64,000 bases of DNA from Chlorokybus atmophyticus (Eukaryota > Plantae > Mesostigma and Chlorokybus algae). Location: assembly GCA_009103225.1 (NCBI GenBank), contig RHPI01003642.1, positions 797,099 through 861,098 of the forward strand. Direction: 5' to 3'. Under the pieces are notes generated by a model, which was given only the letters and a program-made list of their open reading frames with translations, was not told the DNA's origin and searched no databases. Within the stretch, counting starts at the first letter, position 1. Every line of letters begins with the position of its first letter. Both the position numbers and the translations under genes were made by a program. This document shows positions 1 to 64,000 of this stretch, in pieces.

Positions 1-692
1 TTCTCCTGTGCTGATGAAGCAAAAGTCCGAGAGTCCGGCAGCCGCCAACCTCGACGTGAAGCTATCCTTATACAGTCCTGATGACTCTCCTGCATTCAAA
101 CAGTTCAGCAAAACGTTGATGTTGTTGCATGCGTATAGCAACGACCTAGTCAGCCATACGTGATAGGCACAGGCATGTCATAACGAGCTGACAGCGAGCT
201 CGTCACGATGCCTCCAAGCACGGGCGACCACTGGCACCGGTGCTGACAGTACAAGTACCACTTCCAGCATGCAGACGCAGGCATGCATGTTGCTAACCAT
301 GCGCTTTGCACTTCAAGCTTGTCCTGTGTTACAAAGATTACTATTGACACATGCAATTCAGATCAACGCATGAGAGAACTGGCGCATACCTGTAACAACT
401 TGTACACAGCGCACACATGTGGTACAGCCAACGCCGACAAAGTAGGACAGGACATGCGTGCTGACAAGCAGAAACACCAGCAACGCGTGACTCTTGCTTC
501 GTTCATCAAAGTTTAACACTAAGACGCATAATGGTCAAACCATGTAAAGCATGTGAACGGCTTGATCAACCTCAAGCTTACAACTGCATGCAACGCTGAA
601 GTCGACGCCCTTATTTCCGTCTGCTGCCGCGCCGCCTGCTGCGCCACGGCGCGACAAGCAGGCCGGACCAGCGCATCCACTGCTCTCCGCAT
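1..692 (-). CDS. 5' part of a spliced gene of unknown function running off the left edge (possible mitochondrial presequence)
   Basis: ATG at 692 gives MRRAVDALVRPACRAVAQQAARQQTEIRAS (Arg/Ala-rich, presequence-like). An exon after TGCAG near 90 reads GESSGLYKDSFTSRLAAAGLSDFCFISTGE. Telo-box upstream at 815-823. Internal exons not resolved. Confidence 0.4.
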
Positions 693-814
693 GGCACACC
701 AGCTCCAAGAACCAGTCCAGACCCCTCCAATCCCCACCACACCACACCACACCAAACGCTACCGCCGCCACCGCCGCCGCCGACAACCTGCGCGTAGAGT
801 CTGCTTTGCCGGCG

Positions 815-823
815 TTAGGGTTT
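815..823. promoter_or_regulatory. Telo-box (TTAGGGTTT / AAACCCTAA) in a divergent promoter
   Basis: Exact motif between the left-edge gene and TAF15b. Similar motifs at 19158-19166, 32960-32968, 52783-52790 and 56857-56865, mostly just upstream of gene starts. Confidence 0.6.
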
Positions 824-1038
824 GAGCTTCTGAACGTTAGTCTGCGCCGTGAGCACTACGCTAGCGGCTGTGCACCCACGGCGGTTTCACCGCCGGCGGC
901 AGCGGCGGCGGCGGTGGCGTGAGGCGTGGCCTGCCAGGTATGGATGGCGTCGTCATCGTTGTCGTCGTCATGCAAAGCTGCTGCCAGGGTTGAGAGGTCT
1001 TTACTTCTTGGTTGACCTCCAGTGTGTGGGCTTGCAGG

Positions 1039-3084
1039 ATGGGCGACTACGGAGGGTATGGCGGTGACGGCGGAGGCGGGTACGGTGGAGGAGGCGGTGG
1101 TGGGTACGGAGGGAGTGGCGGAGGAGGAGGCTACAGTGGAGGAGGCTATGGAGGCGGTGGTTACGAGGGTATCGTTGCTGTTTGTCGTTATTGTTCATTT
1201 CATAGCAGCGTCTTTTTCTACGTGCGTGTGTGTAAGCTCTGTGTGTACAAGCTGTGTATGTACTCAAGCAGGTGGCGGTGGTGGTGGCTATGGTGGAAGA
1301 GGCGGTGGTCGGGACTTTGGGGGCGGTGGCCGCGGCGGTGGTGGTGGCCGTGGCGGTGGCGGTGGCGGTGGACCGCAGCGCGAAGGCGACTGGCCGTGTC
1401 CGAACCCAGGGTGTGCATGTTGTATTGCGCATGCCGCAGATTTTTACCTTACCATACTTCTGCGAATTTACGTCTTGATGGCATGCTGCTCGTCTGATTG
1501 ATGCTTTCCAATAGATCTGCATGCACTGTTGGCATTGGTCCTCGTGTTGAGTACGGTGGCGCACGCTGCCTGCTTTATGTCCTTGCGGAACACGCTCAGC
1601 GTGCTTGTAGTTGGAAGTGGGTAGCTCTGTCGCACTGCGTGTCTGAAGCAGCCTTCACTAGTGCGTTTCTGCAACGTGCATCAGCTATCTGCTGTAGTTG
1701 GGCAAACTCTCTTAAATCAATTGTCGTCATTCAAGCTGCTCACCTCCGCACATTGTTTGCTCGCACCGGCAGTGGGTGTACCTTTTTGATCTTCACCATC
1801 ATGCATGTCTGAAGCCTCACTTGCAGGTGTGGAAATGTAAACTTTGCGCGTCGCACTGAATGCAACCGCTGCGGCACAGCTAAGCCTGACGGCGCAGGCG
1901 GTGGGGGAGGTGGGGGAGGTGGGTATGGCGGGCGTGGCGGTGGGTATGGTGGGGGTCGGGGGGGCAGAGACTCGTACAGCACACGTGGCGGCTTTGATGA
2001 CCGCGGAGGGGGCGGCGGCGGCAGTGGTGGTTATGATAGACCACCACGCGAAGAACGTGGCGGGTACAGCGGTGGTTTTGATAGAGCGCCGCGTGAAGAG
2101 CGAGGCGGCTACGGTGGCGGCGGGCGAGGCGGTGGAGGTGGCGGAGGTTATGGTGGTCGGGATGCAGGTGGCGGTGGTGGAGGCTATCAAGGCGGACGTG
2201 ACGGTGGCAGCCGCGATGGTGGATACGACAGAGGAGGTGCTGGTGGCAGCCACAATGGACGCGGAGGTTTTGAGGATAGGGCTCCGGCACACGATGACTC
2301 AGCTGATGTCAAGCAGTGCGACGACAAGTGCGGTGACACTTGCGAAAACACCCGCATCTACATAACTGGGCTAGTACCAGACGCCACTGAAGAAGAGCTT
2401 CAGCAGCTATTCGGTGGTATTGGCCAGGTATGCTTGTTGGTATGCATAGTTCATGTACGTCAGAATGGCACACATATCCCCAGTCGCAGGTGACAATGTA
2501 GGTGCAGCCTGCTTGTTGACTTCAAACCACTTGCAGGTTGCGAGAATAAAGCAAAAGCGAGGGTACAAGGACCAATGGCCTTGGAATGTCAAGATCTACA
2601 AGGATGATGCTGGAAATCCAAAGGGAGACGCAGTGTTGTCGTACGAGGACCCGCAAGCTGCGCACAGTGCCGGTGGCTTCTTCAATGGTATTTGCAACCA
2701 GTGTCTTGCGCTATCTCTGCGCCTAGTCATGCAGCATCCAACCTCTTGTGCTTGTACTGGTAACAGGGCATGTTTTCAAGGGTTCTCCGATCACTGTGAC
2801 AATGGCAGCAAAAAGCGCTCCAAAACCATACAGTGGCGGCGGCGGCGGATTCGGGGGCCGAGGGTAAGGCTTTGTCGGCCAGCTGCTTGTTTGCTCACAT
2901 TACGTGCTGTAGTCGCTGCACTTCGCGTAGCATGGATGTGTGAAAATTGGCTGCACTACCTGACCTGGCTGTATGCTTCTGTTTGCATTGCAGAGGTCGA
3001 GGCGGGGGCTTCCGCGGGGGTTTCAGTGGTCCTGATAGAAGAGGAGGAGACGATCGGGGTTTCAGGCGCGATCGACCGTACTGA
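1039..3084 (+). CDS. TAF15b: TAF15b / FET-family (FUS-EWS-TAF15) RNA-binding protein: Gly/Tyr-rich LCD, RanBP2 zinc finger, RRM, RGG tail
   Basis: Spliced exons give MGDYGGYGG..., REGDWPCPNPG|CGNVNFARRTECNRCG (RanBP2 ZnF), RIYITGL...LFGGIGQ|VARIKQKRGYKDQWPWNVKIYKD...GDAVLSYEDPQAAHSAGGFFN (plant TAF15b RRM) and ...RRDRPY*, with TGA at 3082-3084. GT-AG introns. Confidence 0.93.
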
Positions 3085-3688
3085 GGCAGCAGTGTGTTGA
3101 CACCCGAACCATCCTTGCTTAGTCTGCACGCTATTGGCATCAACGTATTGGCCGCAACTGCTGTGCTGGCTGCAAGCAGAGCAGGCAGTTGTGGTATGCA
3201 TTGGTTATGGCTGTTGTGCTTCTGGTATTGGTGCCTGGCCATTCTTGACAATGCTTACTGATGTTACCATCAGCGTTGGCCCACATGATCATCCTCTAAT
3301 CAGTGGCGCATTTGCCTACATTTTCATCATCTCATTATGAACGGCTGTTCATAGTGTCGGACAGTGTGGAACCCATAGTGCAACAGCCAAGCAAGTACAA
3401 ACACTGACAACGTGCGCGCTTGTATGCATGCCTAACGGAAGGAAGGTCTAAGGTAGTGTAGTCCATTAGGTGTAAACTAGCAGCGGGCACTACTTTATGC
3501 TAGCATGGTCAGTTTGCTGCTGTTTGCGTCATGCATGCTTGTAACTGCCTCGCGCATATCCTGTACACGCAACTCAGGCAAACAACGCTACAACATGCCC
3601 AATTCTCAACAGGTTGGGGCAGACAGCCTGCATGGGTATGTTTAGCTACAACCCGGGTGGGGTGGGGTGGGGAGGGGTGGAGATACGC

Positions 3689-3759
3689 CAACATGGAAGG
3701 TTACATGAATCCCCCGGGGGGGGGGGGGATAAATATGTCAACATGGAAGGTTACATGAA
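3689..3759. repeat. 21-bp direct repeat flanking a C5-G13 tract
   Basis: CAACATGGAAGGTTACATGAA at 3689-3709 and 3739-3759, with TCCCCC-G13-ATAAATATGT between them. Confidence 0.9.
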
Positions 3760-4128
3760 GCAAATGTAGTATTGAACAAAATAGCATGCTGCATATGTTA
3801 TTGCTGCAACACATAGGGTAGTGGCTATGACAGATGCAAACGAAACATGCACGACTCAATACTATCAATAAATGCTGAGCATACATTGCATGGGTGCAAC
3901 AGCACCTTCGATTTGTACAACCCACGGAACAATAGGCAAAGGCTTATACAATGTACACAAAGTGTGATAAGGTTTACACATGTGGTAAACCTTTACTCAT
4001 ATGGCTTGGGTGGTTACAGTGAGTAGAGCTTGTGTATATGTGGTTGCTAGCTGGTATCTGTGCTATGCTACGTCTGCTTGTAGTCCTGGCCCCTATCCTA
4101 CCCTACACAAACAAAAAGAACCATAATG

Positions 4129-7100
4129 TCATTCGGGTAGGGTGCTCAATCCATCCAGCTTGTATGGGTTGAGGCACTTACAGCTGGACTTGTTTATGCC
4201 CGCCTGTCTACATGTACGGCCCGTTTCCCTGTCTTCCACCAAGCCAGCCATCAGGCTCTTGCCTTCTAGTCTCCTTGGCCAAAGCGTGGCATTATTGCAG
4301 ATGGAGCTTCGTAGTTGTGACATCCTCAACACGTGCAGCAACGTAGCATGAATGTCAAAGCTTCCCACCAGCGCCTGAGTCAGCAGCAAACAAGCATGGT
4401 GAGTGTTGATGAAGGCTACCAATCAGCTATGACGTGCAGGTCACTGCACCACAAGCGACCGCGATGCTGACTGCTGACTGCACAATACTTGAACAACAGG
4501 ACAAATCCATCCCGTGCGCAAGTGCACATGCTTGAGGCAACAGCTGGAGAGCAGCTGTTGCCTCATGCAGATGCACACGAAAGACGTCATTGCAAACAAT
4601 GTTAGCGCAAACTGCAGACTGTACCTGTGTATTCTCGAGTAGAGCAGTTGCGCGACTTGCGCTCAACATGTATTTTGGGGCCACTATATGCAGCAAGGGC
4701 AGATAGTTCTCCAACTTTGTCTGGTATGCATCCGCCACTGTCAGCGGCCTCATGTGCAGCCCGTGATCACTTATAATAACCACCAGCGTGTTGTTCAAGT
4801 GGCCGGAAGCCTCAAAGTCTTGCAAGAAGGACGCTATCTGCAATGACGTGTTGATCAATACTGCTTAGCACTGTATGCTCCGATTAAAATAACCGCTCAC
4901 ATTGGTAATGATCCATATCGACCTTGATACCTGAGGGTCCAAGCGACCGATAATCTCTCCAGTGCCTTCATGACCTTCAGTAAAACCGACTCGCACGAAC
5001 TTGGGCACATCGGCGTACGCCTCCCAGAACAGCCGAAGGTAGTCCAGGACCCACTCATGCACCTACGCATGCCAATGCATATAAGATTGTGCTGAAGCGA
5101 CTGATGGTTTGAGACAAGCAACTAGTTACTGCTATGCGCATGAAACCTGATTGCCATGTAAGCACGGTCTATATAGAACAACGCAATTGATGCTTTCAAA
5201 ACTGGTAATTCGCACGCACCTCCTTGCCATGCAAACAGCGCCTGCGCACGGAGAAGGGTCCAACAAAGTTCCCTTGAGCATTCCCCGGCACATAGTATGA
5301 TGGGTCGCAGAAGGGCGGTACGAACTCATGATCGACCTTGCTCACGTTCAGCTGATACGTTGCAGAGAAGTCCTGCAACATGTGTATCAAGCAGTGTGTC
5401 AAGCAGTGTTTGCTGCACAAACGCACAGCCAGTAAGGCTTGAGTCATCTCAAGTTTGCAGTGTCACTTGCCTGGCATGAGTTATCTATATGTGCGGTTAT
5501 GTATCCGTGGTCACCATACACCTCCCAGATGGGCGCGGTTGTGTTGACCTGCATTAATCAGGATGGTTGGCTGCCGTAAATGCAGATAAACACAAGCGCT
5601 GCTCAACAGCTTAAAAGTACGTAACCTCCTCCAAAGTGTCACCTCCAACAAAAATTGCACGGTCATTGGGTGTTGTGGTTTGGCCGCGTGCATGGTAACG
5701 CAGCGATTCAAACGCCCAACCATCTGGGGGTGCAACATTGCAAGCGCACATAAGTGGGGTGTTCCCTTTACATGGAAGGCACGCCGTTGGGGACCATTCA
5801 CAAAAGAGAAGTCTTGTCATGAGTGACACACATTTGTGCTTACCCATGCTGCGAGCCTTCAGCGCCGCTGCCACCGAGGCTTGCAGGGCTTCTCCCTGAA
5901 CACCTTCCGGATGAGCATTCAACCTGGGCCTCCGTCTTAGCCACTCCACAATCTTTGGAAACTTCCTGATGAAGTGGCGCCTGCTGACGGCATCCAGATA
6001 AAGCAACAACACGTTGGGAGGGCGAATCATGTCGCCCTCATCTTCCATTTGATGTCCAGTACTCTGTTGACATGTTGACTCGGACTCATCCAAGGTCTCT
6101 GAGAGGAGGTCCGCGCGTTTCCAATGCGAGCGCACGCGCTCGACAGCCGTTTCATTGCGTACGCAGCGACGCACAAGAAGGCTCTCCTCATGTCTGTATG
6201 CGTTTAGTCGATGCAACGAGGAGTCAGAGTGGCAAGAAGCTACCACAGCCTCAGTGTGAGGAGAAGCCACCGCTCTCCCAATTATCGGCCTCTCGCTGAC
6301 GTCCACATTGGCCATCCCAAGTGCGGCAAAGTCGTCATACTCCACGAGAGTCACATGCAAATGAGATGTGGCGTTGAACACCGCCCGCTGGTACACGTCT
6401 GTCCACCCACCATCGTCATACCTAAAGTCGGTCTGCCATAACAGTCTCAGCGTACCAAGCCATCAACATGGCATGTTGCACTTGAAGTCACGTGTTGACC
6501 CAGTATGCTTCTCACCTTCCACTCAAGAGGAAAGTTTTCAGATCGCGGCAGCTCCAAAGCGGCCGGGAGCCAGCCTTGTCGGCACGCAATAAATACTTGA
6601 TCACCAACCTGTGAAACAACTCCCAAGGTCACCGCACAACTACTGAGGTCATCTCACCAATAAGGATGTGTGCTAACAGTCATGTACATACCCACTCTGC
6701 TGCTGGGCGGTGCTCATCCCCGGCGCCGCAATCGCGGCCGAGAACTTTGTCGAAGGAGAGGGAGCCGTCCAAAGCGTCTACCCATGCAACAGGGTTCGCC
6801 AGCTGGCAGCCGTGACCGACATGCCCGGGAGGAGGCCTCAAGACCAGGTCACTCGGGCCCAGCGCGTGAGTCCAGGACCTAACAGCATATGGTCAGGTGT
6901 TAGGAGAATATTCGGATATGAGGCTCTGGCACAAGACCAGCTTTGTGGCGTGCAACGGCCTACTAACCGATGACCTTCAACCAATCGCTTTGTAATAACA
7001 AAGCTGGGTAGCGCCAGAACCAAGAGCAGCTTGCTGCAGAATGTCCAGTTTGTATAGCTTATACTGCAATGGAGGTATATGTCAGCGTTCTGGGAACGTA

Positions 7101-8279
7101 ACAGACTGCACCATCAGCGCGCGCACGCGCACTTGCCTGTAAGCCCAAACGAGCAGCAACACGGCCACCACTGAAGGCACGAAGCCCAGGACAAAAACCA
7201 CCAAGTTGTACGCGCCGTGCGAGTCTAGCGTGTTGCCCTGCACAACGAACACATGGTGTTGTTTGAATGTCAGCATTGGCTCTTGGGACCAGTTGCACGC
7301 TCCGTGATGTGAGCATTTGTGGTTTTCACTTCGCACCGTGTCCCAAGCGAGCATGGCCAGCATTGTGACGGTGATGTATGCGAGGCCCCAGCCCCTCAGC
7401 TTCAAGCTGCCTCTCCCTTCCGTCCTGCTGGCTGCATTGGAAGGGGCTGGTGCCAGCAGCGCAAGCACCGCCACATCCAGCAGAGTCACACTGGCGGCCA
7501 CCCATGCACCCATCACCTGGCGACAGACGCAGTGATGATGTCAATATCTTGCAACAGGTGTAGCTACTTGCAGCTGCTCTGCTCTTGTGCGCGTACCGCA
7601 AGGTGGTCGTGGAGCCACTTGGGCCTGTCTCGGACACTAGGATCCGGCGTCATGAGTGAACTGAAGCAAGTGGGTTTGTCACTATGCGCAATATAGCTCA
7701 AGCGTGCAAAGCTCGAGTCCTACTTGACAAGACAGCACCTCAGCGTAAACAGCTGGTTTACCAGAAGTAGGCGAGAGCACCGGCGGTGCTGCTAGCGCAC
7801 CCCACTAACAGGCGGACCCAAGTGCCCACCAACTCGTCCGCCCCTCCTTCTCCTCCTTCCCGTCTTTTCCTACAGAGCATATACATGCGCACTCTGTGGC
7901 ATCAGCCCAAGCCTGTCTACCTATTGCCACAACGCAGTGCTACCACCATCACTGCACTGCAAGCGTTGCATACAACACGCGTTAGGATGCCAGCATTGAC
8001 ACACATATGACACAGAGTGCTACGAAGCACAAGCCGAACACTGAGCGTGGACAGCATTGCCCCCGGCAACATGTGGGGCAAGTGTGCATAGACAGTAATG
8101 GTACCTGGTGCGTTGGGATGCATGATTCTGTGCATGTGAAGGTTGAGTCTTGAAGGCAAGCGGCAGGGGCAGCTCCTCCGCGCGGGAGCCAGCCGGCACT
8201 CCTTGCCGAAGAGTGTCTGGTTGCTGTTGGTTTGCTGCAGCAATTGCTTTGAATTAGCCTCATTCAAGCTCAAAGCCAT
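4129..8279 (-). CDS. DUF229-like (alkaline phosphatase/sulfatase superfamily) protein with a multi-TM N-terminus; 5' end uncertain
   Basis: Exons encode PPNVLLLYLDAVSRRHF, FESLRYHARGQTT, FWEAYADVPKF...TEGHEGT, LNNTLVVIISDHG...ENYLPLLHIVAP and VGSFDIHATLLH. TGA at 4129-4131. Hydrophobic exons at about 7137-7516 and 7759-7874 join in phase. Confidence 0.75.
5373..5470 (-). other. GC-AG intron in the DUF229 gene
   Basis: CAG|GCAAGT...TTGCAG|GAC joins DNSCQ|DFSATY in frame. Confidence 0.7.
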
Positions 8280-8483
8280 CTGAAGCAAGCAGCCAAAACA
8301 ACACAGCAGACACGGCATACAGGCTGTTGGGCTGCTTTCAGATCCTGAGCTCGACGTGGTGAAATCTTAGATTGGAGGCATGCAGACAAGACAAAATCTT
8401 CGCGACGTGCATGCATAAGGCTCAGGAACGCAGCTCAACTGCATTCGCTACAGATCAACTGACTTCGATGGTACTGTCAGCTC

Positions 8484-9277
8484 ATGCGCACACGCAACAA
8501 CGCACTGCGTTGTGCTAACAACTGTGGACGGACCTGTGAAAGCGCCCCGGAGAAGCAGGCTGCGCTCTTTCAGACATGCTTTCTCAGAGCCGACAATGGA
8601 CGGCATCTAGGACGTATTCCAAACCGCTGTGCAAAGCTTCAGTCACAGCTTGGCTCAGCTCTTCGGCGACCACGCCGAAGAAGAGCTCAGCTTGGTCGCA
8701 TGGGGGGTCAGACCAGCCAATTCCGTGCAGCAGTAAGCCTAGCAGCGGGTCCCACCGCAACTAGAGCTAAACTTTAACTCCAGCAGAGCAGCGCAGCAAT
8801 TGCCCCTTCTTGGAAGCCACTGCCCGACACACGTCGGTGCCGGCACCGCTGCCGCTGTGGCTGCCGCTGCTCTGAACAATCAGCCTCGGCAGGTGCGTAC
8901 CATGCAGCGCAGTACTGTACCCTGCCTGCCTCGCACAGCTTGCCTTACTGTCATCCGTGCCTTTTCTGGAGAGTTGCGCCGGACCGTGAAGTCAACTTTC
9001 AGAGTCCGTCATTGAAAGGCATTGACGGTCTATTACAATATGCCGGTACAGCGACAACATGATCTCTTCTCGAATTGCACCCTTGCATTCAGCTGCTGAA
9101 TCCATCGCTGCGGTGCATCTTCCGTGCTGCATCTTGGTAATGATAAAACTGGTCCTGCAAGTACAACACAATGATTGTATTGCCACGGTCACACAGTGCC
9201 ACGATCAGCCTTACCCCGTTATAGGAATCAAGTGTATTGCACAATTTCATGCCGTTGATGCCGCAACAACATAACAT
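8484..9277 (+). other. Possible small spliced gene divergent from DUF229 (unresolved)
   Basis: Exon-like blocks at about 8939-9045, 9093-9136 and 9197-9277 join in one open frame (LPYCHPCLFWRVAPDREVNF...HAVDAATT*). No in-phase start exon was found. Confidence 0.25.
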
Positions 9278-10001
9278 GGCACAGTCTATGACGACATCAC
9301 GTGTCGAGTGTTGCCGACGCAGAGCTCCCTGAACGCATGTCTATTCAGTACGCATAACGTCATTAACAACACGTGACAAAGACTGATCAATTGCCATGCT
9401 ATGAACGACTGTGCTGCGTATACGCACCGTTATCACACCATGAACCATTTATAAGCTTTATGAATAAACATTCTATAAAAGGTCTTATAGTTATATCATC
9501 AATTGACATGTGAAGGTTATGAGCTAAGCAACTGTTGTGGGTAGCAGCAATCGACCCTTAAGCATGAAGACTTATATCAATGACAAGTAAGTCATGGTAT
9601 GCGTATGAGGTAAGAATGTATGTGTATAAGCACACAACGGTGGGGAGCATTTCGTGCCCGCTGATATTGCATGACACATGTGACTGTAGGTATGCCAAAC
9701 GCTAACAGTGATGGATACTAATATAGCCTGCAGCCGTTGCAAGTTGTGAGTGGAAAGTATAAGATGCAACCGAGACAACTGGCGGCAAGGGGGCTGGTCG
9801 TGTGGTCGTGATCGTGATTCTGGTCGTCCGCCTAACCTCTCCCTCTCCCTCTCCCTCTGCCCCTACGCTGTACTCTGCAGGTACACAAGCGCCTGCTGTC
9901 AAAGATTTGGATGATTTGTTGGTGTGCACTTATCTAGCCAGCCCTCTTTGTGCTAGGGTTGGTGTTGCGAACTGTTGATCGTTGCTGTGATGATGTGATG
10001 C

Positions 10002-10421
10002 TTGTGTGACTGTAAATGTGCGCTTTGGCTGGACGTCAACATTACTGCATGCGAGCTCAAAGCTGGGATGGCGGTGAGAGAGGCAGAGTTGGGGAAGCGG
10101 AGGAAGTACAGGAATCATCCATCGGCGGATGAGTTCTTTCCCCTGGCGACGGAGACACACGGCACGCTCGGTGACGCCTTCAACACGGTCATCAACAGGT
10201 GCGCGCGTTAGGCAGTCCATGGGCGGGGCTTGCCGCTGGCGCGACTGGGTGGGTACGTAGCCTTCTTCAGGCAGCGCGTGGCATGTGCGCTGCAACGGGC
10301 GCAAGGGATGGCCCTGCTCGAGAGGGTGGCGGCAGCGGTGGTGGCGGCGCCGGGCTGGAGCCCCCTGCTGGCGGTGCGTCCTACGGCGGAGGCGGACGTG
10401 GCGCTCGCGGGAGTAATGTAG
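10002..10421 (+). mobile_element. 5'-truncated, degenerate CRE-type non-LTR retrotransposon fragment (C-terminal restriction-like endonuclease region)
   Basis: One frame reads WLDVNIT...AVREAELGKRRKY...FFPLATETHGTLG...RCAR*AVHG...FFRQRVACALQRAQ, matching the DV...K..KY...F.PLA.ET.G / QR.S.ALQR.N pattern of CRE-like RLE domains. In-frame TAG at 10209-10211. Confidence 0.75.
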
Positions 10422-11239
10422 GCAAACACTGGACATAGCCAGCTTGTAAGTGGTTTGTGTTGTGGTGATGTGGTGATGTTGGTGTAGGCATGGACATCGT
10501 GTATGTGTTGTGACTGTATTGGTTGATGTAATAGTGCACTGCACTGTGCGCTTGCTGGTGTGCCACTATTGGGGGACCCTCTCTTTTACCTTATGCGTAT
10601 GTTGTGAATATAATAAGCGAGTTTAAGTAACAACTTTTTATAAATAACAAATGCAACATGGGTTAATGAAAACTACTACAACCTCAACGTTTTTAAAGAG
10701 ATTTTAATAATTTTAAACTTTGGATAAGGATTATAATGACTTAAAAGCTTTAAATCATTACGATCTTCTTTTTACACACCTCGCATGCTAAGATATAATG
10801 TGATTTTGGTCGTAATGCATAACTACGGCGGGTTCTCTGCTATGTGGAATGAATGACTTCTCAATTGTGTTGTGCAACCCCACCGTGAGGTTGAACAAAC
10901 ATCAACTTTTACTCATGTTGTTTTTTGTGAACGTAATTGCATGGGTTAAACCTTGCGTGCAACATACTGCAAGTCTTACATGAATATTTAATCATACAGC
11001 AAGGTCTCTCTAATTCAACTCATTCTACATTACCATGTGCTAAGCGTGCAGTTGATATGCGCATCAAACCGCAAGTCACTGTCTCGATTGCAAATAACAT
11101 GCTATCAACGTGAATGGATCCGATCTCTTGCTATCTTGCTCCAACTACTCACAAAAGCGACAAAATTTTGCACCTAGTTGTTGACTGCATTTCATTCATG
11201 AAGCTGAACAGCTCTCAACCGTCAATGCCGTATCACTAA

Positions 11240-13581
11240 TCAACTGTCTTTAGGCGCAAACTCGCTAGCACTTGTGAGCACCGCGTCAGCGGCTTGGTCA
11301 AGACCCTTTTTGCGTAGCTCGCTCGCTAACCTCTCAGCGTCCGCGGCACTCCTGCACATGTAGCGTTAGCACTTGATGGCCAAGTCAATCAAAGAACTGT
11401 GTGAAAACTACAGCTCTGACTTACATTTTATAGGGTGAATGTGCTGGAGACGGGAATGCGCGCGTCTCAACTTCTCGCTTGTACTCTGCCAGTGCGCGCG
11501 CAATGACGTCACCCACGCGAGCATACTGTTTGCAGAACTTCGGCGTCACCTTCGCATGGTGCGGGTGCTGCATCATACCCAACAAGTCGTGGTACACCAA
11601 CACCTGTTGGACACAAGTCGATGCGTGCCTACATCCGCATGCACCAATGCACGCATGACATCACACGCTACCACATATGCAGGGGTGTGCACGTAATATT
11701 ATATTATACAGATGCATCCACCATTCCTTCTGCATCCATCACACACCTGCCCGGAGGTGTACGGTCCTGCCCCAATCCCAATGGTGGGCACGCTCAGAGC
11801 AGCAGTGACAGCTGCGGCAACTGGAGGGGGCAGACACTCCAATACAATTGCGAAGCAACCCGCCGTTTCGAGCGCCAAAGCTTGCTCCACCACAGTGAGC
11901 GCAGACGATGCAGTCCGGCCCTGCATGCACGAGTCACACATACATGAAGCTCATTTACATGTGCGTGAGGAATGCAAGTCTCATACCTGCGGTCTGAAGC
12001 CGCCGAGGACTGATATGGCTTGTGGGGTGAGACCCACATGGCCCATAACAGCTATGCCGGCGTCTGCGACAGCCGCCGCGGCCGCAACTCGCGCTGGAGA
12101 GCCGCCCTCCAGCTTCACCCCGTCCATGCCGGCCTCCTTGAGAAACCGAACTGCCGATGCTATCGCCTAGCATGAGAACATTTGCACATGCACGCACGCG
12201 TAAGCACAAGCATGAGAGTGTGTGCACGTGCAAGTGTGTGCACATGTGTGCGCATGCATGGCAAGCACATTTCACTCAAATCCTGTGCTTACATTATGTA
12301 AAACAAGAGTTGCATCTCACTAACCTGACGCGTGTCGCTTTCATATGTGCCAAATGGCAAGTCTCCAATCAGCATGGGCACGCGCGCCCCACGCGACACA
12401 CTCTGCGCGTGCAAGATCATGGCGTCAAGGGTAACTGGAAGAGTCGTGTCGTAGCCCAACTGCACCATACCAACGCTGCACAGTTGTAGTTGTCAGCCAC
12501 TCAGCCACAAACAAGTTGCTCTCTCCAGCATGACACACATCGTCGTCACCTGTCGCCAACAAGGACAATGTCTATGCCTGCCTGGTCCACATGCACAGCC
12601 TGCCAATGACGGGTTACTACAAGGAGTTGGCTGTTTTTCTCGACAAACAACCCATGTAAGTGTAGCTTGGGTAGGCTATGGCTTAGCGTTCCCAAGCATG
12701 CATCAAGCTTTCAAGCCGCCATTGCCAAGTGTCATTTTACAGCGCTGCAAACAATGCAACCTGTATGTATGTATGCATGTTGGCCTATCAACCACATGCA
12801 CGTGCACTGGTGTACAGGCAAGTGTCGTGTGACAACGCTGCAAACATGCAACCTGTATGTATGTATGTATGTATGCATGTTGGCCTACCAAACCACATGC
12901 ACGTGCACTGGTGTACAGGCAACTCGTGCAACTGGTTTTCAATACAGCAAAACACAGGTGAGTGATCAAACAGGTACCATCACGCACAGAAGGATAGTCG
13001 TAAGCGGTGACCATCACAATGGGCTCGTTGTTGCGGTGCTTGCGCTGAACATCACGCAGAGTGACGCGCTTCGGGGAGGGCGAAGAGGGGCCACCGTATA
13101 TAGTGCTCTCCGGCAGATTCGAAAAGTAGCGACATGTTCTGCACACAGCAATACAATCATTCATGCAGCTGCAAGGAAAGGCAAATCAGCATTGTGTATA
13201 GCTGGTTGGCTTAGCTAGTGTCGTGCAACTTGTTGCTTGACAAGGCGAACAACCGCGTCAAGCAGCACGAAGCTTACAGCTTGCGATTTATGCTGAGCGT
13301 TACGTAAGCAGTAGTAGCACTTGTTGGTTGCTTGACGAATGCATTAGTGCAGTGCAGTACATAGCAAAGGAAACAGCGTGTGTCGCATTCCAAGAGCATC
13401 ATCATCTAAAATACGCAGCTGCAGGACAAACACAACGGCCACACCAATGCACAAGCCAACATCAACATGCAGCCCAGTATGCCCTGAAATTGCAGGCCCA
13501 CCGTGCTGCCTCGCCAGCAGTTAGCCGCAGACACCGCCGCACGGCCACCCCAAAAGCACCTCCGCCCGCCGCCCACGCCAT
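11240..13581 (-). CDS. panB: 3-methyl-2-oxobutanoate hydroxymethyltransferase (ketopantoate hydroxymethyltransferase), probably mitochondrial
   Basis: Exons encode [13 protein letters not shown]...[37 protein letters not shown]...[19 protein letters not shown]...[11 protein letters not shown]|[27 protein letters not shown]. The last exon ends FAPKDS* (TGA 11240-11242). Start MAWAAGG at 13581. Confidence 0.93.
12727..12922. repeat. Intronic tandem duplication of about 93-103 bp with a variable (GTAT)n tract
   Basis: Two near-identical units (...CGCTGCAAAC(A)ATGCAACCT(GTAT)nGCATGTTGGCCTA...CCACATGCACGTGCACTGGTGTACAGGCAA) inside a panB intron. Confidence 0.85.
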
Positions 13582-14609
13582 GCCCGCAGCGCCTGCCTCA
13601 GCGCCGCCCCCCACAACGTGCTTCGTGCATGACGGCAACAACGGCAGTCTCAGCCAGTGTGCCGCTCAAGATGAGTCCACTTCTGGACTGCTCAGGACTG
13701 CGTCATAGGAGGAGAGACAACCACATAGTGAGGCAAACAAGTGCAGATGCTATGTGTACTAGCCTAATAATACGTGCGCTGCGCGCAATTCACAACAGCA
13801 GTAGCATTGGTGGAAGTTGAGACTTGTCATGGCAGCAAACAACACAACTTACCACGAAGGCAATGCTGTGCTGGGACAATTTTGACAAACGCATGGGCGC
13901 TTCCTACTGTGCATAGCTGCAACCCATCAGCAAACGATCTTGTTGCCCTCTCCACAAGGTGTTGGGTGGGTTGGGAAATGTTTTGGTGTCTGGAAGTGGC
14001 AAACAACAGTACAGTTTGGCAGGCACTATCAGTTCTTGCACACGGACACATGCGCGACTCATTGTTGGCACATTGAACATTGAGCACAATGCAGCGCATG
14101 TTATTTGATGAGGCAGCAAAAGTGCGCACATTGTGCTAAGACGTTGCGCCGCTTGTCCACACGTTGACCACATGCTGGCCAAACTGTTGAATGATGTGCA
14201 CTGCCACTATGTCAGTAGGCTGCTCTTGCAGGGTTTGGTCGTGGATCGTACCAGCTTATCCAGGGGTCGGGCTGCTCGTTTATTGCACTGCAACCTAACA
14301 AGTGCTGCTGTATGCAAAGCTTAGCACTTGAGTTCAGACAGATCAGCATCAGTTACATCAGCATCACTTACAGTCACTACTCTCATAATCTCACATGCTT
14401 GCCAATGCAGGCCATTAAATCAGAAAGCTCAACCAACTCGCCGTCTATGAAGCATGCCAACGCACTATGTTTGCATGAAGGTCTTATTACTATACATATA
14501 TCCATGTTGCTCCATCAAGTATAGTGTTGGTTATGGATGCACACGAGTTTCACTGTGAAAAGGTATGAAGGCGTACAAATACCCCTAAGAGGCCTGCTTG
14601 TGTACTACC

Positions 14610-17600
14610 TCACGCCTTTTTCTTTGCGAAGGAAGCCTCAATCTCTTCGAGACTGAGACCCTTGGTTTCTGGGACGGACGTTGCCACAAACAGCAGCGCT
14701 GCCAGTGAAATGCCCGCAAAGCCGTAGAAGGTCGGTCCCTGTCCGTAAGCTGCCTGCCGCACACAAAGCACGCGTAACCAACATAGACTTAAGCAACGGC
14801 AATCATTTACACGCACGCGCACACGCGCGTACAACATGCTGCATTGCATACTGATAGCTGAGTGCACCTCAAATGGTGGTAAGCAGAACGCCACCAAAGC
14901 ATTGGAGCTGAAGTTGACAAGTGTTGCAATGCTCAGCGCTCGCGACCGTACCCGCAAAGGAAAGATCTCGCTGACCATCAGCCAAGATATCGGGCCGAAA
15001 GATATCTAAGGCGATGTAATTATTATTATAGTTGCATGCACCATGAGAAGATGCAATGGCAAGATTGCACAAGTGTTACTGGTACCTGATAACAGCTGAC
15101 GTACAACAGGAGTGCTGCGACGCTTGCAACAGGGCTGACATAAAGGCCATTGCCGGCAAACGTGTACCCCGTACCCAACATGAGTAAGCTGACCAAAATG
15201 CCTCCAATTCCTGCGCACAAGCATTGATTACCTTGAGAACTCTGACTGCCCACTCGGCTAGCCTTGCGCGAGGCTAGCCAAGTGGTCAGTACGGATCCTT
15301 CACAGTTGTGAGGCGCAATGTTGTATGTGCCTGATACATGTGTCAAACTGCCAGCAACTTGCTGATTGTCATGGTGAACGTTGCTTGCAAACTCATTGGT
15401 AGCACAACTCAATGAATGCATGCATGCACGCATATATGTGTGCATACCTGCAAGAAGGAGTGGTCTGCGGCCGAGCTTGTCGACTGTTAGGACTGCCACA
15501 CCAGTCATAGCCAGTTTGAGGATGCCGAGAGCAACAGAGGCCTCAGCGGCATCGTTGACGCTCTTCAAGCCGGCTTGCTGAAAGATTTGGTTCGCATAAT
15601 ACAGCACAGAGGGCTGCCCGGTTATCTGCTGGAAGAGGACAAGTCCGCTCCCAATGACAAGTGCCGTTTTGTTTGAGCCTTGCAACAACTCCTGCCAACC
15701 AGCATTCTGCACACGAAGTACAGTCCAAGTTTTTCCAGGCTTGTTGAATGGCCTCACACAGCGATTTCACACGCGCAATGTGCTGTCACCTGTGTTGTCT
15801 TCTCAGCATAGAGCGATTGCTCGCATTGATGGCATTCGGCTTGAACTGCAGCATCCGAAGCAGATGGGCCGCGAAGTTGGCGGACAGCTTGCAAAGCGGC
15901 CTCACGTGCTTCCGCCAGCTGTGCTTTTCCTGAAAGACAACCGTATGCCAACATGGCAAGCTACTGCTGATGATTCTGGTGCAAATTCTACATGCATACC
16001 TTCGCTGGCTCGCAAGAGCAACCAGCGGGGCGATTGTGGCAGCGTGGCCATGCCTGCAGCCATGAGTGCCGCAATTGGCAACGCAGCGCCCAGCATGTAC
16101 CTCCAACCACCAACCGTATCAACCCAGACGTCACCCACCACGTAACCCAGCTGCAACACAGGAATACACGGAAGCATTCTCAATACTGTCGCACTGCTTA
16201 CTTCGCTTGCAATGCCATCGAGGCAAAATGCCTTTGCCACAATATGATGCCAGCTCGGACTTCAGTTTTTAAGTTTATCGCAACAAAATAGTAGAACTTT
16301 ACCACACGCATACCAATATGCCAGCGACGATGAAGCACTCCTTCAACGAGATCAAGGTGCCGCGCACTTGCGAGGGGCAGCTCTCTGCTATGTACATTGG
16401 TGCTGCATGCATGGCCTGTCAAAGGCAGTTGTGTGTTGCAACAAATAAAATAAAACACTGAGCATAGTCCCACTATAGTATCCCTTACCAGGCCAATGCC
16501 AACACCGTATATGCAGCGCCCCAGCACGAGGATTGAGAGCGAATCTGCTGAAAACATCAATCCTGCTCCCGCTGCATAGAGAGCAGCCGCTGCCAGCAGC
16601 TCTCGTTTTCTACCTGCCGGATGAGCATGTTGCTAGTGTGCTGAGGACCTGAACTGTGTTGCACACCACAATGCTGCTCACCTAGAAAGTCGGCGACATT
16701 GAAGGCAAGAATGGAGCCCGCCAGCGCTCCTACCAACGACCCGCTGACCTGAACAAGTCACGAGTAAGCAAATGTTTTCAACAGAAAGAGACAGGATTCA
16801 GGGAACTCGGTTGCAAAGCGTGCATGCTTTCGTGCACACGCACATATACAGCCTAGCGGTCATGCACATGTGGTGTGGTGGGGTGGGGTGTTCAGCTGGC
16901 CTGTGCTGCATGCGTGTGCAATATTGATGGTGCATGTGCCCTTCCGTGCTGAGGCATAACAACACGCCTACTTACTTACCACAGAACCTGTGGCGAACGG
17001 GGATAGCTCATACCAAGAAGTTCCACTGAGGTCTGCATTCTAAGGAGCAGGTCTCTGTTACGCACAGTACACTACAATGCGTGCTTCTTGATCAGTATAC
17101 CTTCAACGAGACGACTGCTCCCGATGTTGCCCCAATATCAAATCCAAACAGCAGCCCGCCAATCGCAGGGAACAAAAACCTGGCAGGGCACGGCGCAATC
17201 ACGCGCGCTCCCTAAGCTCGCTTGTGCGCGTGCAGCAACTGACAGGTGTAGTGTGTTGTCCATGTTGATCTGCATGCGATTTGCCATGTTCATGTGGACA
17301 CTTACGGCAAGGCAACGGCTCCCCAGTCCACTTCTGTTGGCGGCTGGTCGGCTGGTGCTTGCGTAGCTTCAGTTGTGCTTGGCTCTTCCTAACAACACAT
17401 GCACAATGCAATCACGTGTCCACTACCTCAATGTCTCGCTATTGCTTCTAGGTAGCACATGCATGTGAGGACAAGTCACGCGGGAAAACCAGCAACCGAG
17501 AAAACAAAGCGAGGCTAACCAGCAGTTTGTGCTGCTTGGGGTATACAAGAACCGTTGCAAGTCTAGCACGACTGCATGCATTATTGGCTATGGGAATGGA

Positions 17601-17890
17601 AGTACACTTTCGAGTCATCAGTCTAGATTAACTTAGTAGTTCACCTGCAAGTGTGACTCGGCTTGCGTGTCCGCCTTCTGGGCGCAAACGCGCAATCCTC
17701 GCCTAACCCGTCGTCGCATGGAAGTCGCTGCTGCTGCTGGCGAGCGTGAAGCAATGCGAAGCTGTTTGCTCATGTCATCCTTTGCCTTCGATCGGTGAGA
17801 GGCATGGCTTGAAGCAGCTTGGATTATGGAGGGCCGTGTCAGCAGAAGCGGCGAGGCGCATTGGCAGGCGCCCAGCCACACGCCCGCCAT
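14610..17890 (-). CDS. MFS sugar porter, D-xylose-proton symporter-like / VGT-pSuT type, probably plastid-targeted
   Basis: Exons encode SWYELSPFATGSV|VSGSLVGALAGSILAFNVADFLGRKRELL, MHAAPMYIAESCPSQVRGTLISLKE, LPQSPRWLL, LFQQITGQPSVLYYA, VDKLGRRPLLLAG, VSEIFPLRVRSRA and VPETKGLSLEEIE. TGA at 14610-14612. Ser/Arg/Ala-rich N-terminus from ATG 17890. Confidence 0.92.
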
Positions 17891-18380
17891 GACGTGCGCA
17901 GCAGCCTCGCTGTCACTGAGTGGAAAGCAACTATCTATCGTGTGCAACTGTTGCAGCAGGCTGTTGTTTCGCTTGCAGAGACGGAACAAAAGTAGGAACG
18001 CTTCACTGGTTACTTGCTTGCGCCTGCGCCGCCTCTCTGCTGCTCCCTGTGTGCGCCCGCATGCAGGCACGTACACCACCAGCGTGGCCTTACCGTCAGC
18101 TTATGATCGGCTGTGGCAAGCGGCGGAAGGCGCGCTAGTGATGTCACACATCGCTAGCCAACAATAACTAAGAAAATATAATGGCATACCATGTACATTT
18201 GAGACAACATGTTGTGCTTACATCAAGAGACTGTTTTATACATAGTGCAGTTGTTCATGAAATTATCAACATAACACATGCAGTGCATGAACAAGCCATT
18301 AGTATGTACATTAAAACGTTGCACGTATACATTTTACTTGTTTGAATGTTGTGCATGCAAAAAAATCAAGCACGTATGTC

Positions 18381-18421
18381 ATGAAGTGCAAGCTACATGT
18401 ACAATGTAGCTTGCACTTCAT
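18381..18421. repeat. Perfect 18-bp inverted repeat with a 5-nt loop
   Basis: ATGAAGTGCAAGCTACAT-GTACA-ATGTAGCTTGCACTTCAT. Confidence 0.9.
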
Positions 18422-18502
18422 ATTATTTACACATTACTGAAATTGCTCTTTTTGTATCCTTGTAAGTACTAAATGTGCCTACGCAATTGCATGGAGTTCA
18501 TC

Positions 18503-18569
18503 ACAGCATGCATACTGACCAGCATGCTGTGTATGCTGTGCATTGCAGCATGCACAGTATGCATGCTGT
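18503..18569. repeat. 15-bp perfect inverted repeat enclosing a partly self-complementary spacer
   Basis: ACAGCATGCATACTG (18503-18517) and CAGTATGCATGCTGT (18555-18569). Confidence 0.85.
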
Positions 18570-20224
18570 AATGACCTCTTTATAAAACAATGGTGTTCTT
18601 AGAACGATGTGACGTCTCACTTTTGTCGAATACACAGACCACTTGATCAACATCTATTGATCGTAAAAACCCATGCTGATAAAAACGTGGTATCGTGTGG
18701 TATATTATGGAACATTTATGGGACCGGCCTCCACCTATTGTAGCGGCTTTTGCCAACAAGGTAGAGGTTAAAGACCCCAAATCCATAGGCTTTCCGACAA
18801 TATCAATGTCAAGTGTCATACACACAAGCGCACACACAGAACCGAGAACGGCATAGAGCAGAGCACAACCAACTAGGGCTATCAATTAAGACATGCTTAT
18901 ACCTCTATATGTGCCGTAGCCAAATGCAGTGCAATGTGGCGGAGGGATAGTGGGCAGGCACACGGCCAAGGCCTAGGCAAGCGGACCTGTGCAACATTTA
19001 GGCCTATGTTACACAGGCTCATTCGTTTGTATGGACGAGCTAAACGTTGAGGAAGTTGGAGATTTTGCATAATACTTGCTCCCAATCTCGTTGTGTTAAT
19101 CCTTGTATCGGTGTAGCGTTGCATGCACTGGGTAATGTGCACTAACGGCTACTAACCTAACCCTAATCGCGACGCTGTAACTGGCGCAGTGTGTCTTGGT
19201 CGTTGTTGTTGTGGCAGAGGTTGGCGGTAAGGTTGGGGCAGTAAGCGCGGGGGATTGTCGCGCTGCACCAGCACGCACGCACAGCACGCTACACACACAT
19301 CGCACCTATCACAAGCGCCCTGCACGCCCACACTCAACAGCCTTTCTCTGCTCCTCTGCTCTCCTCGGCTGCTGCAAGTTGTTACTCGCTTGCTCCTTCC
19401 TTCTTTGCTGCGGCTGGGTGCACATCACTTGCACACATTCGCATTCACGTATGTAGTGGGTTGTATGGTACGCAAGGTTGAGAGGTTGTCGGCTATACCT
19501 CCTGGCTAAAATTGTTGTGCCTTTGCTGGCATAGGTGATTTCCTCGCGATGTTGTTCCACTTTGCAAGTTTATTATGCCGTATGCACGCCTTTCTCAGTT
19601 GCATGTAGATATATTACTTCTGGAAGACAATCTCGCTGATGAAACTTTGCTTTATGAGTCTCGCATTTGCTTCAAGGCAACTTTTGTGCAAATAACAACG
19701 CTTGTTCACAAACCAAACATTTGTGTTTGCACATCCAAACGTGGCATGTGCTCAAGCGCTGTCCCTTGCCTACCCATCACTCAGTGCCTGGACATTCGGG
19801 CTTTCCAATTGGGTACAATCATTTGGTCAGGCTTTGTCGTGATGCCTTGACTATTACCAGACCGTTGCAGAAGTGACTTGTGCCGCAGGGGTGCTGACGC
19901 ATGCTACAACTGCATACCTTTGCCTGTGACTAGCAGAGTGGAACAGCACATATGCAGAGAGTAACTGGAGTGGTTTGCGAGATTAAGCCCACAATCATGC
20001 AACAGACTACTTTTTAACGATACTTGTCCCAAGCAGTCATGATGGTTTCAGTCGACACGCCATTAACTTCACCATAGAACTGGTCACACGCAACGAGGCC
20101 ACCCCGCTTGCTGCGCACAACTCTGGCAGTCTCATTGCGCAAAGTGAAGCCCAATCATGCACAGCAGCAGTCAGGCATAAACCCACTGGCGGGTTCCAGC
20201 AACTTTGCAGGGCAAAAGCTACAC

Positions 20225-21964
20225 TCAAATGGGAACCTTGCCCTTGTCCTTGCGCGGTCGCACGATTGAATCAATGGCCCCATATTCAACAGCCTGTTCT
20301 GGGGTCAGATACATGTTGCCTTTCTCCGCCAAATCGCGCTTCAACTGCCAGCAACAGCAGTCAGTGCCATGCACAAAAACAAGCTCAGGGCAACTTAACA
20401 ACACTACAGTTGTACCTTATCTACGGGCTGGTTTGTGTAGTCCGCCATTCGGTTCATCAGGTACTCCTGCAGCCGCAGTAGCTCTCGTGTCTCATTGATG
20501 ATGTCTGCAGCCTGGCCTTGCGCAGTGCCAGATGGTGCATGCAGCATGATTGTGGTGTTGGGGAAAGCGCCGCGCTTGCCCTGTTGAAGAATGTCTGTAG
20601 AGTGACACACAGAAACAACAAAGCACCATGTACCAGTAGATTTATGCTTGCAGCCTACTGCAACACAAACCTTTGTTCCTGCAGTCAACAACAGGCCTCC
20701 CATCGAGAAAGCATGCCCGAAGGCAATGGTGTTGATCTGGGTCTTGATGTGCTGCATTGTGTCAAGAAGAGCCAGCGTCGCCAACACCTGCAGTCATGCT
20801 GAGTTCATTTCTATATGCTGCACACAACATGCTCTCTAATATGGCATGCAGTTGAAGATGGTCCCAGCGGCAAAATCACTTGGCCAAACCCGCACAATGT
20901 CAAGGGCACATCAACGCCTGTTGTGAAAAGACCTACCTCTCCTCCACCACAATTGATGTAGAACGTTAGGGGCTTTTGGCTTACTGAGTCCAAGTACAGC
21001 AGCGTGGCAACAATGGTGTTGGAAAATTCTTCGTCAATATTTTGACCAATGAACACAACACGCTCGCGATACTGTCAGAAAGAATGTCAGTACCTCATTC
21101 ACTCACAAGTGTAAGTATGCCATGTTGCTGCCAAGTTCCAAACCACAGTACATTCAGCTGTATGTTGTTCAAGGCACACGACTCGTCTGAATGCTAGAAC
21201 ATGGCATCCCAGGAGCAATCATCTTGCTGATGCTAGCTGCAATTGACAGCAATGGCACTTACGAAAATGTTCCAAAGGTCAACCCACTGCATTCCAGGTT
21301 CTCCTGGCGTCTTATACGGCATGCGTGGCACGCCAATTGGCATCATCGTCGTCGGCCTCCTGTATGCCCCTACTCTGCAATCTCGTGCGCTGCCACATCC
21401 GTATACTGAACACGAGAATCACGAACAAAACGACACCCCTAGCACAGCTGTACTGCCCAAACTAGAACATGCAACTAGCAACTGGTGTTTGCACACAATC
21501 AGAGACCAGTTCCAAAGTACTGGCATACCGCGATGTTGGTTGGTTGGTTTGCTTCAGGAAGGCGGCCTCAACGCTCGGTCTCGTACATATCCTGGCTGCA
21601 AGCGGTTATTAGCTTTGAAACAGCAGTCTGTCGAAGCACACGCTATACACCACATAAAACAGTGCATGCAACATGACTTGTGTTTCAACTCGGCTTACCA
21701 TGCGACTCGCCCTGCCACCTACGCACAGCACACAGCCAATTTTGAGCAACGCTACAGCTGCATGTCAAGCAGCAACAGCATGCAACAGCTACGCTACGAT
21801 TGCGTCCAGTCAAAAAGATTTTGTATGCAAATGACATTTCACATCAACACCGCGCACTGCCACTACCTTCTGCCGCTGCTGATAGCGCTACCGCTGCTGC
21901 TGCTGCTGGTGGCGCTGATCACTACAGCGGGAAGCCATGTCGCTGACAGCGACACAGCAGCCAT
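20225..21964 (-). CDS. CLPR2: Plastid Clp protease proteolytic-core subunit, ClpR2-like
   Basis: MMPIGVPRMPYKTPGEPGMQWVDLWNIF|YRERVVFIGQNIDEEFSNTIVATLLYLDS matches the ClpR2 signature. Further exons give GHAFSMGGLLLTAG, IMLHAPSGTAQGQAADIINE and EQAVEYGAIDSIVRPR. TGA at 20225-20227. Transit-peptide exons only partly resolved. Confidence 0.85.
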
Positions 21965-22302
21965 GACGGGAACAGATTCCTGTGTAATCCCGTTACCGCC
22001 GGCGGCGACGACACCCCCAACGACAACGCCCAAGCCAGCGACGGCGGCGATGGCCACAGCAACACCTTACGTTCGCAATGGACACGTAACGTTCTAAGCT
22101 TATGAAACTGCAAGCCCTAAACTTCTTGAACCCGGTTCCTTCGATCTGGATGGCATGCATCAAGTGCGGCGGTGTGAGCTGTAATGTTGGCGACATTGCC
22201 GGCGGCGGCGGCGGCGTTGCCCGGGAGCAACGCGCTGTCCGTGTAATTGTCGTGCTGCTGAATTCTTCGAGGATACCGTCAAAGGCCAATGTGGCGTGTG
22301 GT

Positions 22303-25300
22303 ATGGAGAGGGTGGCGGCGGCACTACTGCTAGGCTATAGAGTGACAGTAGCCGTCGCGAGTGGAGCAGGCCGCCGCCTGGTTGGTGAGACCGCTTCTCT
22401 GCCGCCGCTGAGGGCGTTGTCTCAAAGCTTGCTGCCGAGGAGCAGTAGTAGCCGAGTGGGTTGCTGGACGGCACCAAGCACAGGGGCCTTCTGCAGGTCA
22501 TATAAGAGTTGGCGGAAAGGTGGTTCTGGTAGTGGTGGTGGCAGCAAGGTCGGTGGTCGAGGTCGGCGAGTAGGCATGCCTGGAAAGCACGGCAAGCTTC
22601 GGCCCACTGCTCCTTTGATCCCCGCTGCTGCTCAGGCGTCAAGTCAGATGGTGCGCAAGTGTTATCGCTGCGTGCAACTTTGCAGATATCAATGCAGGCA
22701 ACACCAAATGCAAATTATGTCAGCAGTAGACATGCCACTTTCAGTACAGCTGCGGCTCATCACCTCGCGCTGTCCGGCCGATCGTGTCACTAACTTGAAT
22801 GTTACCTATGCCGTGCTCATTGTGCATCTTTGGCATCATGCGACTTCGGCCATGCATGGAGTGAGTACTACTCTTCTTAGGTGCTCAAGCATGCAGCATT
22901 GTAATTCACAGGCGTTACAGAAGGCTCTGCATTGGTGGTTTGCACAAAGTTTGCTCAATCAGCAGCATATGGCATGCTTGCCTGGGGTCTTTGGGAACGC
23001 TTATGTGCATGGTTTTCATTAATAGGAGATTGGTAAAAAGCGTAAGGTGCGAGACGAAGCGCGTGGACAGTTTGATCGTTTCGCAAAGGAGGGCAATGCT
23101 GCTGAGGCGTTGAAGCTCTGGGAAGTGGTTCAGAAAGAAGGTCGACAACTGTCTCTGCACACATACAATGTGTTATTGCATTTGTGTGCTACAGCTGGTG
23201 AGGGCGACAGCCTCGTCCTTTACAAGCAAACGGCCCTCACTGTCTATCACAAGATGCTGGTAAAGTGCAGCTTTTGTGTGAAATCACAGCACACCTGATT
23301 CCCTCCCTTCACGTCAAAGCTGTTTCACTCCCTTGTATGCAGTTTGATCCCTGCCTCTCAGCTCAAGGAACATCACACAACCATTCAAGTTGGCACATTC
23401 TTGCGGCAGGCAGCAGGCATGCGGCCCTCAGAAGCTACCTTTGGTGCTCTGTCAAAGTGCGCAGCGGCTACTGGTGATAGCGCTCAGGCTGTGGAATTCA
23501 TCCACAAGATGATTGCATCAGGCATACCACCCAGGCTACGGTCATATGCACCAGCTTTGCAGTGTATGTGTGCGAGGGATGAGCTGGACAGGTGTGTTCA
23601 CATCAGCAGCCACCATGGTGACGTTGTCATGCCAATCAGCAAAAACGTCGCAACAACCAATTGTCCTGGCTCATGCAGGCATGTCGTGATGCAGAGCTTT
23701 CGGCCTCTTGCAGGAGATGAGTGCACAGAAAGTTGTGCCTTCTGAAGTTGAGTACGCTGCTTTGCTTGGTCTTGGAGCCCGGAAGCAAGCTGCGCAGCAT
23801 GTTTGGCCACTGCTGCAGAAAATGCGAAATGAGTTGCAGCAACTCTCCGAACCGACACTGCAGGCAAGTTGTCTGTGCTTGAGGGCACTGTGCGTGTTTT
23901 GTTGTACTAGGTTCAAAACAAGTTCAATGATATTCCTCCGGTCTGCGAGAGCGTCAGTGCAGGGCATTGTTCATGTGCGTCATACACATGTGGTGAAATT
24001 CTGTGCACACAGTGCACAGAATTACATTGAGATGAACTCAGCAGCAGGGACCTCTGCTATGCGCATGAACCATTGTTGCTTGGCAGGTGCTGGAGCGCTG
24101 GTTTTTATCTCCAGCTGCCCAAGGTGCGCCTCAAGCTGGCAGTGAGGCAGCCACAAGTCGGGACACAATCGAGCGCAAGTACCAGGTAGTGAGCCACTTG
24201 GGTTGTGTTTGATGAGTTGGGGCTAATGGCTTGCACTGGCGCTCGTTTGCTCATGGCCTGCTGGCCACTCAGGTTGATCGTGCCACAATCACAGAGGAGA
24301 GTGGTGGTGTATGCAGTGCTTGTGGCTCACGGCTGATATCCATCGATTTAACGCCTGACGAGCGACAACAGTTTGCCAAGGGCATTGCAGAGGTTGCATT
24401 GCAACGAGAGACACGAGAGAATGAGTTTACACGGTTTCAGGTGAGCCTGCCGCAATGTGTTCTTTCCAGGTTATATCAACGATCATCCTGTTGCTGAGCA
24501 CCTGCAGCTCAACTTGGGTGACTGGCAGGAATGGTTGCAGCGGCACGGTCCGTTTGAAGCGATTGTTGATGGTGCCAATGTGGCACTGTTTGGGCAAAAC
24601 TATGAAGGGGGAGGTTTCAGCTTCAACCAGGTGGAAACAGTATGCACAGAGCTGCAGGTATATGCAACTTCGGTGCACTTCGTACACTTTGTACATTGCG
24701 TACCGCAAACCAGTAGGGTACTCGCGCCCATATGAGCACCAAAGGCCTGCGCTGAATGCAGGAGGCTGGCAAGTTGAATCGAGCTCCCTTGGTGTTGTTG
24801 TTTGAAAAGCGGACGCGCAATGGTCCGGCAAGCACGCCTGAAGCGCAGAGGTTTCTCAACCAGTTGCGACAGCAAGGCGCTTTATTCTGCACCCCTCCTG
24901 GCTCAAATGACGACTGGTACAACCGCATGATTGTAGCCTCTTGTTCTTCATGTTTGGCAATGATGTGATGAAAATAACAACAATTCTTTGCAGGTACTGG
25001 ATCTATGCTGCTGTTACGCAAGAAGCGTACCTGGTGACCAATGACGAGATGCGAGATCATCTATTCCAGCTTCTTTCTCCCAAGTACTTTTTGACCTGGA
25101 AAGAGCGGTCACAGGTGACTGTGTTGCCATTTGTTTGCTGCTAACCACTTTGGCATAATCACTGCAGCATTTGCTCATAGTCAAGCAGAATGTGTTTGCA
25201 ATGTGCGGCACTCAGCAAACAATGTTTTGAGCAGGTGCGCTTCGCTTTTGACAAGGACAGTCAATTGCAGTTGATCTATCCGCCATCGTTCTCAGTGTGC

Positions 25301-25523
25301 ATTCAGGTACAGGCGAGACTTGTTAAATAGCAATGTGCATGCCTTAGTGCTAACCTGTGGCTGGTGCTCCTGCTAGGAAACTGCCGATCATAGCTGGCAC
25401 TTTCCAACCCAGGCGGAAGGCCAGTGGCTATGTGCCAGCAACATTGCAGCAAAGCGGTTGCAACCAGATACGGATGACATGTCTAGCTTGGTAGAGCCCT
25501 CATTGGTTGACGCTGCAGGCTGA
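22303..25523 (+). CDS. PRORP: Proteinaceous RNase P (PPR + NYN domain), organellar type
   Basis: PPR-like exons (LHTYNVLLHLC, MRPSEATF, PPRLRSYAPAL, VPSEVEYAALL), zinc-site CSACG, and NYN motifs IVDGANVA, TPPGSNDDWYWIYAA and VTNDEMRDHLFQLL. TGA at 25521-25523. Long basic N-terminal extension. Confidence 0.93.
23864..24086 (+). other. GC-AG intron in PRORP
   Basis: CTGCAG|GCAAGT...TGGCAG|GTG joins LSEPTLQ|VLERWF in frame. Confidence 0.75.
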
Positions 25524-26185
25524 CAAGCATTTCACATGCGACTAGCGTGAAGTGCATAGAGAACAAATGCGTATTGACGAGCACTGTGGTGTTGTGTCCA
25601 GGCTTCATCTAGGGGCGACACAACTCTGTTGCACATGCCTGCGTGGCAACCATTGTTGGTTGCCATGTCCAGCAGGGTGACGTGGTTGATTAGAAATGTG
25701 CCTTGTTGGCATTGCCATCTGATTGCATGTATGACAAATGCCTGGTGACGTAAATATGTTTTGTAGCCTCCTCTGCTGGCAAGCACATCTACCCACAGAA
25801 TAGTTCGCAACTCTCATGACTGGTATGTCTGGAACTACATATGATGTGAAGAGGAGAAGGTTTGCCAATGAACATGCACAGTCATGCGCATTATGCGTCA
25901 TCTCATAGGGCACTAGTAATAGTGTCGGATGTGTGAGTGTGGGTCGTGTCGTCGAGATCTGCAAGAAGCAAAAGTTGCAAACGCATTTCCCAATGATCTC
26001 GTTGTCAAGGCACAAAGGTTAGACGCGTTGGTTCTCTGTGTCCAGTAAAATGGCGTAAGTTTTGTCGTTCGAGTCTCAAGCTTAACTCATCTCGTCCGGG
26101 ACAGCACCGGTCGACACTCGGACATGCCGTCGTACTGATCAGCAGCAGCCGGACAGACGAGCCAGCCCCGTAGCGCAGGCGTAGC

Positions 26186-27285
26186 ATGTCGCCGCCCATC
26201 ATGGCGTCATCGTCGTTGTCAACGCTGTCGGCCTGCGTAGCATCCACCAGCCTGTCACTGCACCACGACTGCTGCTTTACTTTACAGCGCCGGCGGATAG
26301 GGCCGTCCAGTGCCGCACACCGCCGCAGGCGTAGTGGCAACACCAAGGGGTGTACGCTGACATGCCTGGCGTCATCCTCCTCCTCCTCCCCCTCATCATC
26401 TTCTTCCACAGACGCTGAGAGCGGAAACGGTGCTGTCCCGGGTCCCGACCAGCCAGGTGGGCGAGATTGGTGCATGGCATTCACCTCTGTTGATATGGCA
26501 TGTCGTCATTGGGTCATGCAAAGATTCAATGTTCATGCACTCTTCAAAATGTAAGTGCTCTGTGGAGGACAGCTGTAGTAGCAATCAGGGAACAGAAGAA
26601 AACAATCAGATACTAGTGCTGTGATTGCTCTTTATTCAATCAATTGCTGTTGGGCGGTATCTGGAAGCAGGCACGAGTGAGCGGTACTCTCCTTTGGAAC
26701 TGCTGGACAAGCAGCTGGAGCTACTGGCGGGCGCTGAGTCCGTAGCGCAGCGACGGCCAAGCAGCTACAAGCAGCAGCCCCAACTGCAGGAGCAGCCTGC
26801 TGCCATACTAGAAGAACAACAACAGGCTTCTAACAACGGCCTACAGCCAGGTGCGGGCATAGGTGGGCTTCTGCATGACCCATATGACCCATATGTCAAA
26901 CATCTACTACACACGCATGCACTACTCAGTAGCACAATCAATGTCAGGATGCCTATTACTACTGCACGTCCCTTCTCATGTCATGCACCAACCAGGACGT
27001 AACCACTAGTGTACGGCAATTGCTTTGTCGATTGGGTGAACGTGACGTTTGCGGTTGGTTGTAATGCACCTGCACTTTGCAGATGTGGCGAGCACGCCAG
27101 CTGCGCAGCCGCTCACGATATCTCCCGGCTTTTGGGGATTTTTTGGCGGCGCTCTGATCGTGCTCACGGTCATTTCTAACATTGCGCTGCAGACCTTCCT
27201 GCCCAGACATGTCGACAACGGCCCTTCTGGCCCCACAGAATTGGACAAGATTGTGATGGAAAGAGGCAAGAGAAGTACTCGCTAA
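26186..27285 (+). CDS. Small protein of unknown function with a transit-peptide-like N-terminus and a C-terminal TM helix
   Basis: Three exons (about 26186-26456, 26650-26849 and 27083-27285). Ser-rich MSPPIMASSSLSTLSAC...; last exon FWGFFGGALIVLTVISNIALQTFLP; TAA at 27283-27285. Confidence 0.65.
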
Positions 27286-27579
27286 TACGAGGCAGGCATA
27301 GACGAATGTACTGCATGCTGTTGACTTGGTCTACCATAATGCGCCTTGTGCACAGAAGCATTGCTGCAAGTCTGTTGCGGATTCATCATCACAACGCATG
27401 TGTATAAAGACACTTTCATATCAAATTTTGTTTGCAGCGTTTGGGCTTGATTCCGGGAGTCGACACATGCATAGAGTGCATTACCATGCGTAAGTGCAGC
27501 TGGTGATTTGATCCACAACTCTAAAACGCGTGTCCCAATCAATGGGGTGATCGTCAGTGTGCAGCTACCTATGTGCATT

Positions 27580-30500
27580 CTATGCAAGCCAGTCCTCTTC
27601 AAGCACCCCATGATAGGCAGCTATGGTGCGCGCAGCCAACGTCAGTTTGTCTAGTGTGGAGGCGTACGCATAGAACCATATCAACAACAGGACGATGTCA
27701 TCGGCCTCAATGACCGCCTGCAATGGCAACTGCGGGTTTGAGTCCTTAACAGAGTTGTGCAGCAGTCTCCTCTGTTCAATGTACTTCTGTCTCAGCTGCA
27801 CGCGAGACTCCTCAAGCTCTGTTATGCGCGACAACACCTCATCTGCCGATGCTCCATTCCTGAAAGACACAATCCCACATGATCGTTCAATTCTGCTGTT
27901 GCGCAGCTGTTGCGCAATAAGGCTATGACAAAAAGCGACACTGGCTCGACGCAGTCAGAAACACCTACTTGCGTCGCAGAAGGTTTGATGACGCCACAAC
28001 CATCGCAGAAGCACACTCAATGCTGTTCTGAAAGCAGTTCTGTAGCGGGTACACGAATCCAGTGTGTGCTGAGCGAGTGTAGCGGCCATGAAGCCGGGGC
28101 TTGCGCTGCATGCACACAGTTGTAAACGCTTAAGATGCTGCATGTAGTTACGAATGCAAGTGACAGGAGGGTGAGAGAAACATCGTAGCACAGGCATCCA
28201 CCTGCAGAGCAAGAGACAGCGAAGCTAGCCGCGACGTCACGACCACCATGGACTGGACAGTATCTCTCACAACTGGTGGCATGGCCAACACGCCACGCCG
28301 CCACGTGACGGACTCGCGCGCAAGAACGGTCTGCGCGGCCTGAATGAGACATTTCACACGACACACGCACAAACACACATGCACCGCATGAGCGAGGCCT
28401 ACCTGCACGTGTCCAAGCGGTCTCGCCACATTTTCCATCAGCATCAGGTCGAGCTCATTGTTGAGCAGCGGTTGCTTGTCGAGATCCTCGGGCCGTAAAG
28501 CCATGTTAAAGTAAGCGGAACAACCCGCATCAAAGACGGCAAAGGCGTGCAGAGTTGTCTCGGCCAACACGTCGAGCGCCACAGCGGAGGCGTACCAAGG
28601 TAATACCAGATGGCTGATCAGCACGGCGAGCGTGCTGCCGACGGCGATGAGCGCCGCTCTTGACACCGCAAACTGCCAGTCTCCCGTCAAGCAGCACACG
28701 GGGGTGTACTGGCAGAACAGGACCAGGTACACCGTCTCGTGAAACAGGTACACGGCGTAGCGGTAAGGGCTGTCTATGAAATAAACACCGACCATGGTGA
28801 TGGCAGCCGCTAGCGTGGCGAGGATGTATGGATTCGAGCTCAATGCCGTGTTGTACATGATCAGGAAACCAAGTGCAGATCCCAAGAATGTAGCAACAAT
28901 GCGCAGGAGACCTTTGAAAACAGTAGCTTCTGCCTTGGACTGCATGACGATACACACCGTCACAAAAGCCCATATGCCATGCCAATTGTCAATGGTCGGG
29001 TTGCCAGAAAGAGCCACAGCCAGCGTGCCAGCGCACGCGATCCAGTACTTTACAGCAAACTGAAAGCTGCGGACACATGCAAGCATCAGACATTGGTTTC
29101 TGCTATCAACTCGCAGCAAACTGGAGCGAACGCGTTATGTCCTTTTTACCTTTTTGACCGCAAGCGCTGCTTGACATGCCAGGCTGACTTGACGGTATTT
29201 GGGGTGCTCTTGACAATGACTTGAGTCAAGCGGGCCATGTCCGGAAACAGCAGCAGAGTCCGCAATAGAGGACCAGTGAAACCCAGCTGCTCCTGCCAAC
29301 CTCTTGAGAGCCATTTTGTCTGCAGGAGTGTGGGTGAGAGCACGCCAGCATCTCCCTCTTCGACAACCTTCGTCGTGGCTGATTGGAGTGCAGTGACGGC
29401 TTCGGCAATCCCATGCGTCACATTAGCAACGAAGAACAAGGCTCGCACCTATCAGATATCAAACAGGTGGTTATGATGTTAATATGGCAGCATGTTCGTC
29501 AAGTTGGTTGAGTGCAAGTCCGTCGCTGTTACCTCACCGACAGGGCTGATGACATGACTGCCGGAGGGTTTTGTCCTCACACCTTCCCAATAGTGATTGA
29601 ACCCATCCAGAACGCCTTGGGATAGGGTTTTCTGAAGCTCGGTAAAGGACGCCATCTGATTGAGTCTCTGCAAGCCCTGCAAGAGAAACCAAATGCAGAA
29701 TCAAGAGATTGTGCATGCGCAAGGTTGGCGTAAGAAGGGCCACATTGCACAAGCAACCAGAGGGGCAAAACAGGATAGTCTGCACATGCATAATAAGTGC
29801 AAGGGAACCGCACAGAGCTGGCGAAACAGCAACACTGACAGAACACTGCCAGCGGCACACTGCTTGCCTTGCTTGGAGCAGTGCTGCCGCTCTCGCGCAG
29901 GACAAGCGCAACTTCTCTACAGATAGCTGCACACTGTGTGTACACGAACTGAAACTGTGGTAAAGTGTCACCATCAAACCACCGCTTGAGCGTGATCGAG
30001 CGAAACCTCCTGCTGCCATCTTTGCTCTCCAGCACTGCATGCAAGAGCACACAATCAATAAGCATATAACTGACCACAAGTACAATACGAACCGTACCTG
30101 TCTCTAATGCGCCCAACCTAGTAACCAATGTTTCCATAGCGTTCAGCACAGCACGCCAGCTTTCAAGCCTCGCACGCAGAGGCGCCACTACTGCTGGCTC
30201 CAGTACGCACAAATTGAGACATGTGTGCGCTCGGTCCAACTCCGGGCGCAAACTTGCCACATGAAAGCCTGCAACCGTACAGAGGCTCATTTACATGCTT
30301 GATTATGCAGCACGGCATGACTCAACATAATGCAAACATGATGAACACCTTCAACTGCTCAAGACCTTCATCAAAGGCCAACACTCGCTGAGGTACGTGG
30401 TGCTGCCAGTCGTACTGTATCTTGCCCACAAAGCCACCATCAGCTTCATCTGTGGCGACCACCAAGTCCATGTCCCTTCTTATGCAGTCCTCATTGATGT

Positions 30501-32300
30501 ACAAAACCCTGTGATGAAGCGCTGTTGTTCACAGTGTCAAGACAACAAAGTAACACACACTCTCGCACATGGGCGCACACACAGGCAACATGCCTTACCT
30601 TGATGCATAAGTGCTCACAGCTTGACCAAGTCTGTCAGCAATCCCTGAAGCTGTGCTCCTGAGTGCGTCACAGGAGGAGCTTGGGAATATCAACACACCA
30701 GCTACAGCTACAGTTGATGACGCGATGGCACAAGTCAACAGCATGTATGCGACCTGCAGCCATGCGTAGCCTATGTTGCCCTCTTGCCCGCCATTCTGGA
30801 CTACAATGCCGTACAGGAAAGTGCCAATCACAGCTGCAGAGACCAATATCATATGAGTGACGTCATGTAACAGCAGTGGTAGAGATTGAGTGCAGACTTA
30901 CCAGTTGAAGCTAAAGATGGATCCGCCCGCAGTGCTGCAAACAGAATGAGCCCCAGAGCAGCCAAACAGCTGATTGTGGGTCTGTAAGGGATTGGCAGGG
31001 CCAATGCTATTGTGTTAGTCACGCCCGCTAGGGTACATGACAGCAGTGACGCGGCAAAGTACAGGCATCCTGCATGTATCTTCGCTCCAAGAAAACGCTC
31101 ATTGGTCATTAGAAGTGAACCGATTGCAAACCAGATAGGTAGAAAGCAGCTTGTGGGGTAGCGCAAAGACGGTATGAGGGTGAAGAGCGAGCAGAACACC
31201 ACACCTGCAGCCACCTGCAGTTCTGTCAAGTCATGCACCTGCCGCAGGCTTCATGACACAATGCTGGCGCCATACAGAGACAGCACCTGAAAGCATTGGG
31301 CTACATCTGGAGAAACCAGTATCTTGCGTGCTCGCTGTACTGCCCGGATCCTCCAAGAGGGTGCCATGTTCCAAATGCGCTGCGGAATGAATGGCATGCT
31401 GGTTGGACTTGGTTTGTTAGGTGCGCTGGGATCCACAGAGTCTGCAATCCCCTCATCTAGCTGTAGCGTAGACGAGACTGGCTTGTCATTGGACACAGAT
31501 CTTCGACGGCTGAGTAGGGTTGGCACCTGGCATAAAGGCGCTTAAACATCATTTACCTGCTCGCACATGGCTACATATACAGATACTTGAGCGAACCGAT
31601 GCATGCACATGACGAGAGAGGAACACAACACATGTTGCACCAGCATGCAGACTGAGAAGCTTATGTACCTGGACTGCAGACTGTGCTGACGTCAGTTGGG
31701 GGTCTTCAACATCAGCTGTCACAGCATTGCCTTGAGACGCCGTGCTTATCACAGCTGGTATCTGCAGCGAAAGGTCAGCTTGCACATGAAATGTGCGTGC
31801 GTGCGTGCATAGAAGCTGAGAACGCAACACTACAATCGAGACTTGGCAGCAACAGCACGAGCAGTGCTTGAGCAACGCATGACACAAATGCAGCACTTTA
31901 CCGATTGCACACCTGAGGTTGATGGGCCAACATACCTGTTGCAAGTCTCTTGCGGACTGAAAATCACCCCACACGTCATCCCCGTCCGCGTCTTCAGCAA
32001 AGTCCGCGCCAATGGAGCTACCATACTGCTGGAGCTGAACCCCGTTGGAACGGGTTTTTGGCAACTCGGTTGTTTGTTCTGACGCTGCAAGGAGCGCCGC
32101 CTCTTGCGCTTCCGAACTGTTGGAGAGCAGCTGCAAGCCCTGGCCGTAGCAGGAAGTGTTCGGTGCGGTGACCGCAGCACTCTGACTGCTATCATTGCGT
32201 CCTGCCAGTGCAGTGCTTCCGAACTGTGGCAGCATCACAGTAGCCGCGTCTGCACCATCAATCTCGCGGAAGGGAGCAGTCCAGCTCTGCGATCACGCAC
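27580..32300 (-). CDS. ALMT/FUSC (aromatic acid exporter) family membrane transporter with two TM blocks; 5' end unresolved
   Basis: C-terminal block FQFAVKYWIA...HGIWAFVTVCIVMQSKAEATVFKGLLRIVATFLGSALG...QFAVSRAALIAVG...HLVLPW is FUSC_2/ALMT-like. N-terminal TM exons at 30600-31230 end in GVLIFPSSS. TAG at 27580-27582. Confidence 0.75.
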
Positions 32301-33179
32301 AAGCGTCACACACTGCTATATACGTGAACAAATCTGCTTTAAAGGCAACTCCCAAGCGGACCGTCCGAGCAGCCAATTAGATACAAGGTTTGGAATGGCT
32401 ACATTGTGTTTCCGCTGCTGTGTGCCAAGCAGACAGCAAACAGGCAGCTCAATTGCTAGCTTCTTGTGTCAAAATGAAGCGTATTATGCCACAACTCTGC
32501 TTGAATGTTGGCTGAAGTCTACCAGTGCTCGTGAGCATACACACACATGGGAGATAAACTCTAACAAACAAGCACAGCCAATCATCGTTGCGGACCTAGA
32601 TGGTGACAATTCACTCACTTGGCTTCAAATTGGTTAATTGGGTGCTGATCAGTCCAGTGTAGCGCTTCAAAACTGGTCTGCAACCTTACGCCCTGGACCG
32701 CGTACAACGCGCACAATGCGCAGGACACGGCCCCCGACACGCCGCCGACGGCGACGACACCGCCTGCGCCCACTACACCAGCGACACTGTCTACTGCTGC
32801 AAGTTTTCCGGCTCACGGACTTTGAGTTAGAGTGCTCTCTGCATTGCAAAACGTCCATAGACGGCATGGATTGGTGTACTGCAGCGGATCCTGCGGTTCG
32901 GTCCCAACATGTTTGTCTCGATAAAAGTCTGCTAACAAATGCATTTTTGTTGACAAAACTTAGGGTTTGTCGGTTCAGGGCGTGGAGGGCAGTGTTGGGG
33001 TGGTTGTGGGTGTCATTGGGTGCGGCGTTAAGCGCTGCGGCGTGGGGCGGGGGGGGCAGTGGAAAGCTTGGAGTGGGCATACGGTTGTGGAGATGAGCGG
33101 TGTGATTTGACGAAGGCGGCGGCAGAAGCAGAGGAGCTGGTTGTTGTGAGCAGCGGCGAGGTGAGCGGCGTCTGTGTTG

Positions 33180-36100
33180 ATGGCATCGCAGACGTCGCTC
33201 AACCTCCGTCAAAGGCAGTATGGTGCGTACTTTGTCTGGTTGAGTGCAACGGTCTCCGAGCTGGTATGCTAGTGGTGAAAACGTTGCATACCACGCCAAG
33301 TCTAGGCTTTAACTGCTGCCTACCGGCACTGTGTGTAGTACGCAGAAACCGCTAATCGCAAGCTGCACGCATTCAAAGTTGATTGTATATGCTATCACAG
33401 ATCAACAGTGCATGTGGCTGGACACTCAGATGCTCTTTCACGCTAGCAAGTCGAGGCAAAGCTTGCTTCATGCACGTCCAGGACATTAGCCTGTAGCATC
33501 AACATGACGGCGTCATTCTGCGCAAGCCTTGATGCTTAACAATCGTGTCATGTCGCAACTTTAATTGCTGCTTCTGACATTGCAATCAGTCGCAACTAGC
33601 GCAAGGTGTTGTCGTCTTATGGTTTGGACGTTGCCAACCATGCATGCCGACATATGGGCTGCAGAGGCATTGCGTTGGTAGTGCATGCGTGCACTGTAGC
33701 TGGCATAACATCAAGCTGTGTTTGGCAGACGCCATTGTGCGCATGCTGAATTTGAATGCAACCATCACCTCTTCCGGTGCGGGCGAGCAAGAGGAAGTGT
33801 ACAAAGTGCTTGTGCTTGACAAGTATTGCCGCGATGTTATCTCACCGCTACTCAAGGTAAGGTCCTTATTCCATCCATGTTGTTACAGACTGACAGATGA
33901 CTGCATTCTTGGCCAAGCATAGCTGCTTCTCTGTTGTTATACCAGCATGCCCTGTGCAGGTAAATGACTTAAGAAAGCATGGCATCACTCTGCATTTGCT
34001 GATCGATGCAGAAAGGCAACCAATAGCAGATGTGCCTGCAATCTACTTCGTGCAACCCACCGAACAGAACGTCAGAAAGGTGGTCATGACTCTCAGTTGA
34101 CACATGGCTTTGGTCTTGATAATGCAAGCATGGCTGAAAGGGCACATTATCACAGATTCTGGCTGATGCGTCTCGCGGACTTTATGACTCAATGCACCTC
34201 AATTTCTCATCATCACTACCGCGGCCCTTGCTGGAGCAGCTGGCCACAGGCGCTGTTAAAGCTGACTGCTTGCACCGAGTTGCGAAAGTTTACGATCAGT
34301 ATGTCGGGTTTGTTGCGTTGGAGCCTCGAATGTTTACTCTTGCGCAGCCCAGGTCCTATGCACAACTGCATGACCCTACAGCCTCAGACACGTAAGCCGG
34401 CTGTAGTGTTGATAACCATGAAACAATTGCATTGAAATTTTCTGAAGAGATGCCCAACATCGATGCCACAGGGATGTGGAGGCCGCAGTTCAAGAGATTG
34501 TTAGCGGTATCTTTGGTGCGCTAGCCACGTTGGGTGCCGTGCCAATCATCCGGTGTCAGAAGGGTGGTGCAGCAGAGATGGTTGCAGCGCAGTTAGATGC
34601 GCGATTGCGGGACCATCTCAATTCAAGGCACAACTTGTTTGCCGACGCTCCACTGGCTGCATCAACATTCCAAAGACCACTGTTATGCCTGTTCGACCGC
34701 ACATTTGACCTTTCTGTCATCTTGCAGCATGCTTGGAGCTACCAACCCCTGGTAAGCAGCTGGGAAGGGGACACATTGCAGTTGCTGATCTAGCCGCTGC
34801 AGCTTTGCAGCGCACTTGAATACCAACTGCTCATGTGCAGGTACATGATATCCTAGCCTTGAAGTTGAACCGGGTTACGGTAGCTGCAGAAGGCAGCACA
34901 GGGGGACCATCTATCACCGCCGGCAAAAGGTCGTACGACCTTGATGAGTCTGATGCCTTTTGGGTCACCAATGCTAACAGCCCGTTCCCAAAGGTACTGC
35001 TTAAACGCTGCTCTTGCTGTCCATCCGTCACAGTTTCGGCCAGCGTGTCTGCGAAGGATGTTCGCTGTTTGTTCGTGGAGCATTGGTCTTTTGTGGCACG
35101 CCCAGGTCGTTTGTTTTGATAAAGCATTTTGCATGCAAGCACTGCTGGTAAGTTTCCAGCTGAACTGCAGGTGGCTGAAGAAGTTGAGCTCCAACTCACA
35201 AAGTACAAGCTGGATGTGGAGGAGGTGAACAAGAAGACTGCTGGGAAGGCAGATGAGTTGCTGGATGGTGAAGGGACTGCCTTGCTAGGCAACACAAAGC
35301 ACTTGGTTTCCGTGGTGAACTCGCTTCCAGGTCAGTACTCGTGTGTTCAGCAGTTGCTGCCAATTGCTACAAGCACTTGCTACAAGACACATTCAAGGGC
35401 GTTTGTATGCTCGCGCCTTGTTGCAAACAGAGTAGCGCACGTCCCTCACTGGTGTGCAAACGTTGTTGCAGAGCTGACCGAGAGGAAACGCATCATTGAC
35501 AAACACACGAATATCGCCACCGCGCTCCTGGGCCACATAAAGTCACGCGCCATTGATGCTTTCTGTTCATTGGAAGACGAGCTGTTCACCAAAGGCGCAG
35601 CAGACATGTCGGGGCTGCTGGCAGCCATACACCCGTCCGCAAAGGGCACACCTGAGGACAAATTGCGTCTGGCTGTTGTGTACATTCTTTGCACGGCTGA
35701 GCCACCCAGCTCAACAGACCTGGCCTCGATTGAATCCACTTTGCAAGAGAGCGGAGCACCGCTATTGGCGTTGCGTTACGTGAGGCAGATTCGAGCCATC
35801 AGCCAGAGCATAGTCACGGGCAGCACCGCTCCATCCTCCGTCACGAACATAGCCGGTTTGACCAGCCGGTCGCAGCTGCTGGACTGGGCGGACAAGCTGT
35901 ACGGCTCCAGCATCAGCGCGGTGACTGCCGGTGTCAAGAACCTGCTCTCGGGAGTCCGCCAGCTGGCTGCTGTCCGCGTGATGGAGGCGCTGATGGAAGG
36001 CAAGCAAACTCCCGAGACGGATGCGTACTTGTACTTCGACCCGAAAGGCCCCAGAACTGCCCCATCCGCAGCGCCAGTGCAAAAGGGGCCTTTCAAGGAA

Positions 36101-36271
36101 GCTATCGCGTTTGTCATTGGTGGCGGCAACTACAAAGAGTACCTGGGCCTGCAAGAGTTTGCCAGCAAACATACTCCACCCAAGTCCGTAGCGTATGGCT
36201 CTACAGAAGTTTTGACAGGGACTGAGTTTCTGGAACAGCTCACGGAGCTCGGACAGAAAACGTCCACGTGA
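33180..36271 (+). CDS. SLY1: Sec1/Munc18-family protein SLY1
   Basis: MASQTSLNLRQRQY|DAIVRMLNLN, YKVLVLDKYCRDVISPLLK|VNDLRKHGITLHLLI...DVPAIYFVQPT, RPLLCLFDRTFDL...HAWSYQPL, IDKHTNIATALL and EAIAFVIGGGNYKEY...YGSTE. TGA at 36269-36271. Confidence 0.96.
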
Positions 36272-37164
36272 TGTATGTAAATGATTGCAATGAGGATGCA
36301 TGTTGTGCGGATTGCCTGAGCACAATTGCGCGTGTGCTGGCATGCATATTTGGTCATGTGAGGTAAAATTGGGTTTGTTGTTGATGTGCGGCGCCTCTGT
36401 AGGTGAGTGCTCTGTACATCAAATGCAGGACATGCATGTGTGTAGTGTCATGGGATGTTCCACAAGCTGAATTTCGTGCGCTGGCACTGCGTGTACATGT
36501 AAGGTTGATGCATCTGTAACCCCTGCAAAAATGCCATCACTGCTGAAAGCAGCCTACCATGCCCGCGTGAACAACCGCATAGGTTGTCAGCATGCTGCAA
36601 CCAGGGTAACATCCCATGTGTACAGACAATGCAAGTGATCATGATACGTGCAACATGCATGACACATGCATTGTTCACAAAGCTCATCATCATGCAATAA
36701 TCATTTACCGGGGTCTACCTCCACTAGCCACACGTAGCTATTGTACTACTGCCTCCAACCCCATACATGCATGCGTTTGTTCATCACCTGCACGCGTGTG
36801 CAGTCAGTTAGTCTTGTGGTTCTTCGCAGCAGCCAGGAGCATGAGCAGTAGACAGACTCCCACTCCCCATCTCGCTCCCGTTCTCCTTCACCCACAGCCT
36901 CACTCCTGCCATTCCCACGCAGCGCTGCATGCGGTAACCCTGGCTGAGGGCCCCTCCGCCCCGCCCCTCCGCCCCGCCCTTGCGCCCTGCCCTGTCAGCA
37001 GCGGTGCTGTCGTACTAGCAGCTGCTGTATGTGCCGGTTAGGCGCTGCCAGTAGGGTTGGGTGGTGGGGTTGGCCTATCGTCGCCGTAGCATGGGCAAGC
37101 TGCACTACCAACAGCCTGCTCCCAATGCATGCCATTGTCATTGCACATGCATGTGTCACGTCCT

Positions 37165-38200
37165 TCAGTCCTTGCGTACAGTATGCACCTGTCGCCGAAG
37201 TTTTTTCACCACTGTTGTGCACAGTAGCTTTGGTGGTGTACAGTACACATACGCATCACTTCGTCCCAGCCTTTGCCGCAACTTCGCCAGCAGCTTCTTC
37301 ATTGGGTAGCCATTGCTTTGCATGGCCGACAGCAGTTTTGCCATAGCCGTCACGAAGTGGGCCTTGTACGTACACACGCGGACAAAGCGTGCGTACTGCG
37401 AGTCGATGACGCCTGGTTTTGTGGTGGACGGCGTGTTTGAGGTCGGCAGTGGTGCTCTGTGGCGTGGTATGGCGCTGTAGGCTGGCGACTGCTGCTTGCT
37501 GTATAGCTCGCCGGAGATGCCATCTTCCGTTTGAAACATTGTCACATCCAAGAAGGGCAGCGTAATACTTTGCGCAGTCTGTGTGACAGTGAGGATGTCT
37601 TCCGGGTACACACCTCCTCCAGGCACATGCGCACCCGTGTACAGGTAGCTTTGCAAATCTGGTACATCCACAACCAGTAAGTCATTGATGTAGCGCAATA
37701 CTCCACGTGCACATTGCATCAGCCGCTGCGTGTCCTTGCAGTCGTAGGCGTTGTACAAAATCCAGTTCGTACATGGTATCCATTTGCTAAATCGACCCCT
37801 GCCGGATTACCCATCGGAATGCCCACGCGCTCAGTTGGTACAACTGATCAGCGGCTGTTCTGATGTACAGGTTGTCCAGCAGGTATTGCAGCATGTCGTA
37901 CAACGACTGCGCAGTTAATGCCCGCCAGCTGCCTTCGTCATCAGTCTGATAATGTGCGCCTGCAGTCCAGCGGTGTAGCACGGAACCATCATGTTGTATA
38001 GTCAGATGCAAGTGTGTTGCCCTCGTGCGCGCGGCTTGCATGCGGAAAGTGGCGTCCACCAAGCGCTTCATGCGCTGCAGCAAATCGCCGTGCTGAATCT
38101 TTGTATAGAGGGTGGTCAAGTCAAAAGTCTAGAGGCACAAGTGCTGCCGCTTGGCAGTGGCTGTTCTTGTGGTGTTAAACAATGATTGGAGGCGGGTCAA
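37165..38200 (-). mobile_element. Degenerate Penelope-like element reverse transcriptase (Naiad/Chlamys-like), 5'-truncated
   Basis: TFDLTTLYTKIQH, YLLDNLYI, GIPMGNPAGVDLAN, RYINDLL (YIDD-like), LPFLDV and VIDSQYARFVRVC...NGY are split over at least three frames by frameshifts. No GIY-YIG domain visible. Confidence 0.85.
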
Positions 38201-38453
38201 TGTATGAGGTAAGGCTACAGCAGGCGCTGCATGCCATCTACATGACGCCTACTCTGAGGCCTAGGTAGGTTGTTGCTGGAGCTGTGGTTGTTGCAAGGAT
38301 TGGCTGCAGAACTGCACAACTTGTGAACAAACAAAGTGCAGAGTATAAGCACGGTCAATCAAGCAAGCTGTCAAACTTGGACACAACTGTCTCTAATTGA
38401 AAAGTGATTGAAGTACTCTAGTGTGCACGCTGTCACATTCCCTCCTTTGTACA

Positions 38454-40315
38454 TCATTGCAGCGCCTCTGGCTTCAACACCCCAACAAAAGGCAGGGATC
38501 GGTAGCGGTTGTCGTAGTCAAGCCCGTAACCCACCACAAAGTCGTCGGGGCACTGCAGCACAGTTGCAACACTCAGTTCATCTCGACTATGGCGAGTCAT
38601 TCATAAGCACTCCATGCAAGTGCCTAAGCCTGCAACGACACTACCAAACCCACCTGGAAACCGACGTAAAGCTTCCCGTGCACGCCATGCGGCCTGAAGT
38701 CCACCTCCCTGCGCTCGGCCTTATCCAACAACACCGCCACACTGACAGACTCCGCTCCCCGCTCCGCCAGCGCCGCCACCAGCGCCGCCATCGTCCGCCC
38801 CGTGTCCACTATGTCCTCAACCTTGACACAGAACCCTCAGCCCCACTCACAAGAGCACTCACAAGCACACACGCCCACACATGCGTGCGCACATGTGTAC
38901 GTGTGCACCCACGCAAGCATGCATTACCCACCCCACCCCCACCCCCACCCCCGACATGCATGCGCGCATTGCCTCGTACCACCACAACATGTCTCCCCGT
39001 CACGTCATCGATTCCCGACAGCGCCACGGTGCCGGATGAGGCGGTGGAGGCGCCGAGGTAGGAGGACGCGCGCGTCACGGCCACGTCGTGCGGCACGCGC
39101 AGGGCGCGGATCAGGTCGGATAGGAACACGAACGCGCCGGTGAGGATCTGAGGCAGGGAGGGAAAGGTTGACAGACAGGCATGCGTGAAGAGGGGGAGAG
39201 AGAGTGAGAGGGAGAGGGAGAGGGAGAGGGAGAGGGAGAGGGAGAGGGNNNNNNNNNNNNNNNNNNNNNNNNNNNNNNNNNNNNNNNNNNNNNNNNNNNN
39301 NNNNNNNNNNNNNNNNNNNNNNNNNNNNNNNNNNNNNNNNNNNNNNNNNNNNNNNNNNNNNNNNNNNNNNNNNNNNNNNNNNNNNNNNNNNNNNNNNNNN
39401 NNNNNNNNNNNNNNNNNNNNNNNNNNNNNNNNNNNNNNNNNNNNNNNNNNNNNNNNNNNNNNNNNNNNNNNNNNNNNNNNNNNNNNNNNNNNNNNNNNNN
39501 NNNNNNNNNNNNNNNNNNNNNNNNNNNNNNNNNNNNNNNNNNNNNNNNNNNNNNNNNNNNNNNNNNNNNNNNNNNNNNNNNNNNNNNNNNNNNNNNNNNN
39601 NNNNNNNNNNNNNGGGAGGAGAGACAGGCAATTCTGCTGTTTGGTTCAGCTTCTTCTTGGCCACGGGTATTGCTGGTGATAAGTGCATTGCGTTGTTTCA
39701 AGTGTAAGCATTGAAGTAGATGTATACCATGCTGGGAGAGCTCAGACTGTTTGTTGTCTCCGTTATTACGAAACTTGCCAGTCATTGTGATTTACCAAAG
39801 ACAATTCTGTTTGTGGATAACAAAGAGCATCATGACTTCTATGACGGACGACTTCAACAAACTGATACAACAGTATGTGTCCATTACTTAGCACCGTAGC
39901 TGAGTGCGTTGTGTAAAATGTTTACCCCAAGCAGCAACAGTCTCTCGTTGCTAGCTCTGGCGTCCCTCTCGATCTCCGCAGCCATCTCCTTCACCCGGGC
40001 TGCCAGGCGCTGCTTATCGAACAGCACCCGCGCCACGTCATCTGCCACATCTCCAAGCAGCACGCCCTCCCCCGCCGCCGCCTGGTGGTGCACGCACTTG
40101 CTCCGGCCAGGCTTAACAAGCAGCCTGACATGAGCAGCGGCGGTGGAGGAGGAGGAGAAGGAGCAGGAGGGTTTGCGTGTAAGCTGGCTACGACAAGTGA
40201 GTGAACGATGTGGTAGTAGAAATGGCTTTCCCAAGGCAGAGGTAGCCGCCTTGAGAGCGCCGCGCATGGCCGCCGCCGCCGCTGCCGCTGCCGCTGCCAG
40301 GCCACAACGGTGCAT
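38454..40315 (-). CDS. hpt: Hypoxanthine(-guanine) phosphoribosyltransferase with an N-terminal extension
   Basis: [20 protein letters not shown]...LLLLG|[16 protein letters not shown]...RASSY, VVV|[11 protein letters not shown] (PRPP motif), VLLDK and [25 protein letters not shown] at 38454-38456. Start at 40315 or 40267. The assembly gap lies inside intron 1. Confidence 0.92.
39197..39248. repeat. (GAGGGA)n purine microsatellite running into the assembly gap
   Basis: Direct reading; the tract abuts the N run. Confidence 0.9.
39249..39613. other. Assembly gap (365 N)
   Basis: N run inside the first HPRT intron. Confidence 1.
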
Positions 40316-41128
40316 GCATTGAGAGCGTAGCGTCGACGCATGGCTTATGCGCCTTTGTTGATGTCGGCGCAAAGGGCGGAACACAAGTAGTTCACTCGGC
40401 TTGATTCACAACCGAGTGCGACGAGTGAGTGAATCAATGAGCAATGTCATTGAACTCGTCTTTCCCCAGGTGCTATTCTGGGGGCCGCGCTCGCTTCCAC
40501 GTGGAGCGCTGACAAGCATCGGCATCTTCATCAGCGGCGGCGGCGGTGGCGGCGGCGGCGGCGAGTGTGGAGCTGGAGCCGTAGTTGTTCTTCTACACCT
40601 GCATCAGGTTTGCATCACGTCATGCAGTGCGTGGTTCTCTCTGATCTGTGCTGGAAACAACAGACTCTTGCGCGCTTGGTTTGGCCTGTCTCCTGGCCTG
40701 TCTAAACTGCACTTTCTGAAAACATATGGAGAACAAGAGTACGAGACTCGTGCAAGTAGCCGTGTTTGAAGCGACTCGCTGAAAGCGCAGTTGATATCAC
40801 GCTGATTGTTCATGCCTAATTGTATCTGTTCCGTGTGCTGTACGTGTAACTGAGTGAAGCAACAACTCCTGCACCTCAGCGCAGCAAGCATCTTCTAGTC
40901 TCTGTCAAGTGTGAGATACGGATTGACGCAGAAACTGTCTCACATGCAAGTCCATTCAGGCGTGAACCAAGCAGACACATCTGTCTGCTTAGCAATCACG
41001 TGTTGGACTCTATCAAGGGATGACTCACTTACAGAGATAAGTATGTTCTAACAGTCTACGTCACAAGTATGCGCTTACAGGGTTGTCGTTCATCAAAAAC
41101 ACGCGTTCATGTTGCACAGGCACACGCA

Positions 41129-44100
41129 ATGCCGCACATAACGCTCGGCGGCCCCGCCTCGCGCGAAGTGGCCGTGTGCTCCTCATCATCATCATCATCA
41201 ATCAAGCGAGTTCACATCTATGCTGATGCGGAGCACGCCGCTCACGCAGCATCCGCCATCATCGCCGACATCCTCAACCGCACCAAGAACAGCCCATCCG
41301 GTTGCTCACTGGGGCTCGCCACAGGGAACTCACCCATACACGTAAGACAAACAAGTTGTTGTTGGGTTGTCATCGTTGCATTCACCAGAGACGCGCGCAC
41401 AAGCACGCGCACGCATGCACACACGCGCGTGCACACACCCACATGTCTCATACAACATGTGTGTGTCCCAGGTGTACGACGAGTTGGTAAGGCTTCACAA
41501 ATATGGCGCAGTCTCCTTCTCTCACGCGCGAACATTCAACCTCGACGAGTACTACCCCATCCCCCACTCCTCTCCCCAAAGCTACCACTCCTTCATGCGT
41601 GCTCACCTCTTCGAGCGTGTCGATCTCGACCCCGCACGCGCACACGTGCCGGACGGGGAAGTGGGTGCTAAGGAAGTTGATGAGTATTGCCGCGAGTACG
41701 AGCGGAAGGTTGTTGAGGTGGGAGGAGGGGTGGATGTGCAGATACTGGGAATCGGAAGGACGGGACATGTTGGGTTCAATGAACCGGGAAGCGCGAGGGA
41801 CTCCGTCACGCGGCTGGTTCGCCTCGACAAGGTAAATGTGTTGAGTCAAACAATTGTCGACATGTGCGTGTTGGTGTGCGTGTGCATGCATGAGTGTTAG
41901 TGAAGCGAACTTTGCCTTATCGTAAACTCAGGTCACCAGAGTGGACGCGGCAAGCGATTTCTTTGGGGAGGCAAACGTGCCAAAGCATGCCATCACAATG
42001 GGTATGGGCACAATTATGCGGGTGAGTACCGATAACGAACATGCCAGATCTGTTGCAGGTCTGTATGCACGTGGGCGTGGCGGATGTGTGCACGCGTGCT
42101 CTGTTGTACACTACTTCAGCCCGTGCTTGCGTGCACCACCCAATGTTTCATCTGTATCAGGCCAAGAAGATCATCCTGCTAGCATTCGGCGAGAACAAAG
42201 CCGCCATCATCAAACGCGCCCTCGAGGGCCCCGTTACACCCGACATCCCCGCAAGCTTCCTGCAAGTCAGTGCAGTGGACACCCACTAACCCACCCACCC
42301 ACACATGTTGACTCACTCACCCTCCCCACACGCACGCAGACCCATCCCGACGTGACCGTGTTGCTCGACGACGCCGCGTCCTCCTCCTTGACATCTGTTG
42401 CGACGCCGTGGCTGGTGCCGGGTTTGGCGTCCTCCCTCGACTGGCGTAGCGCGGGGAAAGGGAGTGATGCTTCAGCTTCACTCCTGGAGGCGAAGGCTGT
42501 CACGTGGTTGGCAAAGCAACGCGGCAAAGGGATTATGAGACTCGATGAGGACGACTACCTCGAGGCCGGACTCGGGGTGAGTTGTGGGGGACTGTTTGTG
42601 GCTGACTTGTGTTTGGTTGGTTGGTTGTGTACATGTGAACAATATTGTATGCTTCACTTTAGCTGCCTGTATGCCGCAGCAGTTCACGCAGCTCTATGTA
42701 TCTCCCCCTGCAGGACTTGGTGGATTGCTACCCCTCTGCTGCTGCGCTCAATGCAGATGTGTTCCAGCGCCTGTCGGCAACCATAACCACCTCCCCAGGC
42801 ACATTCAACCCGCCCGACACGCAGGTGTGAGCCACACTCACGTGTGGATGGATGGATGAGTGCGTGCATGCGTGAACGCAGAACGCATGCGCATGTGAAT
42901 GCATGAGCACGCGCGTGCGTATATGCATGCATGCATGCATGCGTGTGTGCCTGTGTTTGTGCGTGCGTGAGTGCGTGTATGGCTGTATGAGAATGCATGC
43001 ATGGGTATATGCGTCAGTGCGTGCGTGTATGCGTGCGTGCGTGCGTGCGTGCGTGTGTCCACCTGTACATCATCAATAACAACCAATTCTTTCTTCCTGG
43101 CAGGGTGGTGACAAGGGCAAGTTGACAGCTGACGGCTTGCATGTGAGCGCCGTCTCCGGCGTGTCCACAACATCATCCTCGGACCCGCGGCGTGTGTTGG
43201 TGCTTTCCCCTCACCCGGACGATGACGTCATCTCCATGGGTGGCACCCTCGCCAACCTCGCGAACACCCAACACGACAACAACAACAATAACATTGAAGT
43301 GCATGTGGCGTACCAGACCAGCGGGTGCATCGCCGTCCACGACCACGACGCCCTGCGATACGCACGCTTCGCCGACGCGTGGGACAGGGAGACCGCTATG
43401 GTGGGAGAAGCAACGCAGGACCAACGCAAAGGCGTGCCCTCGCTGGCGCAAGAAGCGGTGAAGACGGTCCAGACTGCCCTCGCCAACAAAGCACCCGCGC
43501 AGGTGAGACAACAAGTTGTTGGTGGTGGTGGTGGTGGGTTACATGTTGGGTATATGCTCTCCAGGTGGATGCGCTCGTGGTGCAGCGGTTAAAGACGCTG
43601 ATACGCGAAGAGGAGGCGCGCAGTGCGGCGAGGAGTTGCGGGGTGCGGGACGGCAACATGCATTTCCTCAACATGCCTTTCTATGAGACAGGTTCGTTGC
43701 GAGTGTTGTTGTGCGCTTGTACGCGCGTGCACAAGTGCTTATACAAGTCTGTCGTGCAGGCGCTGTAGTTAAGAAGCCATTGTCCGAGGAGGACGTTAAC
43801 ATCGTTGTGGATCTCTTTGAGCGCATCCGGCCTTACCAGGTGACAGCTACTCACCATTGATGTACACACCCACAGTTGTGCTGTTCGCTCTCCTGCATAA
43901 GCGCGCACGCGCGCATGCGCGCATGCAACCACCAACCAACGCGCATGCGCGCATGCATCAAAACAGATCTATGCGGCTGGTGACCTGTCGGACCCACATG
44001 GGACACACCGGACGTGCCTGGCGGCAATCCTGCGTGCCCTGCGCATCGTCAGCCAGCGCGCATGGTTCACCGCTCAACACACGCGCGTCTACCTCTACCG

Positions 44101-44517
44101 AGGCGCATGGCAGGTAATTGCGCAAACACGCACACGTACACGCACATGTACACACATTTTTTTTTTGCAACATTAGGAGTGGGAGGCGTACGAGGCTTCA
44201 ATGGCCGTGCCAATGGATGCCGTGGCTATGTCGCGCAAGACGGCGGGTATATGGCACCACCAGTCTCAGAAAGACCCGGCGCCGTTCCCGGGAAGCGACC
44301 CGCGCGAGTTCTGGCAGCGGGCTCGCGCCCGCAACGGACACACCGCCGACGTGAGTGAGAGTGTTCATGTTTGAGTGAGTTAATGGGAAGTATGTGGTCA
44401 GTGGTGATGAAGGAGGGTGTGTGCTTATGTGTGGGGATGGGTGTGCAGGTGTACAGGGGAATGGGGCTTGGAGATTGGGAGGGCATGGAGCTGTTTGTGG
44501 AGTTGCGATTGGAGTAG
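41129..44517 (+). CDS. nagB: Long-form glucosamine-6-phosphate deaminase fused to a PIG-L/LmbE-like deacetylase domain (Bacteroidetes-type NagB architecture)
   Basis: NagB motifs LGLATGNSP, TFNLDEY, LGIGRTGHVGFNEPGS, AITMG and PASFLQ. C-terminal domain VLVLSPHPDDDVISMGGTL, AYQTSG, HFLNMPFYET, IYAAGDLSDPHGTH, YRGAWQEW, HQSQKD...DPREFWQRA. About 11 GT-AG introns; TAG at 44515-44517. Confidence 0.92.
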
Positions 44518-46263
44518 AGAGGGGGTGCCACTTGTATCGGCCGCCCCCGAGTTTGCGCACGCATTCAGGAGGGAGTTGCTTACGACGTGTAGTATGTAGT
44601 GTGTTGTCTCGCATTCAGTCATGCAACTTTTCAACGGTGCAACAAGCAAGATGCAAGCCGGGTGTCTCTTGACACCTGTGGTGTGCAGACACTCATGGCT
44701 GCTACTGCAGTTGGTTCCTGCACTGTATGCATAGGGTATACACTGCGCATGCCATATGCAAACACACATTCATACACCACACTGCACTGCTACAGCAATA
44801 CTCCGCCTCTTCCTCCTGCAGAACAAGAATACAGTTTAATGCGTGTTATTAGAAGCGACGATTTGAAGCAACAAGCAAAACATGCTAATATCTTTTCTAC
44901 AAGTCATACATTGCAGCACTCACTGCACATTCATTGATGTGCAGTGAATGCTGCACACCATTGACATGCGGCTATGTACAAGGTTACAACTACCATACCG
45001 ATGCGTATTCAAACAACTGTAAAGTATATAATTGTATGTCATGGTTCACACCTTATCGACACAATGCTGAATCCGAATCAAACATTGTCAAGCCATTGAC
45101 TGTAACATGGCTCATGAACGGTATGTTGCAATGCACGTTATATAGCTGTTTGCAATGGCAAGCGCGTGACTTGTTATGAAAAGAACAGTTTTCAACACAT
45201 TATGACTCTCTACAGTACTCAACAATATTAAATCCATGCGTTTGGTATAGAGTGTTACCATAGATTCCTACATCCTATACAATGCGGTATTCAATCAATT
45301 CCAATGCGGCGCGCGAAGTGCAAGATTGTCATGTTAGATGTAAATTTCGTTATCATTTCATAAATCGCATTTAAAAATAGTTGTACATTATCATAATGTA
45401 CAATGTATGATACCCATACATGAATATTGATTTTTTTATCATTGCTTGGTCTGCTTTGAACAATCAATTCATTGCATTGGTTCCAACATTCGGTACATAG
45501 CTTTCGAATCGTATATTATATTGCTTGACGCGGCATTGATAAGTCAAGATCAACGTACGTTGATTGAGTAACATATACATCGCTTAACTACTAGTAGTAC
45601 CAATACTACAAGATGTACCAATGCTAGTAACACTTATGCACACAGAAAATCTTACATACGCTGACGATTGATACTTTTATTTAAACGGTTTCTATATTGT
45701 GAGCACCGCGATTTTCTTACGCCTCTTGCAAAGGCGACACGCGATTACTGAATGTGTAGCAATGATAAGTTGACATGAAACCAAATTAAGTAGGTGTCTT
45801 ATGCATAAACACACTCTATGATTTTTACATTCTGAAAACCGCATATACGCCATTTTCTCATGCGAGCAGTGATACTTACAACAAACGTGACCAAAGCAAC
45901 CACACACGCCAATTGTACATAACCACACGAGCATACCGCTATCACCCCACAAAACCAAGCAACATACAACAAAACGTTAAGACTCAATTGCTGTTGGAGC
46001 ACCCTTCTTTGCTGCATGCGATCTACAGCTCGAATGCCAAGTGCATAATGCACCACCAACTCGTCAACCACAACCGCATTTGCATGACGCATCTCAAGCT
46101 CTTCCTTGGTAGTGGGTCGCACCTGTGGAAGATATCCAAGACGATTCCTCAAAAGCCGAACACTGCCATTGGCAGAAGCCAAGGCATTATAATACCTCCC
46201 CGCGGCATTGTCGTCTACGATGCTAATCACACGATCTTGTCAAGCGATTGTTGCCGCCCTATA

Positions 46264-46903
46264 TGTTACGACAAGGGTCCGGCCATCTTAGCCATAAAAG
46301 ACCATGGTGGGAATTATGGCTATATCAATTCTTATGTATTACGCCCTAGCCCTCTGGCTACCGTAACACACCTCCCCATTAGAACCTTAGCACGCCCTCG
46401 TGCTAATTCTTATAGGGTTCTCACAGCCCTCTGCCCGACGGGCGACCGAGCTGTCACGACCAACGCTTCTCTCGGCCGGCGCCTTTGCGCGCCGCAACGC
46501 GGCTTGCCCAGCCCGCGTTGTCGTGCTTCGTTCGCAATCCAGCAAACGTTCTTCGCTCGCAATCCAGCAAACGTTCTTCGTACGCAATCCAGCGAACGTT
46601 CTTGCGACCGGCGCACCGCGTCGCATTTCTCACCGTCCCCCCTCGTTCCTTCCAACCGCGACTTTCCCAAGGTCGCGGGTCCAACCGCGGCTTGCCAGGC
46701 CGCGGGTCCCAGAATCTTTGCCAACCGAAAACGTCACAGCTCTATCCCCCTTGGGAGTCGAGCCTGCGACCTTTAGGTTGTCAGCTCACGATACCAATTG
46801 TTACGACAAGGGTCCGGCCATCTTAGCCATAAAAGACCATGGTGGGAATTATGGCTATATCAATTTTTATGTATTACGCCCTAGCCCTTTGGCTACCGTA
46901 ACA
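46264..46903 (-). mobile_element. Complete TRIM (terminal-repeat retrotransposon in miniature), 640 bp
   Basis: 105-bp LTRs at 46264-46368 and 46799-46903 (TGTTAC...GTAACA; two C/T differences). Perfect 5-bp TSD CTATA at 46259-46263 and 46904-46908. Minus-strand PBS TGGTATCGTGAGC at 46796-46784 and PPT-like AATGGGGAGGTG at 46380-46369. No gag/pol motifs. Confidence 0.95.
46533..46606. repeat. Three copies of a 25-bp unit inside the TRIM
   Basis: CGCAATCCAGC(A/G)AACGTTCTT repeated at 46533, 46558 and 46583. Confidence 0.9.
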
Positions 46904-49278
46904 CTATATCAAGAAAACATTACCGGCGCCAAAGCATGTACGATTGCATAGCAACCGAATGTGTTTAAAGAGTAAAACAAAAAACGCCGCCGTCTCCGGT
47001 GAGAACATGTTTATGCCGCGTTATGCCACTATAATAATATTGGAGCCAGGAAGAGTGTGATGGCATAGCAACTCAATGTGTCAACAGTATGTAAAATACG
47101 GGCGCCAATGTCCCCACTGGCACGTGACACATCTTATTCTGATTGATATGCCTTAATATATAGCTAATTTAAGGTTTGTCATCATGACTTTAATACGCCG
47201 CTAGCGCTCAAGGCAATTGGAGTTGATTGCCCGATCGCATTCGAAAAAAACCTCGCAAAACCACCAACGGATCTTTGCATGTTGCACACATACTTGTATG
47301 GCAGCGTTCAATCCTTTTAAAATTAAAATTCTACAACACATAATATAGTAAGTTACGATACATACAAATGGTGATAGTTCAAGCAGCAGTACAAAACGCA
47401 TGAAGATACTCGTCACCGAAATATATCATTTATAAATGGTATGTTTATGTGTCGAGTATCTTGGCATGAGTATCACGCCAAAATACTCATCAAAGCCGTT
47501 TTGCGGGCTTTGCTCAGTGCACGCTTAATCACAAGCTTGGCTTCCAACTGTTATTGTATCGCTAAAGTAGTACGCTGTGTCTTAAAATACATCATACATA
47601 TACTGTTATCGATACACATGTGGTTGACGCTACTTTTATGTCGGCTACAACGTAGCTTTGAGAGAATGGTGCACTTTACGTGAAGAGCATCGTATGGTGC
47701 CGCACCGCATCGGAAGTTTTATTCAATATTGAGCAGACTTCTGACACATAAAAAACAATTATTAAAAAATAAATCAAACATGCATTTCTATCAACACCAA
47801 ATGTAAAATGCATGGTCACACACTTATAATAGTTACCATGATTAATGTACATATGCCACGGTGCCATGTGCAGTCCCACGACGACCAACCTTTGTCACAG
47901 CCTATGATTGCTATTGCATATCATTTAATATAAAATGGAGCACACACCTAAATGATAAGAGTTAGCTAATTTTGATCAACAAATATGAACGATGTGGCTT
48001 GGTCAACATTATTTGCTACACACAAAGGCATTTTGAGATCTGCAGAGCATAGTGGCACCACATAAAATACGAATATGATATGACACATATATGAGTATTT
48101 TATAGTTATTTTTAACACAGAACTGGCGACCGTACTTTAAGTACTTGTACGCTTTTTAGTGTTTGACTTTTCGGGCCACTAAGTTGTGGAAAAAGTGTTA
48201 CGCTTATGTGCAACATGCCGCATATAAATAGAAGCAGAATGTAAAGGGCAATATCAGAAAGTTAGTGCTTTGATTTGTAGTTTTGCAAAATGCAAAACCC
48301 CCGCAATTTCTTGCCGTCACTGTCAGCGCATCATGATCCAATGTGTAAATGTAAATAGCACATGCATATCCAAGCATATTGAAGGCAAGTGACCTTGTGA
48401 TAGCACCAATGCGTGCTGATAAACACATGACATATTCATTTACACGATCATTCTTTCATTTGGCATGGCGTGCATAATTGATAGCAACATAGCGCATTGC
48501 GCAGGCCTGGCTGTACACCCAGACACTTTCCTTTCCGTGAGAGAACACTCATATGCTAATTAGCTTGACGAGCTCCACAGACCTACTCATTATTACAAAT
48601 ATTGTCTAACTAGAATGTGATTTCAAAGCTCCACAAATCATGTATCGTGTCACCTTAAGTTCATTGTAACAGTACACATTCAAGTGCAATTACCGGCTTG
48701 CTAAGTGTCAAATGATAATGATTCACTTCAATTCATATGCGGCCTATCAAATAATGACAACACATTGCACGATGTGTTAATGTTCATGATGATTAATGAA
48801 ATCGTATGCAACCATTGATCCGCCCTAACCGTTAGCGGTGGCACCTTGATATAACAATCGTATGCGGCAGAGCAACAACGAGTGTGTACACACACATTTC
48901 TACGTGCATTCCATTAACTTGACCATAAGCATTGCAAGTATCAGTATCACAGCATCTGTGGTAATGTCTTAATCATATGAGGCAAGTACACTACATCAGT
49001 GTTTTTCAGTACAATGTTGGTATGATGCAACTACGTGATAGGGCCAGCTGCAAGTCAGGGAGGAGGGGGAGAAAGAGGGCGGGAGAGGAAGCACCTACCA
49101 ACCAACTCATTCAATAACGAGGGGCACCTTCCCTACCTTTGGGTGGGAGTTGAAGTTCTTACAAGGTGCTGCGATACTGTGTTGTCCCGCATTTCAACAA
49201 GCGGTTGTTGATGCAAAGTAATAATATGCAGTTGCCGCTGCTACTCCAGCATGTGCTGTGTAACTGTGCGAGCGCTAG

Positions 49279-49348
49279 CACATTCACGCTAAATTTCAAT
49301 TCGTCACATTAGCGCTAATGTGACGAAGTGGAATTGAGCGTGAATGTG
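49279..49348. repeat. 70-bp loopless palindrome with a 28-bp perfect core
   Basis: CACATTCACGCT-AAATTTCAA-TTCGTCACATTAGC|GCTAATGTGACGAA-GTGGAATTG-AGCGTGAATGTG. Confidence 0.9.
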
Positions 49349-50929
49349 AGTGTATCAATGCGAACAGTGTGAGCAATGTTGTGTGCATACGACCATAATT
49401 TGCATTGCATATAGAGCTAATCGCTGGCCACTACGCGTTGCTTGCATGTACAGGCCGTGTATTTTAATGCATGTGGTGTCTTGCACACCACATGTTTGCA
49501 ATTGCAGTTGATGACTGTTACTGAGACAATTGTGACGCACAAAGTTTGTGGCAAGATGCTCATGGCATGCGATATTCCGTGCACATCATATGCACATATG
49601 TATACAAGCGAAGGCTTATTCCTCATTGATATTTCCTCGCTGCCATGGCTGCTTATTGCATTTGCACACCACACAGAGCAGTTGTGCGTCCGCGAGTTAG
49701 CCTACAAAGATTGATTGTTGTTGTATATTTTTCATTGCTGTGTCTGCCACATGTACTGTGCTTGCTTGCAAGTATATCAGCGTGTGATGTGTGCCATCAT
49801 AGCAAACATTTCAATAATTGAGATGGATTATTTATACACATGACGCGGCGTGTGCACAATAGCAAGCATGAAGTGTCAAGACCTTAAAGGAACTTCCATT
49901 AGCCATTTCAGCATGCACTGGTTGCCGCACGGTTCAACATGAACCGTTCAAGTTGCTTCGAGAGCTATAAGTTACGATAGCCCTTGCTCGGGGGCCTGAA
50001 TAATTATAAATCTTAAGTCAACCTCAACATGTAAGCGCCTTTTGCTTGCATGGTCTGGTGGCAATGCTCAACATAACACTATACGTGCTTAACTCTATTT
50101 AAATCTTGACACGGGTTACGCTATCACGAATAAAAGTTTGAACCTATACATTTTGATAATGATTAACGGCACCAGTATGTGCGTTAAAAAGCTCTAAAGT
50201 ATATTTTTAAAATACTCATATGAACGGTATAAGACACCAATTGTGACATCATATCCTCATCGTTTGTGTATTATGGTCGCATTTGTTTCAAAATTGTTAC
50301 AATTGATGCACATACATAGAGACGAGCTTGACATGAAAACGCATCAAACCTTCAGATTGCATACTTATGCACGTATATGAGCGTTTTCATGCCTTTTTAT
50401 TTGTTGATGTGCTTATCGTCGTGGTGGTTTGTACGTGTGTGTTGGACTAATCTTGTTGAAACAATTGATTGCATCATTTCGCAACACAGCATTTGCAATA
50501 CATCTTTTGCTATTATCATATAATGTGCGCATACAGTATAATATCTACCATCCATACATGGGGCTTTTGCACTGTAAGTGACAACTATTTAACTCTAGCC
50601 ATCTTCAAGTGCCAAGAGGTCTCTCCACCAACCCAGATGGCTGAAAGCCATCTCATGTCATGTTTAAACGAGCGGTGCGGCTGATTGGGCGTGTGATTGG
50701 GCCGGCCGGCCGGCCGGCATTAGGCACAAGACACACCATCAGGCCATCAGTGACATACGGCACCCGCGACTGCCGGGCTGCGCGGTATGCGCGGCCCGCC
50801 TGCCTCTCATTGGCTAGGCGGCAGTTATTAGCTATCGGCCGTTCAGTCTGTCAACACAATCTCGACCGTCCAAAGCTCATCCCCATGTCATGCAACTGCT
50901 CAAAATATATGCGAACTCTATATACTTTA

Positions 50930-51290
50930 TTTATGATGTTCCTGATAACTATATGCAATTATGACTACATATAATATTATGCATTGTAATTTATAGCAAT
51001 AAGATATATATATGTATCATAAGTGCAAAATTTATATGATATATACGCACTTATACATGAGTAATCTTATATCATACATACACTACATTATATATAAATA
51101 AAAGATATACATACATATCATAAAATGATACATAGCATTATACACTTTATATGCATATAATAATATACTATGTTATATAAATATATATATAATTTTATGT
51201 GCATAATTTATATGTTACATGTGATCTTTTATACATAATATATATATATATATATTACACATAATATATGTATATAATATATATCGCAAA
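50930..51290. repeat. Degenerate TA-rich low-complexity tract
   Basis: Nearly pure A/T with (TA)n runs. Confidence 0.85.
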
Positions 51291-53359
51291 AAATGAGGAG
51301 AATATAGTGCACATTTGGCGGCATATGGTTTCACATGGCTTATATGATCTGAACATGTCCCACATGTATTAAGATAATACATTAAGTATCAGGGTCAAGT
51401 GCCATAACTTGGGGATGTTTTTGAGTTTTGAGTTTTGAGTCTAGCAATGAGGGCGTGCAAAGGTGCAAATCCACATGCACAATATCTCTGATGTGTAGCA
51501 AAATGTTGCGATATGATAACATATGCGGCGATTTGGTGCAACATGGTGCGATATTAGCAAATGCTGTTAAGTGTTTCAAAACTTAATAATCAACGTAACG
51601 TTCACGCCACGGTACGTGCTGCGATACTCAGTACATAATGCCGAGGTTACGACCACTAAAATAATGCTAACCTGAATTACCTTAACGTTAAGATTCAACT
51701 AAACGAAACATTGCATCGTTAGGCCACCATTTGGTCACGCATGAGATTGATCAAATGGGATCGCAACGGTGACAACAGCCAGTTGCTCAAAAAGACAGCA
51801 AAATAACCAATCATTGCAAAGATGCGTAAAAGATGCTAAAAAATATCTCAGCGGCAACCGCCTACCAACGGCGACCAAAAACTGCTAGGGATTTGTTGCA
51901 ATTGCGGCACAATTAGTGGTTAATATGGCCGCGTTTTTGGCGGTACGAGGTCGGGGCAGGTCCCATACCCCAAAGACATGCCGCCACTACTCACCCTCGT
52001 TCTAACTAATCCACTCTACCCTTTAACGCTAATTGATTACACGCTATAGTTACTGCGTCATCAAACATGGTCAACAGCCGAAACATATCATGACGTTCAA
52101 GCAGGCGACCTTTATTATTATTTTTGATGCCACACATCGAACAGAGCGCGACGTGGCAGCGGGCGCTGCCAGCTACGCGTACGGTACCAAACGTACGGGT
52201 GTTGACCGCCGAACTGCCAACCGACCCAAGCAAACCCGCTTCCACAATACGGAACACCACGGCGCTCGCCGAAAATTACGAGATCCGTGCATGTTGCGCT
52301 AGGCAGACCCCGAAAAGCCTCGAAAAGTGCGCCATATTATTCCGTGGAGAATCTCCAAAATCAACATTGGCGCTCGGCGCAAACTGCGTACAACTGCATC
52401 GCCGCCGCCGCTGACGAGAAGGACGAAGAGGAGCAGGGTGAGGGTAACGACAACGAGGACGAAGAGGAGGAGGAGCTTAGGTCAGGGGTTCCTGCGCTGC
52501 TGGCACTGCTTCGTTGTTTAATCTCATAGCGCAAATTCTGTGAAGTTGCTCCGGAGCAGCGGGTGGGTAGCGGTGATGCTTGCACCATCTAATCTGATCG
52601 TGTAATATCTGGCCTGCTCTGGCCTGGTCTGGTCTAGTTCTATCTGGTCTGATCTGTTCGCCAAGGCTTTCCGCATCTTGTGTACTTAAGTCGGAGTTAA
52701 GAGTTGGAGGAAGAGTGGGAGCATATGACTATTAATCAACTGCCATCGAGTGCAGTCATTGCAAGACGGTTGTGTGTCATGCTAGGGTTTGCTTCTCTGC
52801 TGGCACTGTGAGTCTCTCTTGTTCAAGCGTGCATAGCAGAAGGAGAGGTTCTTACCTCCTAGCATGAACGTGCTTAGCATCTCGCTGCTTCTTAATCTTC
52901 GTCAGCTTCGTCAACTTGTATTTTCATACCAGAAGTTTGGGTCCTTTTAACATAACCATGCTGTTGTTGGCGCTTCATAAACCTCTTTAGGCGTCAACTG
53001 CACAGTGCGCGTCATCACCAATCAACATCATCATCATCGTCATGACAACTTCCTGCTGTTGTGACCCGCAGTTGTCTTTTGTGTCTTGCTGTTTCCATCG
53101 CCATTCGACGATGGTGCTTAACAGCACTCGTGATGTGTGGATGCAGTATTGGCGTAAAGGCGTATGCTGAAAGCGGTGCAGCAGTAGTTGTGCTGTAGCT
53201 TAGGCTTATCACCTGAGACTTGTGGTCAACACATGAATAGGCGGCTTGGATACGAGATTCCGTAATTGCATGGCCATCTCGCCAGGCGGTGTAGAATTGC
53301 ATGTCGAGCACTTGAGTTGCAAACAGTGTAAGTAGTATTCATAAAGAAAGCGGTAAACC

Positions 53360-55603
53360 ATGGGCGAGAAGGCTTCAGTGGCGTCGCAATGGGCACCCTA
53401 TGGCGCACTCGTCATAGCTCAGCTCTCTGGAGGTATGTCTCGACTCTCTTTGGTGTGTTTTGTCTTTGATTTTAGGTCATGTGTCGGTGTAGTGCAGCTT
53501 GTGGTGATGGTGGTGCTTACGGTTGTGCATGTGTCAGCCGGACAGGTCACCCTAGCTCGCTACCTTATGCAGTACTTTGTGCCGGAGGTGAGGGCAGTTA
53601 TTATCGTGCAATAGTGACAACTCTTCGTGTCGGACTAAGCAGTCCCCACTTGTACATGCATGAATACATGGGTACACGTGCGTACACAAGCGCAAGGATG
53701 CATGTATCAGTGTGCACATACATACAGGCATAGCATGCACGCACGCACGCACATGTTGGTTGCTGACCAATCCCTATGCATCGCGCCTACGCACTTACAT
53801 GCTACATGTTGGCGTAGGTGTTTGTGGCTCTGCGTGCCACAATATCTGCCATAGTGCTCTGCGCGCTTGCTGCAGCGACCGAGTGGAGGTACCCTGAGAA
53901 GAAGGTAAGCAGAAGAGACATCATCAGCATGCGCTTGTGTGTGTTAGCAACCTTGACACCAACATGCCTGCAATACCATTGCCTGCACAGCATAATGTAC
54001 CTTATAACCTACCCATGGATTTGCAAGTACCGTCAACCATTCGGAAGTACGGCAGCAACTGTGTTTGTCACGCATGTTGCGTTGCATCGTCACTTCGTGC
54101 CCAAGCGTTAGGCTTGTGCAGCACACGACAGTATCACACTCGTCACGAACAGTAGATGTAGTTACTTCTACGTGTACTTATCACAACCGTTTTTGTGATT
54201 TGCCCTTGACCATGTTGTTGTGTTTGTCCCCTCGTGCAGCCGACACGCGCAGTGCTGGTGCAGCACTGGCGGAGGCTCCTGTTCATGGGCGTAGCGGGCA
54301 TCGCATTGCTGCAGCTGCTGGCAGGCCTCGGCTTCAAGACCGCCCCCGTCATCATCCTCTCCATCACCGGCCAGATGGTCCCCATCTTTACCTTCTTGTT
54401 CGCGTACTTCCTCGGTCTCGAGGAGCCTTCAATCGCAAAGATTATTGGCATGAGTACGTAGCAGTGGCAACATTTGCTGCTTTTTGTGTGGGAGTGAAGG
54501 TTTGCGCGTAGCACCGCTCACATGATGGGTGATGGTTTTTTTGTGTCTGTGCAGCTTTGGGTGTGTCGGGTGGCGCGGTGATGGTGGATGCGGGCAAGCT
54601 AGCGGGCGAGACGGCGGTGGATGCGGGGTCTTCACCTTACTTTGGCACGCTGTGTTACGTCTTCAATGCAGTCTTCTTCTCCCTCTATTTGGTGCTCCAG
54701 GAACCTCTGTTGACGGTGCTGGCACCCCTCACACTGGCCTTCATTTCCATGTCTATTGGTACGTGCAATTGAAGCGCGCACTTGTGCATGTGGTGACGTT
54801 TGTTTTGGTGTCATGTTGTGTCTTTTCCGTGCAGGCGCGGTGACGTTGTCCTTGCTGGCACTGGCGTTTGTGTCTGAGCAGACGGCAGTGCCGCTGTTTG
54901 CGATCCCGCTGGTCGGGGCGGTCGGCTTTCTTGCGGCATCCTCCTATGGGTTCACCAGCATTGGACTTAAGGCAAGGCAGTATACATGTTTTGTTGCATA
55001 GCTTGCTGGTCGGCTCACATGGCACCATACTGAAAGAGAGTTTTTGCGCAGAGCACATCAGCCGTCACCACGGCTCTGTCCGTCACGTTGATGCCGCTGT
55101 TTGTTGGGTTGCTATCCACAATTTTCCTGCACGAAGGCTTTGGTCTGCACGATATTCTTGGCGCTCTGCTTATCATATCAGGTGAGGGCCTTGCTCTGGA
55201 AGCTTTGCTGAATGGTATATGTGCTGGTTGACTGATGCACACGGGCACAGGTGCCATGTTGGTGATATGGGCGCGCACGCGGGAAGTGGCCAAGCGCAAA
55301 GCCAGGATTTTGGACTTGGAAGAGGTGGCCATTGTTGGCGTTGATAGAGGTGGTGGTGTTAAGACAGAGGGTGTTGGGTTGAAAGCCAAGGCGGGTCTGC
55401 TGCTGGGTTTGGGAAGTCGGGCGGGGTACGCTTCTTTGCAAGTGGACAGTAACTCGGGCGAAGAAGATGTTGCGGACATATACGGCTTGGCTGATGATGA
55501 GGAGGGAGATCAGGCTAGTGTTGTTGCTGCCACATGCGAGGAGAGAGAGAGCTTCTCTGATAGTGGGTTGCCGCGAGCTCATGTTGAGAGGACGCATCTT
55601 TAA
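53360..55603 (+). CDS. EamA/DMT-family transporter, WAT1-related (UMAMIT-like)
   Basis: Multi-TM exons: ALVIAQLSG, LFVALRATISAIVL, LLFMGVAGIALLQLL...GQMVPIFTFLFAYFLGLE, YFGTLCYVFNAVFFSLYLVLQEPLL and LMPLFVGLLSTIFLHEGFGLHDILGALLIISGAMLVIW. Acidic tail; TAA at 55601-55603. Confidence 0.85.
54972..55051 (+). other. GC-AG intron in the EamA gene
   Basis: AAG|GCAAGG...GCGCAG|AGC joins FTSIGLK|STSAVTT. No in-phase GT donor nearby. Confidence 0.8.
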
Positions 55604-57338
55604 GATGGGTAATTGTTTGCACCATCTTGTGGCTTGTGATTTGGGATGCATTGCCGCTTCACTATTGCCGGCGTCAACCGACCGTGGCTTGTTGGAAATC
55701 GGCAATTTGTCAAAAATCGGCAGGCAGGTCATTGCCTTGCAATTATACGACAAACTGCGGCTTTAGCCCCACAAGGCTACGGTCGGTTGAACGCGGCATA
55801 ATGGTTTGTCACTAGGCTATCAGGCTCATTCTTTATAGCTGCTCACTGCCGCTATAGCTGCTCTTGAGCACAACCTCACAAGTTGCGTGTTTTGCATGTC
55901 GTACATTGGGCAAGAGTAATGCAACGGGCACACACACCCTTCAAGGCTTTGTGGAGGTTTGTATGGCATCACTACACATCAGCAGTTTTATACGTCTGCA
56001 AGCAGTCTAGTGGTGACTAATGTTAGGCTGAGATTTGTGCGTGTAGCAAGTTGTGCTGCATGCTGCTGCAAGGCATGTGCAATGTGTGCAGCGCATTACT
56101 TGCATGTATAGGGTATAGAAACGTTCTGAGCAAGCACAGCCCTAACAAGCCAACCTAACACATTAGACACAGCAACCACAAGCTAACGTACAGAATAGTG
56201 CTTTGACTTCGGTGGACACATGTGCAGTACAGGCGGAGTGTCTGGGTTGTGTCAACTACTCACCACTCCGCAGCATCAGTGACCACAGCAAAGGTGGGAA
56301 CTGCAACAGTTGCAGACTAGCTCGTCAGATGGTTGCAAGCAGTCTTTTGTGCAGGAGTTGTGGTGCCCAGATTGTATGATAAATACAATGCAAGAATTGT
56401 GCCATGTATGAGAGTGTGACACGCACATGCATGAGTGTAATATGACTCATACCCTATGCATGAACAGTCTACGCACCACACCATGAAGCACTCTCATTCA
56501 CCACCGGGCTGCTAAGCTAGCTGCTGCCTACCTACCTTCTCTACTGCCCATACCCCATTAAACATGCATGCGTGCATAGGGTATATACCGTATAGTCACA
56601 CATGCACAGGTATGTTGTGACCTAAAGCAGCAGCATCCACGCACGTCAGGCACATACAACAGCAGCCCACATACAGTTAATGAACACCACCCCGGTGCAT
56701 GCGTGTGTCATCACCTGCACATGCGCCTTAATTAGTGGCCTTGCTCCCGCAGTAGCGACCACACCATCAGCAGACCCAAACGGACTCCCCCTCCTGCGTC
56801 ACCCACACCCCCGCCGCCACCTCCGCCCGCCTACTGCCATCTTGTCAACTGCCGCCTTAGGGTTTGGTCTTTCATCCTATAACCTAGTTTAGACACTGCC
56901 GAGCTTTGGTCATGCTTTGTCGAGTGACACTTTGGTTTACTCTTGCAACATTGAGGGATTGCACCAACTTGATGTTTGAACGCGAGATAGCGCAACAGTA
57001 TCGCCATAGCCATCATTGCTATAGTATGCAACCTAGTCTTGCGCAGGACAACCAAACCAGCTGCAAGACACACTGTGATTTCAACCCTGATGGACACTTT
57101 ACTAGTAAGTGCAGCTAGCATCAGCACTACCTCCTCCAGCGGCTTCAAACTTTAACGCAATCACCATCAAGACAGATACTACGATTTCCTCGGTGGTTGC
57201 ATGTCCAACAGTGACATCCGCGGTGATAGCACGAGCTGCGCACAAGAACGTCAGCCCTGCTGATGTGTTCCATACAAATCGTCTACAGAATATCAACTGA
57301 GAAGCACCAATTCAGACAACAGCAGTGCTGGGCATTGC

Positions 57339-59720
57339 TCAACAAAAAGGCCGAAGGAATGGACAGGCCGCAGAGCAATCTTGCCACCACACCTTTGGGT
57401 GGTGCCAAACAGCTGCCACTCTCAGACAAATGCAAGACACCCATGCCATGTACACAAGGTGGACTGCATGCATGGTGACGCAATAGCTGGAACTGACCTG
57501 GGAGCTGTCGCGTGTTAGCGTGTAGGACTGTCGGGTCGACTTGTCAATGAGCGGTGATGCTTCCGGGGTGCCGGCCATTGCTTGCTTCGCTTTCGCTTCC
57601 AGCCACTTCTCGTAGGCATACCACCCGATACCGGCAGAGTTCACCATCAACCCTACTAGATTTGTAGCACTCACCTGCATTGTGGGAAGGTCGCTGTTAG
57701 CACGAACGCACACAATGCCATGGCAAAGCGCAGCTGAAAGGGCAATGATGACATCATGGAATGACACGACAATGCACATCACATGCACCTGATTGCGCAC
57801 TGCTACATGATGGTCAGCACTGCTAGTTGACGTGCAAAATATGTGGAATATTTAGGCTGCACTACATGCTGATGTGAGACTGACATCGCGAATTGTACCT
57901 TAAGCCTTGCCAATACTTAGTGACCGGCAAATCAGATCATGACACTACAAGTTATCATGACATAACCAACATAGCAAAGCACATACACTACTACTTACCA
58001 TCACATCACCGAAGGCGAACAGGCCAGCAAGGCCCTGTAGAATGGACTTAGTGCGACCTGCCAAGATGCACCACTTCAGCTTCCCAGTTGACAGCTAGCT
58101 ACTGTTCATGCAAAAGCATGCCGGCATGTTTGGTGCCGCAGTAACATCAGCAACATGTACAAGTAGCTCGTACCAACGATAGAGGTGGTCAGAGAGTCAT
58201 TGACCAGTGTGCACAAGTAGGTCGCAAGATTCAGAACGAAAGCCGATGCACAGGCGACAAGAAAGCAGGCCATAAAACCCGAATCGAATAGGTACGGAAA
58301 CTGCAGGATGCGTACATACTCCCCCGTAATCAGAACCAACATGACTGACATGGGTAGAGACCAGATGCAATTGTACATCAACAATGTAAAGGAGTCCACC
58401 TGCAGCAGGACAAGTTAGCTACCTGCAAAACCTATTTCCACAATTGGAAAATCAGACTGCGCGAAAGAACCTACCTGCAGGTCATCCCCAAGCTTGCCAA
58501 CCATGACGACATACGCAGCTGTGGCCAATGCTGATAGCAATGCAAGCGTGTAACCCAGCATGTCAAAGGTAAGATCGCCATATCCAGCAATGAAACCACC
58601 AACAGAGGTTGCATATACTGCAAGCCGCACTCGAAGGGAAGCAACTTTCTTGCGCATAAAAAAGTCGAGTAGAAGTACAAACGGCGTCGTGGAACTCTTG
58701 AGCACTCCATACATGGGGATGTTAACAATAGCCAAAGCGGACATGTCCAGGACTAGCTTCAACAGAAAAATAGTAGAAAGCCATCCAACCTGACAAACAC
58801 CATTGAATGAGAATGAGCTGCAAAGCGCATTGGCCACTTTTCCAGGTCCAGAATGACTAGTGTTCTTGCTCGTTAAAGAATCCCGTAGATGCTTACCCGT
58901 TTGCAGGCTGTGACGGAAAATCGAACTGACTTGATCAGCCTTAGATGCCTCAATACTCCCACCAGAATGAGGGAAAATAGTGTCTGACCAGTGACCAAGC
59001 TAGCTGGATAGTGGAATTTGTACACGCTGAAGATAGCCTTGTTGATAAATACACTAGAAACAGACATGACTCCTGCAGAAATGCGCAGTACGTAAGATGT
59101 CTGCCACCACGACTGGTTCGCTGATTAATAACCCTAGTCGCTTAACACATGGCAGCTGGCAATGGCGCAACCCATGCCTCCAATACATTGTTGTGGCTGC
59201 AATATATGCACCGCTCATTGGCAAATTCATGTCGCTCCACAACAAAGGCTGACCATTCGCACTTAGCATTTTTTAATAGCATTTGCTAAGAAGGCGCCGT
59301 CAAGTAAATTTGCTGCATGCAAACAATTGCTGTCTAGTCATTTCACGACAACGCAGAAGCCATGCAGCTCGTCATTGCTGTGCAGGATTGGTACCTTACC
59401 TGACGTGTAATTGCATGCACTCTAACAGCGACACGAGAACAGGACCACACAGACGCTCATTTTGACACTTTTCAGTATTACAACAGACCAATCAGCACGC
59501 TGTGGCATGCCAGAAAGATGGACATGACTGTGTGCATGTGGTAGCGCCTTGCAATGCATGCGTTCATTGTATTCAAGCAATGGGCAACTGGTCACAATGG
59601 CACCATGCACAGCATGCATTCAGTTAAACAACCGCCCAGTGTCGTTGTCACCTCACCATAAAACACCGCGACGAGAACACCCCAGTACGCCGCAATGCCA
59701 ATGCCCCCTCCAAGGCCCAT
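57339..59720 (-). CDS. Nucleotide-sugar transporter, SLC35D / UGNT1-like (UDP-GlcNAc-type); 3' end uncertain
   Basis: VFYG|VMSVSSVFINKAIF, VNIPMYGVLK, GDLTFDMLGY, LLMYNCIWSLP...TGE, VLNLATYLCTLVNDSLTTSIVG and NLVGLMVNSAGIGWYAYEK. ATG at 59720. The last confident exon ends near 57498. Confidence 0.85.
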
Positions 59721-60322
59721 GGCTGCTGCCGGCTCACCGGGCGGGGAGGCGGCGCCCGGTGAGATGGCAACAGCCACGTGCTGCTCCTGGGGAGCCAGCG
59801 CTGCAAGCTGCGAGCTGCCAGCTGTCAACAATCGTGGAAACCGACGGCACAACTAACAGTGGGCACCTCCAAGCTGTGCCCCATATTCGGCAGGCCGCCC
59901 CATCCGCTGCCACACGTCGTGCAAGGTATTCTGCCTCGACTCAGCTGCAACAATCACTGGCTCCGCTGCTTGCTCTATGCCTCGTCAACTTCTTTCTCTT
60001 CCTCCTCCTCGTTCTCCAATTGCGCCAACTTGCCCCAACTACGCCGTCACAATCAAGCACTGCAACTACAGCAACAGGAATAGCAACGCCTTCGTCGTCC
60101 TTGTCCGCCTTGTCCTCCTCGTCCAGCGCCGCCAGCAGGCGATCTCCCACGCGTCCTGCGCCACCCGTCAGTGGCAAGAACAGCAAGCCACTGCCAATGC
60201 GCCAGCTGGCACTGCGCCTGCTTGCAGTGCAGCTTGTTGTTCACACGGCTCAGCTGGCGGAAGCAAAACGGCATGCACAACCAACTTGCCATAAAGTCAC
60301 GGAAGTTACCATTCTGGGGTGC

Positions 60323-60514
60323 ATCTTAAATTAAGATTCTTGATGTGACCGTCCGGCGGTTTGCTCGCCGGACGCGTGTGTTTTGGACCAACGCCGGTGG
60401 CTGGCAAGCCCAAAATGGGCCTGCCAGCAACCGACTGTCGCTGGCAAGTTGCCAGCGACAGTCGCCGGTCATGTGCGCGTCTGTCCAAGCCTTGGTTGCA
60501 TGTCGAGTCGACAT
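60323..60514. repeat. Cluster of six palindromes/hairpins in the transporter-ATR divergent interval
   Basis: 60323-60337, 60352-60372, 60400-60428, 60432-60464 (16-bp perfect arms), 60485-60495 and 60500-60514. Confidence 0.85.
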
Positions 60515-60743
60515 TCGGCACTTATTGGCGTGAACTTCTCCTTCCCTGCATCAGCTTCCGCTTCGCATTCCCTTCCGTGATGTGGCAAGGCGGGAAAGCA
60601 TGCCACAGCCTGCTGCGCCGCAGCGGAGGAGGACGAGCAGGTTGACGATGAGGATTAAGGATGTGGAGCTGGAGATGGATTGAATTGTACGCTGTAGAAG
60701 GAGTCGGTAGTAATTGACAAATGCAAGCAAAGCTGACGCCGCT

Positions 60744-60781
60744 GCAGCAGCAGGCAGCGCTGCAGCACTGCCTGCTGCTGC
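60744..60781. repeat. 38-bp palindrome with one mismatch
   Basis: GCAGCAGCAGGCAG-C-GCTGCAGC-A-CTGCCTGCTGCTGC. Confidence 0.85.
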
Positions 60782-60967
60782 CGCGACGGCTTGAAACCAC
60801 AGTGCAGGTGTCTGGCGCAGAGCAGAATTAAACACAGTCTCAAGCTCTGTGTCTGCGCAAGCTTTCTATGCTTACCTGGTAATCGTGCTGCCGCCATCAC
60901 CGGCATGCATGCTGCTTGCCACCAGCAGCTTAACTTGACCGCAAATAGTTGAGCGAGTCTATCCATC

Positions 60968-63900
60968 ATGAGGGCGGAGGGTGCTGCCAGCGTCGGCGAT
61001 CTCCTAGCCCTGCTGCAGGATCTGGGCGAACGCGTGGCCGGCAATGCCAATGGCACAGCGCAGGCAAGTGTTGCACGGAGCCACCCGGCAAGTCATGCAT
61101 GCCAAGTTGCATTGTTCAGTCCTTTATCGTCATCAAGTTTATAGAACCGGGGATTGCATGCTTGAGATCACACACAGCAAGTCCTTGTGATCCTGTTGTG
61201 TGTACGATGTGTATGATGATGTCTGCCATTGTCAAGCTCTTCACTCTTACCGATAGCAAGCCGCGTGTGCGTATTGGTGAACGCAGCTGTAGCTACAGCT
61301 GCATTCACAATTGTGCGGTGTGTGCTTTGGCGCTGTTGACCAGTGCTTTGGCTATTTGCCAAGCTGGGCTGCGACTGCCAGGGCACGGGTCAGGATGAGA
61401 GCAGCATGTCGACTGCCGGAGCTGATCTTGCGGCTGAGGACCCTGTCGAACTGCGCTTCAGATCTGTGCTTAAGGAGCTTATGCAACAACACTTCTCTCC
61501 TGCAAAAGGTGACTACTTATAGTAAGCCGCAGTGGCCTCAGTTGACTTATCGTGCAGAGGTGTTGGGAGGTGGCCTGGTTGCTTGGTTTCGTTTGTGCCT
61601 ACAGGCAGCATAACAATTTCTGGGTTGCCATGCGCGACCTGCAAACACTGAGATAGCGCTTTATGGCATACAACTCCAAAACTAAGCTAGTGTAGAGTCG
61701 CATACCAAACCTTGGGTTGCTTGCAGCAAAGGAGCGTGAAGTTCTTGCAATTTCCAAGCTCATCGCTCTAACTGCACGTCGATATGGTGGCGTCTTCTTC
61801 CATGGGCAGGCAAAGTCAGTGCTCCCAATCGTCTCAAGCATACTGCCACTCCTTGCGGAACCACATCTCAGGTAATGCACAGAGAGTCACTAATCTTAGG
61901 TAGGCTTATGCTTGTACTTGGAAACCACAACCTTCACATTCACACAGGCCAGCGCATGGCGCATTGCTTGACACATTATGTGTCCTGCTGTCGATGCTGC
62001 GATCTGGAGACCGGCAATCTTATTGTCGCATGTTCGCTGGCCTTGCTTCAACCCTTGAAGGTGCTATATCTGTCCCTTGCAGATATCTGAGAGCGGAGTT
62101 CACCCAACTAACAATTTACTGTTGGTGGCAACGCAGATGTTGCGGACATAGCAAGTTACTTGGCTCAACCATCACGCTCAGATGCATCAGCTGTATGGTT
62201 GCAAAGCTGTCGTGCAGCATATGCTGTACTTGAGAACTCTGATGACCCGAATGGACCTGGTATATTGATCAACGTGTCAACTGCCGCACGTTGCTGCAGC
62301 CTTGCATGTTGCGTTGTGGCCACATTGGCTCGCTGCATGCGCGAAGCACCTGTCTATGTGAGCGGCCTTCTTGCCCCTGCATCTATACATGCAATCACAA
62401 GCCTGCTTCGTTGCAGTACTCCCATGCTGCATAAGGTATGGTATGATGTTTTTGTCTGCGACTTGTTTTAGGGGCTGCATGTTGCTTACTTGGTTGCCCT
62501 CAACTATGTATGGCGAAGCCGCTGCGAATGATGTGCACGAGTGATGTTTGTCTTGTTACAGGCATGCTGTGAGGCCTTGCCAGTGTTACTACCGGAGCTC
62601 CATCCCGCCACAGTACCATGGGACGATGTGGTGTGTGCTGTACTGGATTTGCTGCTTGGAGTGAGCAGCACCATAAGGTATTTAGAGCAGCTGCCGACAA
62701 ACTGTGTAGCAGAGCATAACCAAGGTCTCACACATGCAGGACGGGCGAGTATGATAATGCCATGGCACATACCCTGGAGGTCGCATTGTATTGCGGCGGG
62801 GAATCTGCGCAAGTTGTGTGCTGGGAGTACTTTCCTCGATTGTTCCCCCAGGTTGTTTTGTCCACCACTTCTGGCCGTCTTCAGGTATTTTAATGTGCTT
62901 GAGACCTTGACGCGGCAAGTCTTCTGGTTGTATGCTGAGCCCTAGATTTCATGAACATGCGGTATGGCAGGTTGTGCTGTGCAAAGCATTTCAAGATGCC
63001 ATGCACCAGCGTGCACTTCAGGCAGAAGATGTGAACTTGCTGTTTCCACTTCTGGGTTGCGACTACCTTCATCCGCTGCTGGTCAATTGTATTTGTGAAG
63101 CATTCTCAGACCCTGCAGCAGTTGCCGCTCGCAAACCAGCATTGGGTGAGGTCTGTGAGCCATCCCCAAAACGGCGGCGTATCACAGCAGCGACCGTTAT
63201 GATTGACGCACAAATATCAGCACCGCCACTGGTTGTGGTATCGGAAAGCTCTGGTAGCATTGCAACCAGTCTGGAGGCAGCTATTCGTGAGTGCGGCCCG
63301 ACTAAATCTGCAAGCAACGATGCAGCCGTTGACCAACCCAGAAAGCTGGTGGTTCTGAGGGCACTGGGCTCTGCAGCACTGAGGTTGGGCTCACCCTGGC
63401 AGCAGCAAGTGCATATGCAGCTGCAAGCATGGCTTCTTCATGTGCAGGTAACTGGTTCAGGTCTTCTATGACGCATGCGCGAACAAACAGCGTGACTTAT
63501 CCCTCACTATTGATTGCCAATCAGGACGCTGGCCACAGTGCGAAAGCTGCGTTGATATCTGCGCTCAATGCAGCGTTGCCAGACGTGGCAACACCTCAGC
63601 TACCAGTAACATTTCCTCCGAAAGCACTAGACCTGGTGTTTGGCGAGTGCCTTACAAAAGCCACACCTGAAGAGCGGAATCTGACCACTGCAAGGAGGCT
63701 TATGCCTGCGTTGTGTAAACTACTGCATTCAGACCACAGCATTGGTGATTGGGTTGGTAGACTTGTGCTCACCATCATCACTGACGGAAGTCTGCTTGCC
63801 GAGGGCTTGAATGCTCTGCCTTTCTGCATGCAGCAAACCGGCGCCAACGTACTGTCGCCAGAGGCCTGCATATCGGCTCTGAGGTCAGCGATTGCTTGTT

Positions 63901-64000
63901 GTATTCCAGGATTAACTTATAGTTACTACCCAAAGTAGTCGATGCGTGCTGTTACACAACCGGGTAGAGAAGAGTGGAGAGAGAATATTCACGGAAGCGT
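60968..64000 (+). CDS. ATR: Serine/threonine-protein kinase ATR, N-terminal part (continues beyond the window)
   Basis: LLQDLGERVAG...EDPVELRFRSVLKELM, EREVLAISKLIALTARRYGGVFFHGQAKSVLPIVSSILPLLAEP and HGALLDTLCVLLSMLRSGDRQSY follow the plant ATR N-terminus (LHELRERV...LEIRFRAV...REV.A.LKL...ARN.PGVFYHG...FAEP). The kinase domain is not in the window. Confidence 0.85.

Follow-up and report, generated by a model that had tools for sequence, protein, structure and literature searches.

A long NagB gene of bacterial type, expressed and rich in introns, in the nuclear genome of the streptophyte alga Chlorokybus atmophyticus

The gene and its transcripts

The window considered here is a stretch of 64,000 nucleotides of Chlorokybus atmophyticus DNA (contig RHPI01003642.1 of assembly GCA_009103225.1, positions 797,099 to 861,098). 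On its plus strand, from the ATG at 41129 to the end of the TAG at 44517, lies a coding region divided by 11 coding introns into 12 coding exons. Joined together, these make a coding sequence of 2112 nt, that is 703 codons and the stop, and a single spliced transcript spans both of the domains it encodes, NagB at the N-terminal side and PIG-L at the C-terminal side.

The gene begins at least as far upstream as 40536, where a 5′UTR exon (40536–40607, the 5′ limit being a minimum) is given by the 72-nt loose end of a spliced contig, the last 30 nt of which have a unique match at 40575–40604. This exon is followed by a 5′UTR intron with GT..AG borders (40608–41119), taken from the same kind of contig, whose junction is ambiguous by a shared CAG. 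The rest of the 5′UTR and residues 1–71 make up the next exon (41120–41341, coding exon 1), after which exon 2 (41472–41831; residues 72–191) holds the NagB core, with the motifs NLDEY and GHVGFNEPG. Exons 3 (41932–42021; residues 192–221) and 4 (42161–42265; residues 222–256) lead to exon 5 (42340–42576; residues 257–335), in which the NagB part ends, at about residue 275, and a helical middle domain starts; the remainder of that domain is carried by exon 6 (42714–42824; residues 336–372). Exon 7 (43104–43502; residues 373–505) opens with a disordered linker (373–395) and goes on to the start of the LmbE/PIG-L domain with its HPDD motif. Then come exon 8 (43565–43691; residues 506–547 and the first base of codon 548), exon 9 (43760–43839; the rest of codon 548 to residue 574), exon 10 with DPHGTH (43967–44113; residues 575–623), exon 11 (44177–44350; residues 624–681), and finally exon 12 (44449–44517; residues 682–703 and the TAG). 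One transcript contig covers 44449–44700 and beyond, so that the 3′UTR takes up 44518–44700 and continues past 44700.

All 11 coding introns have GT..AG borders, and each of the 11 coding junctions is matched by spliced transcript contigs from public runs of the same organism with zero sequence differences. The exon translations are all exact matches to the public C. atmophyticus protein jgi/Chlat1/5205. With the 5′UTR exon and intron that the transcripts add, the gene comes to 13 exons and 12 introns in total. An earlier sequence-only reading had counted about 11 introns and seen here a spliced nuclear gene of a green alga rather than contamination: the count is that of the transcript-backed coding introns, the alga is now identified, and spliced transcripts of the same organism agree with the nuclear assignment. 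The locus thus holds a genuine nuclear gene of a streptophyte alga, transcribed and rich in introns; it is already present in the public Chlorokybus annotation, and its family is already catalogued.

Family, domains and catalytic residues

By its sequence, the protein belongs over its full length to the long NagB family of bacterial type, NF002557 / PRK02122, "glucosamine-6-phosphate deaminase-like protein." The NCBIfam model NF002557 gives 763.9 bits (cutoff 384), with residues 27–701 laid on profile positions 30–651 of 653, and single exons map colinearly on the same profile. The margin is narrow for TIGR00502 nagB, the equivalog model of glucosamine-6-phosphate deaminase, EC 3.5.99.6 (241.9 bits vs. 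a cutoff of 236.9). In Pfam, Glucosamine_iso (PF01182) is found at residues 33–258 with 77.8 bits, above gathering, and PIG-L (PF02585) at 404–598 with 51.7 bits against a gathering threshold of 28.2. The long bacterial architecture proposed from the letters alone is thus borne out by an end-to-end match, and so is the claim that both halves are intact, with every catalytic and metal-binding residue kept and all four of the motifs named then present. An example of the family in bacteria is BT_0258 of Bacteroides thetaiotaomicron. The bacterial long NagBs are colinear with the Chlorokybus protein from end to end, with the same three parts, the same invariant residues and 47–53% identity. They differ from it in that the Chlorokybus gene is eukaryotic, nuclear and interrupted by 12 introns, and its product has small lineage-specific insertions (at about residues 292–301, and an Asn-rich one at about 430–436) and a divergent middle-domain motif.

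An AF2 model of the protein (pLDDT 87.2, pTM 0.87) predicts a NagB domain at residues 25–275, a helical middle domain at 276–372, the disordered linker, and an LmbE/PIG-L domain at 396–703. In the first of these, NLDEY (residues 94–98, window 41538–41552) contains D96, and GHVGFNEPG (residues 169–177, window 41763–41789) contains H170 and E175; the three are invariant in 67 homologues and align with D72, H143, and E148 of E. coli NagB, which we take to be its catalytic Asp, His, and Glu. The position of E. coli D141 is held by Thr168 in Chlorokybus and by Asn in Bacillus subtilis NagB. With this monomeric B. subtilis enzyme (PDB 2BKV/2BKX) the N-domain shares 41% identity and the active-site loop GIGR(N/T)GH(I/V)GFNEPG, and its model superposes on 2bkv with a Z of 37.8 and an rmsd of 0.9 Å over 242 residues; unlike the Chlorokybus protein, the B. 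subtilis one stands alone, with 242 residues and neither a middle nor an LmbE domain.

The C-domain carries HPDD at residues 409–412 (window 43212–43223; H409, D411, and D412) and DPHGTH at 583–588 (window 43991–44008; D583, H585, and H588). H409, D412, and H588 do not vary among 67 homologues, a set that takes in several phyla as well as the algae, and in the same set D411 and H585 reach at least 90% conservation. By comparison with MshB and Dac, the His and Asp of HPDD and the second His of HxxH are presumably metal ligands and D411 the general base. Over residues 400–703, the model gives a Z of 22.6 with BshB (6P2T), about 22 with BC1534 (2IXD), about 20 with the diacetylchitobiose deacetylases (Pyrococcus Dac, 3WE7 and 8BGO), and 17.6 with MshB (1Q74). 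These LmbE/PIG-L de-N-acetylases share the fold and the HPDD ... HxxH metal motif, but at 18–23% identity, and the Chlorokybus C-domain differs in its extra helices (about 452–529) and in being fused to NagB. At the sequence level, its only PDB matches are the diacetylchitobiose deacetylases of Pyrococcus. No NagA (TIGR00221) or amidohydrolase family appears among the NCBIfam and Pfam matches of the 703-residue protein. NagA catalyses the reaction that had been proposed for the C-domain, yet it belongs to an unrelated family with an amidohydrolase fold, and several bacteria have a canonical nagA alongside their long nagB. By its family matches, the protein is not a member of the NagA family and could at most work like one.

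The Chlorokybus protein has also diverged strongly. Its branch is very long (1.8–2.0 against a median of 0.3), of 206 columns with a conservation of 95% or more across the family it keeps 181, the lowest figure among 12 sequences checked, and the middle-domain motif TITGWPGG has become TITTSPGT. Because of this long branch, the lost conserved columns and the changed motif, an altered or relaxed function is possible.

Algal relatives and the origin of the gene

Green-algal orthologues of the gene occur in Coccomyxa, Myrmecia, and Micractinium, on Mb-scale nuclear contigs and with 14–21 introns each. The scored homologues from bacteria or metagenomes number more than 8000, whereas the matches listed include six from algae; the eukaryotic distribution rests on ranked lists of the best 120 matches, and no streptophyte besides Chlorokybus is among the matches listed. 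A word search with a bacterial full-length homologue, yielding over 8000 bacterial matches, gave no eukaryote among those listed. A search of 1.84 billion cluster representatives recovered the Chlorokybus protein itself; as these are clustered at 50% identity, algal relatives are hidden inside bacterial clusters and the search is silent on absence elsewhere. No fragment from it grouped with the algae in an N-domain FastTree, where the trebouxiophytes were nested among Planctomycetota-like sequences and Chlorokybus stood apart from the other algae.

In the maximum-likelihood (ML) tree, the six algal proteins form one clade (UFBoot 100 / SH-aLRT 99). Five of the 11 coding introns of Chlorokybus, namely those before exons 4, 6, and 11 and the two that flank exon 8 (phase 0 before residue 506, phase 1 in codon 548), recur in each of the four trebouxiophyte genes that were mapped, at the same alignment column and in the same phase, where the sequence is conserved; the hypergeometric P of this coincidence is about 3e-10. 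To place the trebouxiophyte junctions, public proteins were compared with the genomic DNA in short windows, one set per junction. The single clade and the common intron positions show that the six algal copies come from one intron-bearing eukaryotic gene, and hence from one old bacterial transfer rather than a recent event in Chlorokybus. With a short-NagB outgroup, a tree in which the algae and 21 Planctomycetota-like sequences together make up a clade gained 20.9 lnL over the free quick tree (p-AU 0.82); in the free search the root fell adjacent to the stem of the algae, and outgroup rooting is unstable. A bacterial origin is supported, through a transfer that was old, single, and common to the trebouxiophytes, with Planctomycetota-like sequences as the nearest sampled relatives. 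The bacterial gene transfer considered in the sequence-only reading stands as far as the bacterial origin is concerned; the gene is not unique to Chlorokybus.

Two other histories have to be weighed. That bacteria passed the gene directly and recently to Chlorokybus, or that the assembly contains contaminating bacterial DNA, could be imagined from identities, since the protein is as close to bacterial proteins (47–53%) as to the algal ones (about 50–51%). This we hold to be extremely improbable, and it was ruled out on the spliced transcripts, the common introns and the algal clade: the twelve spliceosomal introns are all seen in spliced transcripts, the flanking genes are eukaryotic (a Sec1-family exon at 35129–36268, for example), five intron positions recur in trebouxiophyte orthologues, and the algal sequences are monophyletic. 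The other proposal is that Chlorokybus received the gene from a Coccomyxa-like trebouxiophyte, and did not inherit it from the ancestor that Chlorophyta and Streptophyta share. A careful ML tree does make Coccomyxa its sister, within the trebouxiophytes (98/99), one more intron, before residue 373, is common to Coccomyxa only, and no other streptophyte stands among the matches listed; the known carriers, moreover, are mostly terrestrial or symbiotic algae. However, the Chlorokybus branch is very long, so that it is likely to be attracted to that of Coccomyxa, whose stem is long too; in a quick tree of a subsample, Chlorokybus fell outside the trebouxiophytes, and an AU test leaves a species-tree-like topology, that is vertical descent within the green algae, unrejected (p = 0.127). 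The additional intron sits in the poorly aligned linker, and the viral contigs scanned for a possible vector gave short-form NagBs and a single long form at 42%, with no close relative. We consider an alga-to-alga transfer unlikely.

Possible functions of the two halves

The best overall explanation, and one we hold to be probable, is that of an expressed nuclear long-NagB gene of old bacterial origin whose product would serve in amino-sugar salvage or catabolism. The N-terminal extension is too short for a transit peptide, which suggests a cytosolic protein. Its N-domain would convert GlcN-6-P to fructose-6-P and ammonium without allosteric control, like the Bacillus subtilis enzyme, and its C-domain would be a zinc-dependent de-N-acetylase that acts on a substrate of the GlcNAc type (the candidates being GlcNAc-6-P, free GlcNAc, and chitobiose) and supplies the freed amine to the same pathway. 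The amino sugars likely to be salvaged may come from the alga's own glycans or wall, or from the walls of fungi or bacteria.

What is known of the bacterial relatives comes from their surroundings. In the ±4 kb flanks of 78 bacterial loci, the neighbours of long nagB are amino-sugar and chitin genes (GH20, ROK, AnmK, NagX-like, and SusC); in contrast, the algal gene lies among no such neighbours that could be seen. Fjoh_4557, the nagB of the chitin utilisation locus of Flavobacterium johnsoniae, is probably a long form too, because the same GH20-nagB adjacency recurs in a Flavobacterium locus of the set (L043). No published enzyme activity was found for any long NagB or for its C-terminal LmbE domain, nor did literature searches pairing LmbE with NagB or deaminase, and green algae with deaminase, turn up any account of the algal gene or the C-domain activity. 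The long-NagB candidate protein of F. johnsoniae was not expressible and its deletion had no phenotype (PMC5127042), and in a review of plant hexosamines the sole mention of NagB is that of the E. coli enzyme expressed in Arabidopsis.

The sequence-only reading had gone further, supposing that the PIG-L half deacetylates GlcNAc-6-P, so that one polypeptide would lead from GlcNAc-6-P through GlcN-6-P to Fru-6-P and ammonium without NagA. The second step directly follows the first, and enzymes of successive steps are presumably often fused; the metal triad and the general-base Asp show little or no variation, TIGR00221 has no match in the protein itself, and 75 of the 78 bacterial loci are without canonical nagA in their flanks, where GH20, ROK kinase, and AnmK are frequent. 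The three remaining loci, all from Flavobacterium, have a canonical nagA directly upstream of long nagB (TIGR00221, 294 bits vs. a cutoff of 225.65), which speaks against the idea, as does the fact that BshB, BC1534, diacetylchitobiose deacetylase, and MshB, the LmbE-fold enzymes that match in structure, all act to our knowledge on unphosphorylated GlcNAc conjugates. Separate NagA genes are also present in B. thetaiotaomicron (three, beside BT_0258; PMC13634575) and in F. johnsoniae (Fjoh_3974; PMC5127042). A one-gene pathway free of NagA is somewhat weakened by all this, and remains a possible but rather doubtful reading. Another, which we would put forward only tentatively, is that the PIG-L half deacetylates free GlcNAc or chitobiose and a separate kinase makes GlcN-6-P for the NagB half, the two domains catalysing non-adjacent steps of one pathway, as with the diacetylchitobiose deacetylase of Pyrococcus and Thermococcus. 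The PDB matches of the C-domain, confined to Pyrococcus at the sequence level and close to these enzymes, to BshB and to BC1534 in structure, are in its favour, and so are the ROK-family kinases or regulators and GH20 hexosaminidases of the bacterial loci, eight of which have NagX-like glucosamine N-acetyltransferase genes that suggest a traffic of free GlcN and GlcNAc. It is also compatible with nagA in the same genomes. Yet the identity to diacetylchitobiose deacetylases is only 18–23%, the sequence-level match is confined to the HPDD region, and an algal glucosamine kinase was not identified in this analysis. That the PIG-L half is instead non-catalytic, a ligand-sensing or oligomerisation module regulating a NagB domain devoid of the E. 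coli-type allosteric site, would fit an N-domain closest to the monomeric, non-allosteric B. subtilis enzyme, and one verrucomicrobial homologue (L001) has Leu for the first zinc-binding His; but the conservation of H409, D411, D412, H585, and H588 is the pattern of a working metal site, and we find this very unlikely.

The same fusion is known from other eukaryotes: nagB-PIGL genes of anaerobic ciliates are reported as lateral transfers from prokaryotes and read as serving amino-sugar degradation (Mar Life Sci Technol 2026, PMC13198582). That report concerns a different eukaryotic lineage and transcriptome data, with no mention of Chlorophyta, green alga, Viridiplantae, or Coccomyxa (PMC13198582), and the ciliate and algal genes are assumed here to be of independent origin.

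As a member of a catalogued family, already annotated in Chlorokybus, the gene is an ordinary finding, and its modest value lies in the dating of a transfer by introns and in the question raised by the LmbE domain. The five introns that a deep-branching streptophyte alga has in common with trebouxiophytes date the bacterial transfer to early green-algal evolution, or else reveal a transfer from alga to alga. Were the NagA-free reading true, the alga would have a one-gene route to the nitrogen of chitin or peptidoglycan. It is quite unlikely, in our estimation, that the LmbE domain of the fusion really deacetylates GlcNAc-6-P (or GlcNAc), which would make of it a mixotrophic, nitrogen-scavenging trait. 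The activity of the C-domain would bear on a second route of GlcNAc deacetylation, distinct from NagA, both in these algae and in bacteria that degrade chitin and mucin.

Gene structure and expression

The long NagB gene of Chlorokybus, which joins a NagB deaminase and an LmbE/PIG-L deacetylase in one polypeptide, has its coding region at window positions 41129-44517 (+). The 12 coding exons are separated by 11 introns, all GT..AG, and give a CDS of 2112 nt (703 residues plus the stop codon TAG). When exon 2 was used as a phmmer query against 1.84 billion cluster representatives, it retrieved the public protein P0121 (source name eukprot jgi/Chlat1/5205/Chrsp33S00394), which matches the 12 exon translations exactly, 12/12 and in the same order. 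Given this name and these matches, the streptophyte green alga Chlorokybus atmophyticus is the source of the window. All full-length protein analyses were based on P0121, whose residue numbers are used here. The four motifs reported by the sequence-only reading are all located in it: NLDEY (94-98), GHVGFNEPG (169-177), HPDD (409-412) and DPHGTH (583-588).

Evidence of expression is found in public runs that two studies obtained from this organism. A spliced contig of 2397 nt spans the whole gene with zero differences; 10 of the 11 coding junctions are found in transcript joints, and the eleventh (43502/43565) is shown by contig pieces from a second run. The 72-nt contig end upstream of 41117 has a unique match at 40575-40604, revealing a 5′UTR exon that ends at 40607 (+) and a GT..AG 5′UTR intron at 40608-41119 (+), for a total of 13 exons and 12 introns. 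The gene is transcribed and spliced as modelled, and bacterial contamination of the assembly is excluded by the spliced transcripts; the sequence-only reading had already put forward a nuclear gene with approximately 11 spliceosomal introns. A long open exon about 5 kb upstream (35129-36268, +) matches the Sec1 family (PF00995, 115 bits); it belongs to an ordinary trafficking gene of eukaryotic type and also confirms the nuclear context. Two repetitive stretches lie within the gene: a (GGC)n run at the start of the 5′UTR exon (40530-40562), and a low-complexity (TGCG/TGCA)n-rich stretch (42840-43070) occupying most of the 279-nt intron 6, of which 42910-43064 was skipped as repeat in read mapping.

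A long NagB with two intact halves

In single-exon Pfam searches, exons 2 and 4 match Glucosamine_iso and exons 7 and 8 match PIG-L; ten exons fall colinearly on one 653-position NCBIfam profile, NF002557, named “glucosamine-6-phosphate deaminase-like protein.” P0121 matches this profile nearly end to end (residues 27-701 to positions 30-651; 763.9 bits, cutoff 384), which bears out the long bacterial architecture proposed earlier. It also passes TIGR00502, the nagB equivalog (241.9 bits, cutoff 236.9), PF01182 Glucosamine_iso (residues 33-258; 77.8 bits, above gathering) and PF02585 PIG-L (residues 404-598; 51.7 bits, cutoff 28.2).

An AlphaFold2 model built on an alignment of 67 homologues (pLDDT 87.2, pTM 0.87) has three folded parts: a NagB domain (25-275), a well-conserved helical middle domain without a Pfam model (276-372) and, after a disordered linker (373-395), an LmbE/PIG-L domain (396-703). 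The modelled NagB domain is closest to the monomeric B. subtilis enzyme 2bkv (Z 37.8, rmsd 0.9 Å over 242 residues), whose type of active-site loop it shares, and the E. coli and human enzymes score Z ~37. The LmbE/PIG-L domain resembles BshB (Z 22.6), BC1534 (Z 22.0), Pyrococcus diacetylchitobiose deacetylases (Z ~20) and MshB (Z 17.6). The structure comparison found no solved chain covering both domains. D96, H170 and E175 occupy the alignment positions of E. coli NagB D72, H143 and E148. Across the 67 homologues, H409, D412 and H588 are invariant, while D411 and H585 show conservation of 90% or more. With these catalytic and metal residues kept, the two halves are intact, as claimed, and look catalytically competent. 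The Chlorokybus protein is nevertheless the most divergent of 12 sequences compared, keeping 181 of the 206 columns with a conservation of 95% or more across the family (91-99% in the other eleven), and it has a terminal branch six times as long as the median. Elsewhere, the verrucomicrobial long NagB at L001 (3800-5698) reads SPLPDDH vs. SPHPDDD in all other homologues and has lost the first zinc-binding His, which points either to an inactive LmbE domain or to a sequencing error in the MAG.

Distribution and origin

Members of the long NagB family are overwhelmingly from bacteria. At least 8000 homologues were scored in each of two word searches, and scanning a single genome per species gives at least 579 loci, which belong to Bacteroidota, Planctomycetota, Verrucomicrobiota and Balneolota. 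When P0121, and after it an algal-sequence profile, served as the query, the matches listed (the best 120 of 8000 homologues) included six eukaryotic members: Chlorokybus, three Coccomyxa species, [Myrmecia] bisecta and Micractinium; further carriers may lie beyond these 120. The four algal orthologues retrieved have 14-21 introns and are located among eukaryotic neighbors on nuclear contigs (0.28-10 Mb). In both Coccomyxa loci an NTF2_SigF-like gene lies downstream (L081, 10481-13060; L084, 8025-10310), so local synteny is kept within the genus. The Coccomyxa elongata protein P0285 (930 aa) has ~250 extra hydrophobic N-terminal residues, missing in the other Coccomyxa orthologues and probably due to a gene-model fusion with an upstream gene.

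A careful maximum-likelihood tree (47 rows, 651 columns, LG+C20) unites all six algal sequences in a single clade (UFBoot 100/SH-aLRT 99), and another tree agrees. Five of the 11 Chlorokybus coding introns coincide in alignment column and phase with an intron of each of the four trebouxiophyte genes mapped: four in phase 0, before residues 222, 336, 506 and 624, and one in phase 1, inside codon 548. All five lie within unambiguously aligned conserved sequence, and the probability that they coincide by chance is ~3e-10, rising to 3e-5 when just one site in ten is taken to be intron-capable. A sixth, in a variable linker, is common to Chlorokybus and Coccomyxa only among the mapped genes. The clade and shared introns together show that the algal genes come from one intron-bearing eukaryotic ancestor gene, and they exclude a recent transfer into Chlorokybus.

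Where did this ancestor come from? In unrooted trees the algal clade joins Planctomycetota-like sequences (Phycisphaera L048, L061, P0359, P0281 and P0280), and in an N-domain FastTree with many intermediates the trebouxiophytes are nested among such sequences. The bacterial origin anticipated by the sequence-only reading is well supported by distribution and favored by topology. Rooting with ten short NagBs as outgroup proved unstable. A free quick search places the root beside the algal stem; holding the algae and 21 Planctomycetota-like sequences as a clade is 20.9 log-likelihood units better than that tree (p-AU 0.82). A Planctomycetota-like donor is no more than suggested. Within the green algae, either of two histories may apply. 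Chlorokybus groups with Coccomyxa (98/99 in the careful tree), as alga-to-alga transfer would have it, while vertical descent with many losses draws on an AU test in which the species-tree arrangement is not rejected (p = 0.127) and on a subsampled tree that yields it. A scan of viral contigs found no candidate vector.

Proposed function

Family, fold and residues suggest that the N-domain works as a non-allosteric GlcN-6-P deaminase; the fold and invariant metal site of the C-domain point to a zinc de-N-acetylase acting on a GlcNAc-type substrate. The protein is probably cytosolic, since its N-terminal extension is too short for a transit peptide. Among 78 bacterial long nagB loci surveyed, neighbors include SusC-like receptors (17 loci), GH20 hexosaminidases (14), AnmK (8), ROK (7) and NagX-like glucosamine N-acetyltransferases (8), a context that fits amino-sugar, chitin and peptidoglycan use. 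The NagX-like transmembrane genes, which adjoin long nagB at L058 (5892-7037) and seven other loci, match NF046061 (below its cutoff) and Pfam HGSNAT_cat, and hint that free glucosamine is handled there. Published work also fits amino-sugar use: mucin and GlcNAc induce BT_0258 of B. thetaiotaomicron (PMC13634575), and the chitin locus of F. johnsoniae has a nagB adjoining a GH20 gene, although this NagB was not expressible and deleting the gene gave no phenotype (PMC5127042).

The earlier idea that the C-domain replaces NagA, the unrelated canonical GlcNAc-6-P deacetylase, is possible. However, three Flavobacterium loci carry a canonical nagA directly upstream of long nagB, apparently in one operon (L014, 2584-3705; L041, 2610-3731; L042, 1433-2569; TIGR00221, 294 bits for L041). 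Moreover, the nearest solved LmbE enzymes (BshB, BC1534, diacetylchitobiose deacetylase and MshB) take unphosphorylated GlcNAc conjugates. Separate NagA genes also exist in the two Bacteroidota studied, B. thetaiotaomicron (PMC13634575) and F. johnsoniae (PMC5127042). At least as likely as NagA replacement is an archaeal-style role, in which the C-domain would deacetylate GlcNAc or chitobiose before a kinase step. The literature search found no assay of the C-domain.

The long NagB architecture is already a curated family, the Chlorokybus gene is present in a public proteome, and the trebouxiophyte copies are annotated as [quoted passage not shown] The same fusion, nagB-PIGL, has been reported in anaerobic ciliates as a prokaryote-to-eukaryote transfer (PMC13198582). 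No published description of a green-algal long NagB was found in the literature search. What is added here is a transfer dated by introns common to Chlorokybus and the trebouxiophytes, together with a biochemical question on the LmbE half.
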